From NCBI GenBank assembly GCA_048939625.1, contig JBHLPH010000008.1:23212-87211 (forward strand): DNA of 64,000 nucleotides. The letters are read 5' to 3'. The translations under genes and the position numbers were made by a program. Positions 1-64,000 of this stretch are shown piece by piece (positions within the stretch are counted from its first letter, which is position 1; every line of letters begins with the position of its first letter). Below the pieces are notes generated by a model. That model ran no database searches and had not been told where the DNA came from. It saw only the letters and a program-made list of their open reading frames with translations. This stretch comes from Promethearchaeota archaeon (GTDB lineage: Archaea > Asgardarchaeota > Hermodarchaeia > Hermodarchaeales > Hermodarchaeaceae).

Positions 1-904
1 AATAAGCACAGGTTAGCATGATGCTCTCAATGGCTCCTAACCGGGCAGTACCGTACTGCATATCGACTGCTGTGGGGGATCCACCGTAAATTACCGGAGA
101 TCCCTTCGCAGCAAGTTGGGTAAGGACAACCCCGCTTAGAGACTCGGCATTATGCAACACTAAAGAACCAGCAATCGTGATGGGTCCCGTTGCTCCAAGT
201 TGAGGCATTGAGATAAGTTCAATGGGAATACCTGCTTTCGCCCCTTGTAAAAGGTCGTGAACAGTCAATTCACTCCATTGAAGTGGAGCTGAGGGGCAAG
301 TATCAAAGATGGCTAGCGGTTTTTTTCGGAGTTTCTCAGGTCCACCAACTACTGCTTCAAGCATTTGCCTCATATCGTCAAAGGCATCTAAAGTGAAGGT
401 ACCTGTGACGATAGGCTTTGTCGAATTCAGTAAAACATGATAAAGACGGTAGCGGTCAGCGAGTTCAGGTGGAACATCTGTGGGGATAAGGGCGGTACTT
501 TGGACATCAATATGAGATAGAGCGTCAGTAACTCGCGCAAACTCAATTACATCCTTGGTATTGGGATGATGGCGTTCTCCGGTTTTTCGATCAAGTAAAT
601 GGGTTGCAGCAGAACCAGGGTTAAAGTGAATGTTGTCGCCTTCAAGTGTCATAGCATGGTTGCCATCGCGACTAAACATGTGAATAGCACTTGGTGCGTG
701 TTTTAATTGTTCTTCAACTAGAGAAGAAGGAAACTTGGCATGTTCCTTTTCATAATCGACCTGTGCACCAGCTTTCTCTAGTAGCTCTAAAGCCTCTTGA
801 CTTTGGATTTTCATCCCCACTTTTTCTAGAAGACTGAGACTTTCCCCATGAATTCGAAGAACATCTTCATCGGAGAGTAATTGGAATTTGGGTCGTTGAT
901 TCAT
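1..904 (-). CDS. Trimethylamine methyltransferase (MttB) superfamily protein, truncated by window edge
   Basis: Not in ORF track. Manual translation from ATG at 904: MNQRPKFQLLSDEDVLRIHGESLSLLEKVGMKI...FNPGSAA...CPSAPLQW...MPQLGATGPITIAGSLVLHNAESLSGVVLTQL...GSPVIYGGS...GAIES, typical of MttB family; adjacent to corrinoid protein. Confidence 0.9.
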   Translation of the reverse strand, partial: MNQRPKFQLLSDEDVLRIHGESLSLLEKVGMKIQSQEALELLEKAGAQVDYEKEHAKFPSSLVEEQLKHAPSAIHMFSRDGNHAMTLEGDNIHFNPGSAATHLLDRKTGERHHPNTKDVIEFARVTDALSHIDVQSTALIPTDVPPELADRYRLYHVLLNSTKPIVTGTFTLDAFDDMRQMLEAVVGGPEKLRKKPLAIFDTCPSAPLQWSELTVHDLLQGAKAGIPIELISMPQLGATGPITIAGSLVLHNAESLSGVVLTQLAAKGSPVIYGGSPTAVDMQYGTARLGAIESIMLTCAY

Positions 905-940
905 CTTTCTCACATCTCACTTTTCTGAGGGTTTTTTCGA

Positions 941-1585
941 TTAATGCCCGGTTAATCGTTTAGCGATTTTCACAGCTTGATTGAAGTCTACACCATATGC
1001 GTCGGCACCAATTTTATCCGCAAATTGCTGGCTAACTGGAGCACCCCCGACCATTACCTTGACCTTTTTGTCAAGCTTCTCAGCCTTGAGTAAATCGATG
1101 GTTTCTTGCATTCGGTCCATTGTAGTTGTGAGTAGTGCAGACATGGCGATGATGTCTGCTTTCACATTCTTGGTCTTGTCAATGAACTGCGCTGGCGTTA
1201 CCTCTACCCCTAAATCATAGACGGTAAATCCAGCAACTGTTAGCATTGTTGCGACAATTGATTTACCAATGTCGTGGATATCTCCTTGAACGGTACCTAT
1301 CACAATTTTTCCTAGAGCTTCTTCATCCACGGTTTTGGCTAAATATGGTTCAAGGAACTTGAGGGCTTGTTTCATTGTTTCAGCAGCAACAGCCAGTTCG
1401 GGTAGGAATGCTTCGCCTTTTTCGAAGCGATCTCCCAAGACTCGAATTCCTGCTGTTAGTCCTTGATTCACTATCTGCGAGGCATCAATTCCCTCCTCAA
1501 TGGCTTTCGGAACAAGTTCAAGAACTTGATCGGTTTGGCAATTGATCATTTCATTGCGTATTTGGTCTACAATTTTTTGTCCCAT
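941..1585 (-). CDS. Methyltransferase corrinoid protein (MttC/MtaC-like)
   Basis: GDIHDIG (DxHxxG) B12-binding motif, SALLTTT, VGGAPV, N-terminal cap domain. Confidence 0.95.
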   Translation of the reverse strand: MGQKIVDQIRNEMINCQTDQVLELVPKAIEEGIDASQIVNQGLTAGIRVLGDRFEKGEAFLPELAVAAETMKQALKFLEPYLAKTVDEEALGKIVIGTVQGDIHDIGKSIVATMLTVAGFTVYDLGVEVTPAQFIDKTKNVKADIIAMSALLTTTMDRMQETIDLLKAEKLDKKVKVMVGGAPVSQQFADKIGADAYGVDFNQAVKIAKRLTGH

Positions 1586-1619
1586 TGGTTAAGTCCCTCG
1601 TCAGTCCTTGCGACTTCAT

Positions 1620-2675
1620 TCATTCGATGATTTCCCAAGAGTGCTGATACTTATCGAGTTCTGATATGGTTCGGGAATCCATAGGGTGATCTCGATCTGG
1701 AACATCCAAGTGTTTTGGTTCACCACAAAGGGGTGTACTGAAATAACGCTGTCCGCTGTCATTAATCATAGTCACGATGTTTTTGAGTTCTGGATGTTTC
1801 TTTACTAATTTCAGAGCAGCTGCCACATTACAGCCTGAAGAGATACCACAAAACAGTCCCTCTTCGCAGCTGAGCCATTGGGCCATTTCAAGAGCTTCAT
1901 CAGATGTGGTTGTGATTATGCCATCCAGAATGCTTAGGTCTAGATTTTCAGGGACGAAACCGTCCCCAATGCCTTCGATACGGTGGGACCCCCATCTCCT
2001 GTGGGCTAGGAGTGGAGCTTCAGTGGGTTCAATGGCGTAAAGTTTTACTTTGGGATTCTGTTCGCGTAAATATCGACCAACACCTGTGATTGTTCCGCCT
2101 GTTCCTTGGCTGGCTATGAATGCATCAACGTTCTTTCCAGACTGCTCCCAGATTTCAGGTCCTGTTGTTTCATAGTGGGCAAGCGTGTTGTCAGGATTGC
2201 TAAATTGAGCCGGTTCCCAATACTTGCCAGGGTTGGATTCCTTGAGCTCTTTGACCTTCTCAAGACACAAATCGACATCCGATTCACCACCCGGCGTCAG
2301 AATGATTTTCGCCCCATACGCTGACATTAATTTTCGTCGCTCTTGACTCATTCCTTTGGGCATAACTATGGTCACTGGATAATTTAGCATTCGACCTACA
2401 AAGGCACACGCTATTCCTGCATTGCCCGTAGATGACTCAATGATTTCCATACCAGGCTTAAGGTCTCCTCGGTTAATGGCTTCTTGAATCATTTTGAAGT
2501 AGATTCGGTCCTTAAGACTCCCTGTGGGGGAATACCATTCGATTTTTCCTAAGATATTCGCTCCTGCTCTTTCACTGACTTTTGGCATTCGGAAAAGAGG
2601 AGTAAGACCGATGAGGTCAAAGATATTATTCTGAATCTGTTTGTACTTATCCCATTTCAAAGGCAACGTCCGCAA
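1620..2675 (-). CDS. PLP-dependent cysteine synthase family protein (CysK/CysM-like)
   Basis: IGLTPL, SPTGSLKDR (PLP Lys), ESSTGNAG, GTGGTITG, IEGIG, DSGQRYFST. Confidence 0.9.
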   Translation of the reverse strand: MRTLPLKWDKYKQIQNNIFDLIGLTPLFRMPKVSERAGANILGKIEWYSPTGSLKDRIYFKMIQEAINRGDLKPGMEIIESSTGNAGIACAFVGRMLNYPVTIVMPKGMSQERRKLMSAYGAKIILTPGGESDVDLCLEKVKELKESNPGKYWEPAQFSNPDNTLAHYETTGPEIWEQSGKNVDAFIASQGTGGTITGVGRYLREQNPKVKLYAIEPTEAPLLAHRRWGSHRIEGIGDGFVPENLDLSILDGIITTTSDEALEMAQWLSCEEGLFCGISSGCNVAAALKLVKKHPELKNIVTMINDSGQRYFSTPLCGEPKHLDVPDRDHPMDSRTISELDKYQHSWEIIE

Positions 2676-2801
2676 CTCCTATGGAATTAATCGCAGCTTA
2701 GACTAGCCCGTATATAAGGATACAGCTTCTCGTGATGCACGAAGCAAAAAATCATAAGAGGCTAAGGTGGCTTTCTGAAGAGATCAATAGGAGTCAATTC
2801 A

Positions 2802-3509
2802 GTGAAACTTCAAGGACCTTTCCTCTATGGGCAATTCCTCGAACGCCCAAATCGATTCCTGACAGTCTGCCGGTTGAACGGACGTAAAGTTTTGGCGTAT
2901 ATACCGAATCCTGGTCCTATGCCTGATTTGCTTTTTTCTGGCGTTGAAGTTCTTCTCCGACATAACCCAGGAGTTCATCGAAAAACCGATTATGATCTAG
3001 TCTGTTCACGTAGTAATGGCGTGCTGCTATCTTTAGATTCACGCGTTCCCAATTGGCTGCTTGCAGAAGCTCTACCTCGTCGCCAACTAACTCCCTTTGC
3101 TCAATACCATGAGATTGTTCCTGAACCCGTCTACAAGGATAGTCGACTCGATTTTCTTCTCCGGAATAAAAACCTCCCGCCGTGTTATATCGAGGCTAAA
3201 TCCTCTACTGATACTCGTGAGGGTGTTGGCATGTTTCCCCGGGTTCCTACCGAACGGGGACAACGGCATGTTCAAGAGCTAATGCATGCCATCGATGAAG
3301 GACACCGTGCAGCAATTGTTTTTATCGTTCAACGAATCGACGCTGATAGGATGCAGCCAAACGATCCAATTGATCCAGAGTTTGGAGCTGTCTTACGCAA
3401 AGCAGTCGATTATGGCGTTGAAGCTTACGCCTGGAGAACCCGCTTCATCGAATCCACTTGTGAAATCACAATCGACCGACAAATCCCCGTTGATCTGAGT
3501 CCCCCTTGA
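2802..3509 (+). CDS. sfsA: DNA/RNA nuclease SfsA family
   Basis: RPNRF, IPNPG, RKTDYDL, SRLDFLL, YIEAKS, TERGQRH. Confidence 0.9.
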   Translation: MKLQGPFLYGQFLERPNRFLTVCRLNGRKVLAYIPNPGPMPDLLFSGVEVLLRHNPGVHRKTDYDLVCSRSNGVLLSLDSRVPNWLLAEALPRRQLTPFAQYHEIVPEPVYKDSRLDFLLRNKNLPPCYIEAKSSTDTREGVGMFPRVPTERGQRHVQELMHAIDEGHRAAIVFIVQRIDADRMQPNDPIDPEFGAVLRKAVDYGVEAYAWRTRFIESTCEITIDRQIPVDLSPP

Positions 3510-3521
3510 AATACGGATTAC

Positions 3522-4568
3522 CTAAGTTAGCTGTCCAAATTTCTCCGCCGCCCTGACCATTGCTCGAATATTCTCTAAAGGTGCTAACGGAGGAATTTCG
3601 CAACCACTACTAAGGATATATCGTCCATCACGACCCACTGCCGCAATACAATGCTTCGCCGCCATTTCGACTTGCTCAGGTGTTCCCGATAATAGTAGTT
3701 CTGTTGGATTGAGGTTTCCCATTATAATGGCCTGCTTGCCAACTTGGTTCTTTGCATATTGCAAATCGACCAAGTGATCTAACTCTATCACTTTAGGTCC
3801 CGTTTCAACCATCTGCTTGAGAATTGGAGTAGTTTTCCCACAAATGTGTAAGGAAGGAATAGCCGCTGCCTGTTTTATGGCATCTAGTACTGATTTGAGG
3901 TGTGGTGCAGCAAAAGCTTCGAAGGTTTGTGCACTAATCAGGCTACCACTGGCAGTTGGGTCGGCAGCAACGATGACATCGATTCCTGCTTCAATGTTGG
4001 CTTGTGCATAGCGTATTGAAGCCTGCTTCGCTAGCTCCACAATCTTGTTCACATAAGTGGGATTTTGGATAGTGGCCATCATTAAGGAGTTTACTCCACT
4101 TAGCTGTCCCGCTAAGGTAAAAGGTCCTGGAGTATATGCAAAAAGCGGAATTTCATTATGGACTTCGGCTTTGATTCGGGAAACTAACTCCATATGTAAG
4201 GGTAACCTACCAGAACTTCGGGGATCTGGAATTTCTAAGGTGTCCAGGTCATCCGGAGACTGTAATACATGTTCGGCTACTTGGGGTACGGAATTCTCAG
4301 GAAACCGCATGATGCAACCCATTGCTTCAGCTAAAAGATTGAATGAACTTTCCCAACCCACATAAATCGCATCATAACCAAGCTCCCGTTGTCCGGCTAA
4401 CAAGGCTTCTGCAGTCTTTTCAGGACTATGTAATGCTTCCACTAAGCCAACTCCGGTAAGTTGAGCCGTGGTATATGTGATTTGGGGGATAACTGGGATT
4501 CTATCTGGCATCTTACCCTGAAGAAGAGTCATCACCCGATCATACGGTGTAAGAGAAGCCATCGTCAT
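3522..4568 (-). CDS. MtaA/CmuA-family methylcobamide methyltransferase (URO-D superfamily)
   Basis: GPFTLAG, ADPTAS, Zn-binding LHICG and SGCEI motifs, GNLNP. Confidence 0.85.
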   Translation of the reverse strand: MTMASLTPYDRVMTLLQGKMPDRIPVIPQITYTTAQLTGVGLVEALHSPEKTAEALLAGQRELGYDAIYVGWESSFNLLAEAMGCIMRFPENSVPQVAEHVLQSPDDLDTLEIPDPRSSGRLPLHMELVSRIKAEVHNEIPLFAYTPGPFTLAGQLSGVNSLMMATIQNPTYVNKIVELAKQASIRYAQANIEAGIDVIVAADPTASGSLISAQTFEAFAAPHLKSVLDAIKQAAAIPSLHICGKTTPILKQMVETGPKVIELDHLVDLQYAKNQVGKQAIIMGNLNPTELLLSGTPEQVEMAAKHCIAAVGRDGRYILSSGCEIPPLAPLENIRAMVRAAEKFGQLT

Positions 4569-4760
4569 GAAACCTCGTTCTTCTGTAGGTCCCGGTCAGT
4601 GATAGCTATACTTAATTACCTAATAAAATGCGTTTGCTATAGACTGAATAAATTTTCCATGCCTTGGGCAGCATCTTTAAATTGTTAAGAAGCGAAGTTC
4701 TGACGGGGAATGTGTCTTCCCCGAGATGTACCGGATAGGTAGGGTTCGGATCCGATAGGT

Positions 4761-5717
4761 ATGTCTGAAAATAATCGACGAAAGGCGCAATCCGATTCAG
4801 ACCAGGCAAACGGAGAACCAAATGTTTGCCCTAATTGTGGAAGCAATAATCTTATTATGACATCTTCTCGCGAACTCGTATGCTCTAATTGCGGACTTGT
4901 CCTTAGCGATGATGTGATTGATTTTGGCGCCGAATGGCGTGAATTTTCCCCAGAAGAACGGGATAAACGTGCACGCGCAGGTCCTCCATCCACCCTTACC
5001 ATGCATGACCGTGGACTTTCCACAACCATTGATTGGCGGGATGTCGATGCCCGTGGGCATAAACTCGATGCATCTCGTCGGGCTGAAATGCAACGGATTC
5101 GAAAGTGGCATAACAGAAGTCGAGTCTATCAAGCCAGCGAACGGAATCTCGCCAGTGCCATGAGTGAGCTAGATCGATTGTCTGGTCAATTGGATCTTCC
5201 CCAACGTGTCCGCCAATCTGCCGCCCTTCTGTACCGAAGAGCGCTGGATAAAAACCTCATTCGTGGTCGAAGCATTGAAGCAATAGTGGCTGCGTGTGTG
5301 TACGCAGCTTGTCGGTTCACAAGTTTTCCCCGAACCCTTGCTGACGTGGGTCGATATACACGGGTAGGACGCAAGGAACTCGGACGTTCCTATCGACTGA
5401 TTGTTAGACGTCTTGGTCTTCAAATGCCGATCACTCAACCAGAAGATTTCGTTTCTCGGTATACCACTGCCCTCTCGCTCTCCCAACGCACACATGCCCG
5501 TGCCCTTGATATTCTCATGAAAGCTCGCACTAAAGGCATCACATCAGGAAAAGATCCTACCTGTATTGCTGCTGCTGCAATCTACATTGCTTCAATTTTG
5601 GAAGGGGAACGCCGAACTCAACGCGAAATTGGTGAAGTAGCTGGTGTTACTGAAGTTACGGTTCGAAACCGCTACAAAGAATTAGTTCGGGCACTGGACC
5701 TTGGCGTCGAGGTTTAG
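4761..5717 (+). CDS. tfb: Transcription initiation factor IIB
   Basis: Zn ribbon CPNC..CSNCG, EWREF, HDRGLST, two cyclin repeats, VTEVTVRNRYKEL. Confidence 0.98.
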   Translation: MSENNRRKAQSDSDQANGEPNVCPNCGSNNLIMTSSRELVCSNCGLVLSDDVIDFGAEWREFSPEERDKRARAGPPSTLTMHDRGLSTTIDWRDVDARGHKLDASRRAEMQRIRKWHNRSRVYQASERNLASAMSELDRLSGQLDLPQRVRQSAALLYRRALDKNLIRGRSIEAIVAACVYAACRFTSFPRTLADVGRYTRVGRKELGRSYRLIVRRLGLQMPITQPEDFVSRYTTALSLSQRTHARALDILMKARTKGITSGKDPTCIAAAAIYIASILEGERRTQREIGEVAGVTEVTVRNRYKELVRALDLGVEV

Positions 5718-5831
5718 CCTCACGCAATACGCATTTCCCTAATTCTCTATCTAGACAAAATTACTTAAAGGCACATTCCTGAGTGTATGCCAGGTTTCCA
5801 GCTGAGGCGTCTTAATGCTTTAAGCTAGACT

Positions 5832-7808
5832 TTGCATTTGGAAGCGGTAAACGTGAAAAAAACTACTCTACTCCTCGGGCTTTTCTGCACGGTGTTTTTA
5901 TTGGCTCTTCTGATTACCCCGGCTGCAGTCCATGAGGTTACAACACCTTTTCTTAAAGGTGATTTAGCTTCGACACCACTGATTGTAACAGCTCCCATCC
6001 AGCAACCTACTCCTCTTCTTATCCCACCAAGTCCATCAGGGGCATACGTAGCAATTGTTGTGGAAAATGGGCTTTGGGGCACCCCAGCAGTCCAGATTGC
6101 AGTGACCCAATACCGAACTGACCTAAATAATACAGGTTATAACACCATCTTGTATACAAGCACAATTCCAAATGCACCTACTCTACGTGGATTGCTCCAA
6201 ACTTGGTATACTTCGAATAATATCATTGGTGCTGTTCTGATTGGAAACTTACCTTACATACGCTTTGAACATGGACTTAACACCTCTGGAGTTAGCGGAG
6301 GTTATGATAGTTTTCCAGCCAGCACTCCTTTCATCTGTGACTTATATTACATGGACTTAGATGGTAGCTGGTATGATACTGACACAAACAGTGTATATGA
6401 TAGACATAATGCTAGTGCAGGCTATGATATCTTTCCAGAAATCTATGTGGGGCGATTAGATGCAAGCACAAGAACATATGGTGGACAAACCAATGCAAAT
6501 GATATCATAATGCTTCTCAACAGAATTCATTCATATCGAACGGGTTCTGTTGCACGGACTCACCGCGCTTTAACCTATATAGATGATGATTGGCAAGCAT
6601 GGGCTAATGGAACATATGATGTTTGGCCTGCATGGTTTAACAATGCTTATTCTAATCACACAGACATTCATACTCCGGGAACTTGGACAAATGCTACTGA
6701 TTGGCTATCGTATAGGTTAAACCAGGATTATGAATGGGTACATCTTTGTGCACACAGTACACCAACTTATCATGCTTTTGGCAAAACAGGTGGTCCAAGT
6801 GAAGGCACTGTTACTGCTGCACAGATACACAGTCAGGTTCCCACATTTAATTTCTACAACCTCTTTTCATGCTCGGGATCAAATTGGTTAAGTACTGATT
6901 GCCTAGCAACCACATATCTGTTCTCTGGTAGTCACTCTCTTGCAGTCATTGGATCTACAAAGACTGGAGGAATGCTTGGAGGCAATCACTTCTATGACCC
7001 TATTGGGCAAAATGAAACGATTGGTCAAGCTCTCAAAAATTGGTTCACGGGGATTAAAAGCTATACCTATTATTACCTTGAATGGTTTTACGGAATGTGT
7101 ATTCTGGGTGATCCTTTTCTTACTACACATTACGATATCACGGCTTTGGCACCAACAATAACCTCGTCTACCCATCCTGATCCAACAGCCTGGTCTACCA
7201 ATATCCTACCTCAATTCAACTGGACAATCCCAGCTGATGTAAATGGGATCGCTGGATACTACTATATTCTCGATCAAAATCCAACCACAATACCTACTGC
7301 GAGCACTGGAACTTATACAACAGTTAACGGCACGGCTATTTCTACACCATTATCTGATTCCACTTGGTTTTTCCATGTGGTCACAAAAGATACAGTTGGG
7401 AATATCGGTTCTGAAGCAGCACATTACCAAATTAATATTGATTCAACTAATCCGATTGTAATAATAAATTCGCCTATTGATGGTGCAACTGTTTTATCGG
7501 AATTTATAATTTCTTGGTCTGTAACTGAAAACGGTTCAGGTTATAGTTCGGCAAATATCTATGTAAATGGATCAATCAGAACAACAGTCAATGCACCCCA
7601 AATGAACACAACCATCACTAATTTAGCTCTAGGTACTTATTCCATTAATGTCACAGTCTTTGATTTATCGGGATTCCAAGGCTCTCAGCAAATCACAGTT
7701 ACTGTAATAACCCCACCAGTAATCCCCGGATTTCCCGTTGGAGCAATTATACTCGGAGTTACTTTCGCAATTAGTTTCGGGATAATTAAAAGAGGACGAA
7801 AACGTTAG
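5832..7808 (+). CDS. Secreted peptidase C25 (gingipain-like) protein with Ig-like domains and IPGF-type C-terminal sorting signal
   Basis: Signal peptide; LIG, DLYYMDLDG, PEIYVGR, AHS (His), FSC (Cys), LGDP; ends IPGF + TM + KRGRKR. Start may be GTG 5853. Confidence 0.75.
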   Translation: MHLEAVNVKKTTLLLGLFCTVFLLALLITPAAVHEVTTPFLKGDLASTPLIVTAPIQQPTPLLIPPSPSGAYVAIVVENGLWGTPAVQIAVTQYRTDLNNTGYNTILYTSTIPNAPTLRGLLQTWYTSNNIIGAVLIGNLPYIRFEHGLNTSGVSGGYDSFPASTPFICDLYYMDLDGSWYDTDTNSVYDRHNASAGYDIFPEIYVGRLDASTRTYGGQTNANDIIMLLNRIHSYRTGSVARTHRALTYIDDDWQAWANGTYDVWPAWFNNAYSNHTDIHTPGTWTNATDWLSYRLNQDYEWVHLCAHSTPTYHAFGKTGGPSEGTVTAAQIHSQVPTFNFYNLFSCSGSNWLSTDCLATTYLFSGSHSLAVIGSTKTGGMLGGNHFYDPIGQNETIGQALKNWFTGIKSYTYYYLEWFYGMCILGDPFLTTHYDITALAPTITSSTHPDPTAWSTNILPQFNWTIPADVNGIAGYYYILDQNPTTIPTASTGTYTTVNGTAISTPLSDSTWFFHVVTKDTVGNIGSEAAHYQINIDSTNPIVIINSPIDGATVLSEFIISWSVTENGSGYSSANIYVNGSIRTTVNAPQMNTTITNLALGTYSINVTVFDLSGFQGSQQITVTVITPPVIPGFPVGAIILGVTFAISFGIIKRGRKR

Positions 7809-7856
7809 CTAAAACAATCTGCACGCTTCTAGCAGCGTCTATTTCTCTTACTGGGC

Positions 7857-8636
7857 CTATTGACTATTGAGGATGTTTTCACATTTCTTGAAGAGCTGAT
7901 CAATGCTCTGAGAAAATAGGTGGCTTGGACTTACTTGAACCAAGATTTGTCGGCTTCCGAGCTCTATAAGTCGTGTAAAGAGTGGGACAACCGCTGCCAC
8001 TTCAAATCCGTATTCTTGCTCGATATCTTTTTTGACCTCAGCATGGTCGTAGATGCCAGGAGCCTTGTTACAGACGATATAGGTAGAGGGTACACCTAGT
8101 TTCTTAGCGAGGGCTAATGTGATAGCAGTTCCCAGGAAGTCTTGTTGGTCTAATCGCATGATAACAAACAGCAAGTCGGTTGTCGCCATCGAAAGTAGGG
8201 TTTCTTGGTCCAGCCCAGGGTGTGTATCAATGAAGAGATAGTCTAGGCTTTTGGCTTTGATAATTTGTTTGAATCCTTGGCGAAGAGCAGAAACCTCATA
8301 TCCTTCCCGAATGATGGTTGAAATATCGTCAGCGTTTAAGCTTGCTGGAATAACATGTAAACTACCAGAGCGTAATTTCATGGCTTTAGTGTGGTCGATG
8401 GTAGCTTTTTCGATGTTACATTTCTTACGCAAATAATCGTTCAGGGTATATTTGAATCGTTTTCCGCCGAGGCCAAATAAGACGTGTAACCCAGGACTTT
8501 GAATATCTGTATCAATGACACCGACATTCCGGTCTTTCATCGCTGCATACATGGCAAGATTTGCAGTCAAGTTACTCTTTCCCGTACCTCCACGGAAACT
8601 ATGAACTGTTACGATTTTTCCCATTAGATTATCCAC
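7857..8636 (-). CDS. MinD/ParA-family ATPase
   Basis: Deviant Walker A HSFRGGTGKS, DTDIQSPG, IDTHPG, NK motif; likely start ATG 8624. Confidence 0.92.
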   Translation of the reverse strand: MDNLMGKIVTVHSFRGGTGKSNLTANLAMYAAMKDRNVGVIDTDIQSPGLHVLFGLGGKRFKYTLNDYLRKKCNIEKATIDHTKAMKLRSGSLHVIPASLNADDISTIIREGYEVSALRQGFKQIIKAKSLDYLFIDTHPGLDQETLLSMATTDLLFVIMRLDQQDFLGTAITLALAKKLGVPSTYIVCNKAPGIYDHAEVKKDIEQEYGFEVAAVVPLFTRLIELGSRQILVQVSPSHLFSQSIDQLFKKCENILNSQ

Positions 8637-8719
8637 CTAGATATGAACACATGGTTTTTTGATATCCAGAGTAAGCCTGGCATTTCGAGGTACAAGTTCA
8701 GTATTATTAAACCATTGGT

Positions 8720-10000
8720 TTAAGTCAACCACTCTACGTTATCGCCTAGTTTTCGCAATACTATGATGAGCTTCTCTTCATCGACTCCAACTCGCTGGGC
8801 AATATCCCCTGTGGTATTATTTCCATCACAGTATGATTTAGCATCTTCAAGGATTTTATACTCATCACTTGTTAACCCTACGGTTTCAAGATAGGCTAGG
8901 AATCGTCGGTCACTGGAAACTAATTTTGGATAAAATTGGACACGGCGAATATACCCGCGCGAGGATAAGTAACTAAGAATTTCTGAAAGTTGACGCCCAT
9001 GAACGCCCGTTCGGGTTCGAATGTCCTCAACAGTAGAAATGCCATCAATTGCTTGGAGAACATCACGTCCAGGATTTCCAAAAAGGTTATCAAACTCCCG
9101 CGCTTGCCCGGTACTCTCTGCAAACAGAGTGCTTTCCATCATGGGATTGGAGGTAAATACATCAAACTCGGAGAACGTCTCCGTTCCCCTTGTTTTAGGT
9201 TGCACTTTAACCATGCTAGAAGAGTCGATGTTAGCTAGACCATATACAAGAGGTGCAATAATCTCTGCACAGCGACCCACCTTCATATCTTCTCGGATAA
9301 TGGCAAGGAAAACGAAATCTGGCTTTACTTGATGTAAAAAGAGTTTGGTATCTTCTTCCAGGGTTGTCTGGGTTACAGCAAAATAACTTGGGAGCTCCAT
9401 ACTCCGAGATTGCTGAATTTGACGCATCCCAACCTCGAGTTCATGTTGTTGTAATTTTGAGGAGATTACAAATCCATCATTTGAGAGAAATGCAGTACGT
9501 AATATTCCAGGTTTTCCCTCGATGATATTGAGAAGTTCTTCTACTTTTTGCAATCCTTCAGGAGGAAGAATTGCGGTGGGATAACGCTGTTGAATTACAG
9601 GCAATTTATCATATTTACCAAGAATTTCGATCACATAATCACGAAAACCTACAAACAAATGAGACGAGATAACCGCTTTCTTCAAAACTTCATTGAACTG
9701 CTTTTGAAAGGCTTGAGCAATTTCTTTGATGATTACTCGGTAGATGTTTTCGTCATCATCCTGCCCTATGACAATAATGAAAAGTAGGTCCGCCTGGCTT
9801 TCGTAGACGAATTTATTCTCAGCGAAGGTGACCACCTGAATCTTCCCTTCCCCAATCTCTTCTGCAAAGCCTGCTTGAGCAGAAAGAAATCCTGCCACAA
9901 GGGCATCTAATTTAGGAGCCCCATCTGGGGCGAAATTGAATAAAGGCATACCACCCTTTCGGAGCACAATAATTTCCTTCACTGGCAATTGGGTCACCAA
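8720..10000 (-). CDS. Longin + roadblock + tandem winged-helix protein (NPRL2-like architecture)
   Basis: N-terminus IIVLRKGGMPLF..LVAGFLSA..FAEEI (Asgard longin pattern); middle PGILRTAFLSNDGFVISS (roadblock pattern); two C-terminal DG-x(2-3)-T..DI wH-like repeats. Confidence 0.7.
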   Translation of the reverse strand: MVTQLPVKEIIVLRKGGMPLFNFAPDGAPKLDALVAGFLSAQAGFAEEIGEGKIQVVTFAENKFVYESQADLLFIIVIGQDDDENIYRVIIKEIAQAFQKQFNEVLKKAVISSHLFVGFRDYVIEILGKYDKLPVIQQRYPTAILPPEGLQKVEELLNIIEGKPGILRTAFLSNDGFVISSKLQQHELEVGMRQIQQSRSMELPSYFAVTQTTLEEDTKLFLHQVKPDFVFLAIIREDMKVGRCAEIIAPLVYGLANIDSSSMVKVQPKTRGTETFSEFDVFTSNPMMESTLFAESTGQAREFDNLFGNPGRDVLQAIDGISTVEDIRTRTGVHGRQLSEILSYLSSRGYIRRVQFYPKLVSSDRRFLAYLETVGLTSDEYKILEDAKSYCDGNNTTGDIAQRVGVDEEKLIIVLRKLGDNVEWLT

Positions 10001-10098
10001 GACTTGACCAGTACTAAAACCTCGTATAGATTAACCTTTGTGTTATGAAAAACTTCAATCGCGACAAATATTGAAACGCTTATAATCCCAACATTCTA

Positions 10099-11610
10099 TT
10101 GTTCAGACCAGATATTTTGGTACCAGCGGAGACAAATTCCATGAAAATCGACCGAAATTGGGTTACCGCAACAATCCTTGCCATCCCACTAGCTTGGGTA
10201 ATTGCTTTTCTCCTATTTCTACGTCCAATCATTCCACTGGACTTTACAAATATTCTAGTGTTATCACTCAGCTTAATATTCGGGTTAATTCTCGGGGGAA
10301 TTCTTGCTGATAAACTTCGCAAACATTCGCTGATTCTTGTTTTAAATGAAATGTTGATACTTGCAATTGGTATCGTGCAATGGATTTTTCCATTAAGTTT
10401 TTGGCAAACATTCACAGGTCTTTTGTTTCTCGCTGTGCTCATCTTCTTACTTGGTTACGTATTAGTTTTGTTAACGATTTTTCTAAACCAACTGGTTTCC
10501 AGTGTACATCGTGGTCATATCGTTGGGATAGTTACTGTCATCACAGTTCTTCTAGCAGCATTTTTTTCTATCTTTTGGCAATTCCCTGTGTCTACATCAT
10601 TTGTTCCAGCAATGACGGCAGGACTGATTCTCCTCATTCTCATTATAACCTTTCTCGTTCGACCTTGGAAAGAAGAATTGCAAATCTATATGGTTCCAGG
10701 CTTCATTCGACATTACGCAATTTGGTGGGGCATCTATCTAGCAGCCTATGGTCTCTATGTATGGGCCACACCAGTTGATCTTCGCTTCATTTACGTAAGT
10801 CTGTTTAGCAATTTAATGCCTTTTCCAACCGAACTGATTTTAGTTGGACTCAGTGGCGCCATTTTTGTCTTCGCATTTCTTCCTGATAAATTGGGTCGAA
10901 AACTGGTCTTTAACATTGCAACCCTCCTTCTTGGTCTATTGTGTATTTTTGGAGGAGCCCAATTAGACGAAACTATAGGCGTAATTGTTTCTCTAGTACT
11001 AACAATTTTAGAAGCATTTGTAATCGCCTTCATTATTGGTGTTGGGGCATGGCTAGTATGGGCTGAAATTGGCGCTGTTCGCAAGAAGGGCAGGCGAGCT
11101 GCGTTTGGATGGATGTTGGTGGGAATCCTCGGAACAATCCTCTGGGTCATCACGATACTCCCCTCGCAAGCGGAACTTTCTCTCCTTGTTTATCCTATCG
11201 CCGCTTCACTTGTGTTGATTAGTATCTTTCCACTCACAAATGCCCGGGAAGTTGTTTGGAATGAAAGAGTCATTGAAGATATTGATATCAGTGTTGACAG
11301 TCGACAGGTGAGTCGGGCAATTCGAGACTTGGAAGTAGACACTTCACTGAAAAGCATCAAAGAACAGAAAGAGGCCGAGGTTACTGAACTAATGAAAATC
11401 CAGGGTCTCTCGAAGAAACAAGCTAAGGACCTACGGGATTTTGGGTATGAAACGCCCGAACTGATTACCCGAGCCGATGCTGAAACCCTTGCTCAGGCAT
11501 TATCAATCTCTACAAAGAAGGCACAACAGATTATTGATAATGCTAGGGCAATGAAGAAACAGACCAGAAAGCTAGGTACAAAACCGTCGAAAACGCGAAC
11601 AACTAAGTAA
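10099..11610 (+). CDS. MFS-like multipass membrane protein with C-terminal helix-hairpin-helix domain
   Basis: About 12 hydrophobic segments, motif-A-like GGILADKLRK and PDKLGRK; C-terminal LMKIQGLSKKQAKDLRDFGY..ISTKKAQQII. Likely start ATG 10141. Confidence 0.7.
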   Translation: MFRPDILVPAETNSMKIDRNWVTATILAIPLAWVIAFLLFLRPIIPLDFTNILVLSLSLIFGLILGGILADKLRKHSLILVLNEMLILAIGIVQWIFPLSFWQTFTGLLFLAVLIFLLGYVLVLLTIFLNQLVSSVHRGHIVGIVTVITVLLAAFFSIFWQFPVSTSFVPAMTAGLILLILIITFLVRPWKEELQIYMVPGFIRHYAIWWGIYLAAYGLYVWATPVDLRFIYVSLFSNLMPFPTELILVGLSGAIFVFAFLPDKLGRKLVFNIATLLLGLLCIFGGAQLDETIGVIVSLVLTILEAFVIAFIIGVGAWLVWAEIGAVRKKGRRAAFGWMLVGILGTILWVITILPSQAELSLLVYPIAASLVLISIFPLTNAREVVWNERVIEDIDISVDSRQVSRAIRDLEVDTSLKSIKEQKEAEVTELMKIQGLSKKQAKDLRDFGYETPELITRADAETLAQALSISTKKAQQIIDNARAMKKQTRKLGTKPSKTRTTK

Positions 11611-11660
11611 TGGAAGTCCAGAGGGTGTAACGAGGGGCAAAAAAAGTAAAATTAGGGGCC

Positions 11661-13334
11661 TTGGAGACGGTAATGCCCATGATGGTGAAAAGACGGAAAA
11701 AAACTAAAGGGAAACGCAAACGCTTAGGGCAATTTTATACACCTAACTGGGTCGTCGACTATATTATCCGTCATACGCTGGGCCCTGCCTTCACCCAGGA
11801 TCCAACCCGCCTTTTAGGAGAATTCACTGTTCTTGATCCAGCTTGTGGGGATGGAGCCTTTCTACTCGGGGCGCTTCGTTTCTTATCTGAAAAAGTGGAT
11901 TCCTACCCTGCTGCAAATCAGCGATTACTTCGCCGTAGTATAGTTGACAGTATCCACGGTATCGATATTGATGCAAAAGCGATTAAAGCCTGTCAAGAAC
12001 AATTAGAAAAAGCCAGCAAGACACTCTTAGGTTCACCAGCTGATTTCTCGCAGCGTGTACTCATTGGTAATAGCCTTATTCAAACTGACATGAATGCGAA
12101 AGAAATCTTTGGATCCACTCTGCAAAAACAGTATCCCGTCGATTGGCAGCGTGTCTACCCTTGGGTGATGCGTGATGCAGGGTTTGATGTAATCGTCGGA
12201 AACCCTCCCTTCCTTGGAATCAAAGCTATGGATCCTCAGATTAAGGAGTACATCCGCAGTCGCTATCGAACCGTCCACCAGCAATTTGATATTCTCATCC
12301 CTTTCATCGAACTAGGTTTAACATTACTTCGACCAGGGGGTCGCCTCGGTTTCATCGTCAGCAATAAAGTACTCGCAGCAGATTACGGAAGCCTTCTCCG
12401 AAAGTCCCTTGTCAATAGCTATGTCATTGAACGGATGGTTGACATCTCCCATCTAAATATCTTCGAAGATGCTGCAACCTACCCCCATATTATCATCATC
12501 CGAAAACCAAAATCTCCAGAAGACGTCAAGCACAATAAGATCCATATCCCCACACCACCAACTGACCCAAACGATATGGCATCAGAACCTGTTAAAGTCA
12601 ATCAAGTCCCTCAACACTACTACACTACACTTCCTAATACCATCCTAGCTCCAGCACTAACCGAAAAGAAATTCTCTATACTTCGGAAACTCATCCACAA
12701 CACTATTCCCTTGGGTCAGGCGTGCACAATTCGCTGTGGAATCGCTAAAACTGGTTTTACTAAACAACTCCTTTCAGTCTCTGCCTATAAAGAACTCAGT
12801 CAAACCAGACAACAAAAAACTCTACCTTTTCTAAATGCGGGAGATGTTCGTCGGTATTACTTACGCCGCAAGAAATTTCTCTCTTACACGCCCAAATTAT
12901 CCACCCTTGATCAATGGCGAGATTTCGAAGAACCTAAACTTGTGATTGCAGGAATGGCAAAATGCCTACGAGTCGCGTTAGATCAAACCGGACATGCCCT
13001 GGGTCGCGTCTATTACATCACCCAAACACGTGCACCCTACAATCCCTATTTCATGCTAGGATTACTCAATTCGCGACTCATCAATGCCTACTTCTCCTTG
13101 CTCTTTGTTGCGACGCATCTTCGTAGCGGATACATTCGCTATAACGCCACCTATCTGGAGCAAATTCCCCTCGTAACGCCAACCCAACACCAGGAAGAAC
13201 AATTAGCTGACCTCACCAAGCTAGTTGTTCAAAACCCCAAATACCTCACAAAGGGGCTAGACCACGAAATCGATGATGTGGTCAATAACTTGTATGGCTT
13301 AAACGCTGACGAGGTTTCTTTGTTAGAAGAATAG
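11661..13334 (+). CDS. N6-adenine DNA methyltransferase (TaqI/Eco57I-like, gamma order), solitary
   Basis: GQFYTP, VLDPACGDGAFL, GIDID, VGNPPF, C-terminal LLNSRL TRD-like region. Confidence 0.9.
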   Translation: METVMPMMVKRRKKTKGKRKRLGQFYTPNWVVDYIIRHTLGPAFTQDPTRLLGEFTVLDPACGDGAFLLGALRFLSEKVDSYPAANQRLLRRSIVDSIHGIDIDAKAIKACQEQLEKASKTLLGSPADFSQRVLIGNSLIQTDMNAKEIFGSTLQKQYPVDWQRVYPWVMRDAGFDVIVGNPPFLGIKAMDPQIKEYIRSRYRTVHQQFDILIPFIELGLTLLRPGGRLGFIVSNKVLAADYGSLLRKSLVNSYVIERMVDISHLNIFEDAATYPHIIIIRKPKSPEDVKHNKIHIPTPPTDPNDMASEPVKVNQVPQHYYTTLPNTILAPALTEKKFSILRKLIHNTIPLGQACTIRCGIAKTGFTKQLLSVSAYKELSQTRQQKTLPFLNAGDVRRYYLRRKKFLSYTPKLSTLDQWRDFEEPKLVIAGMAKCLRVALDQTGHALGRVYYITQTRAPYNPYFMLGLLNSRLINAYFSLLFVATHLRSGYIRYNATYLEQIPLVTPTQHQEEQLADLTKLVVQNPKYLTKGLDHEIDDVVNNLYGLNADEVSLLEE

Positions 13335-13368
13335 ATTTAAAAGGAATTAGTGTTCAAAATTCATCAAA

Positions 13369-13439
13369 ATATAATATTCTCAAGCCATGAGAAAAGAAGC
13401 TTAGAATCAAAAACAATCCTATCTCTATATGAGAACAAT
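13369..13439. promoter_or_regulatory. Cluster of TTCTCA/TGAGAA half-sites upstream of wHTH regulator (candidate operator)
   Basis: ATATAATATTCTCA 13369-13382, TGAGAA 13388-13393, TGAGAACAAT 13430-13439. Confidence 0.45.
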
Positions 13440-13451
13440 CTGGTGAAATAA

Positions 13452-14096
13452 ATGGCTCATCAAGACGTTATCACATTCAAGCCCGAACGCATCAAAATTG
13501 TATATGACAAAAAAATCAATGAAATCTTGCTGGACCCAAATCATGCTCCAATCATCAAGGCACTGCGCAAGGGTCCCATGACCGTTCGAGAACTCGAAGA
13601 AGCTTATGCTACTGAGGCAAATAAGGATTCAGAACTCGAGGCGAAATCAGATAAAACCATTTATCGCTATCTGAAGGTCTTAGAGCAATCAGATCTTGTT
13701 GTTCCTGCAGGTCAACGGGTAGTTATAGGAAAAACTGCTACAGAGACACTTTTTTCGCGAACTGCTGATGTATTCATTACTGGTCAAAGCGAAGAGGAAT
13801 ACTGGAGCTGTGAAACTGGAAAAGATCTCTGCGATAAAATGGCCATCATCCTTAGTAAAATTCTTGGAGACAAGAAAGCCGATAAAAATTGCCTCGTCAA
13901 ATTCATGAATGAATTCGACACCCTTGGAAACAAATACCTCGTCAATCTTGTTGAACAAGCTGATGACGAAATGCTGGATTTAATTACGGGAATTGATTGG
14001 GCTTACAAGGATAAGATTCTACGCTACGTCAGCATATTTACCATTGCGTTGAAGAACCCCAAACTCTTCGAAGAGCTCCGTGCCTGTTTTAAATAA
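13452..14096 (+). CDS. Winged-helix (ArsR-like) transcriptional regulator
   Basis: IIKALRKGPMTVREL..KSDKTIYRYLKVLEQSDLV..ETLFSRTA; SD GGTGA. Confidence 0.75.
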   Translation: MAHQDVITFKPERIKIVYDKKINEILLDPNHAPIIKALRKGPMTVRELEEAYATEANKDSELEAKSDKTIYRYLKVLEQSDLVVPAGQRVVIGKTATETLFSRTADVFITGQSEEEYWSCETGKDLCDKMAIILSKILGDKKADKNCLVKFMNEFDTLGNKYLVNLVEQADDEMLDLITGIDWAYKDKILRYVSIFTIALKNPKLFEELRACFK

Positions 14097-14120
14097 TCTA
14101 AATCCACATTTGGCACTGTA

Positions 14121-15428
14121 TCATCCACTTTCTTCTGATTCAGCGTCAATTGATGCTAGTTTCCGCCGGTCACGAATCAAGAAGAAAGCTTCAACACAAA
14201 TGGGAATGGCAATCATAATTGCCATGAGGGCAATTCCAATGGTGATGATTTGGTCAAAGGTAAATGGAAATGGGGGTCGGAGTGGTGGTTGATACCCAAT
14301 TGCCGGGATAATATAATCTTCCATGATGGCAGCAAACGTTGCGTCCTCATACGCGGCTGTGAATACAACAATCAGGTTATGCTCTGGCACCACGTTGATT
14401 TGTTGTCCATTATATCCAATTGCCACGTATGCATCAATGGGGAGGTTCAACCACCATTGATAGCCATAACCAATCGTGTCGGTGTCATTGTAAGGGGTCT
14501 CATGGTGTGTGGTGGAGAGATTAACCCAAGAGCTTGGAATAAGCTGTTCTCCATCCCAAGTGCCATTATTGAGGTATAAGAAACCAAACTTCGCCATGTC
14601 CCGGGGCGTAAGGTGAAGATCTGATCCCCCAAACACGACTCCCTGCGGATCCGTTTCCCAGTTGTACTCGGTTATACCTAATGGAGAAAACAAGTGGCTG
14701 TCTGCATAGGCGAGCGTGGTGTCACCCACCGTTTGATTAACGATCATGGAGAGGAGATGGGAGCCGCCACTATTGTAATCCCAGACAGCTCCCGGTTCAT
14801 ATCGCATTGGTTGATCTAACGTATACTGCACCCAATCGGGACTATTGATCATATAAGTAAAACTGCTTGTTGAACCATATGGCCATTCATACCATGCTAG
14901 ACCTGATTCCATGGTTAATAGGTGTTCGATAGTAATGGCTTCTTTTTCGCTAGTGCGGTTAGCAATAGTCCTTTCTGGGAAGAAGCTGACCATGCTCTCA
15001 TTCACGCCTACAATATGTCCTTCATCGATTGCCATTCCAATTAAAGCGGATGTCACGCTCTTTGTACACGAGTAAATGTTACCTCGGTGATTCTGCCCAT
15101 ATGCTGAGTCGAAGTATGTTTCCCATACGATGTAACCATTTCGGATAATTAAAACTGATCGAACTAAGTGACCCCAATACAATTGCCGAATATAGGCCTC
15201 CATGACTTGCAGTTGCGCTGAACTCATTCCTTGGGCTTCCGGACTTGTTGATCGCCAGCCATCGGTAGGCCAATAATCCGGGACTGCAGCTACGTAGAAT
15301 GGATTCAGAGGTTCATAGTAAGCTGAGTTCGCTCCATGAAACACGATTGATATAATGAATAGAGTGATCCAGAATGCTCTACCAGAAGCCATGCTACTCA
15401 CCCTAGTATACAGTGGCTGCTGTCTCAT
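14121..15428 (-). CDS. Membrane-anchored serine hydrolase (beta-lactamase class C family)
   Basis: SCTK (SxxK), HLLTMESG, YNS, GYGYQWW; N-terminal signal and C-terminal TM. Confidence 0.9.
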   Translation of the reverse strand: MRQQPLYTRVSSMASGRAFWITLFIISIVFHGANSAYYEPLNPFYVAAVPDYWPTDGWRSTSPEAQGMSSAQLQVMEAYIRQLYWGHLVRSVLIIRNGYIVWETYFDSAYGQNHRGNIYSCTKSVTSALIGMAIDEGHIVGVNESMVSFFPERTIANRTSEKEAITIEHLLTMESGLAWYEWPYGSTSSFTYMINSPDWVQYTLDQPMRYEPGAVWDYNSGGSHLLSMIVNQTVGDTTLAYADSHLFSPLGITEYNWETDPQGVVFGGSDLHLTPRDMAKFGFLYLNNGTWDGEQLIPSSWVNLSTTHHETPYNDTDTIGYGYQWWLNLPIDAYVAIGYNGQQINVVPEHNLIVVFTAAYEDATFAAIMEDYIIPAIGYQPPLRPPFPFTFDQIITIGIALMAIMIAIPICVEAFFLIRDRRKLASIDAESEESG

Positions 15429-15581
15429 TTAGGTCTAATCTTATATGCTCATGGTATGTGGCAAGAATTTGTCTCAGAAGTATTCTGCTAATTATTGGGA
15501 GATATTAATGTGCTCTGGAATTGTTCTCTCACGTTATAGTATTTATTTTCTCCAAAACCGATATATTTATATTATAGTAGT

Positions 15582-15595
15582 AGATAGTATTCTCA
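15582..15595. promoter_or_regulatory. Operator-like motif AGATAGTATTCTCA downstream of TATA-like box
   Basis: Exact 14-bp copy at 16749-16762; both about 15 bp after a TATA-like element (TTTATATT 15566; TTTTTACA 16734). Confidence 0.55.
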
Positions 15596-15634
15596 TCCCG
15601 TAAGAATATCGGGACATATGGTGGTAAAAGAATA

Positions 15635-15772
15635 ATGTCAAAGAGAAAAATCAACTTCGCTCGCATCGGAGTCGGTGAGCGAGCAGCTCTTGGGTGCAGC
15701 AACCCTCACCCTACGCCGAACTTCAGTCGAGCCTACAAAGTCATGACCTCACGTCGTGGCTCAAAATGGTAA
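15635..15772 (+). CDS. Small protein A, 45 aa (MSKRKINFARIGVGERAALGCSNPHPTPNFSRAYKVMTSRRGSKW)
   Basis: ATG with GGTGG SD and upstream TATA; motif similarity to ORF at 16485. Confidence 0.5.
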   Translation: MSKRKINFARIGVGERAALGCSNPHPTPNFSRAYKVMTSRRGSKW

Positions 15773-15808
15773 AGTCGAATACAGAACATCAAAAGTTGGT
15801 GATAAAAA

Positions 15809-15892
15809 ATGGCAAATAAAAAACAAATTCAACATCGAAACGGCTCCAATAAAGATTACTTCGTTTATTCGTTAATCCTTGCCCGAAGGTAA
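15809..15892 (+). CDS. Small protein B, 27 aa (MANKKQIQHRNGSNKDYFVYSLILARR)
   Basis: GGTGA SD just upstream; C-terminus SLxxxRR shared with ORF at 16485. Confidence 0.45.
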   Translation: MANKKQIQHRNGSNKDYFVYSLILARR

Positions 15893-16136
15893 ACGAATTC
15901 ACACAACAAGAAGACAACCTTGACGAGGGGCTTGGGCTTTACGATGATGTCACGAACTTGGGTCTTCCGGAACTTACGCATCATATACATCCGTTGTCTA
16001 CCCTGTAGGTCCACAAGCCTCAACGGTGCTGGTGGCCAGATCCAACCCCTCCAGCCTCTTGGTCAACATTCGCCGGAAGACCCACTACTTCTCTTTTCTC
16101 ACCTTAATTCCGTGAAAATTTGATGAGGAACATCCA

Positions 16137-16274
16137 ATGAAATACCTTGATAAAACAATGCTGCTTGGATCTCCCACGGAATTATGGCTTTACTTCCATT
16201 TTCGGATGCTAAGACCTAGGCAGTGGTGCCGCTATATCGTGCACTCTGAAACGACTTTACCACCACAAATCTAA
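16137..16274 (+). CDS. Small protein C, 45 aa (MKYLDKTMLLGSPTELWLYFHFRMLRPRQWCRYIVHSETTLPPQI)
   Basis: GAGGA SD upstream of ATG; no motif shared with the other small ORFs. Confidence 0.3.
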   Translation: MKYLDKTMLLGSPTELWLYFHFRMLRPRQWCRYIVHSETTLPPQI

Positions 16275-16484
16275 CCTCTCCCTTCGTCCCGTATGGCCCT
16301 TGCTGGGTTTAGCATCCGTTTTTCACTTTCTGCTGTGGATGTACAGCTGGACAATGGGGAAGGCATATAAGCCTCGAGAGGCTTAACGCTGTTAACTCCT
16401 TAATCATTCAACTAATTACTATAGCAGTATAGCAACTGCCACTATTCACAACACCGATTAGCCAAAACATAAGGGGTGGTAGTT

Positions 16485-16631
16485 ATGGTCCGATACGTAC
16501 TCAATAGATGCAAAGTCCCCGTCTCTGAAGATGAACGAAGAAAAGGGCCTGAGGGACTCGCAGAATGTCGCAATCCCAAGGCACTCTACAAAGGCCCATT
16601 AGAAGAATCGCTCCTCTTTCAGCGACGGTAA
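16485..16631 (+). CDS. Small protein D, 48 aa (MVRYVLNRCKVPVSEDERRKGPEGLAECRNPKALYKGPLEESLLFQRR)
   Basis: Strong GGGGTGGT SD; followed by hairpin/T-tract terminator. Confidence 0.55.
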   Translation: MVRYVLNRCKVPVSEDERRKGPEGLAECRNPKALYKGPLEESLLFQRR

Positions 16632-16656
16632 AAAAAACTGGAATCAAATTTCCATA

Positions 16657-16700
16657 TGGGGATCGACCACTGCCAGTGGTCAACCCCCCACTTTCTTTTC
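16657..16700 (+). terminator. Hairpin + pyrimidine tract terminator
   Basis: TGGGG..GACCAC-TGCCA-GTGGTC..CCCCA then CTTTCTTTTC. Confidence 0.6.
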
Positions 16701-16746
16701 TCCCGTACAATTTCTGGTAATTAAAGGGAAAGCTTTTTACACAACA

Positions 16747-16762
16747 TGAGATAGTATTCTCA
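16747..16762. promoter_or_regulatory. Palindromic operator-like site TGAGA-N6-TCTCA
   Basis: TGAGATAGTATTCTCA between TATA-like box and DUF362 gene start. Confidence 0.55.
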
Positions 16763-16811
16763 CTGCATTAGAAAACTTATCGTCCCGACTCACCCCCGGG
16801 CACACTAACAG

Positions 16812-18020
16812 GTGTCAATATTGCCTTCAAAAGTCTATTTTGGATCCATCCAACACGGCCGAGACGCCCGATTCGCCTCCCTCGGAGCAAAACTCGAAAA
16901 ACTCCTTGAACACCTCGACTTTTCTACCATCGAGAAAAACGATAAAGTTGCCATCAAGATGCACTTGGGCTTTGCTGATGGCTATCAAACCGTCCCAGTC
17001 TTTTTCGTTCGCCGCGTCGTTAAAGCCGTCAAAGAAGCCGGCGGCTGGCCTTTCATCACAGACAATCCCACCGCAGTTTACAATGCTGCTGAAAGAGGAT
17101 ACACCCAAGAAACCTGTGGCTGTCCCCTCATCCCCGTCGCTGGCGTCAAAGACGGTTACACCAAAACAGTCAAAATTAATTTCAAAAAAGTCAAAGAACT
17201 AGAAATGGGTGGTGTCATCCATGATGCCGAAGTCCTCATAGACCTCACCCACGCTAAAGGTCATGCTAACTGCGGATATGGTGGTGCCATCAAAAACATC
17301 GCTCTTGGTGCTTATTCTGGTCCTAGTCGCTGGAACCGAATCCATGGGGTTGAAAACGTCGATCGCTGGTGGGACCCTGAGAAATCCTCACCCGAACATG
17401 CCCAACGACTTGTCGAAGCCTGCCCCTACAATGCCCTAAGCTACGACAAGGAAAAACACCAACTCAACATCGCGCGCTTCCAATGCCACTATGGCAACTG
17501 CACTGAATGCATCAAAGCCGACAAAGATGTTGGCAGTCTCAATCTCAAACCCGAACAATTCGAAGCCTTCCAAAAAATGATGGCTATTGCAGCTAAACAC
17601 GTCACCGATACCTTCGATGAAAACAAGCGTTTCTACATCAACGTCGCCATCGACATCACTCCGCATTGTGATTGCATGGGAATCATCCAACCAGCTGTAG
17701 TTCCACACATTGGTATACTAGCGAGTCGAGATATCGTGGCCATAGATCAAGCCACCCTTGATATGATAGCAGAAAAGGGATTGATCGAAAGCGAGATTCC
17801 CCTTTATTTCAAACATGTTAATCTTGATCCTGATGTTGATTTGCATCCATTTCAGCGGTTGTGGGGTCCATACAAGAATCCCTATAATGTCACCAAGCAT
17901 GGTGAATTGTTAGGAATGGGTCAACGTCAGTATAAGATTACTGAGGTGCTACCGGCAAAGAAGACTCTGACAATGAAACCACCGAAGCATGAATTCGAAC
18001 GAGCCCCTTCATTCTTCTAA
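16812..18020 (+). CDS. DUF362-family Fe-S protein with degenerate ferredoxin insert
   Basis: KVAIKMHLG, THAKGH..GGAIKNIALG, CPYNAL, CDC, ASRDIVAIDQA. Confidence 0.85.
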   Translation: MSILPSKVYFGSIQHGRDARFASLGAKLEKLLEHLDFSTIEKNDKVAIKMHLGFADGYQTVPVFFVRRVVKAVKEAGGWPFITDNPTAVYNAAERGYTQETCGCPLIPVAGVKDGYTKTVKINFKKVKELEMGGVIHDAEVLIDLTHAKGHANCGYGGAIKNIALGAYSGPSRWNRIHGVENVDRWWDPEKSSPEHAQRLVEACPYNALSYDKEKHQLNIARFQCHYGNCTECIKADKDVGSLNLKPEQFEAFQKMMAIAAKHVTDTFDENKRFYINVAIDITPHCDCMGIIQPAVVPHIGILASRDIVAIDQATLDMIAEKGLIESEIPLYFKHVNLDPDVDLHPFQRLWGPYKNPYNVTKHGELLGMGQRQYKITEVLPAKKTLTMKPPKHEFERAPSFF

Positions 18021-18032
18021 AAATTCAGACAT

Positions 18033-18072
18033 AAGGGATCTGATATCAGGTCCCTTTTGGTTTCTTTTTTTT
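18033..18072 (+). terminator. Hairpin + T-tract terminator
   Basis: AAGGGATCTGA-TA-TCAGGTCCCTT followed by T-rich run. Confidence 0.7.
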
Positions 18073-18283
18073 GACCTTTGTTATTTCTATGAAGAGAGAA
18101 AGAAAGGGTTTTTATATACTGGATTTGGTCATCTGGGTGAGGCATTAGCAGATGATAGGTGTTTATTTTCCTAATTGCCTACGAATCAATTAAGATCACC
18201 CACTCCATTTTTACTGCTCAATGTCGTTTATGTGTAGAAGCAAGTACCTTAGTAAGTGGCGACTATAAACGGCAGGTGAAAAT

Positions 18284-19789
18284 ATGACTAAGACGCCAAA
18301 GAAACAGAATAGGCAAGAAACAACAGACCAAGACGAAATCGTAACTTTTCATTATGACAAAGTCGATGATTTCTCAAATTGGTTTACAGAAATCAACAAA
18401 CGAGCGGAACTCTCAGACCAACGCTATGGTGTGAAAGGACTGGTGGTGTTCCGTGCGTGGACAACCGTGACACTGAAAATCATGTACCGGTTGCTCGAAG
18501 AAGCTCTCGAAGCTCATGGGCATTTACCCGTCATTTTCCCTGCCTTGGTTCCAGAGTCGAACCTTATCCGAGAAGCCGAACATGTTGAAGGGTTTGCTCC
18601 GGAGGTCTTCTGGTGCACACGTTCAGGGGCGGATAACGTCTTTGAGGAACCGTTGGCGTTACGTCCGACCAGTGAGTCCGCTATGTATCCGATGTATGCG
18701 TTATGGATTCGTAGTTGGCGGGACTTACCTTTCAAACGGTATCAGAGCGTTGCCATTTGGCGATATGACACCAAGATGACTCGGCCTTTCCTACGAGGTC
18801 GCGAATTCTATTGGATTGAAGCCCATGATGTATTTGCCACTGCCAAAGAGGCGGAAGACCAGGTCCTTGAGGATTTGTCGATTACGACGGAATTTGTGGA
18901 AGGGCATCTAGCAATGCCAATCATTGTGCTCATTCGACCGCAATGGGATAAATTCCCAGGAGCTGATTACACTGTTGCAGGTGAGTCCATTCTTCCGGAT
19001 GGGCGATTCATCCAGAATTCAACAAGCCATATGCTTGGAGACAACTTTGCCAAAGCCTATGGCGTTAAATATGTCGATGAAAACGAAGAGGAGCAATTTG
19101 CCCAGCAGACTTGCTTTGGTCCAGGATTAAGCCGCATGTATGGTGCCCTCATTATCATGCATGGTGACGATGATGGTCTCATCTTCCCATTTGAAATGGC
19201 TCCACTTCAGGTTGTGATTGTCCCAATTCCGAAGAAGGGTGCAAAACAAGCAGTTGAAGTTCGCTGTTGTGAAATAGAGAACCGCCTTCGCAAATCGGGT
19301 ATCCGGGTTCATTTTGACAACACCGATAAACGTCCAGGCGATAAATACTACCACTGGGAAATGCGAGGGGTGCCTTTACGTCTTGAAATTGGGAACCGTG
19401 AAGTACAAGATCAAACCGTTACAATCTTTCGCCGTGATCTACGTACTCGAGAAACGATTCCATCGAAGACCCTTGTTAAATCAGTAGAAAAAACTGGAAA
19501 CGCTGTTACAAAGGAACTCTGGCAGCGAGCGAAAGCGCATTTTGACAACTCCTTTCAAGATGCGGATACCTTCGAAGAAATCTGTGATATCATCGAACAA
19601 AATAAAGCCGCTCGCATAAACTTCTGCACTTTGGAAATGAAAGGACGTAGTTGTGCTGAAAAAATCAAAGAAGCTACGGGTGCCGATATCCGGGGAGTGA
19701 AATTAGGAGAGAAAGAGAAACCCTGGGGGCCCTGTCCGATTTGTGGGGAATCAGCTACGGTAGTTGCTTATGTAGGAAAACAATACTAA
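18284..19789 (+). CDS. proS: Proline--tRNA ligase (archaeal/eukaryotic type)
   Basis: HVEGFAPEV, LRPTSES, FLRGREFYW, APLQVVIVPI, GVPLRLEIG, C-terminal CPIC..Y. Confidence 0.97.
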   Translation: MTKTPKKQNRQETTDQDEIVTFHYDKVDDFSNWFTEINKRAELSDQRYGVKGLVVFRAWTTVTLKIMYRLLEEALEAHGHLPVIFPALVPESNLIREAEHVEGFAPEVFWCTRSGADNVFEEPLALRPTSESAMYPMYALWIRSWRDLPFKRYQSVAIWRYDTKMTRPFLRGREFYWIEAHDVFATAKEAEDQVLEDLSITTEFVEGHLAMPIIVLIRPQWDKFPGADYTVAGESILPDGRFIQNSTSHMLGDNFAKAYGVKYVDENEEEQFAQQTCFGPGLSRMYGALIIMHGDDDGLIFPFEMAPLQVVIVPIPKKGAKQAVEVRCCEIENRLRKSGIRVHFDNTDKRPGDKYYHWEMRGVPLRLEIGNREVQDQTVTIFRRDLRTRETIPSKTLVKSVEKTGNAVTKELWQRAKAHFDNSFQDADTFEEICDIIEQNKAARINFCTLEMKGRSCAEKIKEATGADIRGVKLGEKEKPWGPCPICGESATVVAYVGKQY

Positions 19790-19822
19790 CGAACAGAACT
19801 TAGTCTGACTCAACGAATATTT

Positions 19823-20230
19823 TCAATTTCGAGGATTCAGTTCCATCCATCGACGAATGGCAGGATATTTTCCTGGGAAATTCCGGTCGATGTACAAGAA
19901 GACAGTAAAGAGGAGATCACGATCGAATTCTGGGCCAAAGGCGATGTCTTGGATACCATCATCGCCATAAAAGTAGATGTTCTCACTAGGCTTGACGGTG
20001 ATACTGGCTTCGCTACCATCCACGTAGTAGTCCCAGCGAATGAATAATTTCGAGAAAAACTCGATATCCAATGGGCGTTCAAGCGTGATATTCGCGTATC
20101 CTGATGCAGTGACTTCGATTTCCAAGTTCTCCAGAAAAATAGTGTCCCCTTGAATGAGAGGTTCCACTCCAGCCAGAAGTGAAATTAATGCCTCTTTGCA
20201 CGACTGCTTGGCTGCTTCATTAGTCGACAA
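19823..20230 (-). CDS. Hypothetical protein
   Basis: 135-aa ORF filling the gap, protein-like composition, no recognised motif. Confidence 0.6.
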   Translation of the reverse strand: MSTNEAAKQSCKEALISLLAGVEPLIQGDTIFLENLEIEVTASGYANITLERPLDIEFFSKLFIRWDYYVDGSEASITVKPSENIYFYGDDGIQDIAFGPEFDRDLLFTVFLYIDRNFPGKYPAIRRWMELNPRN

Positions 20231-20328
20231 GCCCGATATCCCACATGACCATTACAACAATCGTTTTTTACTATTGCGTTTTACATCAGACAAAGGTAAC
20301 TGAAATCTAAGAAACCAATGGAGAGGAT

Positions 20329-20811
20329 TTAGCGATTTAAGTCGGTAGCCTTCACTTCAAGGACATCGTAAGCGAGTCCGGTGGCAATCTGGATGATATC
20401 TCGACATTTCGACTCCCATAGCTTATCTTCTCGATATTTCTGTAATCCCTCCTCACTGGAAATGTCCAATTTCAACAAGTCTTTACATCCGATATGTCCA
20501 AAGCGTGTTATGAATAAATTCAACATAGTGTGACTGTACTCATACGGAGATTCGCCTTCAGGAGTTTCTGATGGATGGTTTCGTCCAAACTGCAAACCTA
20601 ATCCTAATATCGCCCCTGACAACGCTCCGCAGATTTCACCATGTCGACCAATCCCTGCCCCGAAACCAGTCGCAATCCGTGGAATCAGATTGCTTTTCAC
20701 TCCCAGTGTCTTACTCAAAGCTAAACAGACTGATTCCGAACAAAGAAATCCCTCTTCAGCAAATACCTTCGCCTGATTCATAGTCTCCTTTTTCGATAAC
20801 ATCAGAAGCAC
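20329..20811 (-). CDS. C_GCAxxG_C_C family putative redox protein
   Basis: FLCSESV, GFGAGIG..ICGALSGA, GCKDL, KC. Confidence 0.9.
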   Translation of the reverse strand: MLLMLSKKETMNQAKVFAEEGFLCSESVCLALSKTLGVKSNLIPRIATGFGAGIGRHGEICGALSGAILGLGLQFGRNHPSETPEGESPYEYSHTMLNLFITRFGHIGCKDLLKLDISSEEGLQKYREDKLWESKCRDIIQIATGLAYDVLEVKATDLNR

Positions 20812-20838
20812 CTTAGGCTTCTACCGCTGGGTAACTCC

Positions 20839-22863
20839 TCAATTAGTTTCCGGTTGGACCTCAGGAGTTGCGCATTCCTGATCACTAGTTGTTGGGCTTG
20901 AATCATGACGATATCGCCAGAGAATAAATCCAAGAATGATTAAAGTTATGGGTAGTATGACTAGTTGAAGAAAGGCGCTTAGGAAGGAGACGATTACCAA
21001 CGTAACAGCAGATCCAGCGATAAATCCGACAGCAATAACTTGACCTTTTTTCGCAAACCATTCCTTACCATATTTCCGGTCTGTATAGAGTCGAAGGAAT
21101 CCGCCAATAGAGAAAGGAATAAAGTACGAAGGCGGCAGGAAGATTGCCAATGCAACACCGAGGGTGGAGATGGGAAAGGCAATCGCTAGTAAACCCACTA
21201 CAAGCCCCGCAAGTAAGAAAGCGACAATATTGAAACCAGCAGCCAGGGCGTTGAGGGCGAAGATTGAAACGATGGCAAATCCTTGAAGAACACCAACCGC
21301 CGGAAACACTTCTGTCGGAAATCCAATAAGATACCATGCTGCAAGCACAAATACAACGCTTGTGATCGTACCAGGAAATACTTTGATGAGCTGGGCAGCA
21401 AGAATCGAGCGTCGTGGTGTCTCAGTCATGGCACCAATTCTAATGTTTCCAAGCGTGTCAGTGGTCGTGAAAGGATTAATTGCTGGATAAGCAAGAAATG
21501 TTGTATACCCTTGAAGTCCGATTACAGCCAAAGGAATTTCATAGAACGCTAGTCGTTGGACGCCCATTCCAATCCCTGCTTCGCCAACGAATTTCACGAG
21601 AACAAAAGTGTCAATGAGAGCAATAGGCAGCAAAAGGAGCACTGCGATAACAACACTCATCCATATGGGCAGAGGTGAGAAGACGTTTAAACCAATAATG
21701 ATGAATACGAAAATAACGATGATAGAAAGATAAGCTACGCCTAATCGCCGGTTTCGCGCTAATCCGAGGAAATAAGTCTTCGCATAGGTTCCAAACCCAA
21801 CATTACTTTCTTCTTCTGATTCTTTTTGTTCCGGGTTATTTTCTGCCGAGTTTGGCTTCTTTCGTAACTTCGCGTAAACGAACACTACAACCCCACTAAG
21901 GAGCATAATTCCAAGAGCTGGTGCTAGCATATATTCAAAAAGGAGGTTGAAATAGAGGTCCATTCCTGTAATAGCCGGAGTTACGATTCCTAAGGAGACA
22001 AGAATCGGTGAAATAACCAGGTAAGTGATTATCCCGGCAAACAACATCGTAATAGAAACCTTTGGATCAATAATGTACGAAATGGCCATCAAGCTGATAT
22101 TAAGCATGAAGCCTAATGCAAAGCCAGGAATTAGAAGGGGCGTAAAGTCCCACCCAAGCGTTGTTAGTCCAAAGGGTAGGACCAGGACGTTGACAAAATA
22201 CTGAATCACAGTTACCATAATGCCGATTCCTAGCCAGCGAAACATGAATCGACTTTTTTGTCCGGTCTCCATACAAGTGTTGATTGTCACACCACTCGCG
22301 GTGTAAAACGGAAACCTAGTTTGTTTACGAGACTGTACATAATCAGCCACTGCTAGTGCCGCAATGAATCCAAGGAGCGTGCTAATCCAGACAAAGCCAA
22401 TGTGAAATATGACTGGGGGAATCCAGTTGGGATCAAAGGGGCTCCCATATAGCAGCACATCTTTTGGTGGAACCAACCACCATGGAAGCGTATATGCAGT
22501 GTACGCTTGCACATACATTGAGATGGTAAGAGTGTAATAGACTACAAATCCAGTTGAAGCGATCATCGTTGTAGTTATTTCTTGACGATTCGATCCTCCG
22601 CGAGCAATATGAAAGAGCGTGTACGCTGTGAGTACTGTAACGATGCCAAACCCAAGACCGAAGCCAAAGTTCATACCCAAATAGGCATTGATAATCGTGT
22701 AAACCACATTAAGAACAAGGGCTAAGGTCATGCCACGTAACGTTAGAGCACGGACAGATGGTTTCTGTGACTCTTCTGGGAGGGTGCATTCCTCGTCTGT
22801 TATTGGTTGAGGTGTGTAGCCGTCTTCTCCAGTTTCGTCACCCAGATGTTCAGAATTAGTCAT
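20839..22863 (-). CDS. OPT/YSL-family oligopeptide transporter
   Basis: ALTLRG..NAYLGMNFG N-terminus, many TM segments, IGAMTETPRR..AQL. Confidence 0.75.
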   Translation of the reverse strand: MTNSEHLGDETGEDGYTPQPITDEECTLPEESQKPSVRALTLRGMTLALVLNVVYTIINAYLGMNFGFGLGFGIVTVLTAYTLFHIARGGSNRQEITTTMIASTGFVVYYTLTISMYVQAYTAYTLPWWLVPPKDVLLYGSPFDPNWIPPVIFHIGFVWISTLLGFIAALAVADYVQSRKQTRFPFYTASGVTINTCMETGQKSRFMFRWLGIGIMVTVIQYFVNVLVLPFGLTTLGWDFTPLLIPGFALGFMLNISLMAISYIIDPKVSITMLFAGIITYLVISPILVSLGIVTPAITGMDLYFNLLFEYMLAPALGIMLLSGVVVFVYAKLRKKPNSAENNPEQKESEEESNVGFGTYAKTYFLGLARNRRLGVAYLSIIVIFVFIIIGLNVFSPLPIWMSVVIAVLLLLPIALIDTFVLVKFVGEAGIGMGVQRLAFYEIPLAVIGLQGYTTFLAYPAINPFTTTDTLGNIRIGAMTETPRRSILAAQLIKVFPGTITSVVFVLAAWYLIGFPTEVFPAVGVLQGFAIVSIFALNALAAGFNIVAFLLAGLVVGLLAIAFPISTLGVALAIFLPPSYFIPFSIGGFLRLYTDRKYGKEWFAKKGQVIAVGFIAGSAVTLVIVSFLSAFLQLVILPITLIILGFILWRYRHDSSPTTSDQECATPEVQPETN

Positions 22864-23075
22864 CGATGGCTCCTCGAACCTTCACTTAGTCTTTAGGATG
22901 TTTGTGAGTTTGTTCATTGCGCTGTTTGTAGTACATATTGTTTGTGAAGATTGCATAAAATCGCATTATTCATCACCAAGATAGTCTAGATGTGGTCAGT
23001 ACCCTAATGCTATCTGTGAAAAACTGACCAAAAGAATGGGCACACACTGAACAGATACGCGTAACTGGCAAGACA

Positions 23076-24302
23076 GTGCGACTCAAATACTACAAACTCT
23101 CTCTGAGAAGTGAGGTACGGGTTACAATGATTGACTTCCAATTAACGAATGAACAACTATCTCTTCAAGCCAAAGCACGAGAATTTGCCCTCAATGAAGT
23201 ACTCCCGGTCGCTCAGCACTATGATCAAACTGGCGAATTTCCCCGTGATGTTATCGCTAAAGCTCATAAAGCAGGGCTCATGAACCTTGGGATACCTAAG
23301 GAGTTTGGCGGACCAGGATATGGGTCCTTTGAGTCAGTTCTTGTTGTCGAAGAATTTTCCGCCGCTTGTGCAGGGATGACAACTTCGATTTATGTTAACG
23401 ATTTGGGTACGACCCCAATCATTCTTGGTGGGAGTGAAATTCAGAAGAAGACGTGGCTTACGCCTTTCTCTAATGAGCTACGGTTTGCTTCCTTTGCAAC
23501 CAGTGAACCTGGTATGGGTTCAGACGTGGCAGGAATACAAACTAGCTACGAACGCAAAGGTGACACCTTTATCCTTAACGGAAACAAATTTTGGATAACG
23601 AATGGAAATCACGCTGACCTGTTCGTTATCTTCGCCCGACAAAAGGGAACCAAACGTCATAACGGGCTCTCTGCGTTTATTGTTCCTAAGGAAACGAAGG
23701 GCCTCTCAACAGGTAAACCCCTCAAAAAACTCGGACATCGCGCCTCCGATACAGCTGCGGTGATCCTCAGGAATGCTGAGATACCTGCTGAGAATCTCCT
23801 TGCTGGGGAAGGCATGGGCTTTCTCCTTGCTATGATGACCTTTGTTAAAACCCGGCCAGCCATTGGTGCTATGGCTACCGGTCTAGCTCGATCAGCTATG
23901 GAGTATGCCATCAACTACGCGAAACAGCGCGAAGCCTTCGAGAAAAAAATCAGCAGCTTTCAAGCCATTCAGGACATGGTCGCAGACATGTATGCGCGTA
24001 TCGAAGCCATTCGCCTTCTCACCTGGAAAGCGGCTTGGATGGTGGACCAAAAAACCGATGGCAACATCGCCAACGTTGCTTCAAGCTGCGCTAAACTCGT
24101 TGGAGCAGAAGATGCTATGAAAATCGTCACGGATGCGCTCCAAATCTATGGTGGTAAAGGATACCTGGAACAGTATCCAATCCAGAAGCTCTTCCGTGAT
24201 GCGAAACTCTACCAGATTTATGAGGGAACTAGTCAAATCCAACGTTATGTCATATCGCGGTATCTCTTCAAGGAATACGAACCCATTTTACAGAACTTCT
24301 AA
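23076..24302 (+). CDS. Acyl-CoA dehydrogenase
   Basis: SEPGMGSD, LNGNKFWITNG, KLGHRASDT, GGKGY, YEGTSQIQ; likely start ATG 23127. Confidence 0.95.
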   Translation: MRLKYYKLSLRSEVRVTMIDFQLTNEQLSLQAKAREFALNEVLPVAQHYDQTGEFPRDVIAKAHKAGLMNLGIPKEFGGPGYGSFESVLVVEEFSAACAGMTTSIYVNDLGTTPIILGGSEIQKKTWLTPFSNELRFASFATSEPGMGSDVAGIQTSYERKGDTFILNGNKFWITNGNHADLFVIFARQKGTKRHNGLSAFIVPKETKGLSTGKPLKKLGHRASDTAAVILRNAEIPAENLLAGEGMGFLLAMMTFVKTRPAIGAMATGLARSAMEYAINYAKQREAFEKKISSFQAIQDMVADMYARIEAIRLLTWKAAWMVDQKTDGNIANVASSCAKLVGAEDAMKIVTDALQIYGGKGYLEQYPIQKLFRDAKLYQIYEGTSQIQRYVISRYLFKEYEPILQNF

Positions 24303-24314
24303 AGAATTCTGGTT

Positions 24315-24977
24315 CTACGTGCGATATTTGATAATCAACGAAATGATTGCGTGGGCAATTTCGTTCGTTAAATCGCCTAGTCTCCCAAGAAGCTTCACCA
24401 CATCATGTAAAATAACAAAGGTGGATGTCCGCATTTTAAATTCCATTAACAGCTTCAAGGTTTCAAATTCGACATTTCGATTCTTATTCCGGATTGGTCT
24501 TATTTTTTGCGCTTCCTCAAGCGCGGAATCAAAACTCGAACCTAACAGTTCAATACTTCCTACCACTGCAGTCGTAGCTTCAAGGCAATAAGCACCCATT
24601 TGGCAAAGCTTCTTTTTAATTTCCAGTTCTATTGGTTCATCAACAAGGCGGAGTTTACGAACAATAATTTCACTCCGATCCGCAATACTATCCATCTTTT
24701 CAACTAGAGAATAACGTTCACTACTTGTGACGGGAAGTGCGGTGACTCGAAGTTTCTCATCAATATGCTCTTCAGCACGGTCTGCTTTTGATTCAAGTTC
24801 GAGTACACGTTCTGCCAATTTCTCTTCTTGGTTTTTCAGGCGTTTCTTAGGCTTCTTTTTCAAAATGACATCAAGGTATTCACTAAGTGCAGTGACTGCT
24901 TCCAAAACGATATTGGCATGCTCATGAATGAGTTCACTTATCGCCTGTTCCTCTTTTTTCCGCCACAAACCTAACAC
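24315..24977 (-). CDS. DUF47 / PhoU-like phosphate transport regulator
   Basis: LESKAD, MDSIAD helical pattern; directly downstream of PiT transporter. Confidence 0.85.
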   Translation of the reverse strand: MLGLWRKKEEQAISELIHEHANIVLEAVTALSEYLDVILKKKPKKRLKNQEEKLAERVLELESKADRAEEHIDEKLRVTALPVTSSERYSLVEKMDSIADRSEIIVRKLRLVDEPIELEIKKKLCQMGAYCLEATTAVVGSIELLGSSFDSALEEAQKIRPIRNKNRNVEFETLKLLMEFKMRTSTFVILHDVVKLLGRLGDLTNEIAHAIISLIIKYRT

Positions 24978-25049
24978 CTGATGGACGTTTTAGGACTATC
25001 TAGTCTAAAACGCTTTGCATAATTTAAACGAAATTACAACATGACTCAT

Positions 25050-26066
25050 TTAAAATCCCCCCAATACGAGAAAGAAGGGTCTAATCATCATGTAAAGCCA
25101 GAATAATCCCACAGCCAAAAGAGCAGACAGGGGGACCGTTAGAAACGATGCAATAATAATCTTGTTTAGTCCAGGTCCTCTCACTGGATTGCGATTAGCT
25201 ATTCCAACACCCACCACCGCTGCCACCAAGACATGTGTTCCAGATAAGGGGATTCCCCATAGTGTACCAACAAAAAGCACCGTGGCCACTGCAAGTTCCG
25301 CAGAAAAACTTGTACTAGGTCGTAGTTCGGTTACTTCCATCCCAACAGTCGCAACCACTCGTCGACCTATTAAGAATAAGCCAACCGCCATACCAATGCC
25401 TCCCAGAAGTAAAAACCATGACCAGAACGTAGGATCTGGAAAAATCATAGTTAAAATCCCAACCGCTTTCGAAACATCATTACCTCCCCGACTTAATGCA
25501 GTAATTACAACGACCACTAGTAACAACCATCCAAAGATCCGCTCGAATCTTTCGATTTTATCTAAACTTGTTGCTCGCGGTAAGATGGTTTTTCTTACCA
25601 CAAATTGTACCAAAAGGGCAATCGCTAACCCGAAAATCGGGCTTAGAATCCAGCCAATTACGATTTCAGTAATTGTTACCCAGTTGATTAATGGTCCCAT
25701 AGTAGCTAGCTCAATCACGAGTCCGACTCCCAAGACGCAGCCCACAATCGAATGGGTTGTTGAGATCGGATAACCACGAATTGATGCGATTAAGAGCCAA
25801 ATTGCCATCGCTATAACGAGTACCAAAACGATATCGAAAGGAAGGGGAGTAAGCACCATGTCTTGCCCAATTGTCTCTGATACTCCCGCACCCAATAATT
25901 GGGCCCCAATAATTTGAAGACACATCCCAAGTAGAATCGCAGCATTGAGTTTGAGAACCTTTCCACCCACCACGCTAGCCATCGTCTCATCGTTTGCCCC
26001 AATTGCCACCGCCACAATGAATACAAGTACAAAGAGGATGATGATCCAGACGAGTGGCGAAATCAT
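25050..26066 (-). CDS. pit: PiT-family inorganic phosphate transporter
   Basis: GAND, PISTTHSIVG, GGNDVSKAVG, PLSGTH signatures. Confidence 0.93.
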   Translation of the reverse strand: MISPLVWIIILFVLVFIVAVAIGANDETMASVVGGKVLKLNAAILLGMCLQIIGAQLLGAGVSETIGQDMVLTPLPFDIVLVLVIAMAIWLLIASIRGYPISTTHSIVGCVLGVGLVIELATMGPLINWVTITEIVIGWILSPIFGLAIALLVQFVVRKTILPRATSLDKIERFERIFGWLLLVVVVITALSRGGNDVSKAVGILTMIFPDPTFWSWFLLLGGIGMAVGLFLIGRRVVATVGMEVTELRPSTSFSAELAVATVLFVGTLWGIPLSGTHVLVAAVVGVGIANRNPVRGPGLNKIIIASFLTVPLSALLAVGLFWLYMMIRPFFLVLGGF

Positions 26067-26276
26067 GAGTTAATGCTCCCTGTGTGATTATCCCGATGGT
26101 AATCACCATAATCTCTATATTTTCTATAGTTATGGGCTTTTCGAGGGCTAGTAAAAGAATTTTTCGACGTTGTATTAGAAATAATTCAACATACTGCTCC
26201 ACATAGAAATAGGAGCACTCCACAGAAAAGTCGGAGAGGGGGACGTTTTATCCCCATTAGATGAATATTCTGGAAG

Positions 26277-27881
26277 CTATTCTTCGTCTTCAAAGAGCTC
26301 TTTACTTGACTTGCGTGCTCGTTGCATACTCATGGCAGCATCTTCATCTGCAATGGGTGCCGCTTGGGCGACACCAACGACAGAGCGTTTACTCATCTCT
26401 TCTTTTTGCCGTTCAGCGACTTTTTCAGCTTCCTTGATTTCATCATCGAGGACCTTATCAGCCCTCTTGATGGCTTTCGCAAGTCCTGAAGGAGCTTGAT
26501 TCTGAACCGCTCGATAGGCGTTTTGTGTCTCTTCAAGGATTTTCTTACTCTTCGCAACTTCGCCGCGATACTGTTCTTCACCTGCTCGTTGCACAGCGAA
26601 AGTCGCAGGAAGTTCCGCGTCAAGTGTATCAATGATGGACTTTTCATCATCGGTGACCGTAACGCGTTTAGTTATCACGCGCATGCGTTGGTTGCCTTCC
26701 TCATCCATGTAAGAGACTTGAACTTGAATAGGCACCTCTTTTTCTTTCATCTTGGCTGACGGGCTGAGTCGTACATAGACTTCGCGGTCTTCGGTTACAG
26801 AACCGATACGAATCCCTGTACGGAGCGCATCTGCTTTGGCTCCACCTAACCCGCTGACTTCAGTGAGTTCCACATCTCCAGGAGCGATGACGCGCATTTT
26901 AACGCCCCGTGCAACGATTTTTCCACTGGATGAAGAGCTCATGGCGTCAGCGAGTTCATCAGCTTGGGCATAATACATAGTACCGCCGGTTTGCATAGGC
27001 ATTACAGCTAAGGCTTCCAAGGCCATGAAGGCAGAAGGATCTTTGATACCAACCACATCTATAATGATGCTAGCGTTAGTGGCTTTGATGGCTAAATCTT
27101 CGTAGAGCTGAGCCCCTGTTGTCGACGAGCCTTCAAGAGCCCCCACTCCTTCGTTAGCGAGACCATCTGTAAGGAGAATGATACGTCCACCTCGATCTTT
27201 CATGATAACGTAGCCTGCGACCATCGCAGGACCCAAGGCGGTCATATCAATATCCCGAAGTTTCTGGATGTTGGAAACCCACTTTTTCTTAGTCTTCTTC
27301 AAGGGTTTCATTTCAACATTCTTCAGCTTTTTTTCCACAGCTTTGGTGATTTCTTTAACGCTATAGCGCATGTCCCCTTCGAGTGTGAAAATTTTCTTCA
27401 TATTTTCGTCATAACAGTAAACATCGCTATGGAAGGCGAGGAGCCCAAATGCTGTTTCGGGAGCATTAACGCTTAGGTCTGTTACCGTGCGAATCAATGA
27501 CTCTTTCACTGCAGCAAGTTTTCCTCCACTCATGGAACCTGAAATATCAATCACCGCGAGCAAAGTGTCTTCAGTTATGGGTTTCGCATGAGCAAGCTGC
27601 CCGAGTACAAATTCCGAGAGATCAGTACCAGGCATTAATTCTTCTGGGATGACATTCACAGTACCACAAAACTCGCACTGGAATGTCTTACCTTTTGTCG
27701 GAGACACTTTGATGATATCAGGATTTGTTAAAGCTCCACCACAGTTGCTACACATAATGGGGCGTGTGCCAATTTCTTTGATCTTCTCTTTCATATCAGC
27801 AAAAGAGACTCGTCCAACCCAGGGCATATCCTTGAGGACCTTTCGGTCTTTAGGAAAATATTCTGAACTAGTTTTGAACAT
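26277..27881 (-). CDS. Sec23/Sec24-like protein (Zn finger + vWA trunk + beta-sandwich + helical)
   Basis: CSNCGG..FQCEFCGTVN; VIDISGSM, TALGPA, LLTDGLAN.GVG, TGG; QVSYMDEEGNQRMRVIT. Start chosen at ATG 27881 (track gives 27950). Confidence 0.8.
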   Translation of the reverse strand: MFKTSSEYFPKDRKVLKDMPWVGRVSFADMKEKIKEIGTRPIMCSNCGGALTNPDIIKVSPTKGKTFQCEFCGTVNVIPEELMPGTDLSEFVLGQLAHAKPITEDTLLAVIDISGSMSGGKLAAVKESLIRTVTDLSVNAPETAFGLLAFHSDVYCYDENMKKIFTLEGDMRYSVKEITKAVEKKLKNVEMKPLKKTKKKWVSNIQKLRDIDMTALGPAMVAGYVIMKDRGGRIILLTDGLANEGVGALEGSSTTGAQLYEDLAIKATNASIIIDVVGIKDPSAFMALEALAVMPMQTGGTMYYAQADELADAMSSSSSGKIVARGVKMRVIAPGDVELTEVSGLGGAKADALRTGIRIGSVTEDREVYVRLSPSAKMKEKEVPIQVQVSYMDEEGNQRMRVITKRVTVTDDEKSIIDTLDAELPATFAVQRAGEEQYRGEVAKSKKILEETQNAYRAVQNQAPSGLAKAIKRADKVLDDEIKEAEKVAERQKEEMSKRSVVGVAQAAPIADEDAAMSMQRARKSSKELFEDEE

Positions 27882-27962
27882 AATGCTCGAATCCCCGTAA
27901 GATTTCTGGTCTACGCTGATAGAAAAGCAAGTACAAAAGTTTGTTGCCATGACACAATCAGA

Positions 27963-29045
27963 TTAGCTGATAACGCCTGTGATTCGAGCAAGGCGTTCTG
28001 CTGCCTTTTCTGTGAGTCCACGTTCGCCTAAAATGGTATAGCGTTTGGGATTAATGGTATGGGCTATCTTGAGGGCTTCGATGATTTGTTTGGGGGCAAT
28101 CTTGAGCTCTTTGGCTGTTGTGGGTGCCCCGATGGTGGCTAATGCATCTCGGATTTCTTCCCAATCGATGGCATGAAGATATCCCATCATAATTGTACCT
28201 ACACCACATTGTTCACCGTGAAGTGCTGGTGTAGGAGCGACTCGGTCAAGGGCATGACTGAACTTGTGTTCTGCACCACTTGCAGGTCGGCTTGATCCCG
28301 CGATTCCCATGGCAATGCCACTGGCTATCAAGGCTTCAATTACGAGACGAATACTGTGTTCGTCATTAGGTTGGATGCTGGCCGCATTTTCCATGATGAT
28401 AGTGGCACCCATCAAAGAAAGTGATGCAGAATATTCTCCGTAGTACTCGTATCCTAGGGTATGGGCAAGTTTCCAGTCCCGCACAGCGGTGATTTTGGAG
28501 ATTAGATCTCCGCATCCAGCAGCTGTGAATCGATAGGGTGCTTTTGAGATGATGTGTGTGTCAGCTACAATTGCTATTGGGGATTGTCCTTCAACAGATA
28601 TGGAGGTCCCATCTTTTTTGATTGAGGCTCGTGGGCTTGAAATACCATCATGGGCGGCTGAGGTTGGTACGCTAATGAAAGGCTGGTTTTCATAAGTCGA
28701 ACACAATTTGGCTGTATCTATGACGGATCCTCCACCAACAGCGACGACCACGCCTGCACTATGTTTGCGTATTCCTTCACAGGATTTCTCGACTTCTGGT
28801 TCTGTAGCTTTTTTGATAATTATGGTCTCTACTGAAAATTGTGCCTTTTCGAGTGAAGCGATGGCATCCTCACCTGCGATTTTCATGACGCCTTTATCAG
28901 AGATAAGAATTGCACGCCGAGTTGATACTACTCGTTTTGCTACATCGCCCAGCTGATGAATTACTCCTGACCCAATCAACACTTCTCCGGGTAGCTGCAT
29001 TCGATGGGCACTTTCTTTTTCAGACATTGTGGGTCCTCCTTTCAC
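27963..29045 (-). CDS. egsA: sn-glycerol-1-phosphate dehydrogenase
   Basis: GGGSVIDTAK, PTSAAHDGISS, SSRPASGAEHKFSHALD, HGEQCG. Confidence 0.96.
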   Translation of the reverse strand: MKGGPTMSEKESAHRMQLPGEVLIGSGVIHQLGDVAKRVVSTRRAILISDKGVMKIAGEDAIASLEKAQFSVETIIIKKATEPEVEKSCEGIRKHSAGVVVAVGGGSVIDTAKLCSTYENQPFISVPTSAAHDGISSPRASIKKDGTSISVEGQSPIAIVADTHIISKAPYRFTAAGCGDLISKITAVRDWKLAHTLGYEYYGEYSASLSLMGATIIMENAASIQPNDEHSIRLVIEALIASGIAMGIAGSSRPASGAEHKFSHALDRVAPTPALHGEQCGVGTIMMGYLHAIDWEEIRDALATIGAPTTAKELKIAPKQIIEALKIAHTINPKRYTILGERGLTEKAAERLARITGVIS

Positions 29046-29141
29046 TCTGCGAACAGAATAGCTATCCGATTAATCCTATTAAACAGTTCTACTACCTTGA
29101 ATTACATCATCGATAACCAAGTAACTGCTCGGAAATTCGGA

Positions 29142-29510
29142 TTATGCTTGTGTAGCAAAATTGAGTTTAAGATCCGCTAAACGATCTGAGAGCGCCTTTT
29201 TTGTATCCAGGTCTATCTTGTCACCAAGCTGCGACAAAAGTGCTTCATAGGAATCGATAGCCACTCGTGCTTGAACCAGATCCTTTTCGATTTCCTGCGT
29301 CATCGGGTTAACAATTAATCCCATTTTCTGCCAGGCTACAGAATCAAGGATACGAATAAAGAATGGTAGAATATTCCAAATTGGCAGAGCACTAATATCT
29401 ACTACCTGGGGACCTGCCTCTTCTGTAGCCGCTTCAGAATTAACAGGCTCCGCTGCGGCTTTTTTCTTTTTAGTTGCAGGCTTCTTCTTTCCTTTTGCCA
29501 TTGATTTCAC
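29142..29510 (-). CDS. DUF1844-like small helical protein
   Basis: AWQKMGLIVNP..KDLVQARVAID..LKLNF pattern. Confidence 0.8.
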   Translation of the reverse strand: MKSMAKGKKKPATKKKKAAAEPVNSEAATEEAGPQVVDISALPIWNILPFFIRILDSVAWQKMGLIVNPMTQEIEKDLVQARVAIDSYEALLSQLGDKIDLDTKKALSDRLADLKLNFATQA

Positions 29511-29566
29511 CTTAATAACTGATAATTGGGGTCAGGGAATTTGAATAAGAAAAATGTTGTGAGGGT

Positions 29567-30736
29567 TCATTCGTTCCTACTGACATTGACCATACGCCAC
29601 GTTCGGTAATCGACTAAAACACGGATGTACCCACTTAGCATTTTATCAACCTCTGGATCACCAGTGTCAACATGTAATCCCCCTTCGGCTAGACTGTTAA
29701 TTTTGCTATGCGTAGCGATTACCAAGATTTGTTCAGGAGGAATGCGTCGAATAATATTTGGACTAATCTGCTGGTTGCCACGACCAAATAGCATGCCTTG
29801 GTTACCAATCGGTGATACAACGATCCAGGCATGTAGAAAATCTGGAACGAGTTCAATGAGTTGCTGTTCATTAACATCTAAGTGTATCTTACCATCGATG
29901 TAAACATCAACGCCCAATAAGGTCTTTTTTACACCTAAGACTGTAGCAAATGTTTGAACTGTGGAACCTGGTCCCAGAATATATGTGTCGACTTCAATCA
30001 TGTCTTCAATCAAAGTCTTTGCTACTGCTTCCTGATTGTCCTTCTCATCAACAGTGGTCGGGGACGTCATCTTCGAACCTTGCATTCGTGCCGGAACTAA
30101 TGGACCTTGAAGAAACCCATATAGTTTCACTGCAAACTCGTCACCTCGAATAGCTTCTTCATCTGCATCCATAATTTCGAACGCTTCTTCTTGTGTGTCA
30201 CCCTGCAACCAATCTATGACAACGCGGGCTGCCGCTTCAGGGGAGTAGGCAAATATTCCACTATACATTTTCACTCCCGCTGGAACACCTAAAACCAACA
30301 TTTCGTGCTCTTCGTCGAACGCATCAAGAATATCCCTAGCTGTTCCATCTCCTCCCACAAAGACAAGAAGTTCAACCTCCCTTTCACGAAACAACTGTAC
30401 TGCTTTCTTCGTGTCTGCTTTGCTGGTTTCTTCCTCTAAGTCCATCGGCAGAACTTCAGGCGTGATCCCTGATTCAATGAGTATCCGGGCTCCCATCGGT
30501 TCAGGGCACGTAACCCACTCCACTGCATCCTGTTTAGTATAGAATCGTAAAAAGGCAATCAAGAACTGGCGTGCCCGATCAGGAGAAACCGGTTGAGCAC
30601 CAAGCTGCTGTGCTTTAGTTACGATACCATCGGTTCCTTTTAACCCCACTCGACCACCCATACCTGCAATTGGATTGATTATAAAGCCAATGCGTCGCGT
30701 GTTTTCAGACGGTGGTTCCACTGATATTCCTTCCAC
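29567..30736 (-). CDS. ATP-NAD kinase family protein (AcoX-like)
   Basis: INPIAGMGGRVGLKGTDG, GGDGTARD, GVKMYSG, FGRGNQQIS. Confidence 0.9.
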   Translation of the reverse strand: MEGISVEPPSENTRRIGFIINPIAGMGGRVGLKGTDGIVTKAQQLGAQPVSPDRARQFLIAFLRFYTKQDAVEWVTCPEPMGARILIESGITPEVLPMDLEEETSKADTKKAVQLFREREVELLVFVGGDGTARDILDAFDEEHEMLVLGVPAGVKMYSGIFAYSPEAAARVVIDWLQGDTQEEAFEIMDADEEAIRGDEFAVKLYGFLQGPLVPARMQGSKMTSPTTVDEKDNQEAVAKTLIEDMIEVDTYILGPGSTVQTFATVLGVKKTLLGVDVYIDGKIHLDVNEQQLIELVPDFLHAWIVVSPIGNQGMLFGRGNQQISPNIIRRIPPEQILVIATHSKINSLAEGGLHVDTGDPEVDKMLSGYIRVLVDYRTWRMVNVSRNE

Positions 30737-30822
30737 TCTCCAGCTCTCATAAGGGAAAATAACCTTTACCCTTCATTGGGTTGATTGGTACCTCGATTTC
30801 TAGCTTCAGACATCATTGAGTT

Positions 30823-31731
30823 TCAGTACGGTTTGAGACTAGCTGCAAGTCGCCAGAAAAAGATGGCATTCAAAATAACACCTATTTCTATGATTATTGA
30901 AGGAAGAATGGAATACCCTCCATACATCAAAAACATCACTGAATATGGATAAAATACCAATTGTTGCAAGAAAATGGGGATTATCAATAGCGTCATGTGG
31001 GCGAGGATAATATAAACGATTGCTGTTCCGAGTGTGAGTTTCGGAGACCGACTATGTTTTCGGACGTATAGGAGGGCGAATGCCCATACAATCATCAGTA
31101 TTCCAAAAAATACAGAGCTAACAATCACTAAGTAATTGAAAATTAGGGAAAGTGGTCCAAGTCCCAAATACCCATATGGAGGCGTCTCGACGATTACTTG
31201 TCCAGAATAAATGAGGGATTCAGCAATAATTCCCCACCAGGGGGTAAGAATGGTGAAGAGCGAGATGTAAAGGGCCCATCGGAAGTTAAAATACGGTCTC
31301 ATTTCGTTCCAAGCAAACGCACTCAAAGCGATTCCTACAGCAACCAATACTGCTCCAACACTTCTTGGAATAAACATAGCTAGATTAAGTGGACTATATA
31401 GGTTGAAGTTAAGCGAACACACCCATTGTGCATGAATAAAAACAGCAACAAGAACCATCCCAAGTAAGCCAATTAGAAAATTGCGACGACTCGATGTTGT
31501 GACTGGACCCAGCGGTGTGGGGAGCCGATCTTCTAGGGTGGCTTCAATTTGCGTAGGTGGTCGATATCGCCCGGCATCCAGGCAAGGCTGACAGTACGCA
31601 ATTCCAGTTATTGTAATTCGACAGTTTGCACATAATGCATTGCCACAAGAGCGACACACCGCAATCGCTTCTTGGTCTTGATGAACCGCACACTTCACCC
31701 TAACTCCACTCCAGCCAAAGAATTGTAACAA
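30823..31731 (-). CDS. Membrane protein with N-terminal B-box-like Zn finger
   Basis: CAVH..CRSC..CANC..CQPC then about 6 TM; probable start GTG 31698. Confidence 0.75.
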   Translation of the reverse strand: MLQFFGWSGVRVKCAVHQDQEAIAVCRSCGNALCANCRITITGIAYCQPCLDAGRYRPPTQIEATLEDRLPTPLGPVTTSSRRNFLIGLLGMVLVAVFIHAQWVCSLNFNLYSPLNLAMFIPRSVGAVLVAVGIALSAFAWNEMRPYFNFRWALYISLFTILTPWWGIIAESLIYSGQVIVETPPYGYLGLGPLSLIFNYLVIVSSVFFGILMIVWAFALLYVRKHSRSPKLTLGTAIVYIILAHMTLLIIPIFLQQLVFYPYSVMFLMYGGYSILPSIIIEIGVILNAIFFWRLAASLKPY

Positions 31732-31826
31732 ACGAGATAAAACTATTTGGTTTGCGGAAACCCAAAAGATGTATTACGTTTCTGTGAGAACAAATCCTTA
31801 ACCCCGTTAAGAAAAGCGTAGCATTT

Positions 31827-32522
31827 TTGAACCCCACACCCGCACTCGCCCAACAGAGGTTATCATCTATGGAATCTACTGGTATACCCCTAATTGGAGA
31901 TAAAGCTCCAAGCTTTGAAGTACAAACCACCCTCGGTAAAATTAAATTCCCCGACGACTACAAAGGTAAATGGATCGTCCTCTTCAGCCACCCTGCCGAT
32001 TTCACACCGGTCTGCACAACTGAGTTTTATGCATTTACAAAACGATTCAAGGAATTTGAACAACTAAACACACAACTCGTTGGACTCAGCGTCGACAGCG
32101 TCTACTCCCACATCAAATGGGTTGAATGGATTAAAGAAAATCTCGGCAACGAAGTTCAATTCCCTGTCATCGCAGATGATACCGGAAAAATCGCACGACT
32201 CATGGGCATGATCCACCCCAAGAAAAGCCAAGCAACCGTCCGCGCAGTGTTCTTCATCGATCCACGAGGTTTTATTCGCGCCATCATCTACTATCCTCCT
32301 GAATTAGGTCGAAACTTTGATGAAATCGTTCGAGTAATCAAAGCCTTCCAAGTCGCTGACGAAAAGAAAGTCGCCATGCCAGCCAACTGGCCCGAAAACG
32401 AACTCATCAAAGACCGCGTCATCGTACCTCCCGCCTCAGATGTCAAAGCCGCAGAACAACGCCTAGCCGATAAAGAACTACAATGCTACGACTGGTGGTT
32501 CTGCCATAAAGATAAAAACTAA
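31827..32522 (+). CDS. Archaeal peroxiredoxin (Prx6 group)
   Basis: [22 protein letters not shown]; likely start ATG 31869. Confidence 0.96.
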
Positions 32523-32574
32523 GCAAAGCGTACTACACATAATTCCCCAAAAGTGGATGTCCCTTCAAATAAAA

Positions 32575-32616
32575 AGAGCTCCTAAACCTCTTAGGGGCTC
32601 TAAATTCTATTTTTTA
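32575..32616. terminator. Hairpin terminator between convergent genes
   Basis: AGAGCTCCTAA-ACCTC-TTAGGGGCTCT with A-run before and T-run after. Confidence 0.6.
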
Positions 32617-32644
32617 TTAGACCCGTTTCTTGCAATCGGTTTGG

Positions 32645-33166
32645 TCATTCATTTTCCTTTTTATCTTCCTCATGTATGGCAACAATAGCAGAATAGGATC
32701 GGATGCCTCCAATTTTTTTTGCCTCCCCTTTTAGAGTTATTCGTTGCCATTGACGATACACATCCGGAAGTAGTAGTAAAATCGCCATGGTACACAGTCC
32801 AATGAGCAATAGCCCGTTGTATAAGAGCGTAAGACTAGGTCCGAAGAATATGGAATGTCCTGTGAAGATAGGCCAACCAAAAACGAATGGAATAAAGTAA
32901 AGACCAAATCCGACCATAAGAAATACGCCTGCAGCAAGAGCTAGTTTGGCAGCAGCAAAATCGGTGCCAGTCATGACTCCAGGAAAAATTACCAGATAGG
33001 CTCCATATAATGATAAACCTAATCCCACGAGTGCAGCAATATAATAAATGGCTGGTAAAATAAGCACCACTGTGCTCCCAACAAGACCGAGACCGACCCC
33101 TCCGAGGAATATGAATTGCCCTTTGTAGAAGCTCCGAACATTTTGGGCTATAATAACCGTCTCCAA
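32645..33166 (-). CDS. Hypothetical 4-TM membrane protein
   Basis: Four hydrophobic segments; no recognised family. Confidence 0.6.
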   Translation of the reverse strand: METVIIAQNVRSFYKGQFIFLGGVGLGLVGSTVVLILPAIYYIAALVGLGLSLYGAYLVIFPGVMTGTDFAAAKLALAAGVFLMVGFGLYFIPFVFGWPIFTGHSIFFGPSLTLLYNGLLLIGLCTMAILLLLPDVYRQWQRITLKGEAKKIGGIRSYSAIVAIHEEDKKENE

Positions 33167-33215
33167 TCATATTGCTCAATACTAAAGTAAAAAGACTTGG
33201 ATTTCGAAGCAATGC

Positions 33216-33635
33216 TCATTCTACAAGTTCTTCGTCTTCGGGGCGCCAATATGGATCAACGATGCAAAGGAAGACGATATCCTTCTGACCAGTATTTGTG
33301 AGATATTGCGTGGTATTCGGGGGAATATACACGAGAGACCCAGGCCCAACCTCGTGCTCATCTTCTTCAATGACCATTACCCCCTTACCATCAATAAAAT
33401 AATAGACTTCGGAACCCTTCGTAAGTCTATGTGGGAAGGACGATTTACCTGGATGTAGTTTCGCATGAGCGATGCTATACCCAAGCTTAATTTCAGGGCC
33501 ATCCCGCAACGGATTGATTAATTCCCGGAGAATAGTACCATCAAGCGCTGTTATGACCTTGCAATCGTTTAGATTCCGAATCCACATACAAAATCCACCA
33601 ACTATTATTAGCGTTGGGTTTCTTTCCTCTTTCAA
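33216..33635 (-). CDS. Cupin domain protein
   Basis: PH..EVYYFIDGKG, IPPN, NTG; start probably near 33587. Confidence 0.9.
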   Translation of the reverse strand: MKEERNPTLIIVGGFCMWIRNLNDCKVITALDGTILRELINPLRDGPEIKLGYSIAHAKLHPGKSSFPHRLTKGSEVYYFIDGKGVMVIEEDEHEVGPGSLVYIPPNTTQYLTNTGQKDIVFLCIVDPYWRPEDEELVE

Positions 33636-33699
33636 ATACTGTGCCGGAACTGAATTAATAAGCCAGTAGGTAGTTCAGATTCGCGAGTGATATCATTCT

Positions 33700-34362
33700 A
33701 TGCGTCGAAAAGAAGACTGGACCCGAGAAGAACTACAACGAGATTATATCGAAACCATGACGGCAGTAACCCTCCCTGTCCAAGTCGAAATCGATGGAAC
33801 GACACGGATTTTTAATTTCACTCAGGCTGAAGCGATTCTGAAAAAAGCTCAGCTGATTTCGTTAGCCAATTGTGATTGTCGAGAAAAGGTCCAAGCCTGT
33901 GATAATCCCCTCGACGTGTGTATTAGCCTTGATAAAGAAGCTGAAATAATGATTTCTAAAGGCCGTGGACGCCTGGTGTCCCTCAAAGAAGCGATGGAAG
34001 CCCTCCGATTATCACATGCTGCAGGATTGGTCCATATCTCTTACACAGACAAAGGAGAAAGGGAACCAAACATTATTTGCAGCTGTTGTACCTGCTGTTG
34101 CCATTCGCTCGCTGGTCTTATGCGCTTTAACCTTCCTGAAGCAGTCGTACAATCAGACTATATTACACAGCAGGATGAGGAAGTTTGCATCCATTGTGGA
34201 GTGTGTGTAAATCGGTGTCATTTCCTAGCACGCAACATGAAAAATGGGAATCTCAATTATGATCCAGCGAAATGTTTTGGTTGTGGGGTCTGTATCAGCA
34301 CATGTCCCGTTGAAGCAATCTCAATGGTCACACGGTCTGAGTTGAAATCACAGAAAGATTAA
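33700..34362 (+). CDS. 4Fe-4S dicluster protein with Cys-rich N-terminal domain
   Basis: CDCR, ICSCCTCCC, CIHCGVCVNRC, CFGCGVCISTCP. Confidence 0.9.
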   Translation: MRRKEDWTREELQRDYIETMTAVTLPVQVEIDGTTRIFNFTQAEAILKKAQLISLANCDCREKVQACDNPLDVCISLDKEAEIMISKGRGRLVSLKEAMEALRLSHAAGLVHISYTDKGEREPNIICSCCTCCCHSLAGLMRFNLPEAVVQSDYITQQDEEVCIHCGVCVNRCHFLARNMKNGNLNYDPAKCFGCGVCISTCPVEAISMVTRSELKSQKD

Positions 34363-34407
34363 AGCCCATTTATGCGAGGCGGGGTTTAGAATATTGGGGT
34401 AAGAAAC

Positions 34408-34956
34408 GTGGGACATGCTGAAGCTGAAACGGTTCTTCGGGAAATCGAAGCCTCGAATAACCATTACATCATTGGCCCCAGACGAGGACATATTCTCGTT
34501 CGAATAGCTAGTGAGTTTCATCCTCAGCGAATTCTCGAAATTGGGACAAACGTTGGCTATTCCACAATTCTCATGGGAAAGGAACTTCCCAAACGGGCAA
34601 AAATCACCACGATTGAAATTAATCCTGATTTTGCTGAACAAGCCAAAAAGAACATTGATCGAGCCAACCTTGAACCAACAATCGAAGTCTTGGTCGGTGA
34701 TGCCCTCGAGATAATTCCCACATTAAATCAAGAATTCGACTTTGTTTTCATTGATGCTCTTAAGACTCAATACTATGATTACTTAATGGCACTCGAACCT
34801 CTTCTTTTCCGAGGCAGCATGATCATTGCTGACAATGTGGCAAAAAGTAGTACTAGAATGGAAAAGTACCTTGCACATGTTCGTGAGTCAGGGCATTACA
34901 CAAGTCGATTAATCCTAGTAGAAGATGATGGTGTAGAACTAAGCATTCGTCGATGA
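34408..34956 (+). CDS. SAM-dependent O-methyltransferase (YrrM/COMT-like)
   Basis: LEIGTNVGYS, FDFVFIDALK, ADNV. Confidence 0.9.
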   Translation: MGHAEAETVLREIEASNNHYIIGPRRGHILVRIASEFHPQRILEIGTNVGYSTILMGKELPKRAKITTIEINPDFAEQAKKNIDRANLEPTIEVLVGDALEIIPTLNQEFDFVFIDALKTQYYDYLMALEPLLFRGSMIIADNVAKSSTRMEKYLAHVRESGHYTSRLILVEDDGVELSIRR

Positions 34957-35049
34957 GCCATCTTCTGCCAATAGATTCTCATTTTTATGTAACACAAAAA
35001 GACAAATAGTACTCTTCATCAAAACATCATCTGACTACATTCAGAGCTG

Positions 35050-36123
35050 TTGACCATGGAAGCGTTTCTTAAGAAAAAAGCTGGACCCGGCGTCGAAAGA
35101 GGAACTGTTGATCAACCTAGTATTGGTGAGACTGATGTTTTAGTCGAGGTAAAAGGAGCTGCTATTTGCGGTACTGATGTCCATATCTATGAATGGGACG
35201 AATGGGCGGCTAATCGCATCAAACCCCCTTTAATTGTTGGTCACGAAATGTCTGGTAAAGTAATCAAAATCGGCAAAAAGGTAGACCATATTGCCGTCGG
35301 AGATATAGTGTCAGCTGAAACTCATATCGTGGACCAAACCTGTCTCCAGTGCCTTACGGGTCGTGAGCACGTCTGTCAAAACATGACGATTCTTGGCGTT
35401 GACCGAGATGGTGTCTTTGCAGAATATGTATCGATTCCTGCTCATAATGCCTGGAAAAATGACTCCGATTTAGACCCCGTGGTTGGGGCTATTCAAGAAC
35501 CCCTTGGAAACGCTGTACATACTCTACTCCCCATACACAATATGGAAGACATCGCTGGACGTAATGTTGCCGTGATTGGGATGGGTCCAATAGGTCTCAT
35601 GGCTGTTGCTGTCGCAAAAGAGCTTGGTGCTGACAAAGTCTTCGCCACAGCTGGAGGTCGTAATAAAACACGTATGGAACTGGCCAAAGCCATGGGTGCT
35701 GATGAAGTCTTCAGTGCTCGAGAAGATGGACGTGAAGCAATTGTCAAAGCAATACATGATGCCACGGATGGAAACGGAGTCGATGTTGCTGTTGAAATGA
35801 GCGGACACCCTGATGGTTTAGTCACAGCCTTTGAAACCCTCACCGCAGGCGGTCGAGTTAGCCTTCTCGGAGTTTTTCCCAAACCCTTTGAAATTGATCT
35901 CAATCGCCTAATGATATTCAAAGCAGCTACAATCTTTGGTATAAGCGGACGACTCATGTATCGCACATGGTTCCAGGTTCGAGGATTACTACGACGTCCC
36001 CAACTACGTCAAAAAGTCAGCAAAGTCGTAACCCACCGTGTTGCGATGAAAGACCTTGAACAAGGGTACGAACTCATTCTAAGCAAGCAGGCAGCCAAAG
36101 TAGGCTTAACACCAAAATGGTAA
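35050..36123 (+). CDS. tdh: L-threonine 3-dehydrogenase
   Basis: ICGTDVHIYEWDEWA, GHE, SAETH, QEPLGNAVHT, GISGR..TW; kbl nearby. Confidence 0.9.
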   Translation: MTMEAFLKKKAGPGVERGTVDQPSIGETDVLVEVKGAAICGTDVHIYEWDEWAANRIKPPLIVGHEMSGKVIKIGKKVDHIAVGDIVSAETHIVDQTCLQCLTGREHVCQNMTILGVDRDGVFAEYVSIPAHNAWKNDSDLDPVVGAIQEPLGNAVHTLLPIHNMEDIAGRNVAVIGMGPIGLMAVAVAKELGADKVFATAGGRNKTRMELAKAMGADEVFSAREDGREAIVKAIHDATDGNGVDVAVEMSGHPDGLVTAFETLTAGGRVSLLGVFPKPFEIDLNRLMIFKAATIFGISGRLMYRTWFQVRGLLRRPQLRQKVSKVVTHRVAMKDLEQGYELILSKQAAKVGLTPKW

Positions 36124-36386
36124 CCACGGTTACTCGTTCTCCTCTTTGATTTGTCCGTCACACCACCGTCAGCAATTCTCATCAACCCCCTTTCTTATAC
36201 TCTTCCGCCATTCTGAACAAACGAGTATTGTCTCTATTTGCCAAAAAATAACCCATAATAAGATTTGGACAAGGCTACCTACGATAAAACACATTACCGC
36301 AAATATTGGGAGAATGAAAGAAAAACCTATCAGCAAGAATTTACATGAAAACCAAATTAGAAAACCGATTGAGGACCCTACCTACG

Positions 36387-37205
36387 CTAGTCAAATGTTA
36401 GAAACTGCAATTCAGCATCAATCTGAATGTGTTCAATGTCATTTAAGTCTTTGAATTGAGTTGTAGCAGCTGCTCGAACATCTTGCATAATCTGTCGATG
36501 CACGACATCGGGCAGGTTTCGCCACATCGATGAAAAGACACGGTGCTCAAGAAAGGAAAGAGTAACATGCACGGGAACTTGGACAGATGTTACAAACTGC
36601 TGTCTCTCTAAATTTGCACCTTGGGACATGAGTTCGGTTACAATATCAGTCTCTCCTGCTCCAAGGGGAGATACTGGATAACCTAACTCTTCACGACGCT
36701 CTCGATATAGCTGATTTAGACGAGATCGATGAGTGAGCGCTCCGACATAACCGGTAATAATTGTGCCTCCTGCACCTAGAACCTGTCGCGTTTCTATTAG
36801 TGCATCTCGCCAATCAGCCATCAAATGAAAAATATGAATCGCTAAAATGGCCTTGAAGAGACCACGAATTAACGGCAATGTCACTGCATCACCAAAGGTA
36901 AGATTTGATCGAAGATACTTCGAAGATCGTTGGGTAACACAGGCCATTTCAAGCATTCCTTGGGACACGTCGACACCTACCACAGGAATCTTCCGACTAG
37001 CTAAAGCTCTGAGAAATCGACCTGCTCCACATCCTAATTCTAAAATTAAATCCGTGGACGTGAGATCACAGGTTTGAACAATAGCTGTAATCAGTTCCTT
37101 CATGAAGTAATCAGGGATACCCCGTGTTGCTTCATATTCTCCTGCTACACGGCTGAAATCTACTCGTGAGGAGGGTGTTCCAGCTGGTTCGTGCATACTC
37201 GTCAA
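36387..37205 (-). CDS. Class I SAM-dependent methyltransferase
   Basis: LELGCGAGRF, VDVSQGML, GDAVTLP, HIFHL. Confidence 0.88.
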   Translation of the reverse strand: MTSMHEPAGTPSSRVDFSRVAGEYEATRGIPDYFMKELITAIVQTCDLTSTDLILELGCGAGRFLRALASRKIPVVGVDVSQGMLEMACVTQRSSKYLRSNLTFGDAVTLPLIRGLFKAILAIHIFHLMADWRDALIETRQVLGAGGTIITGYVGALTHRSRLNQLYRERREELGYPVSPLGAGETDIVTELMSQGANLERQQFVTSVQVPVHVTLSFLEHRVFSSMWRNLPDVVHRQIMQDVRAAATTQFKDLNDIEHIQIDAELQFLTFD

Positions 37206-37369
37206 AGATAGAAAGAATTTTCCAGTCTAAAGCCTTGTGCTCCGAATCAGTAGATACCGTGGAATTTCGAATTTCTCGGTGGCAAAGTTACAAGAGTAAA
37301 TCGTATCTATTAGCAGGTTCGTGGAACTCTGAAACATTTTAAAAGCAATAACGTAGAGTTGCACGCAAG

Positions 37370-38578
37370 GTGAGTTCCAAAATGACTCGCGATCCAACAG
37401 CTTTTCTTAAAGATGAATATGAAGAACTAGTAAAACAAGCCTTAGACTGGAGGCTCCGTGAACTCCAAGGCCCTAGCTCCCCTCGAACCATGGTCGATGG
37501 GAAAGAAGTGATTATGCTCTGTAGCAACAACTATCTTGGGCTAAGTAACCATCCGAAACTCAAGCAAGCAGCTATTGATGCAATCAAAACACATGGAGTT
37601 GGAAGTGGAAGTGTACGACCAATCGCGGGCAACATGGATCTACACGAGGAACTTGAACGCCGCCTCGCCAAATTCAAAGGTGCCGAAGCTAGCCTCGTTT
37701 ATCAGACTGGCTTTGCTGCTAATGCGGGCCTCATCCCACAACTCGCTGGTAAAGGCGACCTCATAATTAGTGACGAGTTGAACCATGGATCCATCATTGA
37801 TGGTGTACGACTTACTCGGGCTGAACGGGCGATTTTCAAGCATGTTAATGTACCTGATCTTGGGCGAGTTCTTGAAGAAACAAAGAAGCACAAGCCCGCT
37901 TATCGGCGAATTCTAGTCATCACCGATGGTGTGTTCAGCATGGACGGGGACATCGCCCCCCTAGACCAAATCGTCAAAACTTGTAAACCTCACGGCGCTA
38001 TGGTTTATGTCGACGATGCTCACGGTGAAGCGGTACTTGGTGAAGGCGGCCGGGGAATCGTATCTCACTTCAATTTATCGCATAAAGATGTACATGTCGA
38101 AATGGGCACATTCAGCAAAGCCTTTGGGGTCGTTGGAGGCCATATCTCTGGAAGCGAGTACCTCCGCAAGTTCGCTTATAATAAATCTCGCACTTGGCTC
38201 CTCAGTGGGTCCCATCCTCCACCCGTTGCTGCTGCCTGTATCGCCGCAATTGATATTCTTGAAACAGAACCTAAACATGTCCAAAATCTATGGAAGAACC
38301 GTGAATATTTCATTAGATCAATGAATGACTTTGGCTTCAACACTGGTATGAGTGAAACCCCCATCATCCCCGTTATGATCGGAGAAAGTGATGCAGCTCA
38401 GAAATTCAGCGTTCGCCTTTTTGAAGAAGGTGTATTTGCCCTTCCCATTGTGTTTCCCATGGTTGCTCGTGGTAAAGCCAGAATCCGTGTCATCATGAAT
38501 TCAGCACTTTCAAAGGATGACTTGAATGGTGCAATCACAGCTTTCGAAAAAGTCGGTAAAGAACTCAACATCATCTAG
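37370..38578 (+). CDS. kbl: Glycine C-acetyltransferase (2-amino-3-ketobutyrate CoA ligase)
   Basis: SNNYLGL, SDELNHGSIIDG, DGVFSMDGD, DDAHG, GTFSKAFG, ARIR; tdh nearby. Confidence 0.88.
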   Translation: MSSKMTRDPTAFLKDEYEELVKQALDWRLRELQGPSSPRTMVDGKEVIMLCSNNYLGLSNHPKLKQAAIDAIKTHGVGSGSVRPIAGNMDLHEELERRLAKFKGAEASLVYQTGFAANAGLIPQLAGKGDLIISDELNHGSIIDGVRLTRAERAIFKHVNVPDLGRVLEETKKHKPAYRRILVITDGVFSMDGDIAPLDQIVKTCKPHGAMVYVDDAHGEAVLGEGGRGIVSHFNLSHKDVHVEMGTFSKAFGVVGGHISGSEYLRKFAYNKSRTWLLSGSHPPPVAAACIAAIDILETEPKHVQNLWKNREYFIRSMNDFGFNTGMSETPIIPVMIGESDAAQKFSVRLFEEGVFALPIVFPMVARGKARIRVIMNSALSKDDLNGAITAFEKVGKELNII

Positions 38579-38729
38579 GTCAGTGCATCTGAAACCAAGA
38601 ATTCCTATTTTCGCCAGAGCGTCTGGATGAAATGAGGGAACATTAAAAACGCATATTCGATTCAGTCTAGATAATCCGTTGTGGACAGCTTGTGTCCATG
38701 GTGGGACTCCTTTCAAGGTGGAATGAAAA

Positions 38730-39335
38730 GTGGCTGATTATCAAAAATACCATATTCAACGGGGTCATGTCATGCGTGTCCCTGATGATATGGCTAACGA
38801 TTTTGGTGATGGTGACTGTTATCTTATTGACACTGGTCCCGTCATTTACCTCTGGTGTGGCAGTAAAGCCACCGTGGACGAACGCTTCATTGGTGCCGTC
38901 ACTTCTGTATGGCGTGATCAAGAACGCAAAGGTGCAGCACGACTGGTAACTGTTGAAGCCCGAAGCGAACCTCCAGACTTTCTCGACCTCTTCGATGGTA
39001 AACTCAATATCACTGACCAAGACACCGAGGGCATCCTAAAAAAAGTCATTCTGGAAAAACATGAGTTCAAACTCTTCCGACTCAACATTGTCGGAGGCGT
39101 TCACCTATTCATTGAGGTTCCCCGCTCTAAAGAGAGTTTGAAATCCGATGATGTATACATACTCGACACCTTTGATCAAATCTACATTTGGCGAGGAAAT
39201 TCCTCAACCGGTCGTGAAAAGTTCCACGCCATGTTAATTGCACGACGATACGACTATGAAAGAGCAGGTGCACAAGATATTGTGCTTGTGGAAGAGGGTG
39301 AAGAAACCAAAGAATTTCTACAGGCACTAGAATGA
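38730..39335 (+). CDS. Two-domain gelsolin-like actin regulator
   Basis: Two repeats: GDCYLIDTG..IYLWCGS..E and DDVYILDT..IYIWRG..EK..EEGEETKEF. Confidence 0.9.
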   Translation: MADYQKYHIQRGHVMRVPDDMANDFGDGDCYLIDTGPVIYLWCGSKATVDERFIGAVTSVWRDQERKGAARLVTVEARSEPPDFLDLFDGKLNITDQDTEGILKKVILEKHEFKLFRLNIVGGVHLFIEVPRSKESLKSDDVYILDTFDQIYIWRGNSSTGREKFHAMLIARRYDYERAGAQDIVLVEEGEETKEFLQALE

Positions 39336-39440
39336 GAATTCATTACGTAACCCCCTAATATCCGCATAATTTTAGCGACTAGCGCTGAAACGAATCGATT
39401 GCAATTTTAGCTTATGCACTTAGATAAGGCCAGCCTAAAA

Positions 39441-39660
39441 TTATATTAAATTTAAATTAGATTATTTAGCATAATAAAAAAACATAATATGCGTATATAT
39501 GTTATAATAGTAAACTAATAGAAGCGTTTAGAATTTATTACAAATATTTGATTTTCTTGACTTTATAATGATAAGTACTACTATTAAATTAATATTATGT
39601 TAAGTACAATATAAATATATTATAAAACAACTAAAAATAATAGTAAAAAATTAATTCTTA
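39441..39660. other. Extremely AT-rich intergenic island
   Basis: 31 G+C in 220 nt by manual count (~14% GC); ATAATAGTAAA at 39504 and 39637; TAAGTAC at 39582 and 39601. Confidence 0.9.
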
Positions 39661-39767
39661 TCTGGGTTTGAACAATTGTTCTTCTAATAGTTGCAGGTAT
39701 TGCATATGGATTTTTATGGTGCCAATTTCTATTTTTCTTACCGGTGGATTACCGCTGGAGGGTTTAG

Positions 39768-40178
39768 ATGACCACACCGACAGATCAGCTTGAAGGATTT
39801 GTTGCTGACGTTCTGATTCCTCGGATTGACGAGGTAGTGAACGCTGTATCGAATGGTGTGGATAATGACCAACTTCGCGAACTGTTTTGTGAAAACATAT
39901 ACGACGGACTGAAGTTTTTCTATGAAAGGTGGACTCCTGTCTATCTTGCGATTCATGGCCAAAAGAAGACAAACCATACAAGTCGGACATTGGACAAATT
40001 ATTCCAAGATGTCACAAAGGCTCCAGGAAAAAAACTTCCAGAAACCTTAGTGAAAGCCTTGTGGTATCTGCTCTCCATTAGTCTTGAAGATATGGATACT
40101 GTTCCAGTCTTTCCAGATGAACTTACTTTTACTGAGTTACAGTCTGCAATTAAGAATGCTACACGTCGAATTTCCTAA
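39768..40178 (+). CDS. Hypothetical helical protein
   Basis: GGAGG SD, 136 aa, no recognised motif. Confidence 0.75.
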   Translation: MTTPTDQLEGFVADVLIPRIDEVVNAVSNGVDNDQLRELFCENIYDGLKFFYERWTPVYLAIHGQKKTNHTSRTLDKLFQDVTKAPGKKLPETLVKALWYLLSISLEDMDTVPVFPDELTFTELQSAIKNATRRIS

Positions 40179-40272
40179 AAGTATCATAATTTTGCTCGTT
40201 TTTACATTTAAAACACCAATACACTTTTTATACTAACCCAACCTCATCAACGGATAATTGGAGTAGATAACT

Positions 40273-41154
40273 GTGAGTTTCCTATCAACCAAAGAATGGA
40301 CCGAACCCCAGATGACTCGCATCCTCGTGCCAGTTCAAGGCTTCCCTGGCGAAGTGAACGGAATCCAATTTGCCCTTAGTCTCGCGGAGAATTCAAAAGC
40401 CAACATCTCCCTCTTACACTGTCGCGAAAGAATCCGCCGATCAAAACTTGCTGAGGTCAACCCTTTAATCAAGTATGCCAAAAGTCTGGCAAAGAAACTC
40501 AACATTTCCATTGATGAAGAAAAAGTCACACGTGTGCGTGCCTCCGATGCGATTCTAAAATCGAGTAAAGAAAAGGAATGTGATTTAATTGTTATGTCAG
40601 CTGCGCACACTCCTGTTCATAAGCACCTGTTAGGATCTACAGCTCGACGGGTTGCTAGGAAAAGCAACAAACCAATTATCATCGTTGCGTCGTGGCTTGA
40701 GGAAGTTACCAAGAATAAAAAGAGCAATTATGCGAAGATTTTGTTACCGATTCGCAGTACAAGCAAAGATCAGTCTGCCTTACGATTGGCTGCTGCAATA
40801 AAAAAGAGCTCAGCTGGCAAAGATGCAGAATTAATTGCACTGCATTTAACCCACTTTCCAGCCGTTATGAATTCAGCACCCTTGGGTTCCCCGGAAATTA
40901 AAGTGGAACGTGAACTATTCATGGATGACATATCAATCTTCTGTGAGCAGACGGGATTAACGCTTAATCCACAACATGTGGCGGCACAAAATATTGGTGA
41001 AGCCACGATTGAATTTGCTGAAAAGGAAAAAATCGATCTCATCGTATTGGGTGCTCATCGTAAACCTGGAAGAATTGGTGGATTTCTTGGTTCAGTTTCA
41101 CAGCAAATTGCTGCAGGTTCTTTAGCCACGGTCGTCATCACTTTCCTTCCCTAA
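40273..41154 (+). CDS. Tandem universal stress protein
   Basis: Two USP repeats: ILVP..DLIVM..LLGSTA and ILLP..DLIVLG..FLGSVS. Confidence 0.92.
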   Translation: MSFLSTKEWTEPQMTRILVPVQGFPGEVNGIQFALSLAENSKANISLLHCRERIRRSKLAEVNPLIKYAKSLAKKLNISIDEEKVTRVRASDAILKSSKEKECDLIVMSAAHTPVHKHLLGSTARRVARKSNKPIIIVASWLEEVTKNKKSNYAKILLPIRSTSKDQSALRLAAAIKKSSAGKDAELIALHLTHFPAVMNSAPLGSPEIKVERELFMDDISIFCEQTGLTLNPQHVAAQNIGEATIEFAEKEKIDLIVLGAHRKPGRIGGFLGSVSQQIAAGSLATVVITFLP

Positions 41155-41182
41155 TAATCGCTAGCCTTCAAAGGATTGGTGA

Positions 41183-42091
41183 TTATTTCTCTGCCATTCT
41201 AATGAAATCTTCGACCTGCTGAGCCGTTGGGAGACCATCTCGTCCACCAGATGCAGTAATTTGCAGTGCAGCACAAGCCGCAGCACGTTTAGTTGCCTCT
41301 GCTAGGGGAAGGTGTTGGTGGTAATAATGAATGAAGCCGGCTGCAAAGGCATCACCTGCTCCAGTTGTATCCACAGTATTAACAATAAACGCTGGTGTGT
41401 GAATGGTTGAATTAGTAGTTGCTGTGTAGGATCCTTTTTGACCTAACGTGACAGTGAGTATTTCGAGGTCTCCTTCAAGTTCAGCTTGGACATTTTTAAG
41501 TGAAGGACTTTGGTTGAATATGCGTTCGAAAACAACTTGATTCATGAACACAATAGAAAACCGGCAAATCAATTCCCGAACTTCATCTATGGCTTGTTCA
41601 GTAAGTTCTTCACCAACATCAATTGCTGAACGGGTTCCAAGCTCGTGACAGACTGTTGCTATCTGTCTGGCTACTGGAATAGAAACACTTGCTGCATAAG
41701 TAATTTCAAGATCTTTCAAGAGCGCTTTTGTGATATCTTTTGGCGAAAGGCGAGCGTTTGCTCCTCGGTACCGGAGTTTCATGGTTTCCCCCCCTTCTCC
41801 GACCAGAATTATGACAAGTCCTGTTGGGTAAAATTCCTCAAGAATGACCCGAGAAATATCAACATGCTCACTTCGAAGAGTGTCAAGTGCTAATCGTCCT
41901 TCGGTGTCATCTCCGACATGTCCGAAAATCCCAACCGGTGAACCTAATCGGGCGAGGCTTGTGGCGAAGTTTGCAGCAGCTCCACCCGGAAATATCTTTA
42001 ATGTTTGAATGTTGATTTTCTCATCTGGAGCGGGAAGGCGGGGCAGTGTGCAAATCCAGTCCATATTGATGTTGCCTATCGCACAGATCAT
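41183..42091 (-). CDS. PfkB-family carbohydrate/nucleoside kinase
   Basis: PGGAAAN..LARLG, VDTTGAGDAFAAGF. Confidence 0.93.
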   Translation of the reverse strand: MICAIGNINMDWICTLPRLPAPDEKINIQTLKIFPGGAAANFATSLARLGSPVGIFGHVGDDTEGRLALDTLRSEHVDISRVILEEFYPTGLVIILVGEGGETMKLRYRGANARLSPKDITKALLKDLEITYAASVSIPVARQIATVCHELGTRSAIDVGEELTEQAIDEVRELICRFSIVFMNQVVFERIFNQSPSLKNVQAELEGDLEILTVTLGQKGSYTATTNSTIHTPAFIVNTVDTTGAGDAFAAGFIHYYHQHLPLAEATKRAAACAALQITASGGRDGLPTAQQVEDFIRMAEK

Positions 42092-42231
42092 CGTTGTACC
42101 CTTGCCTAATGCTGATGCTGCTCTTCGGTAATATGTCTTTATATCCTAAACTGAATCCCGACAGGCTTTAGTAGGATTCACCAACTACTCAAGCATTGAA
42201 GCCCATCGTTGTGGAGACTAAAAAGAACATA

Positions 42232-43209
42232 TTATGGGTTTTTTGTCTGACGCTTAATTTCCACTCGATCCATCCCTTTTCGACGTCGACGTGATTTTAC
42301 GGCGTCGATGTTCGCTAGCTTATCCTCGATAATCGGAATCAGCTTTTCATCGATTTCATATCCAATGCTGTTTCGATGTGTGTCCCGAGCGATTTTCATC
42401 GTCGTCCCCGTACCTAAAAATGGATCTACCACTGTATCCCCGATTACCGAAAACATCCGAATTAACCGATACGCAACTTCCTCGGGAAATGCGGCCACGC
42501 GTCGCGAAACCTGTGGGACATATTGTCTGGCTCCAGGAAGTTGCCATATTTGAGTAAACCAGGCGTTGCGCTCACTAATAGTATAATGGCTGGCGTATCG
42601 AATCAGATCTTTTGGAGGAAAAAGGCGTGGTTGTCCTTTTCGGAAAAGCAAGATGAATTCACAATCTTGGGTAACATAGGCATTAGGAGGAATGAATCCT
42701 GATCCTAGAAATGCATTCGAGCGGGTTGTAGGTTTCTTCCATAAAATGTATGGGAGTGTTGTAAACCCTAAGGCTTCGCAATGTTCAATGACTTTCACAT
42801 GGTTAGGATAGAGCTGAAAGTTATCCTCGATTTTTCGAAGTGCATCACCAATGTTGATACAAGCAATTCCTCCATCAACCAGAATCCGGAAGCATTCACT
42901 CCAAACCTGAGCGAGATAAACATGCATTGTCTGGAAATCCTGACAGCCCATCTTTTTAAACAACTCATCCCATAACTCAATCATCGGATAAGGGGGGGAC
43001 GTCACGATAAGGTGAACTGAATTATCAGCGATTTCACGCATGTGTCGGCTATCCCCAATGATAACATGATGGTTCGTTTCCGGGATTTCTAGGGTCCGAC
43101 CTTTCAGCATCTTCGCTAGTTGACGTTCGGGGTATGATGTAGATTTATTTTTCTTGTCTGGCTTCGTATCTTGTTTTTCTAACTCTGAATGCACAGTTCG
43201 ACCATCCAC
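42232..43209 (-). CDS. N4-C/N6-A DNA methyltransferase (beta order), solitary
   Basis: TSPPY precedes DPFLGTGTT; GYEID. Confidence 0.92.
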   Translation of the reverse strand: MDGRTVHSELEKQDTKPDKKNKSTSYPERQLAKMLKGRTLEIPETNHHVIIGDSRHMREIADNSVHLIVTSPPYPMIELWDELFKKMGCQDFQTMHVYLAQVWSECFRILVDGGIACINIGDALRKIEDNFQLYPNHVKVIEHCEALGFTTLPYILWKKPTTRSNAFLGSGFIPPNAYVTQDCEFILLFRKGQPRLFPPKDLIRYASHYTISERNAWFTQIWQLPGARQYVPQVSRRVAAFPEEVAYRLIRMFSVIGDTVVDPFLGTGTTMKIARDTHRNSIGYEIDEKLIPIIEDKLANIDAVKSRRRRKGMDRVEIKRQTKNP

Positions 43210-43269
43210 CTCTCCCTAACAGTCTTTAGGACTCTAAAGCCTTTGCCATAAATTCTTAGAAGGAGTGGA

Positions 43270-44013
43270 TTATATTGAAATCACTAATCGCACGGTATCT
43301 GACCCAGTGATTTCTAGCATTCCTTTATTTTCCATCTCCTTTAGAACACGTGTGGTAATGGCAGGGGGTGACTTAGCGACTTTCTTAACCTCAGAAACAG
43401 GGGCCTCTTTTTGGTGAATCAACATTGCCAGAATATCTAATTCAGGGGGTTCATGTGCCTCAGATAAAAGGTAGTCAGCAACAGGATTATCCTTTTGTAC
43501 CTGTTTGATTTGCTTCTTCGCGGTACTCAGCGCTTCCTTCTTTCTCGCCACTTCTTGATTCTTTCCCTCTTGAAGGCGACCAAGCTCTTTTTGTTTTTCA
43601 TCTAATAGATCCTGTTTAGATTCTAACGACGTTTTTCGTTTGAGAAGGTCTTCCTCTAGTATTTCAATCCGCCCTGTTTTCTCCATGAGGGTCGCTTTCA
43701 ATACTGCAATTTGCTGCTGTTGCTTATTTAACTCAGAATATAATCCTGCGATTTTAGCTTCCATAGCTGAACCAGATTCACGTAATTGGTTCAATTGTTC
43801 CTGACTATGGCTAATCAATTCTTGTTTTTCTTCTAGCCGCGATTTGGATAGACTAAATTCTCGCTCGATTCTGGTTAGGCTTTGCAACGTATTTGTTATC
43901 TCATTTGTGAGTGTAGACATTTGACTTTGGAAAGATTCGCTTAATGCTTTCATTCGGGCTTGATTCTGTTCCAGGGCTAGTTGAAATTGTTTTATCTCAG
44001 ACACGTTAATCAC
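43270..44013 (-). CDS. Long coiled-coil protein with C-terminal winged helix (paralog 2)
   Basis: About 175 aa heptad-rich region; YLLSE..PELDIL..VSEVKK..VLKEMENKGMLEI. Confidence 0.8.
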   Translation of the reverse strand: MINVSEIKQFQLALEQNQARMKALSESFQSQMSTLTNEITNTLQSLTRIEREFSLSKSRLEEKQELISHSQEQLNQLRESGSAMEAKIAGLYSELNKQQQQIAVLKATLMEKTGRIEILEEDLLKRKTSLESKQDLLDEKQKELGRLQEGKNQEVARKKEALSTAKKQIKQVQKDNPVADYLLSEAHEPPELDILAMLIHQKEAPVSEVKKVAKSPPAITTRVLKEMENKGMLEITGSDTVRLVISI

Positions 44014-44019
44014 CTTGAG

Positions 44020-44787
44020 CTACAAGTCAATCGGTTTGGACACCTTCACTTGGCCTGTTCCTTTGTCAAATTTGATGATTTTTCGTTGAGCCATCTGTTC
44101 AATTATTTCTCGTACCTTGAATCGTCCGATAAAGGTGGTTTTCTGTAAATGATCCAAAGTCGTGGCATCTTTCCCTTTCAATTCCATAGCCACCTTTGCT
44201 TCAGGCATTGCAATAATACCTTCATTTAACAAGTAGCGCAACGCCTTGTATCTCGCTTCCTGAGATTCAGCTTCATGTCGTGCTTCTTTAACCTGTGCAT
44301 CTAAACTTAGTAATTCTGCTTCAAGTTTATCATCTGAAGAACTGAGTTTCTCATCAACACTAACCATAATTCTCTCATGTTCTCGAAGGGCTCGATCGGT
44401 ATTCCGAATGTCATCTTCCAGCGATTCGAGCTTTGCTTCGGTTGTAGCTAATTCCCGTTGGAGTCTTTCACGCTCAGCTTTGGCTTCAACAATTACTTTT
44501 TGCTGTGCAGATGTCGTAGATTCTAACTTCCCACGTTCCTCACTTTCAGCAGATAATTCGCCTTCTAGTTCTGAGGCTTCACGACCGAGTTCCTCTTCTG
44601 TTGCTTGACGTTCATCCCAAGATTCTTGAAGTCGCTCAGCCATCTCTTGGAGTTGTGAAATCTGAGAAAGGATAACTGATAATTCACGTTGGGTAGTTGC
44701 GACTAGTTCTTCCACGATTGCATGATTCTTTTGCAGTGATCCAATTAGTGAAGCTATTCCTGTCATTACACACAACCTACTTCGCAT
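44020..44787 (-). CDS. Long coiled-coil protein with C-terminal winged helix (paralog 1)
   Basis: Acidic heptad-rich region; YLLNE..PEAKV..IIEQMAQRKIIKFD; probable start ATG 44766. Confidence 0.8.
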   Translation of the reverse strand: MRSRLCVMTGIASLIGSLQKNHAIVEELVATTQRELSVILSQISQLQEMAERLQESWDERQATEEELGREASELEGELSAESEERGKLESTTSAQQKVIVEAKAERERLQRELATTEAKLESLEDDIRNTDRALREHERIMVSVDEKLSSSDDKLEAELLSLDAQVKEARHEAESQEARYKALRYLLNEGIIAMPEAKVAMELKGKDATTLDHLQKTTFIGRFKVREIIEQMAQRKIIKFDKGTGQVKVSKPIDL

Positions 44788-45253
44788 ATTTTGTGTAGAA
44801 TTAGTTCGAATGCATTATCAAAACTCCATTCGTCTTGTATTCCCAAAAGGGTTTTGCTAACTGGTTTTGCATACTAAGGAAAGTAAAGGGGTCTTAAGAC
44901 TCAAATCCTCCCTGTATCTTGTATGCCTATAACATCTTTAGGCGCTAATATTGCGACCGAATATATTGCACACTTTAACACAAGCGCTCTACAGCAGCTC
45001 CCCGCCTTCTTTGTTGGAACACTCCAACATCCTTATAATAGCACCATAGAAAGTAGCACTTTCTTGGTTGATCAGGGCATACTCGAAAAAACTTTGATTT
45101 TGGTCCAAGTGAATGGTTGCTCTCCCATTATATCGCAACAAGATGACCTATGTTCTTTTTTTCCTTCGTGCTGATAACGCCGAATTGGAAATCGATGAAA
45201 TCCTTTCAAAATTCAGTAAACCATAATCCTTCCAACTCTTAGTGAGTTCCTCT

Positions 45254-45469
45254 TCACGTTCTTTTATGAATTCTGGAATAGACTTGTTTGTCTCCAATTT
45301 TTGAAAGAGATGGATGAACTAAGAAGACTTTGCCTTGATATCCAGCTGCCTTTATGGCACGCAATGTGAGACTTCCTAGTTTCCTTGGTTTATCTGAAGC
45401 CCCAATAATGGCAATGCTGGTAGGATTGAAGATTGCCTTGAGCGCATCCACTTTCCAGGAATGGACCAT
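45254..45469 (-). pseudogene. 5' fragment of ADP-forming acyl-CoA synthetase alpha subunit (CoA-binding domain)
   Basis: LKAIFNPTSIAIIGASDKPRKLG..GYQGKVFLVHP..IG..VY then a stop; no continuation seen in other frames. Confidence 0.8.
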
Positions 45470-45540
45470 GAGTTTCGCCTTAATGGGCACAGAGCCTTCG
45501 ATTCCCAAAAAGTTGCTGGTAAACTCGAAAAATATGCTTA

Positions 45541-46527
45541 TCACTTATCTGAAAGAAGCTGTTCGATCCCTTTCTTGGCAATAAAAATTTCAAACTTACC
45601 TTCTCGAACGTTTGATTCGGGAGTTCTACCTATAATCAATTGCCCATTGAACAGAGCCACATTCCTAATAGGAGGGCCTCCCTGCTCTAGATAGAGGTCA
45701 AAAAAGAAGGGTAGAAACGCGAGTTCACTATATTCCTCAAGTAGTTGAGCCACGGTTTGGCTCTCAAGTTGCAGAAAACTCGTGATGATTTGTCGGGCCG
45801 GAATAGGGCCCTCAACATTCTCAAAGGTATACGGAACCTTCCCAAGTTCCACAAATTCTTGAGCTTGGATCCTTCCCTCTGAATAAAGAATAATTCGGCC
45901 ATCTTCCAAGGTAAAAAATGAGGCTCGAACTTCTTTCTGAGTTGTCTCTAATTTTTCATTCGCAGGTTTCGATCTGAATAAGACTTCTTTGATGGCAAGT
46001 CGGATTTCCATTGGAGTACCCATTTCAGCTAACAACTCATTAGCTGATAGGGTCTGTTTTCCTTTGACCGTTTGACGATGTAAGATAAGTGGTTTATTGC
46101 GTGTTGAAATTCGAATTACAATAGTTCCAAAACGCCGTCGGATAATATCATCAACTGCTGAAAGATATGGCTGGACAGCCTTCACAAACATGCCAACATT
46201 TGCTTTCAAATTCTCCTTGTTAGGGAGGACGAGTTGATCATTTGTGATAATAAGATAACTATCCAAGATCTTCAAGTATTTTACATAGTATAAGCGCTTC
46301 CGGTAGGCAAATGCGCCTTCACGGTCCAGCAGTTTCGGATGAACTTTTACTGGTTCTGTGAAATCCACTTGGGTGCCCGCTTTGGTAGTAATCGTCAAGG
46401 CGCAATCACGATGTTTGATCGCGTATTCGTACGTTTTCGAAAAAACATAATTGACGGGGAAAATGGAGCGGGAAAGAATTTCTAAGCGATCGGAAATCAC
46501 GTGGTCAATGGTTTCAGCCATGGGCAT
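45541..46527 (-). CDS. Hypothetical protein
   Basis: 328-aa intact ORF, no recognised motif. Confidence 0.8.
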   Translation of the reverse strand: MPMAETIDHVISDRLEILSRSIFPVNYVFSKTYEYAIKHRDCALTITTKAGTQVDFTEPVKVHPKLLDREGAFAYRKRLYYVKYLKILDSYLIITNDQLVLPNKENLKANVGMFVKAVQPYLSAVDDIIRRRFGTIVIRISTRNKPLILHRQTVKGKQTLSANELLAEMGTPMEIRLAIKEVLFRSKPANEKLETTQKEVRASFFTLEDGRIILYSEGRIQAQEFVELGKVPYTFENVEGPIPARQIITSFLQLESQTVAQLLEEYSELAFLPFFFDLYLEQGGPPIRNVALFNGQLIIGRTPESNVREGKFEIFIAKKGIEQLLSDK

Positions 46528-46669
46528 TCCCCTACTGGATATCTATTCAGACTCTGCAACACAAGATTATAAGCTTCGTGTCTCAACTTCTGCACTCCTT
46601 TCAATTATGCGGCATTTAAAAAAGCGGTTCACCCGTAAGGTCTGTTATATTAAAAGGAGTGTCTCACGC

Positions 46670-46903
46670 GTGGTCAACCAGGTAATGGCAGGCAAAGAAA
46701 AGACTTGGATCCTTGGGATGGGAAATGCAGCCATTGCCCGGGGGGCTTTAGAAGGAAACGTCCAGGTGGCTACCTCTTACCCTGGCACTCCTGCTTCTGA
46801 GATTCTCCAAAATATTGCTGATGTTGCTCCTGATTGGAAACTGTATGTGGAATGGAGTACGAATTAGAAAGTAGCATTTGAAGTGGCACTTGCCGCAGCC
46901 TGG
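46670..46903 (+). pseudogene. iorA: 5' fragment of indolepyruvate:ferredoxin oxidoreductase alpha subunit
   Basis: GNAAIARGALE..SYPGTPASEI..VEWSTN*KVAFEVALAAAW; TAG at 46865 replaces the conserved Glu. Confidence 0.85.
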
Positions 46904-47072
46904 AGAGATACGAACCGCCAACACCGTTATGATTGGTGCCCTTGCAGGACTGCAAATTACCCCGATTTCAGATACTGCTTTTGAATCCACTCTCAAGTCA
47001 CTTTTTCCAATCAAATCGATTCAAGCTGTCAACAACAAAGCCTATCAGCTTGGAAAAAAGGCATTTAGCTAG
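46902..47072 (+). pseudogene. iorB: 3' fragment of indolepyruvate oxidoreductase beta subunit
   Basis: GEIRTANTVMIGAL..PIS..VNNKAYQLGKK, joined out of frame to the iorA fragment. Confidence 0.75.
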
Positions 47073-47613
47073 CTTTCTTTGAAGCTGTCTTCTTTTTGGT
47101 GCGTCGCTTCCGCCGTTTCGGTGCCATTGATTTCGACGATTTCCATGCCTCTGCACCCACCTTAAGTGACTCAGGATTCATTTCAGAGTTTGTTGAAATT
47201 ACACAATCCCTCTCCACGATTTCAGCTGAAACCGGTAAATTTAGTTGTTCACACACGAGGGCCTTTGTTGCTGGAATGCAATCACGTGGATGACAGAGTG
47301 CCAGCCTTAACCCTAAGGTATCCTCAACATAGTTGGGAACCCACGACCGCCCAGCTCGAGGTAAATCATAGAACGGATAAACAAAGAGAATCGCCGGAAA
47401 CTCTGCTCGCTGCGCCTTAACTGAATTATATAATACACGTGCAAAAAGCCACTTACGGGAGCGCTCAAACTCTACCGCCAACAACCGATGAGAACCACGA
47501 GTAATGGCATAATCGATTCGAGTGCGATCCGGCGTCCGGAATTCACGCCAGCCCTCAACATTAAGCTCTTCAACCAATTCCGTAAGTCCAGCAATCAGGG
47601 CTTTCACACGCAT
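47065..47613 (-). CDS. PD-(D/E)xK-superfamily nuclease-like protein with basic tail
   Basis: EF..RIDYAI..LLAVEFERS pattern; C-terminal KRRKRRTKKK. Confidence 0.6.
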   Translation of the reverse strand: MRVKALIAGLTELVEELNVEGWREFRTPDRTRIDYAITRGSHRLLAVEFERSRKWLFARVLYNSVKAQRAEFPAILFVYPFYDLPRAGRSWVPNYVEDTLGLRLALCHPRDCIPATKALVCEQLNLPVSAEIVERDCVISTNSEMNPESLKVGAEAWKSSKSMAPKRRKRRTKKKTASKKAS

Positions 47614-47689
47614 CGCAACACACCGTAACTGTATCTTAACATTTCAACAAATCCATTAATTATTTATCCTAAAATTACTATTATCTAGC

Positions 47690-47935
47690 TTGGAGGCGAA
47701 AGGCATAAAGAATTCCTCTCCAGATGAAAATAGGAAAATTCCAAACCACGATTGGGCTGCATATATTGAAGCTATGCGCGGTCCTTTAAGCAGCCTTCCT
47801 GCTGATAGCCAAAAAATCGATGCAAAAATTGCTAAACAGCGCGCAGCAGCCCGATTCTTCCAGGGTAGCAATCAACGTTCCGTAAACAGATCAGCCTTTC
47901 ACCTGACCAAGATGCTAAAACGCCAAACCGGATAA
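47690..47935 (+). CDS. Small helical protein, paralog 1
   Basis: 31/61 ungapped identities with next ORF; TTG start uncertain. Confidence 0.65.
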   Translation: MEAKGIKNSSPDENRKIPNHDWAAYIEAMRGPLSSLPADSQKIDAKIAKQRAAARFFQGSNQRSVNRSAFHLTKMLKRQTG

Positions 47936-47950
47936 TACAGGATAAAAAAA

Positions 47951-48232
47951 ATGCATCAGATCAACTCTGGCAAGATAAAAATCGAGGATTCAGTACTCGA
48001 AGAACTCGATGCAGATAAAGCCGCAGCAAAACGGCGCTGGGAGGCGTACATCGGCGCGATGCGGGGATATCTATCGAGTCATCCCATGGATGTTAATAAA
48101 GTTGATGCCTATTACGCGCGCCTAAGGGCTGAAGAGCGATACTTCACAGACAGTGATATGCGCAAAGCTCGCCGCCGTGCATTCCTTTTACAATTAATGT
48201 TGTGTCGATATACTGCCTCATATGGTGGATAA
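47951..48232 (+). CDS. Small helical protein, paralog 2
   Basis: WEAYIGAMRGYLSSHP motif shared with previous ORF; AGGA SD. Confidence 0.75.
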   Translation: MHQINSGKIKIEDSVLEELDADKAAAKRRWEAYIGAMRGYLSSHPMDVNKVDAYYARLRAEERYFTDSDMRKARRRAFLLQLMLCRYTASYGG

Positions 48233-48329
48233 GCCTGACTCTTAATTGGGTAGAATTCTTGCAGCCGACACCTTCAAAAACATAAATTCGTACAGTCTGA
48301 GCTATTCCTACAACTATGGAGGCACCAGC

Positions 48330-48596
48330 ATGCCCAAATCAAAGGATAAATGGACCGCCATTGGCATGACCGCTAGTACAAAGAAACGATTTGTTGCCAT
48401 GAAGAAAGCTTATGAGAAAAGCCTGGGAATGGGACCGCAAACCTGGGATACTTTCCTTCATGCCCTCCTTGATCTTGGACCTTTAACCTGGAATTTTCTC
48501 ATTAAAGAAGCTGTGAAGGGCGTTCAGGCCTCCATGCAACCTTGCCTACTCCCTGACCCCAAAATAACCAAAACAAAGGGAACTCCCTCGACCTAA
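48330..48596 (+). CDS. Small RHH/antitoxin-like DNA-binding protein
   Basis: GGAGG SD before ATG 48330; TAIGMTASTKKRF..TWDTFLHALLD strand-helix-helix pattern. Confidence 0.55.
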   Translation: MPKSKDKWTAIGMTASTKKRFVAMKKAYEKSLGMGPQTWDTFLHALLDLGPLTWNFLIKEAVKGVQASMQPCLLPDPKITKTKGTPST

Positions 48597-48707
48597 CTAA
48601 CATTAGCTTCTAGTATTTCTTTAGTCTTTGAGCATAGGAATCCTCAAGAGCTACCATAACGGAAATTACTTGTAACGCGGGATCTTACGGTTATAGGCGG
48701 GACTTTC

Positions 48708-50159
48708 ATGTCCAAAGAACAAAACCTCACAATATTACAAATGAATGATACTCACGGCTACCTCGAACCCCATTACGAAGTCTTCTGGAAGAGTGGTAAA
48801 ACCTCCACGCGAAAAGTCGGAGGTTATGCCCGTATAGCAACACTCCTTAGCCAGTATGAAGTTGAACACCCGAACCAAGTCCTTACCTTCGATAATGGAG
48901 ATACCATTCACGGAACCTACAAGGCAATGAAAAACAACGGCAAAGCCATGGTTCCAATACTAAACGCTCTGGCAATTGACGCCATGACAGCCCACTGGGA
49001 CTTCGCCTATGGACCCGCTGAATTCCAGACCATCACCCACCACCTCAACTATCCGATGCTGGCCATCAACTGCTACTCCAAAGACACTAAAACTCCCATC
49101 TTCCCCCCCAGCACCATCATCGAACGCAACGGACTCCATATTGGAGTTGTTGGAATCTGCTCCAACATCATTGACAAAACCATGCCCCAAGCCTACAGTG
49201 AAGGCGTCTACTTCACCCTAGGCAATGAAGAACTTCCTAACCACGTCAATCAGCTTCGAAACAAAGAACACGTCGATCTTATCCTCGTCTTGTCCCACCT
49301 TGGGTATCCCCAAGATTTGAAACTAGTCTCTGAAGTCGATGGCATCGATATCCTCCTTAGCGGTCACACTCACAACCGCCTTTATCAACCCGTTGTCGTC
49401 AATCGCACTGTCATCATCCAATCAGGCAGCCACGCCTCATTTCTCGGAAAACTTGACATTAAAATTGTCAACAATCGCGTTAAAACTTTTCAGCACAAAC
49501 TCGTAACTGTCAAAGAAGTTACGCCACCCAATCCCGCTATCGAAGACATGATTGACAAAATCATTCCGAAATCCGAACAGGCTAAAATCGACACAGTCGT
49601 TGGTGAAACTCGCAGTACCCTCGCCCGTTGGCGCACCCTCGAATCCACTATGGATAATCTCCTTCTCCAAGCCTGCCAAGACGTAAGCGGCTCCGACATC
49701 GCCTTCTCCAATGGATGGCGTTTCGGCGCTCCTATCCCGCCCGGCGATGTCACCATCAATGACCTTTACAACATCATTCCCCACAACCCCCCCATTTCAG
49801 TCTGCGACATCACCGGCAAAGAACTCTGGCAAATGATGGAAGACAACTTTGAAAACACCTTCTCACGCGATCCCTACCGGCAACAAGGCGGTTACGTTAA
49901 ACGTTGCCTTGGACTTAACATCTACTTTAAAATTGAAAATCCCTACCGCAAACGTATCCATGAATTCTTCATCGGTGGACACTCCATTGATCCTGCTAAA
50001 TCGTATCAGGCCTGCTTCCTCACAGTTCAAGGTATCCCTGCCCATTATGGGGTCAATCACCGTAATCTCCATATCACAGCCATTGATGCCCTCAAACAAT
50101 ATTTCGCTAAACACAGTCCGGTACACTCAACATTGAAAGGAACAATTGTACCGATCTAG
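48708..50159 (+). CDS. Metallophosphatase/5'-nucleotidase family, SoxB-related
   Basis: NDTHG, DNGD, AHWDF, LSHLG, GHTH, SNGWRFG, DPYRQQGG. Confidence 0.88.
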   Translation: MSKEQNLTILQMNDTHGYLEPHYEVFWKSGKTSTRKVGGYARIATLLSQYEVEHPNQVLTFDNGDTIHGTYKAMKNNGKAMVPILNALAIDAMTAHWDFAYGPAEFQTITHHLNYPMLAINCYSKDTKTPIFPPSTIIERNGLHIGVVGICSNIIDKTMPQAYSEGVYFTLGNEELPNHVNQLRNKEHVDLILVLSHLGYPQDLKLVSEVDGIDILLSGHTHNRLYQPVVVNRTVIIQSGSHASFLGKLDIKIVNNRVKTFQHKLVTVKEVTPPNPAIEDMIDKIIPKSEQAKIDTVVGETRSTLARWRTLESTMDNLLLQACQDVSGSDIAFSNGWRFGAPIPPGDVTINDLYNIIPHNPPISVCDITGKELWQMMEDNFENTFSRDPYRQQGGYVKRCLGLNIYFKIENPYRKRIHEFFIGGHSIDPAKSYQACFLTVQGIPAHYGVNHRNLHITAIDALKQYFAKHSPVHSTLKGTIVPI

Positions 50160-50202
50160 TTGTTTTATGATTCTTGAATAGCTGACTTTTGGGTTATTTC
50201 AC

Positions 50203-51093
50203 TCAGGGATATACAATAGTTCCGTTCTTCGGATCCTTCCGGCGTTCAACATAGGTGTCTAACAGCTTCTTTGTCACGGGACCCGGCGTCATCGTTCCAA
50301 TGGTCTGGTTATTGATGCTCCTTACCGGAGTTATTTCGCCCATCGTCCCACAAAGAAACACTTCCTCAGCCATCAATAACTGAAAAGGTGTCATGTCTTG
50401 TTCATACACGGGGAAACCAAGGTCCCGCGCCATATCCAATACAAAACGTCGTGTAATGCTATCCAGGATACTTGCCGTCAGCGGTGGTGCATGCAATGCA
50501 CCATTCCATACTGCAACCAAAGTAGTGCCAGTCGCTTCTGCAACGAAACCTCGCTGATCCAAAATAATCGCATCATCGGCTCCCTGTCTGTTGGCTTCAA
50601 TCGTTGCTAAGACGCTATTCAAGTAATTCAAGGATTTAATCTCGTGACTAGTTGAATCAGGGGCTTGCCTACGGATACTCGAAATAATGGTTGTAATCCC
50701 ATTTTTCGCATCCTTTCCATGCATTGGTTCAACCTGAATATTGATAATTATAACCGAAGCTTTTGGACATTTCTTGGGGTTCACACCTAAATCTCCCATT
50801 CCCCGGGTCACTAGCAAACGGATATACGAATCTCTATACTCGTTTCGTCGCAACGTCTCCAGCACCGCTGCCTTCATTTCTGCCTGCTCTAAGGGGATAG
50901 TCAACCACATAGCCCTGGCACTCCGATACAGCCGATCTAAATGTGCATCCAGCTTGAACACCACACCATCATAGATACGAATACCCTCAAAGATGCCATC
51001 GCCATATAAGAGACCATGGTCGAACACCGAGATCTTCGCTTCCTGGCTTGGTATAAATTCACCATCTACATAGACTACAGGATCTTTTGTCAT
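50203..51093 (-). CDS. ilvE: Branched-chain amino acid aminotransferase
   Basis: DHGLLYGDGIFEG, KSLNYL, ITR, EVFLCGT. Confidence 0.93.
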   Translation of the reverse strand: MTKDPVVYVDGEFIPSQEAKISVFDHGLLYGDGIFEGIRIYDGVVFKLDAHLDRLYRSARAMWLTIPLEQAEMKAAVLETLRRNEYRDSYIRLLVTRGMGDLGVNPKKCPKASVIIINIQVEPMHGKDAKNGITTIISSIRRQAPDSTSHEIKSLNYLNSVLATIEANRQGADDAIILDQRGFVAEATGTTLVAVWNGALHAPPLTASILDSITRRFVLDMARDLGFPVYEQDMTPFQLLMAEEVFLCGTMGEITPVRSINNQTIGTMTPGPVTKKLLDTYVERRKDPKNGTIVYP

Positions 51094-51269
51094 AGGAATC
51101 CACCACTAATATATAAGGGAAAAAGAGAATCCACCAAAAATATGAGGCTGTGAAGGTGAAACCACCACTACTTTTTAAAAGAAAAACGAAAACATACTAG
51201 AAAACGTTGTAAAAAGGCTGGATTCTCAATCCAGCCTACTCTCCCTTAAAATGTTGTGGATGTGACACC

Positions 51270-51740
51270 TTGACCAAATCCTTTCTAGATGAAATCGACC
51301 AGCGGCTCCTCCGCCACCTTATCCGCGATGCACGACAACCTACCGCTCGCCTTGCACGAACCTTAGGATTATCCGAATCTGCCGTACGCCGTCGAATTGA
51401 CCGATTAGTGAAAACTGGGGTTATTCAACGATTCACTATCGCCATTGATTATGAAAAGGCAGACAACCCCATTACCGTTCTCATAGGCGTCAACGTTGGA
51501 CGAATGCCTGGCCCCGAAGTCGCCAAAACCCTGAGGGGTATAGATAATATTGTTGAAATCTACACAGTGACAGGTGAGTTTGATCTTATCCTTAAAATTA
51601 TCTGCCAAGATATTCGATGCTTTGAAGAAATCATTGAACAGGTTCGCAATCAAAGGTTCATAGAGAAGACTCGTTCCTTCGTTGTTCTGAATAAGATTCG
51701 CGACGCGCATTACGATGAAATCATCAAGTTCCATTCGTAA
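51270..51740 (+). CDS. Lrp/AsnC-family regulator, divergent from ilvE
   Basis: LDEID..DAR..LGLSESAVRRRI, VTGEFD. Confidence 0.95.
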   Translation: MTKSFLDEIDQRLLRHLIRDARQPTARLARTLGLSESAVRRRIDRLVKTGVIQRFTIAIDYEKADNPITVLIGVNVGRMPGPEVAKTLRGIDNIVEIYTVTGEFDLILKIICQDIRCFEEIIEQVRNQRFIEKTRSFVVLNKIRDAHYDEIIKFHS

Positions 51741-51749
51741 TTATTGTGC

Positions 51750-52628
51750 TTAGGGGCTCTCAATAACTTGTATTTCGTCGTCGCTTGTAGCTCCGAACCC
51801 GATTTCTTTTGCTCTAGCAATTTGTCCAAGTTCCCAGACTGGTAAGTTTATTTTATTTTTCGCATTATAACCTTGGAGGAGTCGGACGCCTTCGACGTCG
51901 ATGGAGACCATATCGTGGCTTGCTAAGATGAGATTTGGCGTTTCGATGTCACCAGAGGAGGGCCCTTTAGTCACAAAGACTTTTCGTGCGTCCATGACAA
52001 CTAGCGTTGGGTCAAAATAGGAAGCAAGGTCGGCGATCTTATATTCGAGGTGGCGCATATGCATTTTCAGACGGTCTTGACGTTTTATTAATCCCATAAG
52101 GACTTTCATGCTTGCAGTGAACTTCGCGAGAAAATGCGTCTTCAGACAGGGTGCAACTACGAGTCTTCCTAACTTCAATGCGGGTTCCCCGATATGACCA
52201 CTTTTTAGATATTTTCCCTTTGGGAATTCTTGCTTAATCCAGGGATGTTCATCAAGGGAAATGAAGTCTGCATTCAGATCCAAGGCAACGTTACAGAGTC
52301 CTATCTCTTCGCCGACATCTCGAGTGCATACACGTTGGGTTGAAGCATCCATGATTTGGAGTTTTCCGGCTCCCGCAGCAAGTAAAGCTTCACCGAGTGC
52401 TTGGATAAAGTCAGCATCGCTGGATGCTGGATAGGGATCTGCCGTGTTCATATTGGGCTTTATCGTTACCAAATCGCCTGGTTGGATAATGGAGTCGAAT
52501 CCACCGATAAGTTCTATTGCCTTCTTTATATCGGCGCGAAGATTAGTTGAGGCTTTAACCTTACTCACAAGGAACTTCCTTCTTTGGGGTTCCGTCGATT
52601 TTTCAGATTGGGATGCCATCGGACTCAC
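51750..52628 (-). CDS. DUF362 domain protein
   Basis: VTIKPN, LKTH, MKVLMG, ASHDMVSID. Confidence 0.88.
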   Translation of the reverse strand: MSPMASQSEKSTEPQRRKFLVSKVKASTNLRADIKKAIELIGGFDSIIQPGDLVTIKPNMNTADPYPASSDADFIQALGEALLAAGAGKLQIMDASTQRVCTRDVGEEIGLCNVALDLNADFISLDEHPWIKQEFPKGKYLKSGHIGEPALKLGRLVVAPCLKTHFLAKFTASMKVLMGLIKRQDRLKMHMRHLEYKIADLASYFDPTLVVMDARKVFVTKGPSSGDIETPNLILASHDMVSIDVEGVRLLQGYNAKNKINLPVWELGQIARAKEIGFGATSDDEIQVIESP

Positions 52629-52711
52629 TGATGTCTTGGAAGGGTTTGTTCCTAATTAAATTCGCTGGCTTTACCAAAGCTTGGAGTTGAAAAAGATTAC
52701 AAAAAATTGAC

Positions 52712-53560
52712 TTAAGGGAGAAATTCGAGGGTATCGATCTCCATTTTCATCCAATCAATTGTTTTTTCCAAACTCAAACGGATAATATCTAATGCCTTCT
52801 CGCGGTCATTGGGGTCAATAGCTGTTAATCCAAAAGCTTTCACACCTAATAATCTCTGGACAAGACTCGGCTTTAAGGCTCCTGTAAGATCCTGCTTATT
52901 GGCGATAACGACTACTTCGCTGGTTAAACCTTGCTCTTTGAGAAAGTCTAAGATGTCTTTGCTCTGGATCACGTTTTCGAGTGTGGAGTCAGTAACTAAA
53001 AACACGATGCGACTCCGTGAGAAGAGCATCTTCCATAACTTACGGAATCGTTCCTGTCCAGCAAAATCCCAGACCAGGAGCTCGTAAGTCCCGATTCGAG
53101 CACCTTCCACTTTTTGGATGTCAATACCAATCGTGGGGATATACGTCTGCGGAATCGTGCCTCCATTCAGAAGGTGGAGCATAGTAGTTTTTCCTACCCC
53201 CCCATAGCCCAATAGGCTAATCTTCAGCTTCGTAGTCACATACCGGTCCAGTTTCTTCATAAATGCGTCAAATTCTTCTTCATAGCTAATAACACGACGA
53301 AACTCAAATGCCACCTTATCGAGTTTCTCTAACAAGGTAGTATCCTCGTCAACAGGTTCTGCGCACAGAATAACAACACCACGACCTAGAGGCTGTCCGA
53401 TGTATTTCGTAGATCCCCGTTCTTCAATCAGAACTGCCTGGTTGGCTTTAATCTGGGCTGCGAACTCCTTTACTTCTTGATGATCCACATCGATAATCCA
53501 AAACCGCTTCTGCACGACCATCGTGTCGCGTGCATCAATGATGAAGACATGGTGGATCAT
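52712..53560 (-). CDS. Ras-superfamily (Arf/Rab-like) small GTPase with N-terminal longin-like domain
   Basis: G1 GYGGVGKT, G2 PTIG, G3 WDFAGQ, G4 NKQD, G5 TAI; N-terminus MIHHVFIID. Confidence 0.9.
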   Translation of the reverse strand: MIHHVFIIDARDTMVVQKRFWIIDVDHQEVKEFAAQIKANQAVLIEERGSTKYIGQPLGRGVVILCAEPVDEDTTLLEKLDKVAFEFRRVISYEEEFDAFMKKLDRYVTTKLKISLLGYGGVGKTTMLHLLNGGTIPQTYIPTIGIDIQKVEGARIGTYELLVWDFAGQERFRKLWKMLFSRSRIVFLVTDSTLENVIQSKDILDFLKEQGLTSEVVVIANKQDLTGALKPSLVQRLLGVKAFGLTAIDPNDREKALDIIRLSLEKTIDWMKMEIDTLEFLP

Positions 53561-54033
53561 GATAATTCCTCAGGCCTTTGAAACAATTGCTCCTTAGAAA
53601 GCATTCCAAACTGCCCTTAAGAAGGCTCCAGTTACTGAAAAATCCCAAGGTTATCCATGAATTTTCCTTAGCAAAAAAATTTGTATCGGGTTCTTCTGGG
53701 ATATACGGATGATGTGGCTTTGAAGTTGTATCTATCGGATGAAATTCTCGATCCACTATTGAGAAAGAGTCGATTAAACCATTTTGAACTCGACTTGGAT
53801 ATGGGAGAGGGGAGAAGCGCCAAGAAGTCATTGATACCATTTATCATGGTGCCGCGGAAGAACTAATTAGACGATATTAAAAACGCAAGGAGGTTTCGTA
53901 ACAGATTAGTAACATCGAAGTAAAAGAACAAAATATGATTAAAGTAACATTTTGTGACCTCAGAAAGTGAGCCCAGAAGGTGAGTCCGCCTTATATAACG
54001 CGAAGCCCTATGCTTTCATCGGTGATACTCAAA

Positions 54034-54126
54034 ATGCACAAATATCATTATCCTCGGGATGCAAACAGGGCTCAAATGCAGGCAACTCGAGTTAGGTACC
54101 TTTACTGGTTTGCTTGCCGAAACTAA
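54034..54126 (+). CDS. Candidate 30-aa small protein (MHKYHYPRDANRAQMQATRVRYLYWFACRN)
   Basis: TTATATAA at 53991 and GGTGA SD at 54021. Confidence 0.3.
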   Translation: MHKYHYPRDANRAQMQATRVRYLYWFACRN

Positions 54127-54251
54127 GCTGTCTACCTTGATTCCTGCACGTGTCCGATACTTCTTGGGACTCGGGCAAATGAGCACGGGTCCTGTATACT
54201 TTTCTATTCTTGATGGAGACTGATTGCTCTGCACATTCTCTAGAATTGGTC

Positions 54252-55769
54252 TTAGCCAAAGATACGCTTGTATTTAGCTGTAAGGTAATTGACAAAGGGT
54301 GTTGCACTCAGCTCTTCACCCGTGATGTGATGAAGCAAGTCCTCAGGATCATACAAATCCCCCTTTCGGTGGATGTTCTCGACAAGCCATTGTTTGATGG
54401 GTCCAAAGTCTCCTGATGCAACGAGGTCAAGCCAGTTCGGTAGCTTCTTCTCCATTGCTACAAGGAACTGACCTCCATAGATGTTTCCGAGGGCATAACT
54501 GGGGAAATAGCCATAATACCCGGATGACCAATGGGTGTCCTGCAGAACACCTTCGGAGTCAGTTTTAATTTTCACACCCAAGTATTTGTCATATTTTTCG
54601 TTCCAGATACTAGGCAAATCGTCGATTTTGATTTTGTTGGAAAACAAGTCTCGTTCAATTTCAAATCGGATAATAATGTGGAGTGAATAGGTGACTTCAT
54701 CAGCTTCAATCCGGATTTTCGAACGCTCCACTTTGTTTACAGCTTGAGTCATTTGGTCATCGCTGATATCCTTGAACGTGTTTTTCGTAATATCGTTGAG
54801 TTTTGGCAGGAAATAAGTGATGAACTCCTTTGAGCGTCCAACCATGTTTTCTACAAATCGTGATTGGGATTCATGGACACCATAACTGGTTGCGTCGCCC
54901 CAGGGCTGGAATTTTCCTTCAGGAGGGTAGTTCTGTTCATATAACGCGTGTCCGCCTTCGTGTAAGACGGAGTAAAATGAGCCAGAGAAGTTGTTTTCAT
55001 AATAATGCGTTGTGATTCTGACATCGTCAAAGTATCCGGTAGTAAAGGGGTGTTCAGTTTCGTCGATTCGACCGCCTGCTTTATCGGATGTGGTATCGTA
55101 GTGTATAAAATCACAGAGTGCTGTGGAGATTTGTCGCTGTTGCTCAACGGGAACCTTACGTTTCATGAATGCAAAGTCTTTTCCTTTGACAGCTTGGGTA
55201 TATTTGTCAACGAGGGGGATGAGGTCATTTCGAAGCTTGGTAAATACTGAAGTAATTTTTTCTTGAGTCATTTTGGGTTCGAAAATGTAAATGAACGCGT
55301 CGTACAAAGTCGGTGTCTGGAGAACCTCCATGACGATTTCTCCGCGTTTCCGCAGTAATTTTGTCAGTTCCTCCAGTTCCGGTTGGAACATCTTCCAGTC
55401 ATTTTTCTCTTTTGCTGCTTTCCATACTTGGTTTGCCTTAGTTGACTGTTGCGCAAGAGCAACCGTTAGTTCTTCGGGGATCTTCACCATTAGGTCATGC
55501 TCGCGCCTTAAAAGGTAGATATTGCGTTTCTGGATTTCATCGAGCTTTTTATACTCCGTTTCAGATTCAGCTTTGTTAAGGAGTTTTCCTATTTCAGGGC
55601 TAGATATCATGCGTTGCCGCATTTGGCTGAGTAAACCCAGCTGTTCTCCACGTAAGGGATATCCCTTGGGTGGAATATAGACTTCCATATCCCATCCCAT
55701 TAGTGCAATGATCGATCCAGTGAGTGCAGCTTCACGATATTTTGCTATGAGTTCGTCATATACCGCCAT
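54252..55769 (-). CDS. Carboxypeptidase M32
   Basis: HPF, DVRITT, HEGGHALYEQ, HESQ, IRIEADE, YFPSYALG. Confidence 0.97.
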   Translation of the reverse strand: MAVYDELIAKYREAALTGSIIALMGWDMEVYIPPKGYPLRGEQLGLLSQMRQRMISSPEIGKLLNKAESETEYKKLDEIQKRNIYLLRREHDLMVKIPEELTVALAQQSTKANQVWKAAKEKNDWKMFQPELEELTKLLRKRGEIVMEVLQTPTLYDAFIYIFEPKMTQEKITSVFTKLRNDLIPLVDKYTQAVKGKDFAFMKRKVPVEQQRQISTALCDFIHYDTTSDKAGGRIDETEHPFTTGYFDDVRITTHYYENNFSGSFYSVLHEGGHALYEQNYPPEGKFQPWGDATSYGVHESQSRFVENMVGRSKEFITYFLPKLNDITKNTFKDISDDQMTQAVNKVERSKIRIEADEVTYSLHIIIRFEIERDLFSNKIKIDDLPSIWNEKYDKYLGVKIKTDSEGVLQDTHWSSGYYGYFPSYALGNIYGGQFLVAMEKKLPNWLDLVASGDFGPIKQWLVENIHRKGDLYDPEDLLHHITGEELSATPFVNYLTAKYKRIFG

Positions 55770-55921
55770 GGTAGAGGTTAGAGTGGCCTCCGTTTAAAAG
55801 AGAGCCGGATAGTGGAAAACCCCGACAAATCGAAATGTTCGGATTTCGGTACAACCATTGGTTTTAAGACATAGCCGGGTAGGAACACCAATCCCACACA
55901 TTTGGCAGGAAGGATTAAGCA

Positions 55922-57016
55922 ATGGGTGATATTTCACACCTTCTTAAGTCAAACATCAAAAAAGGCGTCGCGTATAACCCAACGGCACTACTCCGAGACC
56001 TTTACGCGATTCGAAACGATTATGCCAGACTCATGGGTAATGAACTCCCTTTTGGGATCTCACCGAAAGCTCGCCAAGCAGCTATCGACGCTCTTGACAC
56101 AGCACATCTGTACCCTGACTCCTCTTATTATGATTTGAAACAAGCCCTTTCAACCTATACTGGGCTTTCCCCAGAGCATATCGTTGTAGGAAATGGATCA
56201 ACTCATTTTATCGATGCATTGTATCATGGATTCCTCAATCCTGGTGATACTGTGCTCTTCATTCCTCCAGACTACGCTCCTTACCGGCTTCGCCTCGCCA
56301 TTTTTGGTGGGATTCCACAAAATGTTCCTCGCCCACCACCTGATTATAACTGGTCTCTTGACCCAGTTTTTGATGCAATTACTCCCGAAATCAAAGAAAT
56401 TATCCTAGTTAGCCCGAATAATCCTGTAGGCAACTGTATTTCTGAAAAGGAATTCGAGCGCCTTTTGGAGCTGGATAAACTCATTGTCGTTGATGAGGCC
56501 TACTTCGATTTCGCGGAGACAACGTTTGCCCACCTTATCCATAATCACTCCAACCTTATTGTCACACGAACTATGGCTAAAGCCTTTGGATTTGCTGGAC
56601 TTCGATTAGGTTATGCGCTAACAAATCCCGATCTTGCAGACTACCTCTCTAAGGTCCTACACCACTTCCCCGTTAACCGGATCACAGCTGCTGCAGCAGT
56701 AGCAGCCCTCGGAGATACCGAATATCTCGATTATGTAAAACAAGAAATCAAGAAGGGTCGGGAATTTTTAGAAGCAGCTCTAAATGAACTTCAAGATGTA
56801 CGAGCGTTTCCATCGAAAACCAACTTTGTGCTCACGCAATACACCCAACCTAATGCCGACTCGAATGCTATTACCCAGAAACTGCTACAAGCAGGTATCA
56901 TTGTCCGAGATTACACAGGCAAAACCGGGTTGAATGGTCAATTTATTCGTATTACTGTAGGAACACATGAACAAAACGAGGCCTGTGTGAACACGATTAC
57001 TCAAGCAATCGAATAA
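55922..57016 (+). CDS. hisC: Histidinol-phosphate aminotransferase family
   Basis: NE.P, GNGS, PNNPVG, VDEAY, RTMAKAFGFAGLRLGY, RITVG. Confidence 0.8.
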   Translation: MGDISHLLKSNIKKGVAYNPTALLRDLYAIRNDYARLMGNELPFGISPKARQAAIDALDTAHLYPDSSYYDLKQALSTYTGLSPEHIVVGNGSTHFIDALYHGFLNPGDTVLFIPPDYAPYRLRLAIFGGIPQNVPRPPPDYNWSLDPVFDAITPEIKEIILVSPNNPVGNCISEKEFERLLELDKLIVVDEAYFDFAETTFAHLIHNHSNLIVTRTMAKAFGFAGLRLGYALTNPDLADYLSKVLHHFPVNRITAAAAVAALGDTEYLDYVKQEIKKGREFLEAALNELQDVRAFPSKTNFVLTQYTQPNADSNAITQKLLQAGIIVRDYTGKTGLNGQFIRITVGTHEQNEACVNTITQAIE

Positions 57017-57079
57017 TCATCAAAAATACACATTCTTCTTTAAATTCGGAAAAAAGTTGAATTCTTTGTAGACTATTTC

Positions 57080-57166
57080 ATGCCGATGGTTCCCTACCTT
57101 GGTCTCATCCTTCTCATCGTTGCCTGGCTTCTGTTCATCCTTGGTGTTAGAACTACAGGTCTTTAG
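57080..57166 (+). CDS. Candidate 28-aa single-TM micropeptide (MPMVPYLGLILLIVAWLLFILGVRTTGL)
   Basis: Uninterrupted hydrophobic helix; T-tract downstream; no SD. Confidence 0.3.
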   Translation: MPMVPYLGLILLIVAWLLFILGVRTTGL

Positions 57167-57338
57167 TGACTACTATCCCTCCCTTTTTTATTACGCGACT
57201 ACCTTTGTTCTAAATGGAATGCTTACACCCGCCTCTAAAATCATCTGGAACTGGACTTAGCCTTGAAACTTGGTGTTATTCTATACCGTGAATAAGCCTT
57301 TATCAAAGTTCTACCTCAACATATGGGGAGACTTATTT

Positions 57339-58871
57339 ATGCGGGAAAAATACATCATGGCGTGTGATTTGGGTACAAGTGCAACCAAATCCAGTATTAT
57401 CGATATGGGAGGGTGTGTGCAAGGAACAGCACAGCAAACATATCACGTCGAATATCCTAAGGAACGATGGGCGGAACAGGATCCCGCAGTTTACTGGGAT
57501 GCAATCACGACCACTACTCGTGAAATCATCAACCAAACTAAAATCGATCCCCAAAAAATCAAAGCGTTTACCGTAGACGCAATGATGGCTTCCGTTATTC
57601 CCGTGGATGCAAAGGGGCGGCCCCTTCGAAAAACCATCTTGTGGCTAGATGTACGTTCAGTTGATTATGTGACTCCTCTAATGAACCAATTTTCAATTCC
57701 AGATATGTTAGCAAAGAACATCATTCCTGTTGTCTCTGCCAAAGATCCGCTCCCTAAGGTATTGTGGGTAAAAGAAGAAGAACCCCATATTTTTAAAAAA
57801 GCTGCCAAGTTTGTTGATGTTAAAGATTGGATCCTGTTCCAATGTGGCATAGGTGACTTCTATACCGATTGGAGTCATGCCTGTTTGTGGAATTATTTCC
57901 GTGTCGATAACCACACACCAGAATGGGAAATTGTCGAGGAGGGATTAGGACTTTCGAAGGATCATTTCTCAACTATTTCGAAAACCACCGATATCCTTGG
58001 CACCCTTTCACCGGAGGCAGCCAAGCAATTAGGATTGACACCTGAGACACAAGTTGTCTGTGGTTGTGGAGATATGGTGGCCGTTCCGATTGGATCTGGA
58101 GCTCTTAAACCCAAGGAACCTCACTTGTATATAGGCTCCTCCGGCTGGATTGCTCAGCATCAAGACGAACCTCAATTCGATCTCGCAGGGGCTGGAACAG
58201 TCGAAAGTGCTATTCCTGGGAGATTATTGCTCACTGGGCACATGGAGAGTGCAGGCTCGTGCTTGGCGTGGTTAGTCGATAATGTGTGTACGTCTGAAAT
58301 CGAAGAAGCCACTACTAAAGATTGTGATGTGTATGACCTTGTAACCGAGAAAGCATCACAAGTTCCTCCTGGCAGTCGGAACCTCCTGTATCTTCCATGG
58401 CCGATTGGTGAACGATGTCCTTTCATCAATCCCTTTGTGCGCAGTGCTTTTCTGAATCTGAGTTTTGATCACAACCGTGCCCACATGGTTAGAGCAGTCC
58501 TCGAAGGTGTAGCCTATAACACCCGGTGGGTCAAAGAAATCCTAGAAGGGATGGGACACACGATAACCAAACTGAATATGTGTGGAGGTGGGGCAAAAAG
58601 TGATCTGTGGATGCAAATCTTCGCTGATATTCTGAACATTCCTCTAAGACGGGTTACGACCTTACAAGATGCTGGAACCGTTGGCGTTGCCCTTGTTGCG
58701 GCTGTCGCATTAGGGGAATTCAAATCCTTTACTGACCTCGAGCGCATCTTCACATACGATCGTGAAGTTGAACCAGTACCGGAACAAGTCGCGACATATG
58801 ATAAACTCTACAAAGCGTTTCGTGATATCTTCGACCAGTTCAGTGGAGTCTGTTACCAACTCAACACCTAA
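57339..58871 (+). CDS. FGGY-family carbohydrate kinase (xylulokinase-like)
   Basis: DLGTS, AEQDP, WLDVRS, GERCP, RAVLEGVA, GGGAKS; ATG 57339 with GGGGAG SD. Confidence 0.92.
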   Translation: MREKYIMACDLGTSATKSSIIDMGGCVQGTAQQTYHVEYPKERWAEQDPAVYWDAITTTTREIINQTKIDPQKIKAFTVDAMMASVIPVDAKGRPLRKTILWLDVRSVDYVTPLMNQFSIPDMLAKNIIPVVSAKDPLPKVLWVKEEEPHIFKKAAKFVDVKDWILFQCGIGDFYTDWSHACLWNYFRVDNHTPEWEIVEEGLGLSKDHFSTISKTTDILGTLSPEAAKQLGLTPETQVVCGCGDMVAVPIGSGALKPKEPHLYIGSSGWIAQHQDEPQFDLAGAGTVESAIPGRLLLTGHMESAGSCLAWLVDNVCTSEIEEATTKDCDVYDLVTEKASQVPPGSRNLLYLPWPIGERCPFINPFVRSAFLNLSFDHNRAHMVRAVLEGVAYNTRWVKEILEGMGHTITKLNMCGGGAKSDLWMQIFADILNIPLRRVTTLQDAGTVGVALVAAVALGEFKSFTDLERIFTYDREVEPVPEQVATYDKLYKAFRDIFDQFSGVCYQLNT

Positions 58872-58971
58872 ACTTTCTACTAAACCATTATAGGCGTGGA
58901 TTAGGAACCAAAGGTAATCCATCCACGCTACTTTTATCCACAAGGCGCTCTGCATAAAGCGGCGCATTATT

Positions 58972-60759
58972 ATGACGATTACAGGTGAGGCATGGGACCT
59001 AAGTCCAATGGTGCCCTCAACGGATTTAAACCAACTCAAAAAACAGATGGAACAATCTGTCAAAGAAGCTCAAGAACTAGTTAAACAATACAAGGGAAAA
59101 ATTGGTTCCCTGGATGCAAAGGGGCTAAAACAATTCCTTGACCAAACCCAAGAACACTACCTACGACAAGAGGGAGTGTTTAAGTATTCTCGGTTATTGT
59201 ATTCCGCGAATTCTCTCGAGGATACTGCCAAAAAAGCTGCTGATCAAGCACGCCGGATGGGTATGCAAATTGCTCAGCTTCTTGCATTTACCGAAATCGA
59301 ACTGTCTCAACTAGTTGCTAAGAAACCCGAACTCATCGAACACCCTGACCTCGCTGAGTATAAACATGCCTTGGAAATTGCCCTTCGCCGGGCTCCACAT
59401 TGCCTCAGTGATGCTGAAGAACAACTCATCATTCAAAAAGACCGATTTGGCATTAACTCCTGGTCCCAATTACAAGCCGATTGGCTCTCAACACGACTCT
59501 TTGAAATCGAGATTGAAGGCAAAACCAAAATCATGCCGTTCACAGAAATCATTGCTTTGTTTGAACATCCTAATCGCGATGTTCGAAAAGCTGCAAAAAG
59601 TATCATTTGGACTGCTCTTGGCGGAGATGAAATTTTATGGTCTAGTGGGATTCGGGCGATTATCGGGGATCACGTGGAAATGAGTAAAAAACGCAATTGG
59701 CCGTCTCCTCGAACTCAGAGCCTGATTGATAATGATATAGATGAAGAAACTCTCGATTCCCTCATGACTTCCGTAGCCAACCATGCCTCGCTCTTTCAGC
59801 AATACTTGAAACAGAAAGCCAAAATTATGGGTTTACCCAAACTGGGTGAATGGGACGTTGTGGCTCCATTACCCAATATGCCAGACCGAAGCTTTGACTG
59901 GAAGCAAGCTCGCCAAATCGCAATTGATACCTACAACGGTTTCGATCCTAAACTCGCTAATATTGTTGAAACCATGTTCGGTTCTAAACACATTGATGGA
60001 GAAGTACGAAAAGGGAAACGACAGGGTGCTTTCTGTTCGTCATGGCTGTCTGGGAATTCTGCCTTCATCCTTATGAGTTATAACGGTCGCCTCGGTGAAG
60101 TTTTCACTCTGGTTCATGAAAATGGACACGCAGTGCACAGTGTCCTAATGTCCTCTCATTTGAAACCCATCAATATGGATATTGGTATGTGCATCGCTGA
60201 AATTGGCAGTATCTTTGGTGAACTATTGTTAGCCGACAAATTAATCGCCGAAGCGAAAACCAAAGAAGAAAAAATCGAAGTTTTGGCAAAAATCCTGGAC
60301 GAATTTGGGCAAACGGTCTTTCAAGTATCTGCCCGCTATTTCTTTGAAATGGACTTATACGATGCCTTTGAACGAGGCGAGTATCTTGATGGGGAAACTA
60401 TTTCAAAATACTGGGTTAAAGGACGCGATCAAATGTTTGATGATGCCGTTGAATGGCTACCCGAAAGCAAATGGGAGTGGACTTTCAAACAACACTATTA
60501 CATCCCCCGGTTCCGACTCTATAACTACCCCTATGTCTTTGCGAATCTGTTTGTGTATGCACTTTATCGGATGTACAAAGAAGAAGGGAAAGAGTTTGTA
60601 CCGAAGCTCCGGCGGTTACTGTCCGCTGGGAGCACAAGTTCGCCAAGGGAATTAGCGGCTGAGCTAGGCTTTGATATTTCGAGGGAAGCTTTCTGGGCCC
60701 TTGGAATGAAACAGGCTGAGGAGTTCATCTCTCAACTCGAAGATCTTCTGAAAACCTAG
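58972..60759 (+). CDS. pepF: M3B oligoendopeptidase F
   Basis: WDL N-terminus, GKRQGAFC, HENGHAVH, AEIGS, HYY, YNYPY. Confidence 0.93.
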   Translation: MTITGEAWDLSPMVPSTDLNQLKKQMEQSVKEAQELVKQYKGKIGSLDAKGLKQFLDQTQEHYLRQEGVFKYSRLLYSANSLEDTAKKAADQARRMGMQIAQLLAFTEIELSQLVAKKPELIEHPDLAEYKHALEIALRRAPHCLSDAEEQLIIQKDRFGINSWSQLQADWLSTRLFEIEIEGKTKIMPFTEIIALFEHPNRDVRKAAKSIIWTALGGDEILWSSGIRAIIGDHVEMSKKRNWPSPRTQSLIDNDIDEETLDSLMTSVANHASLFQQYLKQKAKIMGLPKLGEWDVVAPLPNMPDRSFDWKQARQIAIDTYNGFDPKLANIVETMFGSKHIDGEVRKGKRQGAFCSSWLSGNSAFILMSYNGRLGEVFTLVHENGHAVHSVLMSSHLKPINMDIGMCIAEIGSIFGELLLADKLIAEAKTKEEKIEVLAKILDEFGQTVFQVSARYFFEMDLYDAFERGEYLDGETISKYWVKGRDQMFDDAVEWLPESKWEWTFKQHYYIPRFRLYNYPYVFANLFVYALYRMYKEEGKEFVPKLRRLLSAGSTSSPRELAAELGFDISREAFWALGMKQAEEFISQLEDLLKT

Positions 60760-62714
60760 TTCGACACTTCATCTGACGACTCTTCAAAAGTTTCTCCACA
60801 ATTAGGGCAAAATTTAGCATCTGCAGGGAGCATTGCCTCACACTTGCTACATTTAGCCTGGGCTGGAGTTGTTCCCGATTCCAGCGATGCCTCCTGCTGT
60901 ATCCGTTTTGCCATGCGTCTTAACCGATAACGTTCAATAGCACGTTGGATGCGATTCCAATTCCGCCAAATACTGACGAGGATGACCGCAACAATGCATA
61001 TGATGGCGATGATGATTCCGATTTGAAGAACAATTGTAGCTGGATTGATGGGCGTATTGGGTCTGATTTGCACTTCAAAGACTCCCAATCCTGAAGAAAT
61101 TTCGGAACGGTCGGTTGAATATACCCGTAAATAGTAGATTAGGCCAGGAACTAAAGCCCATTGGACCGTTTCTTCTGATGTTAATCCAACGGATCGTGTC
61201 AACACGTTCCAGTTACTATCATAGAGGTAGAGGTCAAAGTCGTTATCCCCCGGTTGATAGGCTGATGTCACTATTACATGTTCAGCAGCGATTTCGGGTG
61301 TAAAGCGATAATAAACCGAATCTCCCTTCCCATCAAGATATCCTGCAAAAGGACCAAGGGATAGTGTGAGAATGGTAGTTTCTTGTGTCTCTCCAATAGT
61401 TAAGAACTTGGTGAGGAAATCATCATATGCAGTATCATTTCGCAGCGAGAGGAAAACTGGGTCATAATAATCAAAGTTTATGCCTAAACCTGAGGCTCCA
61501 GGAGCTCCTGAGAGGTGCTTATGATACAGAACGGCTTCTTGGACACTGAGGCTGAGGTTACCCGCATAATTCTTGAACTCTGAATTTAGAACTTGAGTGT
61601 GAAGTTGATGTGCAAATTCTCCTAAATCGATGTAATGGGGGACGATAAATTGCTGGGTGAGTCCTCTCGCCTTACTAATGGCTGAGTAAAAATAATGGGC
61701 GTTATAGCTTGAATTTAGCCAAAAGATGGTATTTCGAAAGAAGGTGAAAACTCGATTTATTTGAGATGTATTAATCACTGATAGACACAGAGTGGAAGGA
61801 GGTGGGGAGAATGCAGAATAATAAATTCCGCCCGGTGAATAGGCTTCGGCGTACCGATCCACAATCTCAATAGCTAGAGACTGGGGGCTCGAATCCTCAA
61901 TGAGCGTGAGACTAAGAAGAAAAGATTGGTATGGGAAATGCTGGGAAGGCACAGTTTCTTCCGAGAATACAATGAAGTCGGTACCCTCCCGTATTTCATA
62001 TGTGAGTTCAAGTTGACCCATGAAAGAGGCATCAAAAGCTGTGATGGCGATTGGGTCAATTGTTTCATTATTCAAAACAAGTGCTATCTCTTGGGGAAGG
62101 AGCCGGTCACCCCCACTAGTTTCATCATAGCAAACACCAGGGTAACCTGTTCCTTTGTCCCATAATATCAGTAGATAATTTTCTGCTTGTGAAATATTCT
62201 GTCCAAATTGAATAAATGCCAGGAGGGTTGCTGGGTCACCCATATTTGGTTCTAAAGGCAACGATGTATTCAGTGGTTCAGAGATTATCGTTTGGTTTGC
62301 AGGATCCTGCTTCGTGATGTTAAAAGTGTAGGCGAATTGTTCATGAGTTGTGGTGTTGGAACGAAAATCAACATAGACGATGATATTCACCTGTTGCGTC
62401 GAACCAACAATTTCCATTTCGTTGATGTTTTGCACTGCCTCGACTTCTTCTTCGTTATCGGCTGCCATATATACAAGGACCGTCCAGTTTCGTGGAGCGT
62501 TTCCGTTTGCCTTTCGATCATGGAGCATTGCATGAGCGGGTGGAATGTCCCCAGGCAAGTCATGGGCGCGCTCATAGTTAATAGGGGAATTTTGGGTGGA
62601 AGTTGGGAGGGGCATATTAGGACTTAGAAACGTTGGGCTGCAAAAGAGTGAGAGAATCAAAAGGCAAAGTAGGAACCGCGCCCCTTTCATATGACGTACC
62701 CTCTTATGCTCCAA
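60756..62714 (-). CDS. Clostripain (C11)-fold membrane protein, catalytic dyad substituted; PPC-like domain, TM, cytoplasmic Zn ribbon
   Basis: WTVLVYMAADN, EPNMGDP, WDKGTG (canonical HG), FDASFM (canonical FDAC), DFDLYLYD, CSKC..CPNCG. Confidence 0.85.
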   Translation of the reverse strand: MEHKRVRHMKGARFLLCLLILSLFCSPTFLSPNMPLPTSTQNSPINYERAHDLPGDIPPAHAMLHDRKANGNAPRNWTVLVYMAADNEEEVEAVQNINEMEIVGSTQQVNIIVYVDFRSNTTTHEQFAYTFNITKQDPANQTIISEPLNTSLPLEPNMGDPATLLAFIQFGQNISQAENYLLILWDKGTGYPGVCYDETSGGDRLLPQEIALVLNNETIDPIAITAFDASFMGQLELTYEIREGTDFIVFSEETVPSQHFPYQSFLLSLTLIEDSSPQSLAIEIVDRYAEAYSPGGIYYSAFSPPPSTLCLSVINTSQINRVFTFFRNTIFWLNSSYNAHYFYSAISKARGLTQQFIVPHYIDLGEFAHQLHTQVLNSEFKNYAGNLSLSVQEAVLYHKHLSGAPGASGLGINFDYYDPVFLSLRNDTAYDDFLTKFLTIGETQETTILTLSLGPFAGYLDGKGDSVYYRFTPEIAAEHVIVTSAYQPGDNDFDLYLYDSNWNVLTRSVGLTSEETVQWALVPGLIYYLRVYSTDRSEISSGLGVFEVQIRPNTPINPATIVLQIGIIIAIICIVAVILVSIWRNWNRIQRAIERYRLRRMAKRIQQEASLESGTTPAQAKCSKCEAMLPADAKFCPNCGETFEESSDEVSN

Positions 62715-62864
62715 GTAGGGTTTTCCCCAATAAAGTTTTGAGTGGATAAGGTTCTTATTTGGTGAACTCCCGAGAGCTTTCTATACAACACTTGAAGAGT
62801 TGAGGTATAAAATATTAACCTACTTCAAGCGTCGAGATTCTGACAAAGTGGCATCTCTTGGAGG

Positions 62865-63791
62865 ATGAAAATTATGCAATCAGACCCCTTTACTAATTTC
62901 TTAACATTTCTCTTCTTAAACTGGCTCCAGATTCTTAGTTTGGGAATTCTTTGGATTACTTTGGTAATTGTGTATTGGCTACTTCGAAACGTATTGCGAA
63001 GAGGAGTTCGAAAATCTGGAGCCCAACCAACTGTTCTCAGAGGTTTAATGGTTGCCCTTGCTCTCATCTTTGTTTATATTGCTTTAAACGGATTATTCAT
63101 TTTTCTTCCCGATATCTATGGCCAATTTAGCGTCATTTTAGGAACCAGTGCACTTATTATTGGAGCTGCAGTGGGTATTGCTATAGGTCAAGCAGCTCAG
63201 AATTTCGTCTCAGGATTATATGTCCTTTTCACCCAGCCCTTTCGTATTGGGGATTTAGTACGAGTGGGTGCTGTGGAGGGAATTGTGCAAGAGATCAGTA
63301 CGAATTATACAAAGATTTTAGAGATGACAAGCGGAAATTCGGTGAAAATTCCGAATGTTACTGTTCTCAATTCACAGGTCATTAGTTTCCGATTAACGAA
63401 AGAAGATCTAGATGAAGTCCAAGCAGAACTGGAAGCAGGGGGAGCAGAACTATTTCAAAAGGTCAAAAGCGCATTAGAGGAGAAATCACTAGTGCGATTC
63501 ACCTTAAATCTTAATTTGAGCCCTCGAAACCGTGATCCCCGGCCTCTGCGACTTGCATTTGACGAAGTCTGTAGGCAGTGGACTAATACATTCGGTTTTC
63601 AACCATTACATCTAATCGGGGAGAGTCAGTCCCAAGGCGGCGCGCTTCTTTATCAGTTCTCTATTTATGCCAAGGAACCGAGGACAATTTTCAAGTATCG
63701 ATCGAACTTCATGGATGATATCCTTGATGCAGCAGCTCAGACCCAAGAGGATTTAGGGAAACAGACAGATAAGAAACGAGGATCCAAGTAG
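62865..63791 (+). CDS. MscS-family mechanosensitive channel domain protein
   Basis: 3 TM, NFVSGL..PFRIGDLV, GIVQEI..YTKI, IPN. Confidence 0.88.
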   Translation: MKIMQSDPFTNFLTFLFLNWLQILSLGILWITLVIVYWLLRNVLRRGVRKSGAQPTVLRGLMVALALIFVYIALNGLFIFLPDIYGQFSVILGTSALIIGAAVGIAIGQAAQNFVSGLYVLFTQPFRIGDLVRVGAVEGIVQEISTNYTKILEMTSGNSVKIPNVTVLNSQVISFRLTKEDLDEVQAELEAGGAELFQKVKSALEEKSLVRFTLNLNLSPRNRDPRPLRLAFDEVCRQWTNTFGFQPLHLIGESQSQGGALLYQFSIYAKEPRTIFKYRSNFMDDILDAAAQTQEDLGKQTDKKRGSK

Positions 63792-64000
63792 GAAGCGCTA
63801 AGTAAGGACTAATCCTCTTTATTCGACCAATATTTCCGTAAAGCCTTTAGAGAACTCCCAATCCTTATTGGTAATATTCAGGTGTAGGATAACAGAATAA
63901 ACTAATCCAACGACCTGTTTTGTCCCAATAAACTTATCCAAATTTACGAAGGAAATTTGTTCAAAGCTGATATGTATTAAGCTTTAAAAGCTGAGATTCC

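What the first reader, a model, noticed from the sequence alone, without database searches (positions are those of the whole stretch)
7857..10000. Candidate new switch module: MinD-like ATPase paired with a longin-roadblock-winged-helix protein
Seen: the two genes are adjacent, co-oriented and 83 bp apart, flanked by oppositely oriented genes. The ATPase has Arg where the MinD signature Lys normally is (RGGTGKS) and no obvious MinE or ParB partner. Known: longin and roadblock domains are GAP/GEF platforms for small GTPases (MglB, Ragulator, GATOR1), not for SIMIBI ATPases. Inference: this could be a positioning or polarity system in which a eukaryote-like regulator controls a MinD-type NTPase.
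Basis: partly seen in the sequence, partly recalled or inferred. Interest (0 to 1): 0.8.

Follow-up and report, generated by a model that had tools for sequence, protein, structure and literature searches.

The report
NPRL2/3-like scaffold paired with MinD-type ATPase
In this Asgard archaeon, a protein built like the eukaryotic nutrient-signalling subunits NPRL2/NPRL3 sits just upstream of an unusual MinD/ParA-type ATPase; the pairing is old and stably inherited, so a fold known as a GTPase regulator probably serves an ATPase here, though no binding or activity has been measured.

Summary
Two co-oriented minus-strand genes encode a longin-roadblock-double winged-helix protein ("LRW", 8720-9988/10000) and a 255-aa MinD/ParA-class ATPase (7857-8624) with Arg at the signature-lysine position (RGGTGKS).

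The pairing is not chance. The ATPase lies directly downstream of LRW in 69 of 72 assessable Asgard genomes from three families. In Thor-like genomes the two genes overlap or nearly abut. Both genes are single-copy and diverge at about the rate of prolyl-tRNA synthetase.

The LRW tail is structurally closest to the C-terminal domain of NPRL2/NPRL3. Thor-like genomes add a shorter longin-winged-helix paralogue. An MFS-like permease with a helix-hairpin-helix tail is a conserved divergent neighbour.

Complex prediction gave only weak support: 0.40, best control 0.02.

Both halves were already catalogued: NPRL2-like Thor proteins (Liu et al.) and Arg-variant "ConB2" ParA with wHTH partners (Li et al. 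preprint, which proposes immunity). This scan has also met the module on other genomes.

My reading is a housekeeping NTPase switch in which the NPRL2/3-like scaffold regulates or adapts the ATPase. The function is unproven. I class it as a new variant of a known kind.

The parts
7857..8624 (-). MinD/ParA-class (SIMIBI) ATPase, 255 aa from ATG 8624 (the ORF is open from GTG 8636). Motifs: Walker A HSFRGGTGKSN with Arg at the signature-lysine position, DTDIQSPG, Walker B FIDTHPG, and invariant Asn186.
   Evidence: Pfam ParA PF10609 at 61.7 bits, plus AAA_31 and CbiA, all above their cut-offs. NCBIfam MinD models fall far below cut-off. The motif is invariant in 118/118 close homologues and 93/93 fused relatives. 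Alignment A2. The nearest solved structures are archaeal MinD-1 1HYQ, Aquifex MinD and FleN.
8625..8719 (-). Intergenic spacer. A TATA-like TTTAATAA (8711-8704) lies just after the upstream stop codon. A CTCGAA block (8689-8684) lies about 22 nt further on. An SD-like AGGTGGA (8638-8632) precedes ATG 8624. There is no oligo-T terminator.
   Evidence: In an alignment of the spacer from 17 genomes of the same family, the first ~40 nt and the SD are conserved while the rest varies freely. The sequence was read directly. The sigma-70 and terminator scans are at chance level.
8720..9988 (-). LRW protein: longin, roadblock and tandem winged helices. It is 422 aa from TTG 9988; the ORF is open to TTG 10000 (426 aa). 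An SD-like GGTGA lies at 9998-9994.
   Evidence: ORF. Homologues start at MPVKE. AlphaFold2 model with pLDDT 80.8. The top whole-chain Foldseek hits are GATOR1 NPRL3/NPRL2, Fuzzy-Inturned, BLOC-3 and Mon1-Ccz1, at E 1e-9 to 1e-7.
9602..9985 (-). Longin domain (aa 6-133, numbered from TTG 10000), with near-invariant G17-x-P19 before strand 2 and invariant K63.
   Evidence: VIA-align Z 15.2 to the VAMP7 longin domain, 14.9 to Sec22b and 13.3 to the SRX domain of SR-alpha. Pfam Clat_adaptor_s at 23.7 bits (cut-off 22.5). Fuz_longin_1 matches 14 of 30 family members. Conservation.
9215..9574 (-). Roadblock/LC7-type domain (aa 143-262).
   Evidence: Secondary-structure order alpha-beta-beta-alpha-beta-beta-beta-alpha. 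Z 13.5 to Thermus MglB, 13.2 to the RagC C-terminal roadblock, and 13.2 to an MK-D1 roadblock. Pfam Robl_LC7 is only 16.6 bits here, and matches 5 of 30 members at E<=0.01.
8723..9109 (-). C-terminal module (aa 298-426): a long helix plus two winged helices, joined by the invariant motif P-x5-D-x-R-F-x2-[YF]-L-E-x2-G. It has the NPRL2/NPRL3 C-terminal-domain type of fold.
   Evidence: A separate model of aa 265-426 has pLDDT 85.3. Its 15 best Foldseek hits are all NPRL2/NPRL3/Npr2/Npr3 chains (E 9e-5 to 5e-2); the next hit has E>0.1. An exhaustive VIA-align search ranked NPRL2 8fw5_B residues 229-379 first (Z 9.9, 127 aligned) and 8adl_S second (Z 9.6, 144 aligned); the next hit (Z 7.6) covers one winged helix only.
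10099..11610 (+). Divergently transcribed polytopic membrane protein. It is MFS-like, with motif-A-like D-R-x-x-R and A-D-x-R-G-R-K loops in both halves, and has a cytoplasmic HhH_5 domain and a K/R-rich tail. It is a conserved neighbour of the module.
   Evidence: Pfam HHH_5 at 38.7 bits, aa 429-483. Alignment A4 gives the invariant motifs. The gene lies divergently upstream in 16 of 17 same-family loci and in 15 of 18 Thor-like loci.

Best explanation
This is the two-gene core of a vertically inherited, housekeeping-type NTPase switch found in one Asgard family and in Thor-like Asgard archaea.

The ATPase belongs to the Arg-variant (RGGTGKS / DxDxxSPG) clade of ParA/MinD ATPases. Like its relatives, it should form an ATP-dependent sandwich dimer, with the invariant Arg reaching across the interface in place of the signature Lys.

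The upstream protein is its dedicated partner. It is an NPRL2/NPRL3-like scaffold (longin + inserted roadblock + NPRL-type double winged helix). I propose that it dimerises through its longin and roadblock sheets. In Thor-like genomes the dimer partner would be the shorter longin-winged-helix paralogue; here it would be itself or an unlinked paralogue. The scaffold would then bind the ATPase and set its nucleotide or dimer state, or couple that state to a target, much as MglB, Ragulator and GATOR1 do for small GTPases and as MinE, ParB and McdB do for ParA/MinD ATPases.

The divergently transcribed MFS-like permease with an HhH tail is the most likely membrane anchor, cargo or input.

What is shown: the gene linkage, the folds, the motifs and the conservation. 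What is inferred: the binding (only weakly predicted), the direction of regulation and the cellular output.
For: - Linkage. The ATPase lies directly downstream of LRW in 18/18 genomes of the window's family, in 1/1 of a second family and in 50/53 assessable Thor-like genomes (coordinates; tblastn; ORFs).
- Coupling. In Thor-like loci the two genes lie from -11 to +6 nt apart, which implies translational coupling.
- Phyletic match. Full-length LRW occurs only in families f1, f30 and f31. The single-copy ATPase clade occurs in those same families plus a few Hel-like families. It is absent (at E<=1e-50) from 135 genomes of the largest family.
- Housekeeping-like evolution. Identity to the window within the genus is 83-95% for the ATPase, 70-93% for LRW and 74-90% for ProRS. 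To Thor-like genomes it is 52-53%, 29-33% and 47-49% respectively.
- Folds. Longin and roadblock domains, both established NTPase platforms, plus an NPRL2/3-type tail.
- Switch behaviour of the clade. 93/93 long relatives carrying the same RGGTGKS and DxDxxSPG motifs are fused to receiver + HisKA, cNMP-binding, dCache, PAS or kinase/FHA domains. The ATPase therefore behaves as a signal-controlled switch module.
- Exchangeable partners. Hel-like genomes pair the same ATPase with other partners: a TPR-like protein, a small helical protein and a long-helix wHTH, which is fused to the ATPase in P0309.
- Charge. LRW is acidic (median pI 5.3) and the ATPase basic (median pI 8.4).
- Complex prediction (2 ATPase + 2 ATP + LRW): weak support. 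The score was 0.40 (runs 0.40, 0.48, 0.30) against a best control of 0.02. The mark was reached by 58 of 80 solved complexes and 2 of 110 mismatched pairs. At 0.60 or under, however, it was reached by only 7 of those 80 and by both mismatches that passed. The runs agree in at least 70% of contacts, and the partner pLDDT is at least 73. My own alignments and the riding ATP differ from the calibration.
Against: - No binding, ATPase stimulation or expression data exist, and the complex score is in the weak band.
- In the window's family the genes are about 95 nt apart, with a conserved TATA-like box after the upstream stop. They may therefore be transcribed separately.
- Three Thor-like genomes have the two genes apart: G316 on another contig, G322 1.2 kb away and G312 3.4 kb away.
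- Some genomes of one Thor-like genus keep only the short paralogue next to the ATPase. The roadblock-bearing form is therefore dispensable there.
- No invariant Arg was found in the LRW longin domain, and the GP motif of GAP longins reads G-x-P here. A GATOR1-like catalytic mechanism is therefore not indicated.
- The only published reading of this ATPase clade's archaeal wHTH systems is DNA-directed immunity.
Confidence: 0.45

Rival explanations
1. DNA-directed ParA-wHTH system, as proposed for the ConB2 assemblage. The winged helices of LRW would recognise DNA and the ATPase would polymerise on or coat it. The purpose would be either to contain invading elements (immunity) or to position or segregate DNA. 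The HhH tail of the membrane protein would tether DNA to the membrane.
For: - The ATPase carries both ConB2 marks: Arg for a Walker A Lys, and PG after DxD.
- The preprint describes mostly archaeal ParA-wHTH operons whose wHTH has a long N-terminal helix and is sometimes fused to a profilin-longin-like domain. LRW fits that description.
- P0309 is an ATPase-long helix-wHTH fusion at 53% identity.
- TrmB/MarR-type Pfam matches occur in 23 of 30 family members.
- The neighbouring membrane protein has an HhH_5 domain and a basic tail.
- A type II/IIG-like DNA methyltransferase gene lies next door at 11661-13334.
Against: - The pair is single-copy, nearly universal within its families, syntenic, and as conserved as ProRS. 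This is unlike defence genes.
- PADLOC gives only a weak P-loop hit for the ATPase and nothing for LRW.
- No centromere-like or iterated repeats occur at the locus.
- The winged helices are near neutral (median net charge +1 and -0.5), and LRW is acidic overall.
- The tail is structurally closest to the protein-binding NPRL2/3 C-terminal domain, not to a DNA-bound regulator.
- No significant profile match links the LRW tail to the Hel-type wHTH.
Confidence: 0.25
2. Proto-GATOR1. The NPRL2/3-like protein(s) would act as a GAP or GEF platform for a Rag/Arf-like small GTPase encoded elsewhere, for example the Arf-like gene at 52712-53560 or the longin-GTPase fusions. The MinD-type ATPase would be only an assembly or localisation accessory.
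For: - The whole-chain and tail folds are closest to NPRL3/NPRL2.
- Thor-like genomes carry a paralogue pair, as in the NPRL2-NPRL3 heterodimer.
- Liu et al. name an NPRL2-like family in Thor MAGs.
- The genome encodes several small GTPases with weak Gtr1/RagA-type matches, one of them in a 296-aa ORF that also has a longin match.
Against: - No small GTPase gene is linked to the pair in any of about 50 loci inspected. The linked NTPase is always the ATPase.
- There is no invariant Arg in the LRW longin domain, and the motif reads G-x-P rather than GP.
- No DEPDC5-like partner was seen in the neighbourhoods.
- The Gtr1_RagA model also matches E. coli in the control, so those matches are unspecific.
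Confidence: 0.12
3. The adjacency is functionally meaningless: two unrelated genes kept together by chance or by local synteny.
For: The spacer in this family contains its own promoter-like element. No expression data could be obtained.
Against: The adjacency survives between lineages whose LRW proteins share only about 30% identity and whose surrounding genes differ. In Thor-like genomes the genes overlap. Presence and absence of the two genes coincide across 400 genomes.
Confidence: 0.03

Closest known systems
NPRL2-NPRL3 (yeast Npr2-Npr3), core of GATOR1/SEACIT, and the 'NPRL2-like' Thorarchaeota family of Liu et al. (bioRxiv 10.1101/2020.10.19.343400)
   Same: Both have an N-terminal longin domain and a C-terminal tandem winged-helix module; that architecture is described by Levine et al., PMC3747258. 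The LRW tail's best structural matches in the whole PDB are NPRL2/NPRL3 tails. The best whole-chain Foldseek hits are NPRL3 chains. Thor-like genomes encode two adjacent paralogues, one short and one long, as in the eukaryotic heterodimer.
   Different: LRW has a complete roadblock domain inserted between the longin domain and the tail. There is no sequence-level membership: HTH_NPRL3 matches only 3 of 30 members and stays below its cut-off. No conserved Arg finger was identified. No DEPDC5 is present. The linked NTPase is a MinD/ParA-class ATPase, not a Rag GTPase. This window's family has a single adjacent gene rather than a pair.
ConB2 ParA assemblage and its 'ParA-wHTH system' (Li, Burroughs and Aravind, bioRxiv 10.64898/2026.10.19.760177)
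   Same: Arg replaces a Walker A Lys, and a PG motif follows the DxD sensor. The systems are mostly archaeal. The ParA gene is coupled to a wHTH protein with a long N-terminal helix, sometimes fused to a profilin-longin-like domain.
   Different: The preprint proposes anti-invader immunity with a rapidly evolving wHTH. Here the pair is single-copy, vertically inherited and about as conserved as ProRS. The partner's tail is of the NPRL2/3 type. The pair is tied to an MFS-HhH membrane protein. I could not confirm that this exact operon is in their set, because no supplement was held.
MglA-MglB, Rag-Ragulator and SRX-SRbeta: longin/roadblock dimers as NTPase platforms
   Same: The longin and roadblock folds are the same (Z 13-15). 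In both cases the platform gene is genetically coupled to one NTPase.
   Different: Those platforms serve TRAFAC small GTPases. Here the partner is a SIMIBI deviant-Walker-A ATPase that dimerises on its own nucleotide.
MinD-MinE, ParA-ParB and McdA-McdB: two-component ParA/MinD systems
   Same: Both consist of a small ParA/MinD-class ATPase with a dedicated, co-encoded partner protein. The nearest solved structures to this ATPase are MinD and FleN.
   Different: The signature Lys is Arg. The protein ends at about 250 aa with no evident C-terminal membrane-targeting helix. No centromere repeats are present. The partner is unrelated to MinE, ParB or McdB. The MinD equivalog models are not met.

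Membership tests
ParA/MinD superfamily (SIMIBI, deviant Walker A) | Pfam ParA/CbiA/AAA_31 domain above the gathering score | tested here: met
   PF10609 61.7 bits (cut-off 27.1), PF13614 53.2 bits (27), PF01656 49.4 bits (25.4).
ParA/MinD superfamily (SIMIBI, deviant Walker A) | KGGxGK[ST] with the extra N-terminal (signature) lysine | tested here: not met
   The motif reads RGGTGKS. The Arg is invariant in 118/118 near homologues and 93/93 fused homologues. HMMER aligns it to the K of MinD-1 KGGTGKT. The GK[ST] lysine is retained.
ParA/MinD superfamily (SIMIBI, deviant Walker A) | DxD sensor/switch I, Walker B Asp, and Asn of the degenerate [NT]KxD | tested here: met
   D38, D40, D133, T134, P136, G137 and N186 are invariant in alignment A2.
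MinD proper | Reaches the NCBIfam MinD models (minD_arch, minD_bact) | tested here: not met
   63.3 bits against cut-off 201.75, and 57.4 bits against 212.9.
MinD proper | C-terminal amphipathic membrane-targeting helix; MinE or MinC partner | tested here: inconclusive
   The proteins end at 250-261 aa, directly after the last conserved helix. No helix prediction or membrane assay was done. MinE and MinC were not searched for.
ConB2 ParA assemblage / ParA-wHTH system (preprint 10.64898/2026.10.19.760177) | Arg in lieu of a Walker A Lys, and a PG motif downstream of the DxD sensor | tested here: met
   RGGTGKS and DTDIQSPG. The preprint's wording ('second lysine') leaves some doubt about which Lys it means. 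The clade-wide coupling of R with SPG fits its logo description.
ConB2 ParA assemblage / ParA-wHTH system (preprint 10.64898/2026.10.19.760177) | Adjacent wHTH protein with an elongated N-terminal helix, optionally fused to a profilin-longin-like domain | tested here: met
   The LRW tail has a 20-residue helix followed by a winged helix, with longin and roadblock domains N-terminal to it. Homology of this wHTH to the Hel-type wHTH was not shown.
ConB2 ParA assemblage / ParA-wHTH system (preprint 10.64898/2026.10.19.760177) | Defence-like behaviour: rapidly evolving sensor and patchy, mobile distribution | tested here: not met
   The pair is single-copy and present in 17-18/18 genomes of f1 and 68/89 of the Thor-like families. 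Its divergence tracks ProRS. PADLOC shows nothing specific.
ConB2 ParA assemblage / ParA-wHTH system (preprint 10.64898/2026.10.19.760177) | Phylogenetic placement inside the ConB2 clade | not testable with these tools
   No reference sequences or supplement were available.
NPRL2/NPRL3 (GATOR1/SEACIT) | N-terminal longin domain | tested here: met
   Z 15 to longin domains. Fuz_longin_1 matches 14 of 30 members, and Clat_adaptor_s is above its cut-off in this protein.
NPRL2/NPRL3 (GATOR1/SEACIT) | NPRL-type C-terminal tandem winged helix | tested here: met
   Met by fold only. The top 15 Foldseek hits are all NPRL2/3 chains, and the top two of 48,161 chains by VIA-align score Z 9.9 and 9.6. By sequence the result is inconclusive: HTH_NPRL3 matches 3 of 30 members, best E 0.002, below its cut-off.
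NPRL2/NPRL3 (GATOR1/SEACIT) | Heterodimer of two paralogous subunits | tested here: inconclusive
   Thor-like loci carry an adjacent ~300-aa paralogue. This window has none adjacent. A 227-aa longin + one-winged-helix ORF elsewhere in the genome is a weak candidate. No dimer prediction was run.
NPRL2/NPRL3 (GATOR1/SEACIT) | Catalytic Arg finger with adjacent GP motif in the longin domain (PMC12290439) | tested here: inconclusive
   LRW has near-invariant G17-x-P19 before strand 2, and no invariant Arg in aa 1-133; K63 is invariant. The structural equivalent of NPRL2 Arg78 was not mapped.
NPRL2/NPRL3 (GATOR1/SEACIT) | Acts on a Rag GTPase, together with DEPDC5 | not tested
   No Rag-like or DEPDC5-like gene is linked in the loci inspected.
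Roadblock/LC7 (MglB type) | Roadblock fold | tested here: met
   Secondary-structure order. Z 13.5 to MglB 1J3W, rmsd 2.5, 116 residues aligned.
Roadblock/LC7 (MglB type) | Co-encoded MglA-like small GTPase | tested here: not met
   The neighbours are the ATPase, a secreted or anchored protein, and the MFS-HhH protein.
ParABS-type partition cassette | Centromere-like repeat array next to the operon | tested here: not met
   Only chance-level two-copy repeats, and no tandem array, occur between 5000 and 13500.

The most novel reading that the evidence does not exclude
The pair, together with the short paralogue in Thor-like genomes and the divergent MFS-like permease, could be an archaeal forerunner of the GATOR1 scaffold. 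In this reading, an NPRL2/NPRL3-like longin/winged-helix dimer, docked on or informed by a transporter-like membrane protein, controls a dimerising MinD-type ATPase. That would mean the NPRL2/3 architecture arose as an ATPase regulator and was only later re-used for Rag GTPases in the eukaryotic nutrient-sensing pathway.
Probability: 0.2. Interest if true: 0.85.

Novelty: new variant of a known kind. Interest (0 to 1): 0.55.

Why it matters
Longin and roadblock platforms, and the NPRL2/3 scaffold, are central to eukaryotic membrane-traffic and nutrient signalling. Asgard homologues have been hard to match to partners because they rarely sit in operons. Here an NPRL2/3-like protein is locked to one specific NTPase, a MinD/ParA-class ATPase, and to a permease-like membrane protein. 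This gives a concrete, testable partner set. If binding is confirmed, it would show that these "GTPase-regulator" folds also govern SIMIBI ATPases, and it would bear on how the GATOR1 scaffold originated. It also tests whether the Arg-variant ParA clade, recently proposed to be immune, has housekeeping members.

Tried and rejected
- Expression. The look-up of sequencing runs (kind rna) listed no RNA holder for 7700-11700, so co-transcription could not be examined.
- Sequence search of LRW against PDB chains: nothing below E 0.27.
- Profile comparison of the LRW tail with the Hel-type long-helix wHTH (the P0309 tail and the L066 downstream ORF): probabilities 1-4%, so no homology was shown.
- PADLOC. 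The ATPase gave only a partial P-loop match to the candidate family PDC-M28B. LRW and the MFS-HhH protein gave nothing.
- Repeats. No centromere-like arrays were found.
- The bacterial-type promoter and terminator scan was at chance level and is not suited to archaea.
- Rosetta-stone search for an LRW-ATPase fusion. None was found among 96 long relatives of the ATPase. The fusions are to signalling domains, a wHTH or a glutaminase. P0395 (Aa_trans region joined to an ATPase lacking its P-loop) looks like a chimeric or mis-called ORF and was not used.
- The supplement of the ConB2 preprint is not held, so I could not check whether this operon is in their set.
- Only one complex job was available. 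LRW against the Arf-like GTPase at 52712, the LRW homodimer, and the short-long paralogue pair were therefore not tested.
- The Mrp/NBP35 reading suggested by the top Pfam name (NUBPL) was rejected. There is no CxxC motif, and only one invariant Cys.
Full report
**What is there.** On the minus strand lie two ORFs: 8720-10000 (426 aa) and 7857-8636 (259 aa). They sit between plus-strand genes at 5832-7808 and 10099-11610. Reading the sequence and comparing homologues places the likely starts elsewhere. The upstream gene probably starts at TTG 9988, with GGTGA five bases upstream and homologues starting MPVKE. The ATPase probably starts at ATG 8624, with AGGTGGA upstream and homologues starting MGKI. 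The spacer is therefore about 95 nt rather than 83.

**The ATPase.** The downstream protein matches ParA/CbiA/AAA_31 above the Pfam cut-offs. It falls far below the NCBIfam MinD models. Its nearest solved relatives are archaeal MinD-1, Aquifex MinD and FleN. It reads HSFRGGTGKSN, and HMMER aligns the Arg to the signature Lys of MinD-1.

**The upstream protein.** An AlphaFold2 model built on a 30-sequence alignment (pLDDT 80.8) shows four units:
- a longin domain, aa 6-133 (Z about 15 to VAMP7, Sec22b and the SRX domain of SR-alpha)
- a roadblock domain, aa 143-262 (Z 13.5 to MglB, 13.2 to the RagC C-terminal domain)
- a long helix
- two winged helices (for the comparisons)

The best whole-chain Foldseek hits are NPRL3/NPRL2 of GATOR1, Fuzzy-Inturned, BLOC-3 and Mon1-Ccz1 (E 1e-9 to 1e-7).

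I then folded the tail alone (aa 265-426, pLDDT 85.3). Its 15 best Foldseek hits are all NPRL2/NPRL3/Npr2/Npr3 chains, and the next hit has E above 0.1. An exhaustive comparison with 48,161 chains, independent of Foldseek, ranks NPRL2 residues 229-379 (Z 9.9) and a SEACIT Npr chain (Z 9.6) first. The next hit (Z 7.6) covers a single winged helix.

Levine et al. (PMC3747258) describe NPRL2/3 as a longin domain plus repeated winged helices. The protein is therefore NPRL2/3-like with an inserted roadblock domain. At sequence level this is not membership. HTH_NPRL3 matches 3 of 30 members and stays below its cut-off, and Fuz_longin_1 matches 14 of 30. There is no PDB sequence match.

**Is the pairing real?** The evidence says yes.
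- The family is small. A profile search of 1.84 billion representatives finds only 16 clusters below 1e-30.
- Among 400 Asgard genomes, full-length LRW occurs only in the window's own family (18/18), one single-genome family and a large Thor-like family.
- At E<=1e-50 the ATPase clade is single-copy. It occurs in those same families plus four Hel-like genomes, and in none of the 135 genomes of the largest family.
- Putting the coordinates together with tblastn and ORF calls on fetched loci, the ATPase lies directly downstream of LRW in 69 of 72 assessable genomes.
- The exceptions are G316 (other contig), G322 (1.2 kb away) and G312 (3.4 kb away).
- In Thor-like loci the two genes lie from an 11-nt overlap to 6 nt apart.
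- A contig labelled Thermoplasmata carries the same Thor-type cluster and is probably mis-binned.

**The module is larger than two genes.**
- Thor-like loci have a third gene directly upstream of LRW. It is a paralogue of about 300 aa with the longin domain and the double winged helix but no roadblock. It matches Fuz_longin_1 above the Pfam cut-off.
- Some genomes of one Thor-like genus keep only this short form next to the ATPase.
- A polytopic membrane protein with a C-terminal HhH_5 domain is transcribed divergently from the first gene of the cluster. This holds in 16 of 17 loci of the window's family and in 15 of 18 Thor-like loci.
- Its alignment shows MFS motif-A-like loops in both halves (D-R-x-x-R and A-D-x-R-G-R-K) and a conserved HhH pair.
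- In the window this gene is at 10099-11610.

**The ATPase clade.**
- All 118 close homologues carry S[FY]RGGTGKSN.
- Alignment A2 also shows invariant DTD..SPG, DTHPG and Asn186.
- A search for longer relatives found 96 proteins. Ninety-three of them contain the same RGGTGKS and DxDxxSPG motifs. They are fused to receiver + HisKA, cNMP-binding, dCache, PAS, kinase/FHA or glutaminase domains, mostly in cyanobacteria and Anaerolineae.
- One archaeal-type relative at 53% identity (P0309) is fused to a long helix and a winged helix.
- In Hel-like genomes the same ATPase follows a TPR-like protein of about 520 aa and a small helical protein. In one locus it precedes a long-helix wHTH gene.
- The ATPase therefore looks like a conserved switch engine whose inputs and partners are exchangeable.
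- The genome's second MinD-like gene has the canonical Lys.

**What is already known.**
- Liu et al. (bioRxiv 10.1101/2020.10.19.343400) report an NPRL2-like longin + C-terminal-domain family in most Thor MAGs. Their text does not mention an ATPase neighbour.
- Li, Burroughs and Aravind (bioRxiv 10.64898/2026.10.19.760177) define a ParA assemblage, ConB2, marked by Arg in place of a Walker A Lys and by a PG motif after the DxD sensor.
- Within ConB2 they describe a mostly archaeal "ParA-wHTH system" whose wHTH has a long N-terminal helix and is sometimes fused to a profilin-longin-like domain. They propose that it coats invader DNA.
- The ATPase here has both sequence marks, and LRW fits their partner description. 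Their supplement was not available, so identity with their set is probable rather than shown.
- I found no paper that links the NPRL2-like family to this ATPase.
- Earlier follow-ups in this scan reached similar conclusions on other genomes. One of them gave me the lead to the ConB2 preprint, which I then read and tested against the sequence.

**Housekeeping or defence?** I compared divergence with prolyl-tRNA synthetase from the same window.

| Comparison with the window | ProRS | ATPase | LRW |
|---|---|---|---|
| Same genus | 74-90% | 83-95% | 70-93% |
| Sister genus | 62-66% | 70-75% | 53-55% |
| Thor-like genomes | 47-49% | 52-53% | 29-33% |

The pair is single-copy, nearly universal in its families and syntenic. 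PADLOC gives only a partial P-loop hit, and there are no centromere-like repeats. The LRW winged helices are near neutral, LRW is acidic overall and the ATPase is basic. This pattern argues against a defence cassette in these lineages. It argues only mildly against DNA binding, which is not excluded. The HhH tail and a neighbouring DNA methyltransferase gene keep the DNA-directed reading alive.

**Do the two proteins bind?** One complex job (two ATPase chains, two ATP, one LRW, with my own alignments) gave weak support.
- The score was 0.40 (runs 0.40, 0.48, 0.30) against a best control of 0.02.
- The mark was reached by 58 of 80 solved complexes and 2 of 110 mismatched pairs.
- At 0.60 or under, it was reached by only 7 of those 80 and by both mismatches that passed.
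- The runs agree in at least 70% of contacts, and the partner pLDDT is at least 73.
- The job differs from the calibration through my alignments and the riding ATP.
- No interface was reported.

Given the prior from gene linkage I take this as modest support only.

**Transcription.** No RNA data could be found. In the window's family the spacer has a conserved TTTAATA box right after the upstream stop, a conserved CTCGAA about 22 nt further on, and a conserved SD; the rest varies. The ATPase may therefore have its own promoter here. The Thor-like overlaps imply co-translation there.

**Verdict.** This is a genuine, ancient functional pair and probably a switch module.

My best reading (confidence 0.45) is a housekeeping NTPase switch. 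In it, an NPRL2/3-like longin-roadblock scaffold binds and regulates or adapts an Arg-variant ParA/MinD ATPase, with the MFS-HhH protein as membrane partner.

The rivals are:
- a DNA-directed ParA-wHTH system (0.25)
- a proto-GATOR1 acting on an unlinked small GTPase (0.12)
- meaningless adjacency (0.03)

Noticed in passing
window 10099-11610 (+): A 503-aa polytopic membrane protein with MFS motif-A-like loops in both halves, a C-terminal HhH_5 domain and a K/R-rich tail. It is transcribed divergently from the pair. The arrangement is conserved in 16/17 same-family loci and 15/18 Thor-like loci, so it probably belongs to the system.
   Followed up: yes
L049-L067 (e.g. L056:5639-6547, L062:5838-6740); L002:725-1678: Thor-like genomes carry a ~300-aa paralogue (longin + double winged helix, no roadblock) directly upstream of the long form. 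This gives an NPRL2/NPRL3-like short/long pair. It shares the D-x-R-F-x2-[YF]-L-[DE]-x2-G linker motif with LRW.
   Followed up: partly
L044:1453-2136 (-) = G000 contig C78: The window's own genome has an unlinked 227-aa ORF with a longin domain (SGIPLYH motif, as in Thor-like LRW) and one winged helix, next to an Asp/Asn-tRNA synthetase-like gene. It is a weak candidate for the missing short paralogue (21% identity to P0171).
   Followed up: partly
L039:3089-5756; L065:6189-8361; L066:2411-5657: Hel-like Asgard genomes pair the same Arg-variant ATPase (about 50% identity) with a ~520-aa TPR-like protein and a 110-137-aa helical, Lys-rich protein upstream. In L066 a long-helix winged-helix gene lies downstream.
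   Followed up: partly
proteins P0310-P0402: Bacterial relatives of the ATPase (40-48% identity; cyanobacteria, Anaerolineae) all keep RGGTGKS and DxDxxSPG. They are fused to receiver + HisKA, cNMP-binding, dCache, PAS, Ser/Thr kinase + FHA or glutaminase domains.
   Followed up: partly
L007:24-716 (-) = G000 contig C71, at the contig end: A second MinD-like gene in the same genome (28% identity) keeps the canonical signature Lys (HSFKGGTGKSN).
   Followed up: no
window 11661-13334 (+): A 557-aa Eco57I/N6_Mtase-type DNA methyltransferase with a TaqI_C specificity domain, and no obvious nuclease partner in the adjacent ORFs. It lies next to the MFS-HhH gene.
   Followed up: no
window 52712-53560 (-) and 51750-52628 (-): An Arf/Roc-like small GTPase (G domain aa 102-242) with a ~100-aa N-terminal extension, followed by a DUF362 gene. 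DUF362 genes recur near the module: at window 16812-18020, and between the paralogues in L002.
   Followed up: no
L050:5596-6359 (G333); L063:6038-6664 (G368): In G333 the ATPase gene is split into two ORFs (frameshift or assembly error). In G368, a single-contig genome, the ATPase ORF is truncated (208 aa) and only the short paralogue is present. This may reflect decay of the module in some lineages.
   Followed up: no
L037, L038 (contig MUGD01000181 labelled Thermoplasmata archaeon M9B2D): A contig assigned to Thermoplasmata carries the complete Thor-type three-gene cluster and the same AFOR neighbour as a Thor-like contig (L001). It is probably mis-binned.
   Followed up: no

Follow-up and report, generated by a model that had tools for sequence, protein, structure and literature searches.

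Conserved small ORFs and structured RNA domains in a 1.4-kb gap of an Asgard archaeal genome

Ribo-seq and proteomic studies of Haloferax volcanii and Methanosarcina mazei have revealed small archaeal proteins ("µ-proteins"), which are often regulators or binding partners. They are shorter than 50 amino acids, have a promoter and an SD of their own, are lineage-restricted and are often missed by annotation, in all of which they resemble the small genes described here. Further likenesses are found in the mRNAs of bacterial type I toxins (hok/Sok, aapA1/IsoA1), in which a tiny ORF lies on a highly folded mRNA with untranslated anti-SD-like sequences and whose modules are duplicated and lineage-specific, and in RiPP precursor arrays, in which several short ORFs with shared motifs stand in a row and adjoin an Fe-S protein. 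The G+C-rich helix followed by a T-run that occurs three times in the present locus, in RNA1, RNA2 and unit 3 (Table 1), is also the layout of intrinsic terminators, terminator-type riboswitch platforms and archaeal oligo-U signals. Asgard archaea are the closest archaeal relatives of eukaryotes, and small proteins and structured non-coding RNAs are the least charted parts of their genomes.

The locus is a 1.4-kb gap (15429–16811) within the window, the whole 64,000-nucleotide stretch of DNA that was analysed, on contig C3 of an Asgard MAG of 2.3 Mb that is 88% complete. It lies between a serine hydrolase gene and a gene for a DUF362 Fe-S protein, the latter followed by the prolyl-tRNA synthetase (ProRS) gene. 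In a DNA-level search, the gap matched all 14 of the same-genus genomes searched, at 70–78% identity over up to 1.38 kb, and no match came from the sister genus or from any other Asgard family. One congener is Ca. Hermodarchaeota YT2_032. An earlier note had described this gap as apparently empty and as holding an unannotated array of small peptides. The first description does not hold, since conserved small-protein genes and two conserved structured RNA domains are present; the second holds only in part, since orthologues of ORF A are already listed at NCBI as hypothetical proteins. The gap is probably, on balance, a compact cluster of microprotein genes, neither an empty spacer nor a RiPP locus.

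Table 1. Features of the gap and its surroundings, in window positions.
Feature	Position	Strand	Remarks
Perfect palindrome TTCTCA-N5-TGAGAA	13370 (C3:36581)	+	precedes wHTH gene
ArsR-like wHTH gene, 214 aa	13452–14096	+	candidate regulator
Beta-lactamase-fold (serine) hydrolase gene	14121–15428	minus	left flank of gap; divergent from gap
TATA box of unit 1 (A-B-RNA1), TTTATATTA	15566–15574	+	AT-rich; hardly varies among 11 aligned genomes
Operator-like inverted repeat, TATTCTCA ... AAGAATA	15583–15614	+	conserved in orthologues
ORF A, predicted 45-aa basic microprotein, pI 11.7	15635–15772	+	SD GGTGGT at 15620–15625; 82–93% amino acid identity in congeners
ORF B, predicted 27-aa peptide	15809–15892	+	SD GGTGAT at 15798–15803
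RNA1, structured 3′ domain, ~175 nt	15925–16100	+	between B and C; RNAalifold and pair counts
RNA1 possible pseudoknot	15925–15930 (purine run) with 16046–16051 (C-rich loop)	+	partial support
RNA1 closing helix, 11 bp	15960–15970 with 16073–16083	+	encloses ~100-nt interior
RNA1 invariant motifs	15988–16001 and 16046–16062	+	
RNA1 T-rich predicted terminator	16088–16100	+	directly after closing helix
ORF C, chance or decayed ORF	16137–16274	+	SD and ATG kept, peptide not
RNA2, second structured domain	16203–16323	+	closing helix 16203–16216 with 16305–16318; T-run after
RNA2 conserved anti-SD-like loop, UUUACCACC	16256–16264	+	
Unit 3 promoter, TATA-like box	16364–16371	+	conserved in 7 aligned genomes
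Unit 3 palindrome TTAAC-N4-GTTAA	16383–16396	+	unlike unit 1 operator; conserved in 7 aligned genomes
ORF D, predicted 48-aa basic microprotein, pI 9.5	16485–16631	+	SD at 16473–16480
Unit 3 end, hairpin 16658–16689 and T-run	16658–16700	+	G+C-rich inverted repeat, conserved with sequence changes
DUF362 gene promoter	16733–16776	+	same operator box at 16750–16762
DUF362/4Fe-4S protein gene	16812–18020	+	right flank of gap; Pfam match

Small ORFs of the gap and the A-type family

The four + strand ORFs reported by the earlier note, each with an SD-like site, were all found in their places. rRNA is absent from the source MAG and the SD logic was judged on the 16S rRNA of a congener; GGTGGT and GGTGAT are credible SDs because its 3′ end reads GGAUCACCUCCU. 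Comparison of the same-genus genomes indicates that three tiny basic proteins, A, B and D, are encoded in the gap by conserved genes: the frame, length and SD of each are retained, as the check proposed by the earlier note had anticipated for genuine reading frames. ORF A has 45 codons and a constant position in every relative compared. ORF B starts 36 nt past the stop of A and has 27 codons in nine of the ten genomes with an A-B type locus and 26 in the tenth, and ORF D has 47–48 codons, with 60–85% amino acid identity between its aligned orthologues and the D of the window. D is a single-copy, genus-restricted gene, present in 12 of the 15 genomes of the genus (G000 counted) and always at this locus. 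In the accompanying selection test, pooled pairwise comparisons gave A a pN/pS of 0.25 and D one of 0.26, most substitutions falling at third codon positions, and the off-frames of both gave 1.2–2.3; by the usual comparative standard, A and D are predicted to be protein-coding and under purifying selection.

ORF B, whose pN/pS from pooled pairwise comparisons is 0.69, appears weakly constrained and may be decaying; its conserved part consists only of its length, a C-terminal hydrophobic run and an RR-stop, and in the most divergent congeners, which lack it, RNA1 begins 18 nt past the A-like stop. ORF C was counted as a peptide of the array by the earlier note, and this is contradicted by the relatives, in which nothing but its SD and ATG persists: the ORF ranges from 5 to 52 codons, with 31% identity or premature stops, its frame ending after 5 codons in two genomes and encoding an unrelated peptide in others. 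Two smaller resemblances between the ORFs proved incidental, namely the GGTAAA context of the stops, which vary between TAA, TAG and TGA in relatives, and the similar CGAAT..ACA spacers, which are not kept in relatives, the spacer after B being variable.

ORF A has four paralogues of 40–50 amino acids in the source genome, one on contig C59, one on C29 and a tandem pair on C53, with all of which it shares a basic N-terminus, an ERA-x2-G-x-RNP core and a hydrophobic run that ends in S/T-R-R or R-H at the stop. The family was defined by a length of 40–50 amino acids, this core, and a C-terminal hydrophobic run followed by S/T-R-R/H/Q. ORF A carries both the core motif and the C-terminal module and matches the family profile significantly (E = 4e-24; E = 2e-19 to 0.05 against the individual paralogues). 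The profile gave 1–6 matches per genome in 17 of 18 further genomes from the GTDB family of the source, and in 282 other Asgard genomes only two marginal matches, at E = 8e-4 and 4e-3, neither of them credible and one interrupted by an in-frame stop; judged from these searches, the A-type family appears specific to one Asgard lineage, a single GTDB family. Searched against 1.84 billion representative proteins, the profile recovered proteins of 35–77 amino acids with the same pattern; large repetitive proteins among the matches were set aside as spurious sums of short repeats. The close homologues of A at NCBI are hypothetical proteins of "Thorarchaeota" or "Promethearchaeota" archaea. None of A, B and D matched a profile of Pfam, NCBIfam or PADLOC at E limits of 0.1 or 0.01, the ESM Atlas returned chance-level scores only, and a literature search on Asgard microproteins and non-coding RNA found nothing relevant. 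Identity with ribosomal protein eL39 was also considered and rejected: PF00832 finds the canonical gene on C35 only, and hhalign gave a probability of 0.1%. Family members are basic (pI 9.5–12) and hydrophilic (GRAVY −0.3 to −0.9), with no TM-like stretch. AlphaFold models built with family alignments contained low-confidence helices and gave no clue to a fold (pLDDT 60 for A and 52 for D).

The likeness between A and D seen in the earlier note is real but modest. In hhalign, the A family aligns with the orthologues of D over the C-terminal 25 columns only (P = 5e-5, 67% probability); D carries an insertion of 5–7 residues between E-R and C-R-N-P and is not retrieved by the family profile in genome searches, and the N-terminal pattern noted early fits positions 6–15 of both A and D. 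The common ending of B and D was likewise recovered: the last 13 residues of B, and only these, align with both the A family and D (P ~0.0015), the ERA...NP core being absent from B. The description of these ORFs as diverged tandem units is supported by the C-terminal module that D and B share with the family, a hydrophobic run followed by R-R-stop, by the shared CxNP core and by the occurrence of family members as tandem pairs elsewhere. On these alignments A is a full member of the family, while D would be a distant relative and B a remnant or minimal version.

Promoters, operator-like boxes and structured RNA domains

The TATA/operator and the hairpin terminator that were said to bound the array are both present and both conserved in aligned relatives. 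The operator-like repeat of unit 1 overlaps the likely transcription start and a small hairpin of the 5′UTR. An exact 13-mer within it, GATAGTATTCTCA, has only two sites in the 2.3-Mb genome, one in this operator and one at 16750 in the promoter of the DUF362 gene, and in the two promoters the box lies at an equal distance past the TATA or TATA-like box. As an exact 13-mer, the operator-like box is thus confined genome-wide to these two places, and co-regulation of unit 1 with the DUF362 gene is plausible. A near-copy of the whole unit 1 promoter precedes an MFS transporter gene on contig C58, and the motif also matches the perfect palindrome ahead of the wHTH gene, which brings the operator sites to four. 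The obvious candidate regulator is the wHTH protein encoded to the left of the gap, whose matches to HTH_5 and HVO_A0261_N are below the Pfam gathering cut-off or barely above it; its link to the operator is putative.

Two RNA domains lie between the coding ORFs. In RNA1, 93.8% of cells are paired (11 genomes), both partners have changed in two closing-helix pairs and in four pairs of an inner helix, and the U-G wobbles point to the + strand; when the partners were slid as a control, pairing fell to 29–51%. A covariance model of RNA1 found it in 13 of the 14 congeners, together with weaker paralogous copies, among which the helix arms differ while the two interior motifs are invariant and the helix-plus-T-run layout is shared. 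The possible pseudoknot is formed by different complementary sequences in different genomes, with uneven support. RNA2, a single-copy element of 12 of the 14 congeners, has a variable interior and a 16-bp helix with 92% pairing, in which both partners have changed in 6 pairs. The predicted helices of both domains covary on the + strand. The earlier note had named folding as a conserved ncRNA instead of coding as an outcome that would speak against the peptides, and half of this is seen: the RNA structure is conserved, but it sits between the coding ORFs and does not replace them.

Rfam models, including those for archaeal SRP RNA, RNase P RNA, C/D and H/ACA sRNAs and riboswitches, gave nothing at gathering thresholds in the window for RNA1 or RNA2, and with E up to 10 only ylbH was returned, scoring 14.5 bits where the cut-off is 50; a scan for tRNA and tmRNA found none. 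Other identities considered for the two domains were discarded: RNase P RNA is encoded on another contig, the SRP model has no match anywhere in the 88%-complete MAG, and as possible guide RNAs their motifs show no better complementarity to the 16S locus of a congener than expected for short words. A 10-mer of RNA1 occurs elsewhere in the genome in unrelated contexts, and a degenerate motif scan of the genome contigs gave mostly chance matches.

Folded tails recur behind other members of the A-type family. On C53, a paralogue of RNA1 immediately follows the second peptide of the tandem pair, and equivalents follow that peptide in genomes G006 and G013. Judged by eye, the tail of the C29 member has the same helix sequence and a UGCCACC loop motif as in the C53 tail and RNA2, and the C59 member has UACCACC just past its stop and then other hairpins. 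Members from the sister genus are followed by a simple, strong hairpin with a T-run. The 250 nt 3′ of family members fold more stably than shuffled sequences, at a mean z of −1.75, compared with −0.34 for 36 ordinary long ORFs of the same genome, these z-scores coming from crude mononucleotide shuffles and from family members that are not independent of one another. Because tails recur in this way, the duplicated unit can be described as a small ORF with a folded tail and a T-run. The RNA1 tail is not exclusive to microproteins, because one paralogue follows an unrelated beta-lactamase-like gene on contig C9 and in the orthologues of that gene. In the sequence and the alignments, a helix with an immediate T-run stands at 16073–16100, 16305–16323 and 16658–16700, so that the ends of RNA1, RNA2 and unit 3 each have the hairpin and oligo-U of a terminator and are predicted to act as such.

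Proposed mode of action and alternative readings

The gap may be described in three units. Unit 1 would be transcribed from its TATA box, under the palindromic operator, into a short mRNA that carries A (45 aa), B (27 aa) and RNA1 at its end. Unit 2 would consist of the decayed ORF C and then RNA2, a tail of the same architecture as RNA1; no promoter of its own is visible, and it would be reached by read-through. Because RNA2 has neither a visible promoter nor a conserved ORF, its description as a tail, one that would have outlived its gene, is a guess. Unit 3, with its own TATA-like box and palindrome, would produce D (48 aa) from an mRNA that ends in a plain hairpin and T-run. The wHTH regulator would switch unit 1 together with the DUF362 Fe-S protein, the MFS transporter and the wHTH gene itself. 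The tails would act in cis, terminating transcription and protecting the 3′ ends of very short mRNAs, and the peptides, which are basic and predicted to be disordered alone, would probably be binders of the ribosome or of a nucleic acid, for which their own tails are possible candidates. Taken together, regulated microprotein genes on short mRNAs with structured terminator or stabiliser tails are the account to which we give somewhat better than even credence.

The exposed loops of the tails (CCACC, CCUCC) are anti-SD-like and resemble the anti-SD of 16S rRNA, and may damp translation. Duplexes between the initiation region of A and the downstream RNA were no better than shuffled controls, with insignificant z-scores. 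The RNA2 loop is the best partner of the ribosome-binding region of A in three of nine genomes, and covariation between this loop and the SDs, assessed by eye, gave one suggestive case. Because the duplex test was not significant, the anti-SD idea rests on motif likeness only.

The RNAs might themselves be the functional core, acting as attenuators of a riboswitch-like or protein-responsive kind. These would control whether transcripts of unit 1 read through to RNA2, D and perhaps the DUF362 gene, with A and B as leader-type ORFs or a trans-acting partner. The invariant unpaired motifs of RNA1 across its paralogues, with the possible pseudoknot, would suit such a role, as would the closing helix abutting the T-run in the manner of terminator-type expression platforms, the conservation of the tail interiors far beyond the needs of a terminator and the lack of a visible promoter for unit 2. 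Leader peptides, however, are not conserved end to end with stand-alone paralogues, as A is; D and DUF362 have promoters of their own, no alternative antiterminator pairing was found, and the genes that follow the paralogous tails share no common feature. This reading is considered unlikely, although it keeps some probability. Slightly less is granted to a bolder pair of proposals, in which the microproteins bind the invariant loops of their own tails as autoregulatory RNPs, or RNA1 and RNA2 form a new archaeal class of attenuators gating read-through; if either were true, a protein–RNA module would be duplicating as one unit while confined to one Asgard lineage. Small ORFs on structured mRNAs with anti-SD-like motifs, in multi-copy, tandemly duplicated and lineage-restricted units, also recall type I toxin modules, in which strong folding of the mRNA, perhaps aided by an antisense RNA, restrains a toxic small protein. 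This identification has a low probability: the peptides are hydrophilic and basic, with a maximum 15-residue hydropathy below 0.8 and hence no membrane helix, their orthologous positions are stable across the genus, PADLOC gave no match, and neither a 5′–3′ fold-back nor sequestration of the SD found support.

The earlier note had offered, as one option, that A, B and D are RiPP-like peptides on which the flanking serine hydrolase or the DUF362 Fe-S protein acts as the modifying enzyme, an option favoured by the operator box common to unit 1 and DUF362 and by the Cys beside NP in both A and D. It is not supported by the paralogues, which stand elsewhere beside neither kind of neighbour, or by the family members that have Ala, Val or Gly in place of the Cys; moreover, conservation extends over the whole length instead of separating a leader from a variable core, no radical-SAM, YcaO, lanthionine or protease gene lies nearby, and DUF362 is not known to have a role in RiPP maturation. 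RiPP precursors are accordingly regarded as very improbable. Just as little weight is given to a derivation of RNA1 and RNA2 from MITEs, with the closing helices as relics of terminal inverted repeats. The dimensions would fit, 11–16 bp repeats enclosing an interior of 100–130 bp in few copies per genome, but the elements keep an orthologous position across the genus, direct reading of the sequence revealed no target-site duplication at their ends, compensatory changes affect both arms and wobble pairs point to the + strand, and it is the arms that vary between copies and the interior motifs that are invariant.

Significance and comparison with known systems

The locus yields a well-supported, multi-copy microprotein family without described relatives, two RNA structure families outside Rfam, and a candidate regulon in which an Fe-S protein, a transporter and a wHTH regulator would be linked with these microproteins and RNAs. 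None of the libraries searched describes the A family or either RNA structure, while their general kind, small regulated genes and structured UTRs, is known. If the peptides and the tails interact, the locus would show on a compact scale how a protein and the RNA that it partners co-evolve and co-duplicate; even without such interaction, it illustrates that gene callers and RNA libraries overlook conserved elements in Asgard genomes.

Each of the systems named at the outset differs from the locus in definable respects. RiPP arrays have maturation enzymes and a leader/core split, which are absent here, where the scattered paralogues moreover lack such neighbours. In contrast to the membrane helices of type I toxins, the peptides of this locus are basic and hydrophilic, and the host is an archaeon. 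Compared with simple terminators and riboswitch platforms, RNA1 and RNA2 belong to no Rfam family and have interiors of 100–130 nt with invariant motifs, far beyond what termination needs. From the archaeal µ-proteins, the A-type family is set apart by having neither a CxxC zinc-finger pattern nor a match to a described family, and by being multi-copy, with long conserved RNA tails.

A shared operator box and a candidate regulon

A palindromic box of the TTCTCA-N5-9-TGAGAA type lies directly behind the TATA box in four promoters of the genome (see table), namely those of the wHTH regulator gene, the A-B unit (two small ORFs with a structured RNA tail, RNA1), the DUF362 gene and an MFS-like transporter gene (523 aa), which has a leader of approximately 190 nt. 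This arrangement resembles a small regulon in which the repressor controls its own gene. Immediately upstream of the wHTH gene is a gene for a 557-aa N6-adenine DNA methyltransferase of the Eco57I/MmeI type, which carries a TaqI-like specificity domain.

Locations of the features (window, or contig of the MAG G000 unless stated)
Feature	Location	Strand
Box, wHTH promoter	window 13370-13395	
Box, A-B unit promoter	window 15583-15614	
Box, DUF362 promoter	window 16750-16776	
Box, MFS-like transporter promoter	C58:11150	minus
Methyltransferase gene	window 11661-13334	
ORF C SD-like site and ATG	window 16120-16139	
RNA1 paralogue	C9:32185-32398 (L054:686-899)	minus
Tandem family pair	C53:91001-91622	
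RNase P RNA	C62:8144-8521	
16S rRNA gene (L184)	G005:C71:619-4212	minus

Related loci and ORF C

On C9, the RNA1 paralogue begins at the stop codon of a gene of the beta-lactamase family, the product of which has a membrane-anchor-like C-terminal end; the upstream context of this same RNA differs in two congeners (G013 and G010). A conserved tandem pair of A-type microprotein genes, separated by approximately 360 nt, has equivalents in G001, G003, G006, G007, G010, G012, G013 and G014; its spacer is itself strongly folded (z approximately -4), and an RNA1-type tail lies 3′ of the second member. At ORF C, the SD-like GAGGA and ATG are preserved in all seven aligned genomes, and the reading frame behind them is unconstrained, comprising just five codons in two genomes.

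Stable RNAs

The RNase P RNA is present in G000, the 88%-complete MAG; no match to the Rfam archaeal SRP RNA model was found across this genome, and rRNA genes are likewise absent from it, reflecting either incompleteness or, for the SRP RNA, divergence. Across the genus, just one 16S rRNA gene of full length was found, L184; it extends over 3.6 kb versus a 1478-position model and therefore contains approximately 2 kb of insertions, which are presumably introns.
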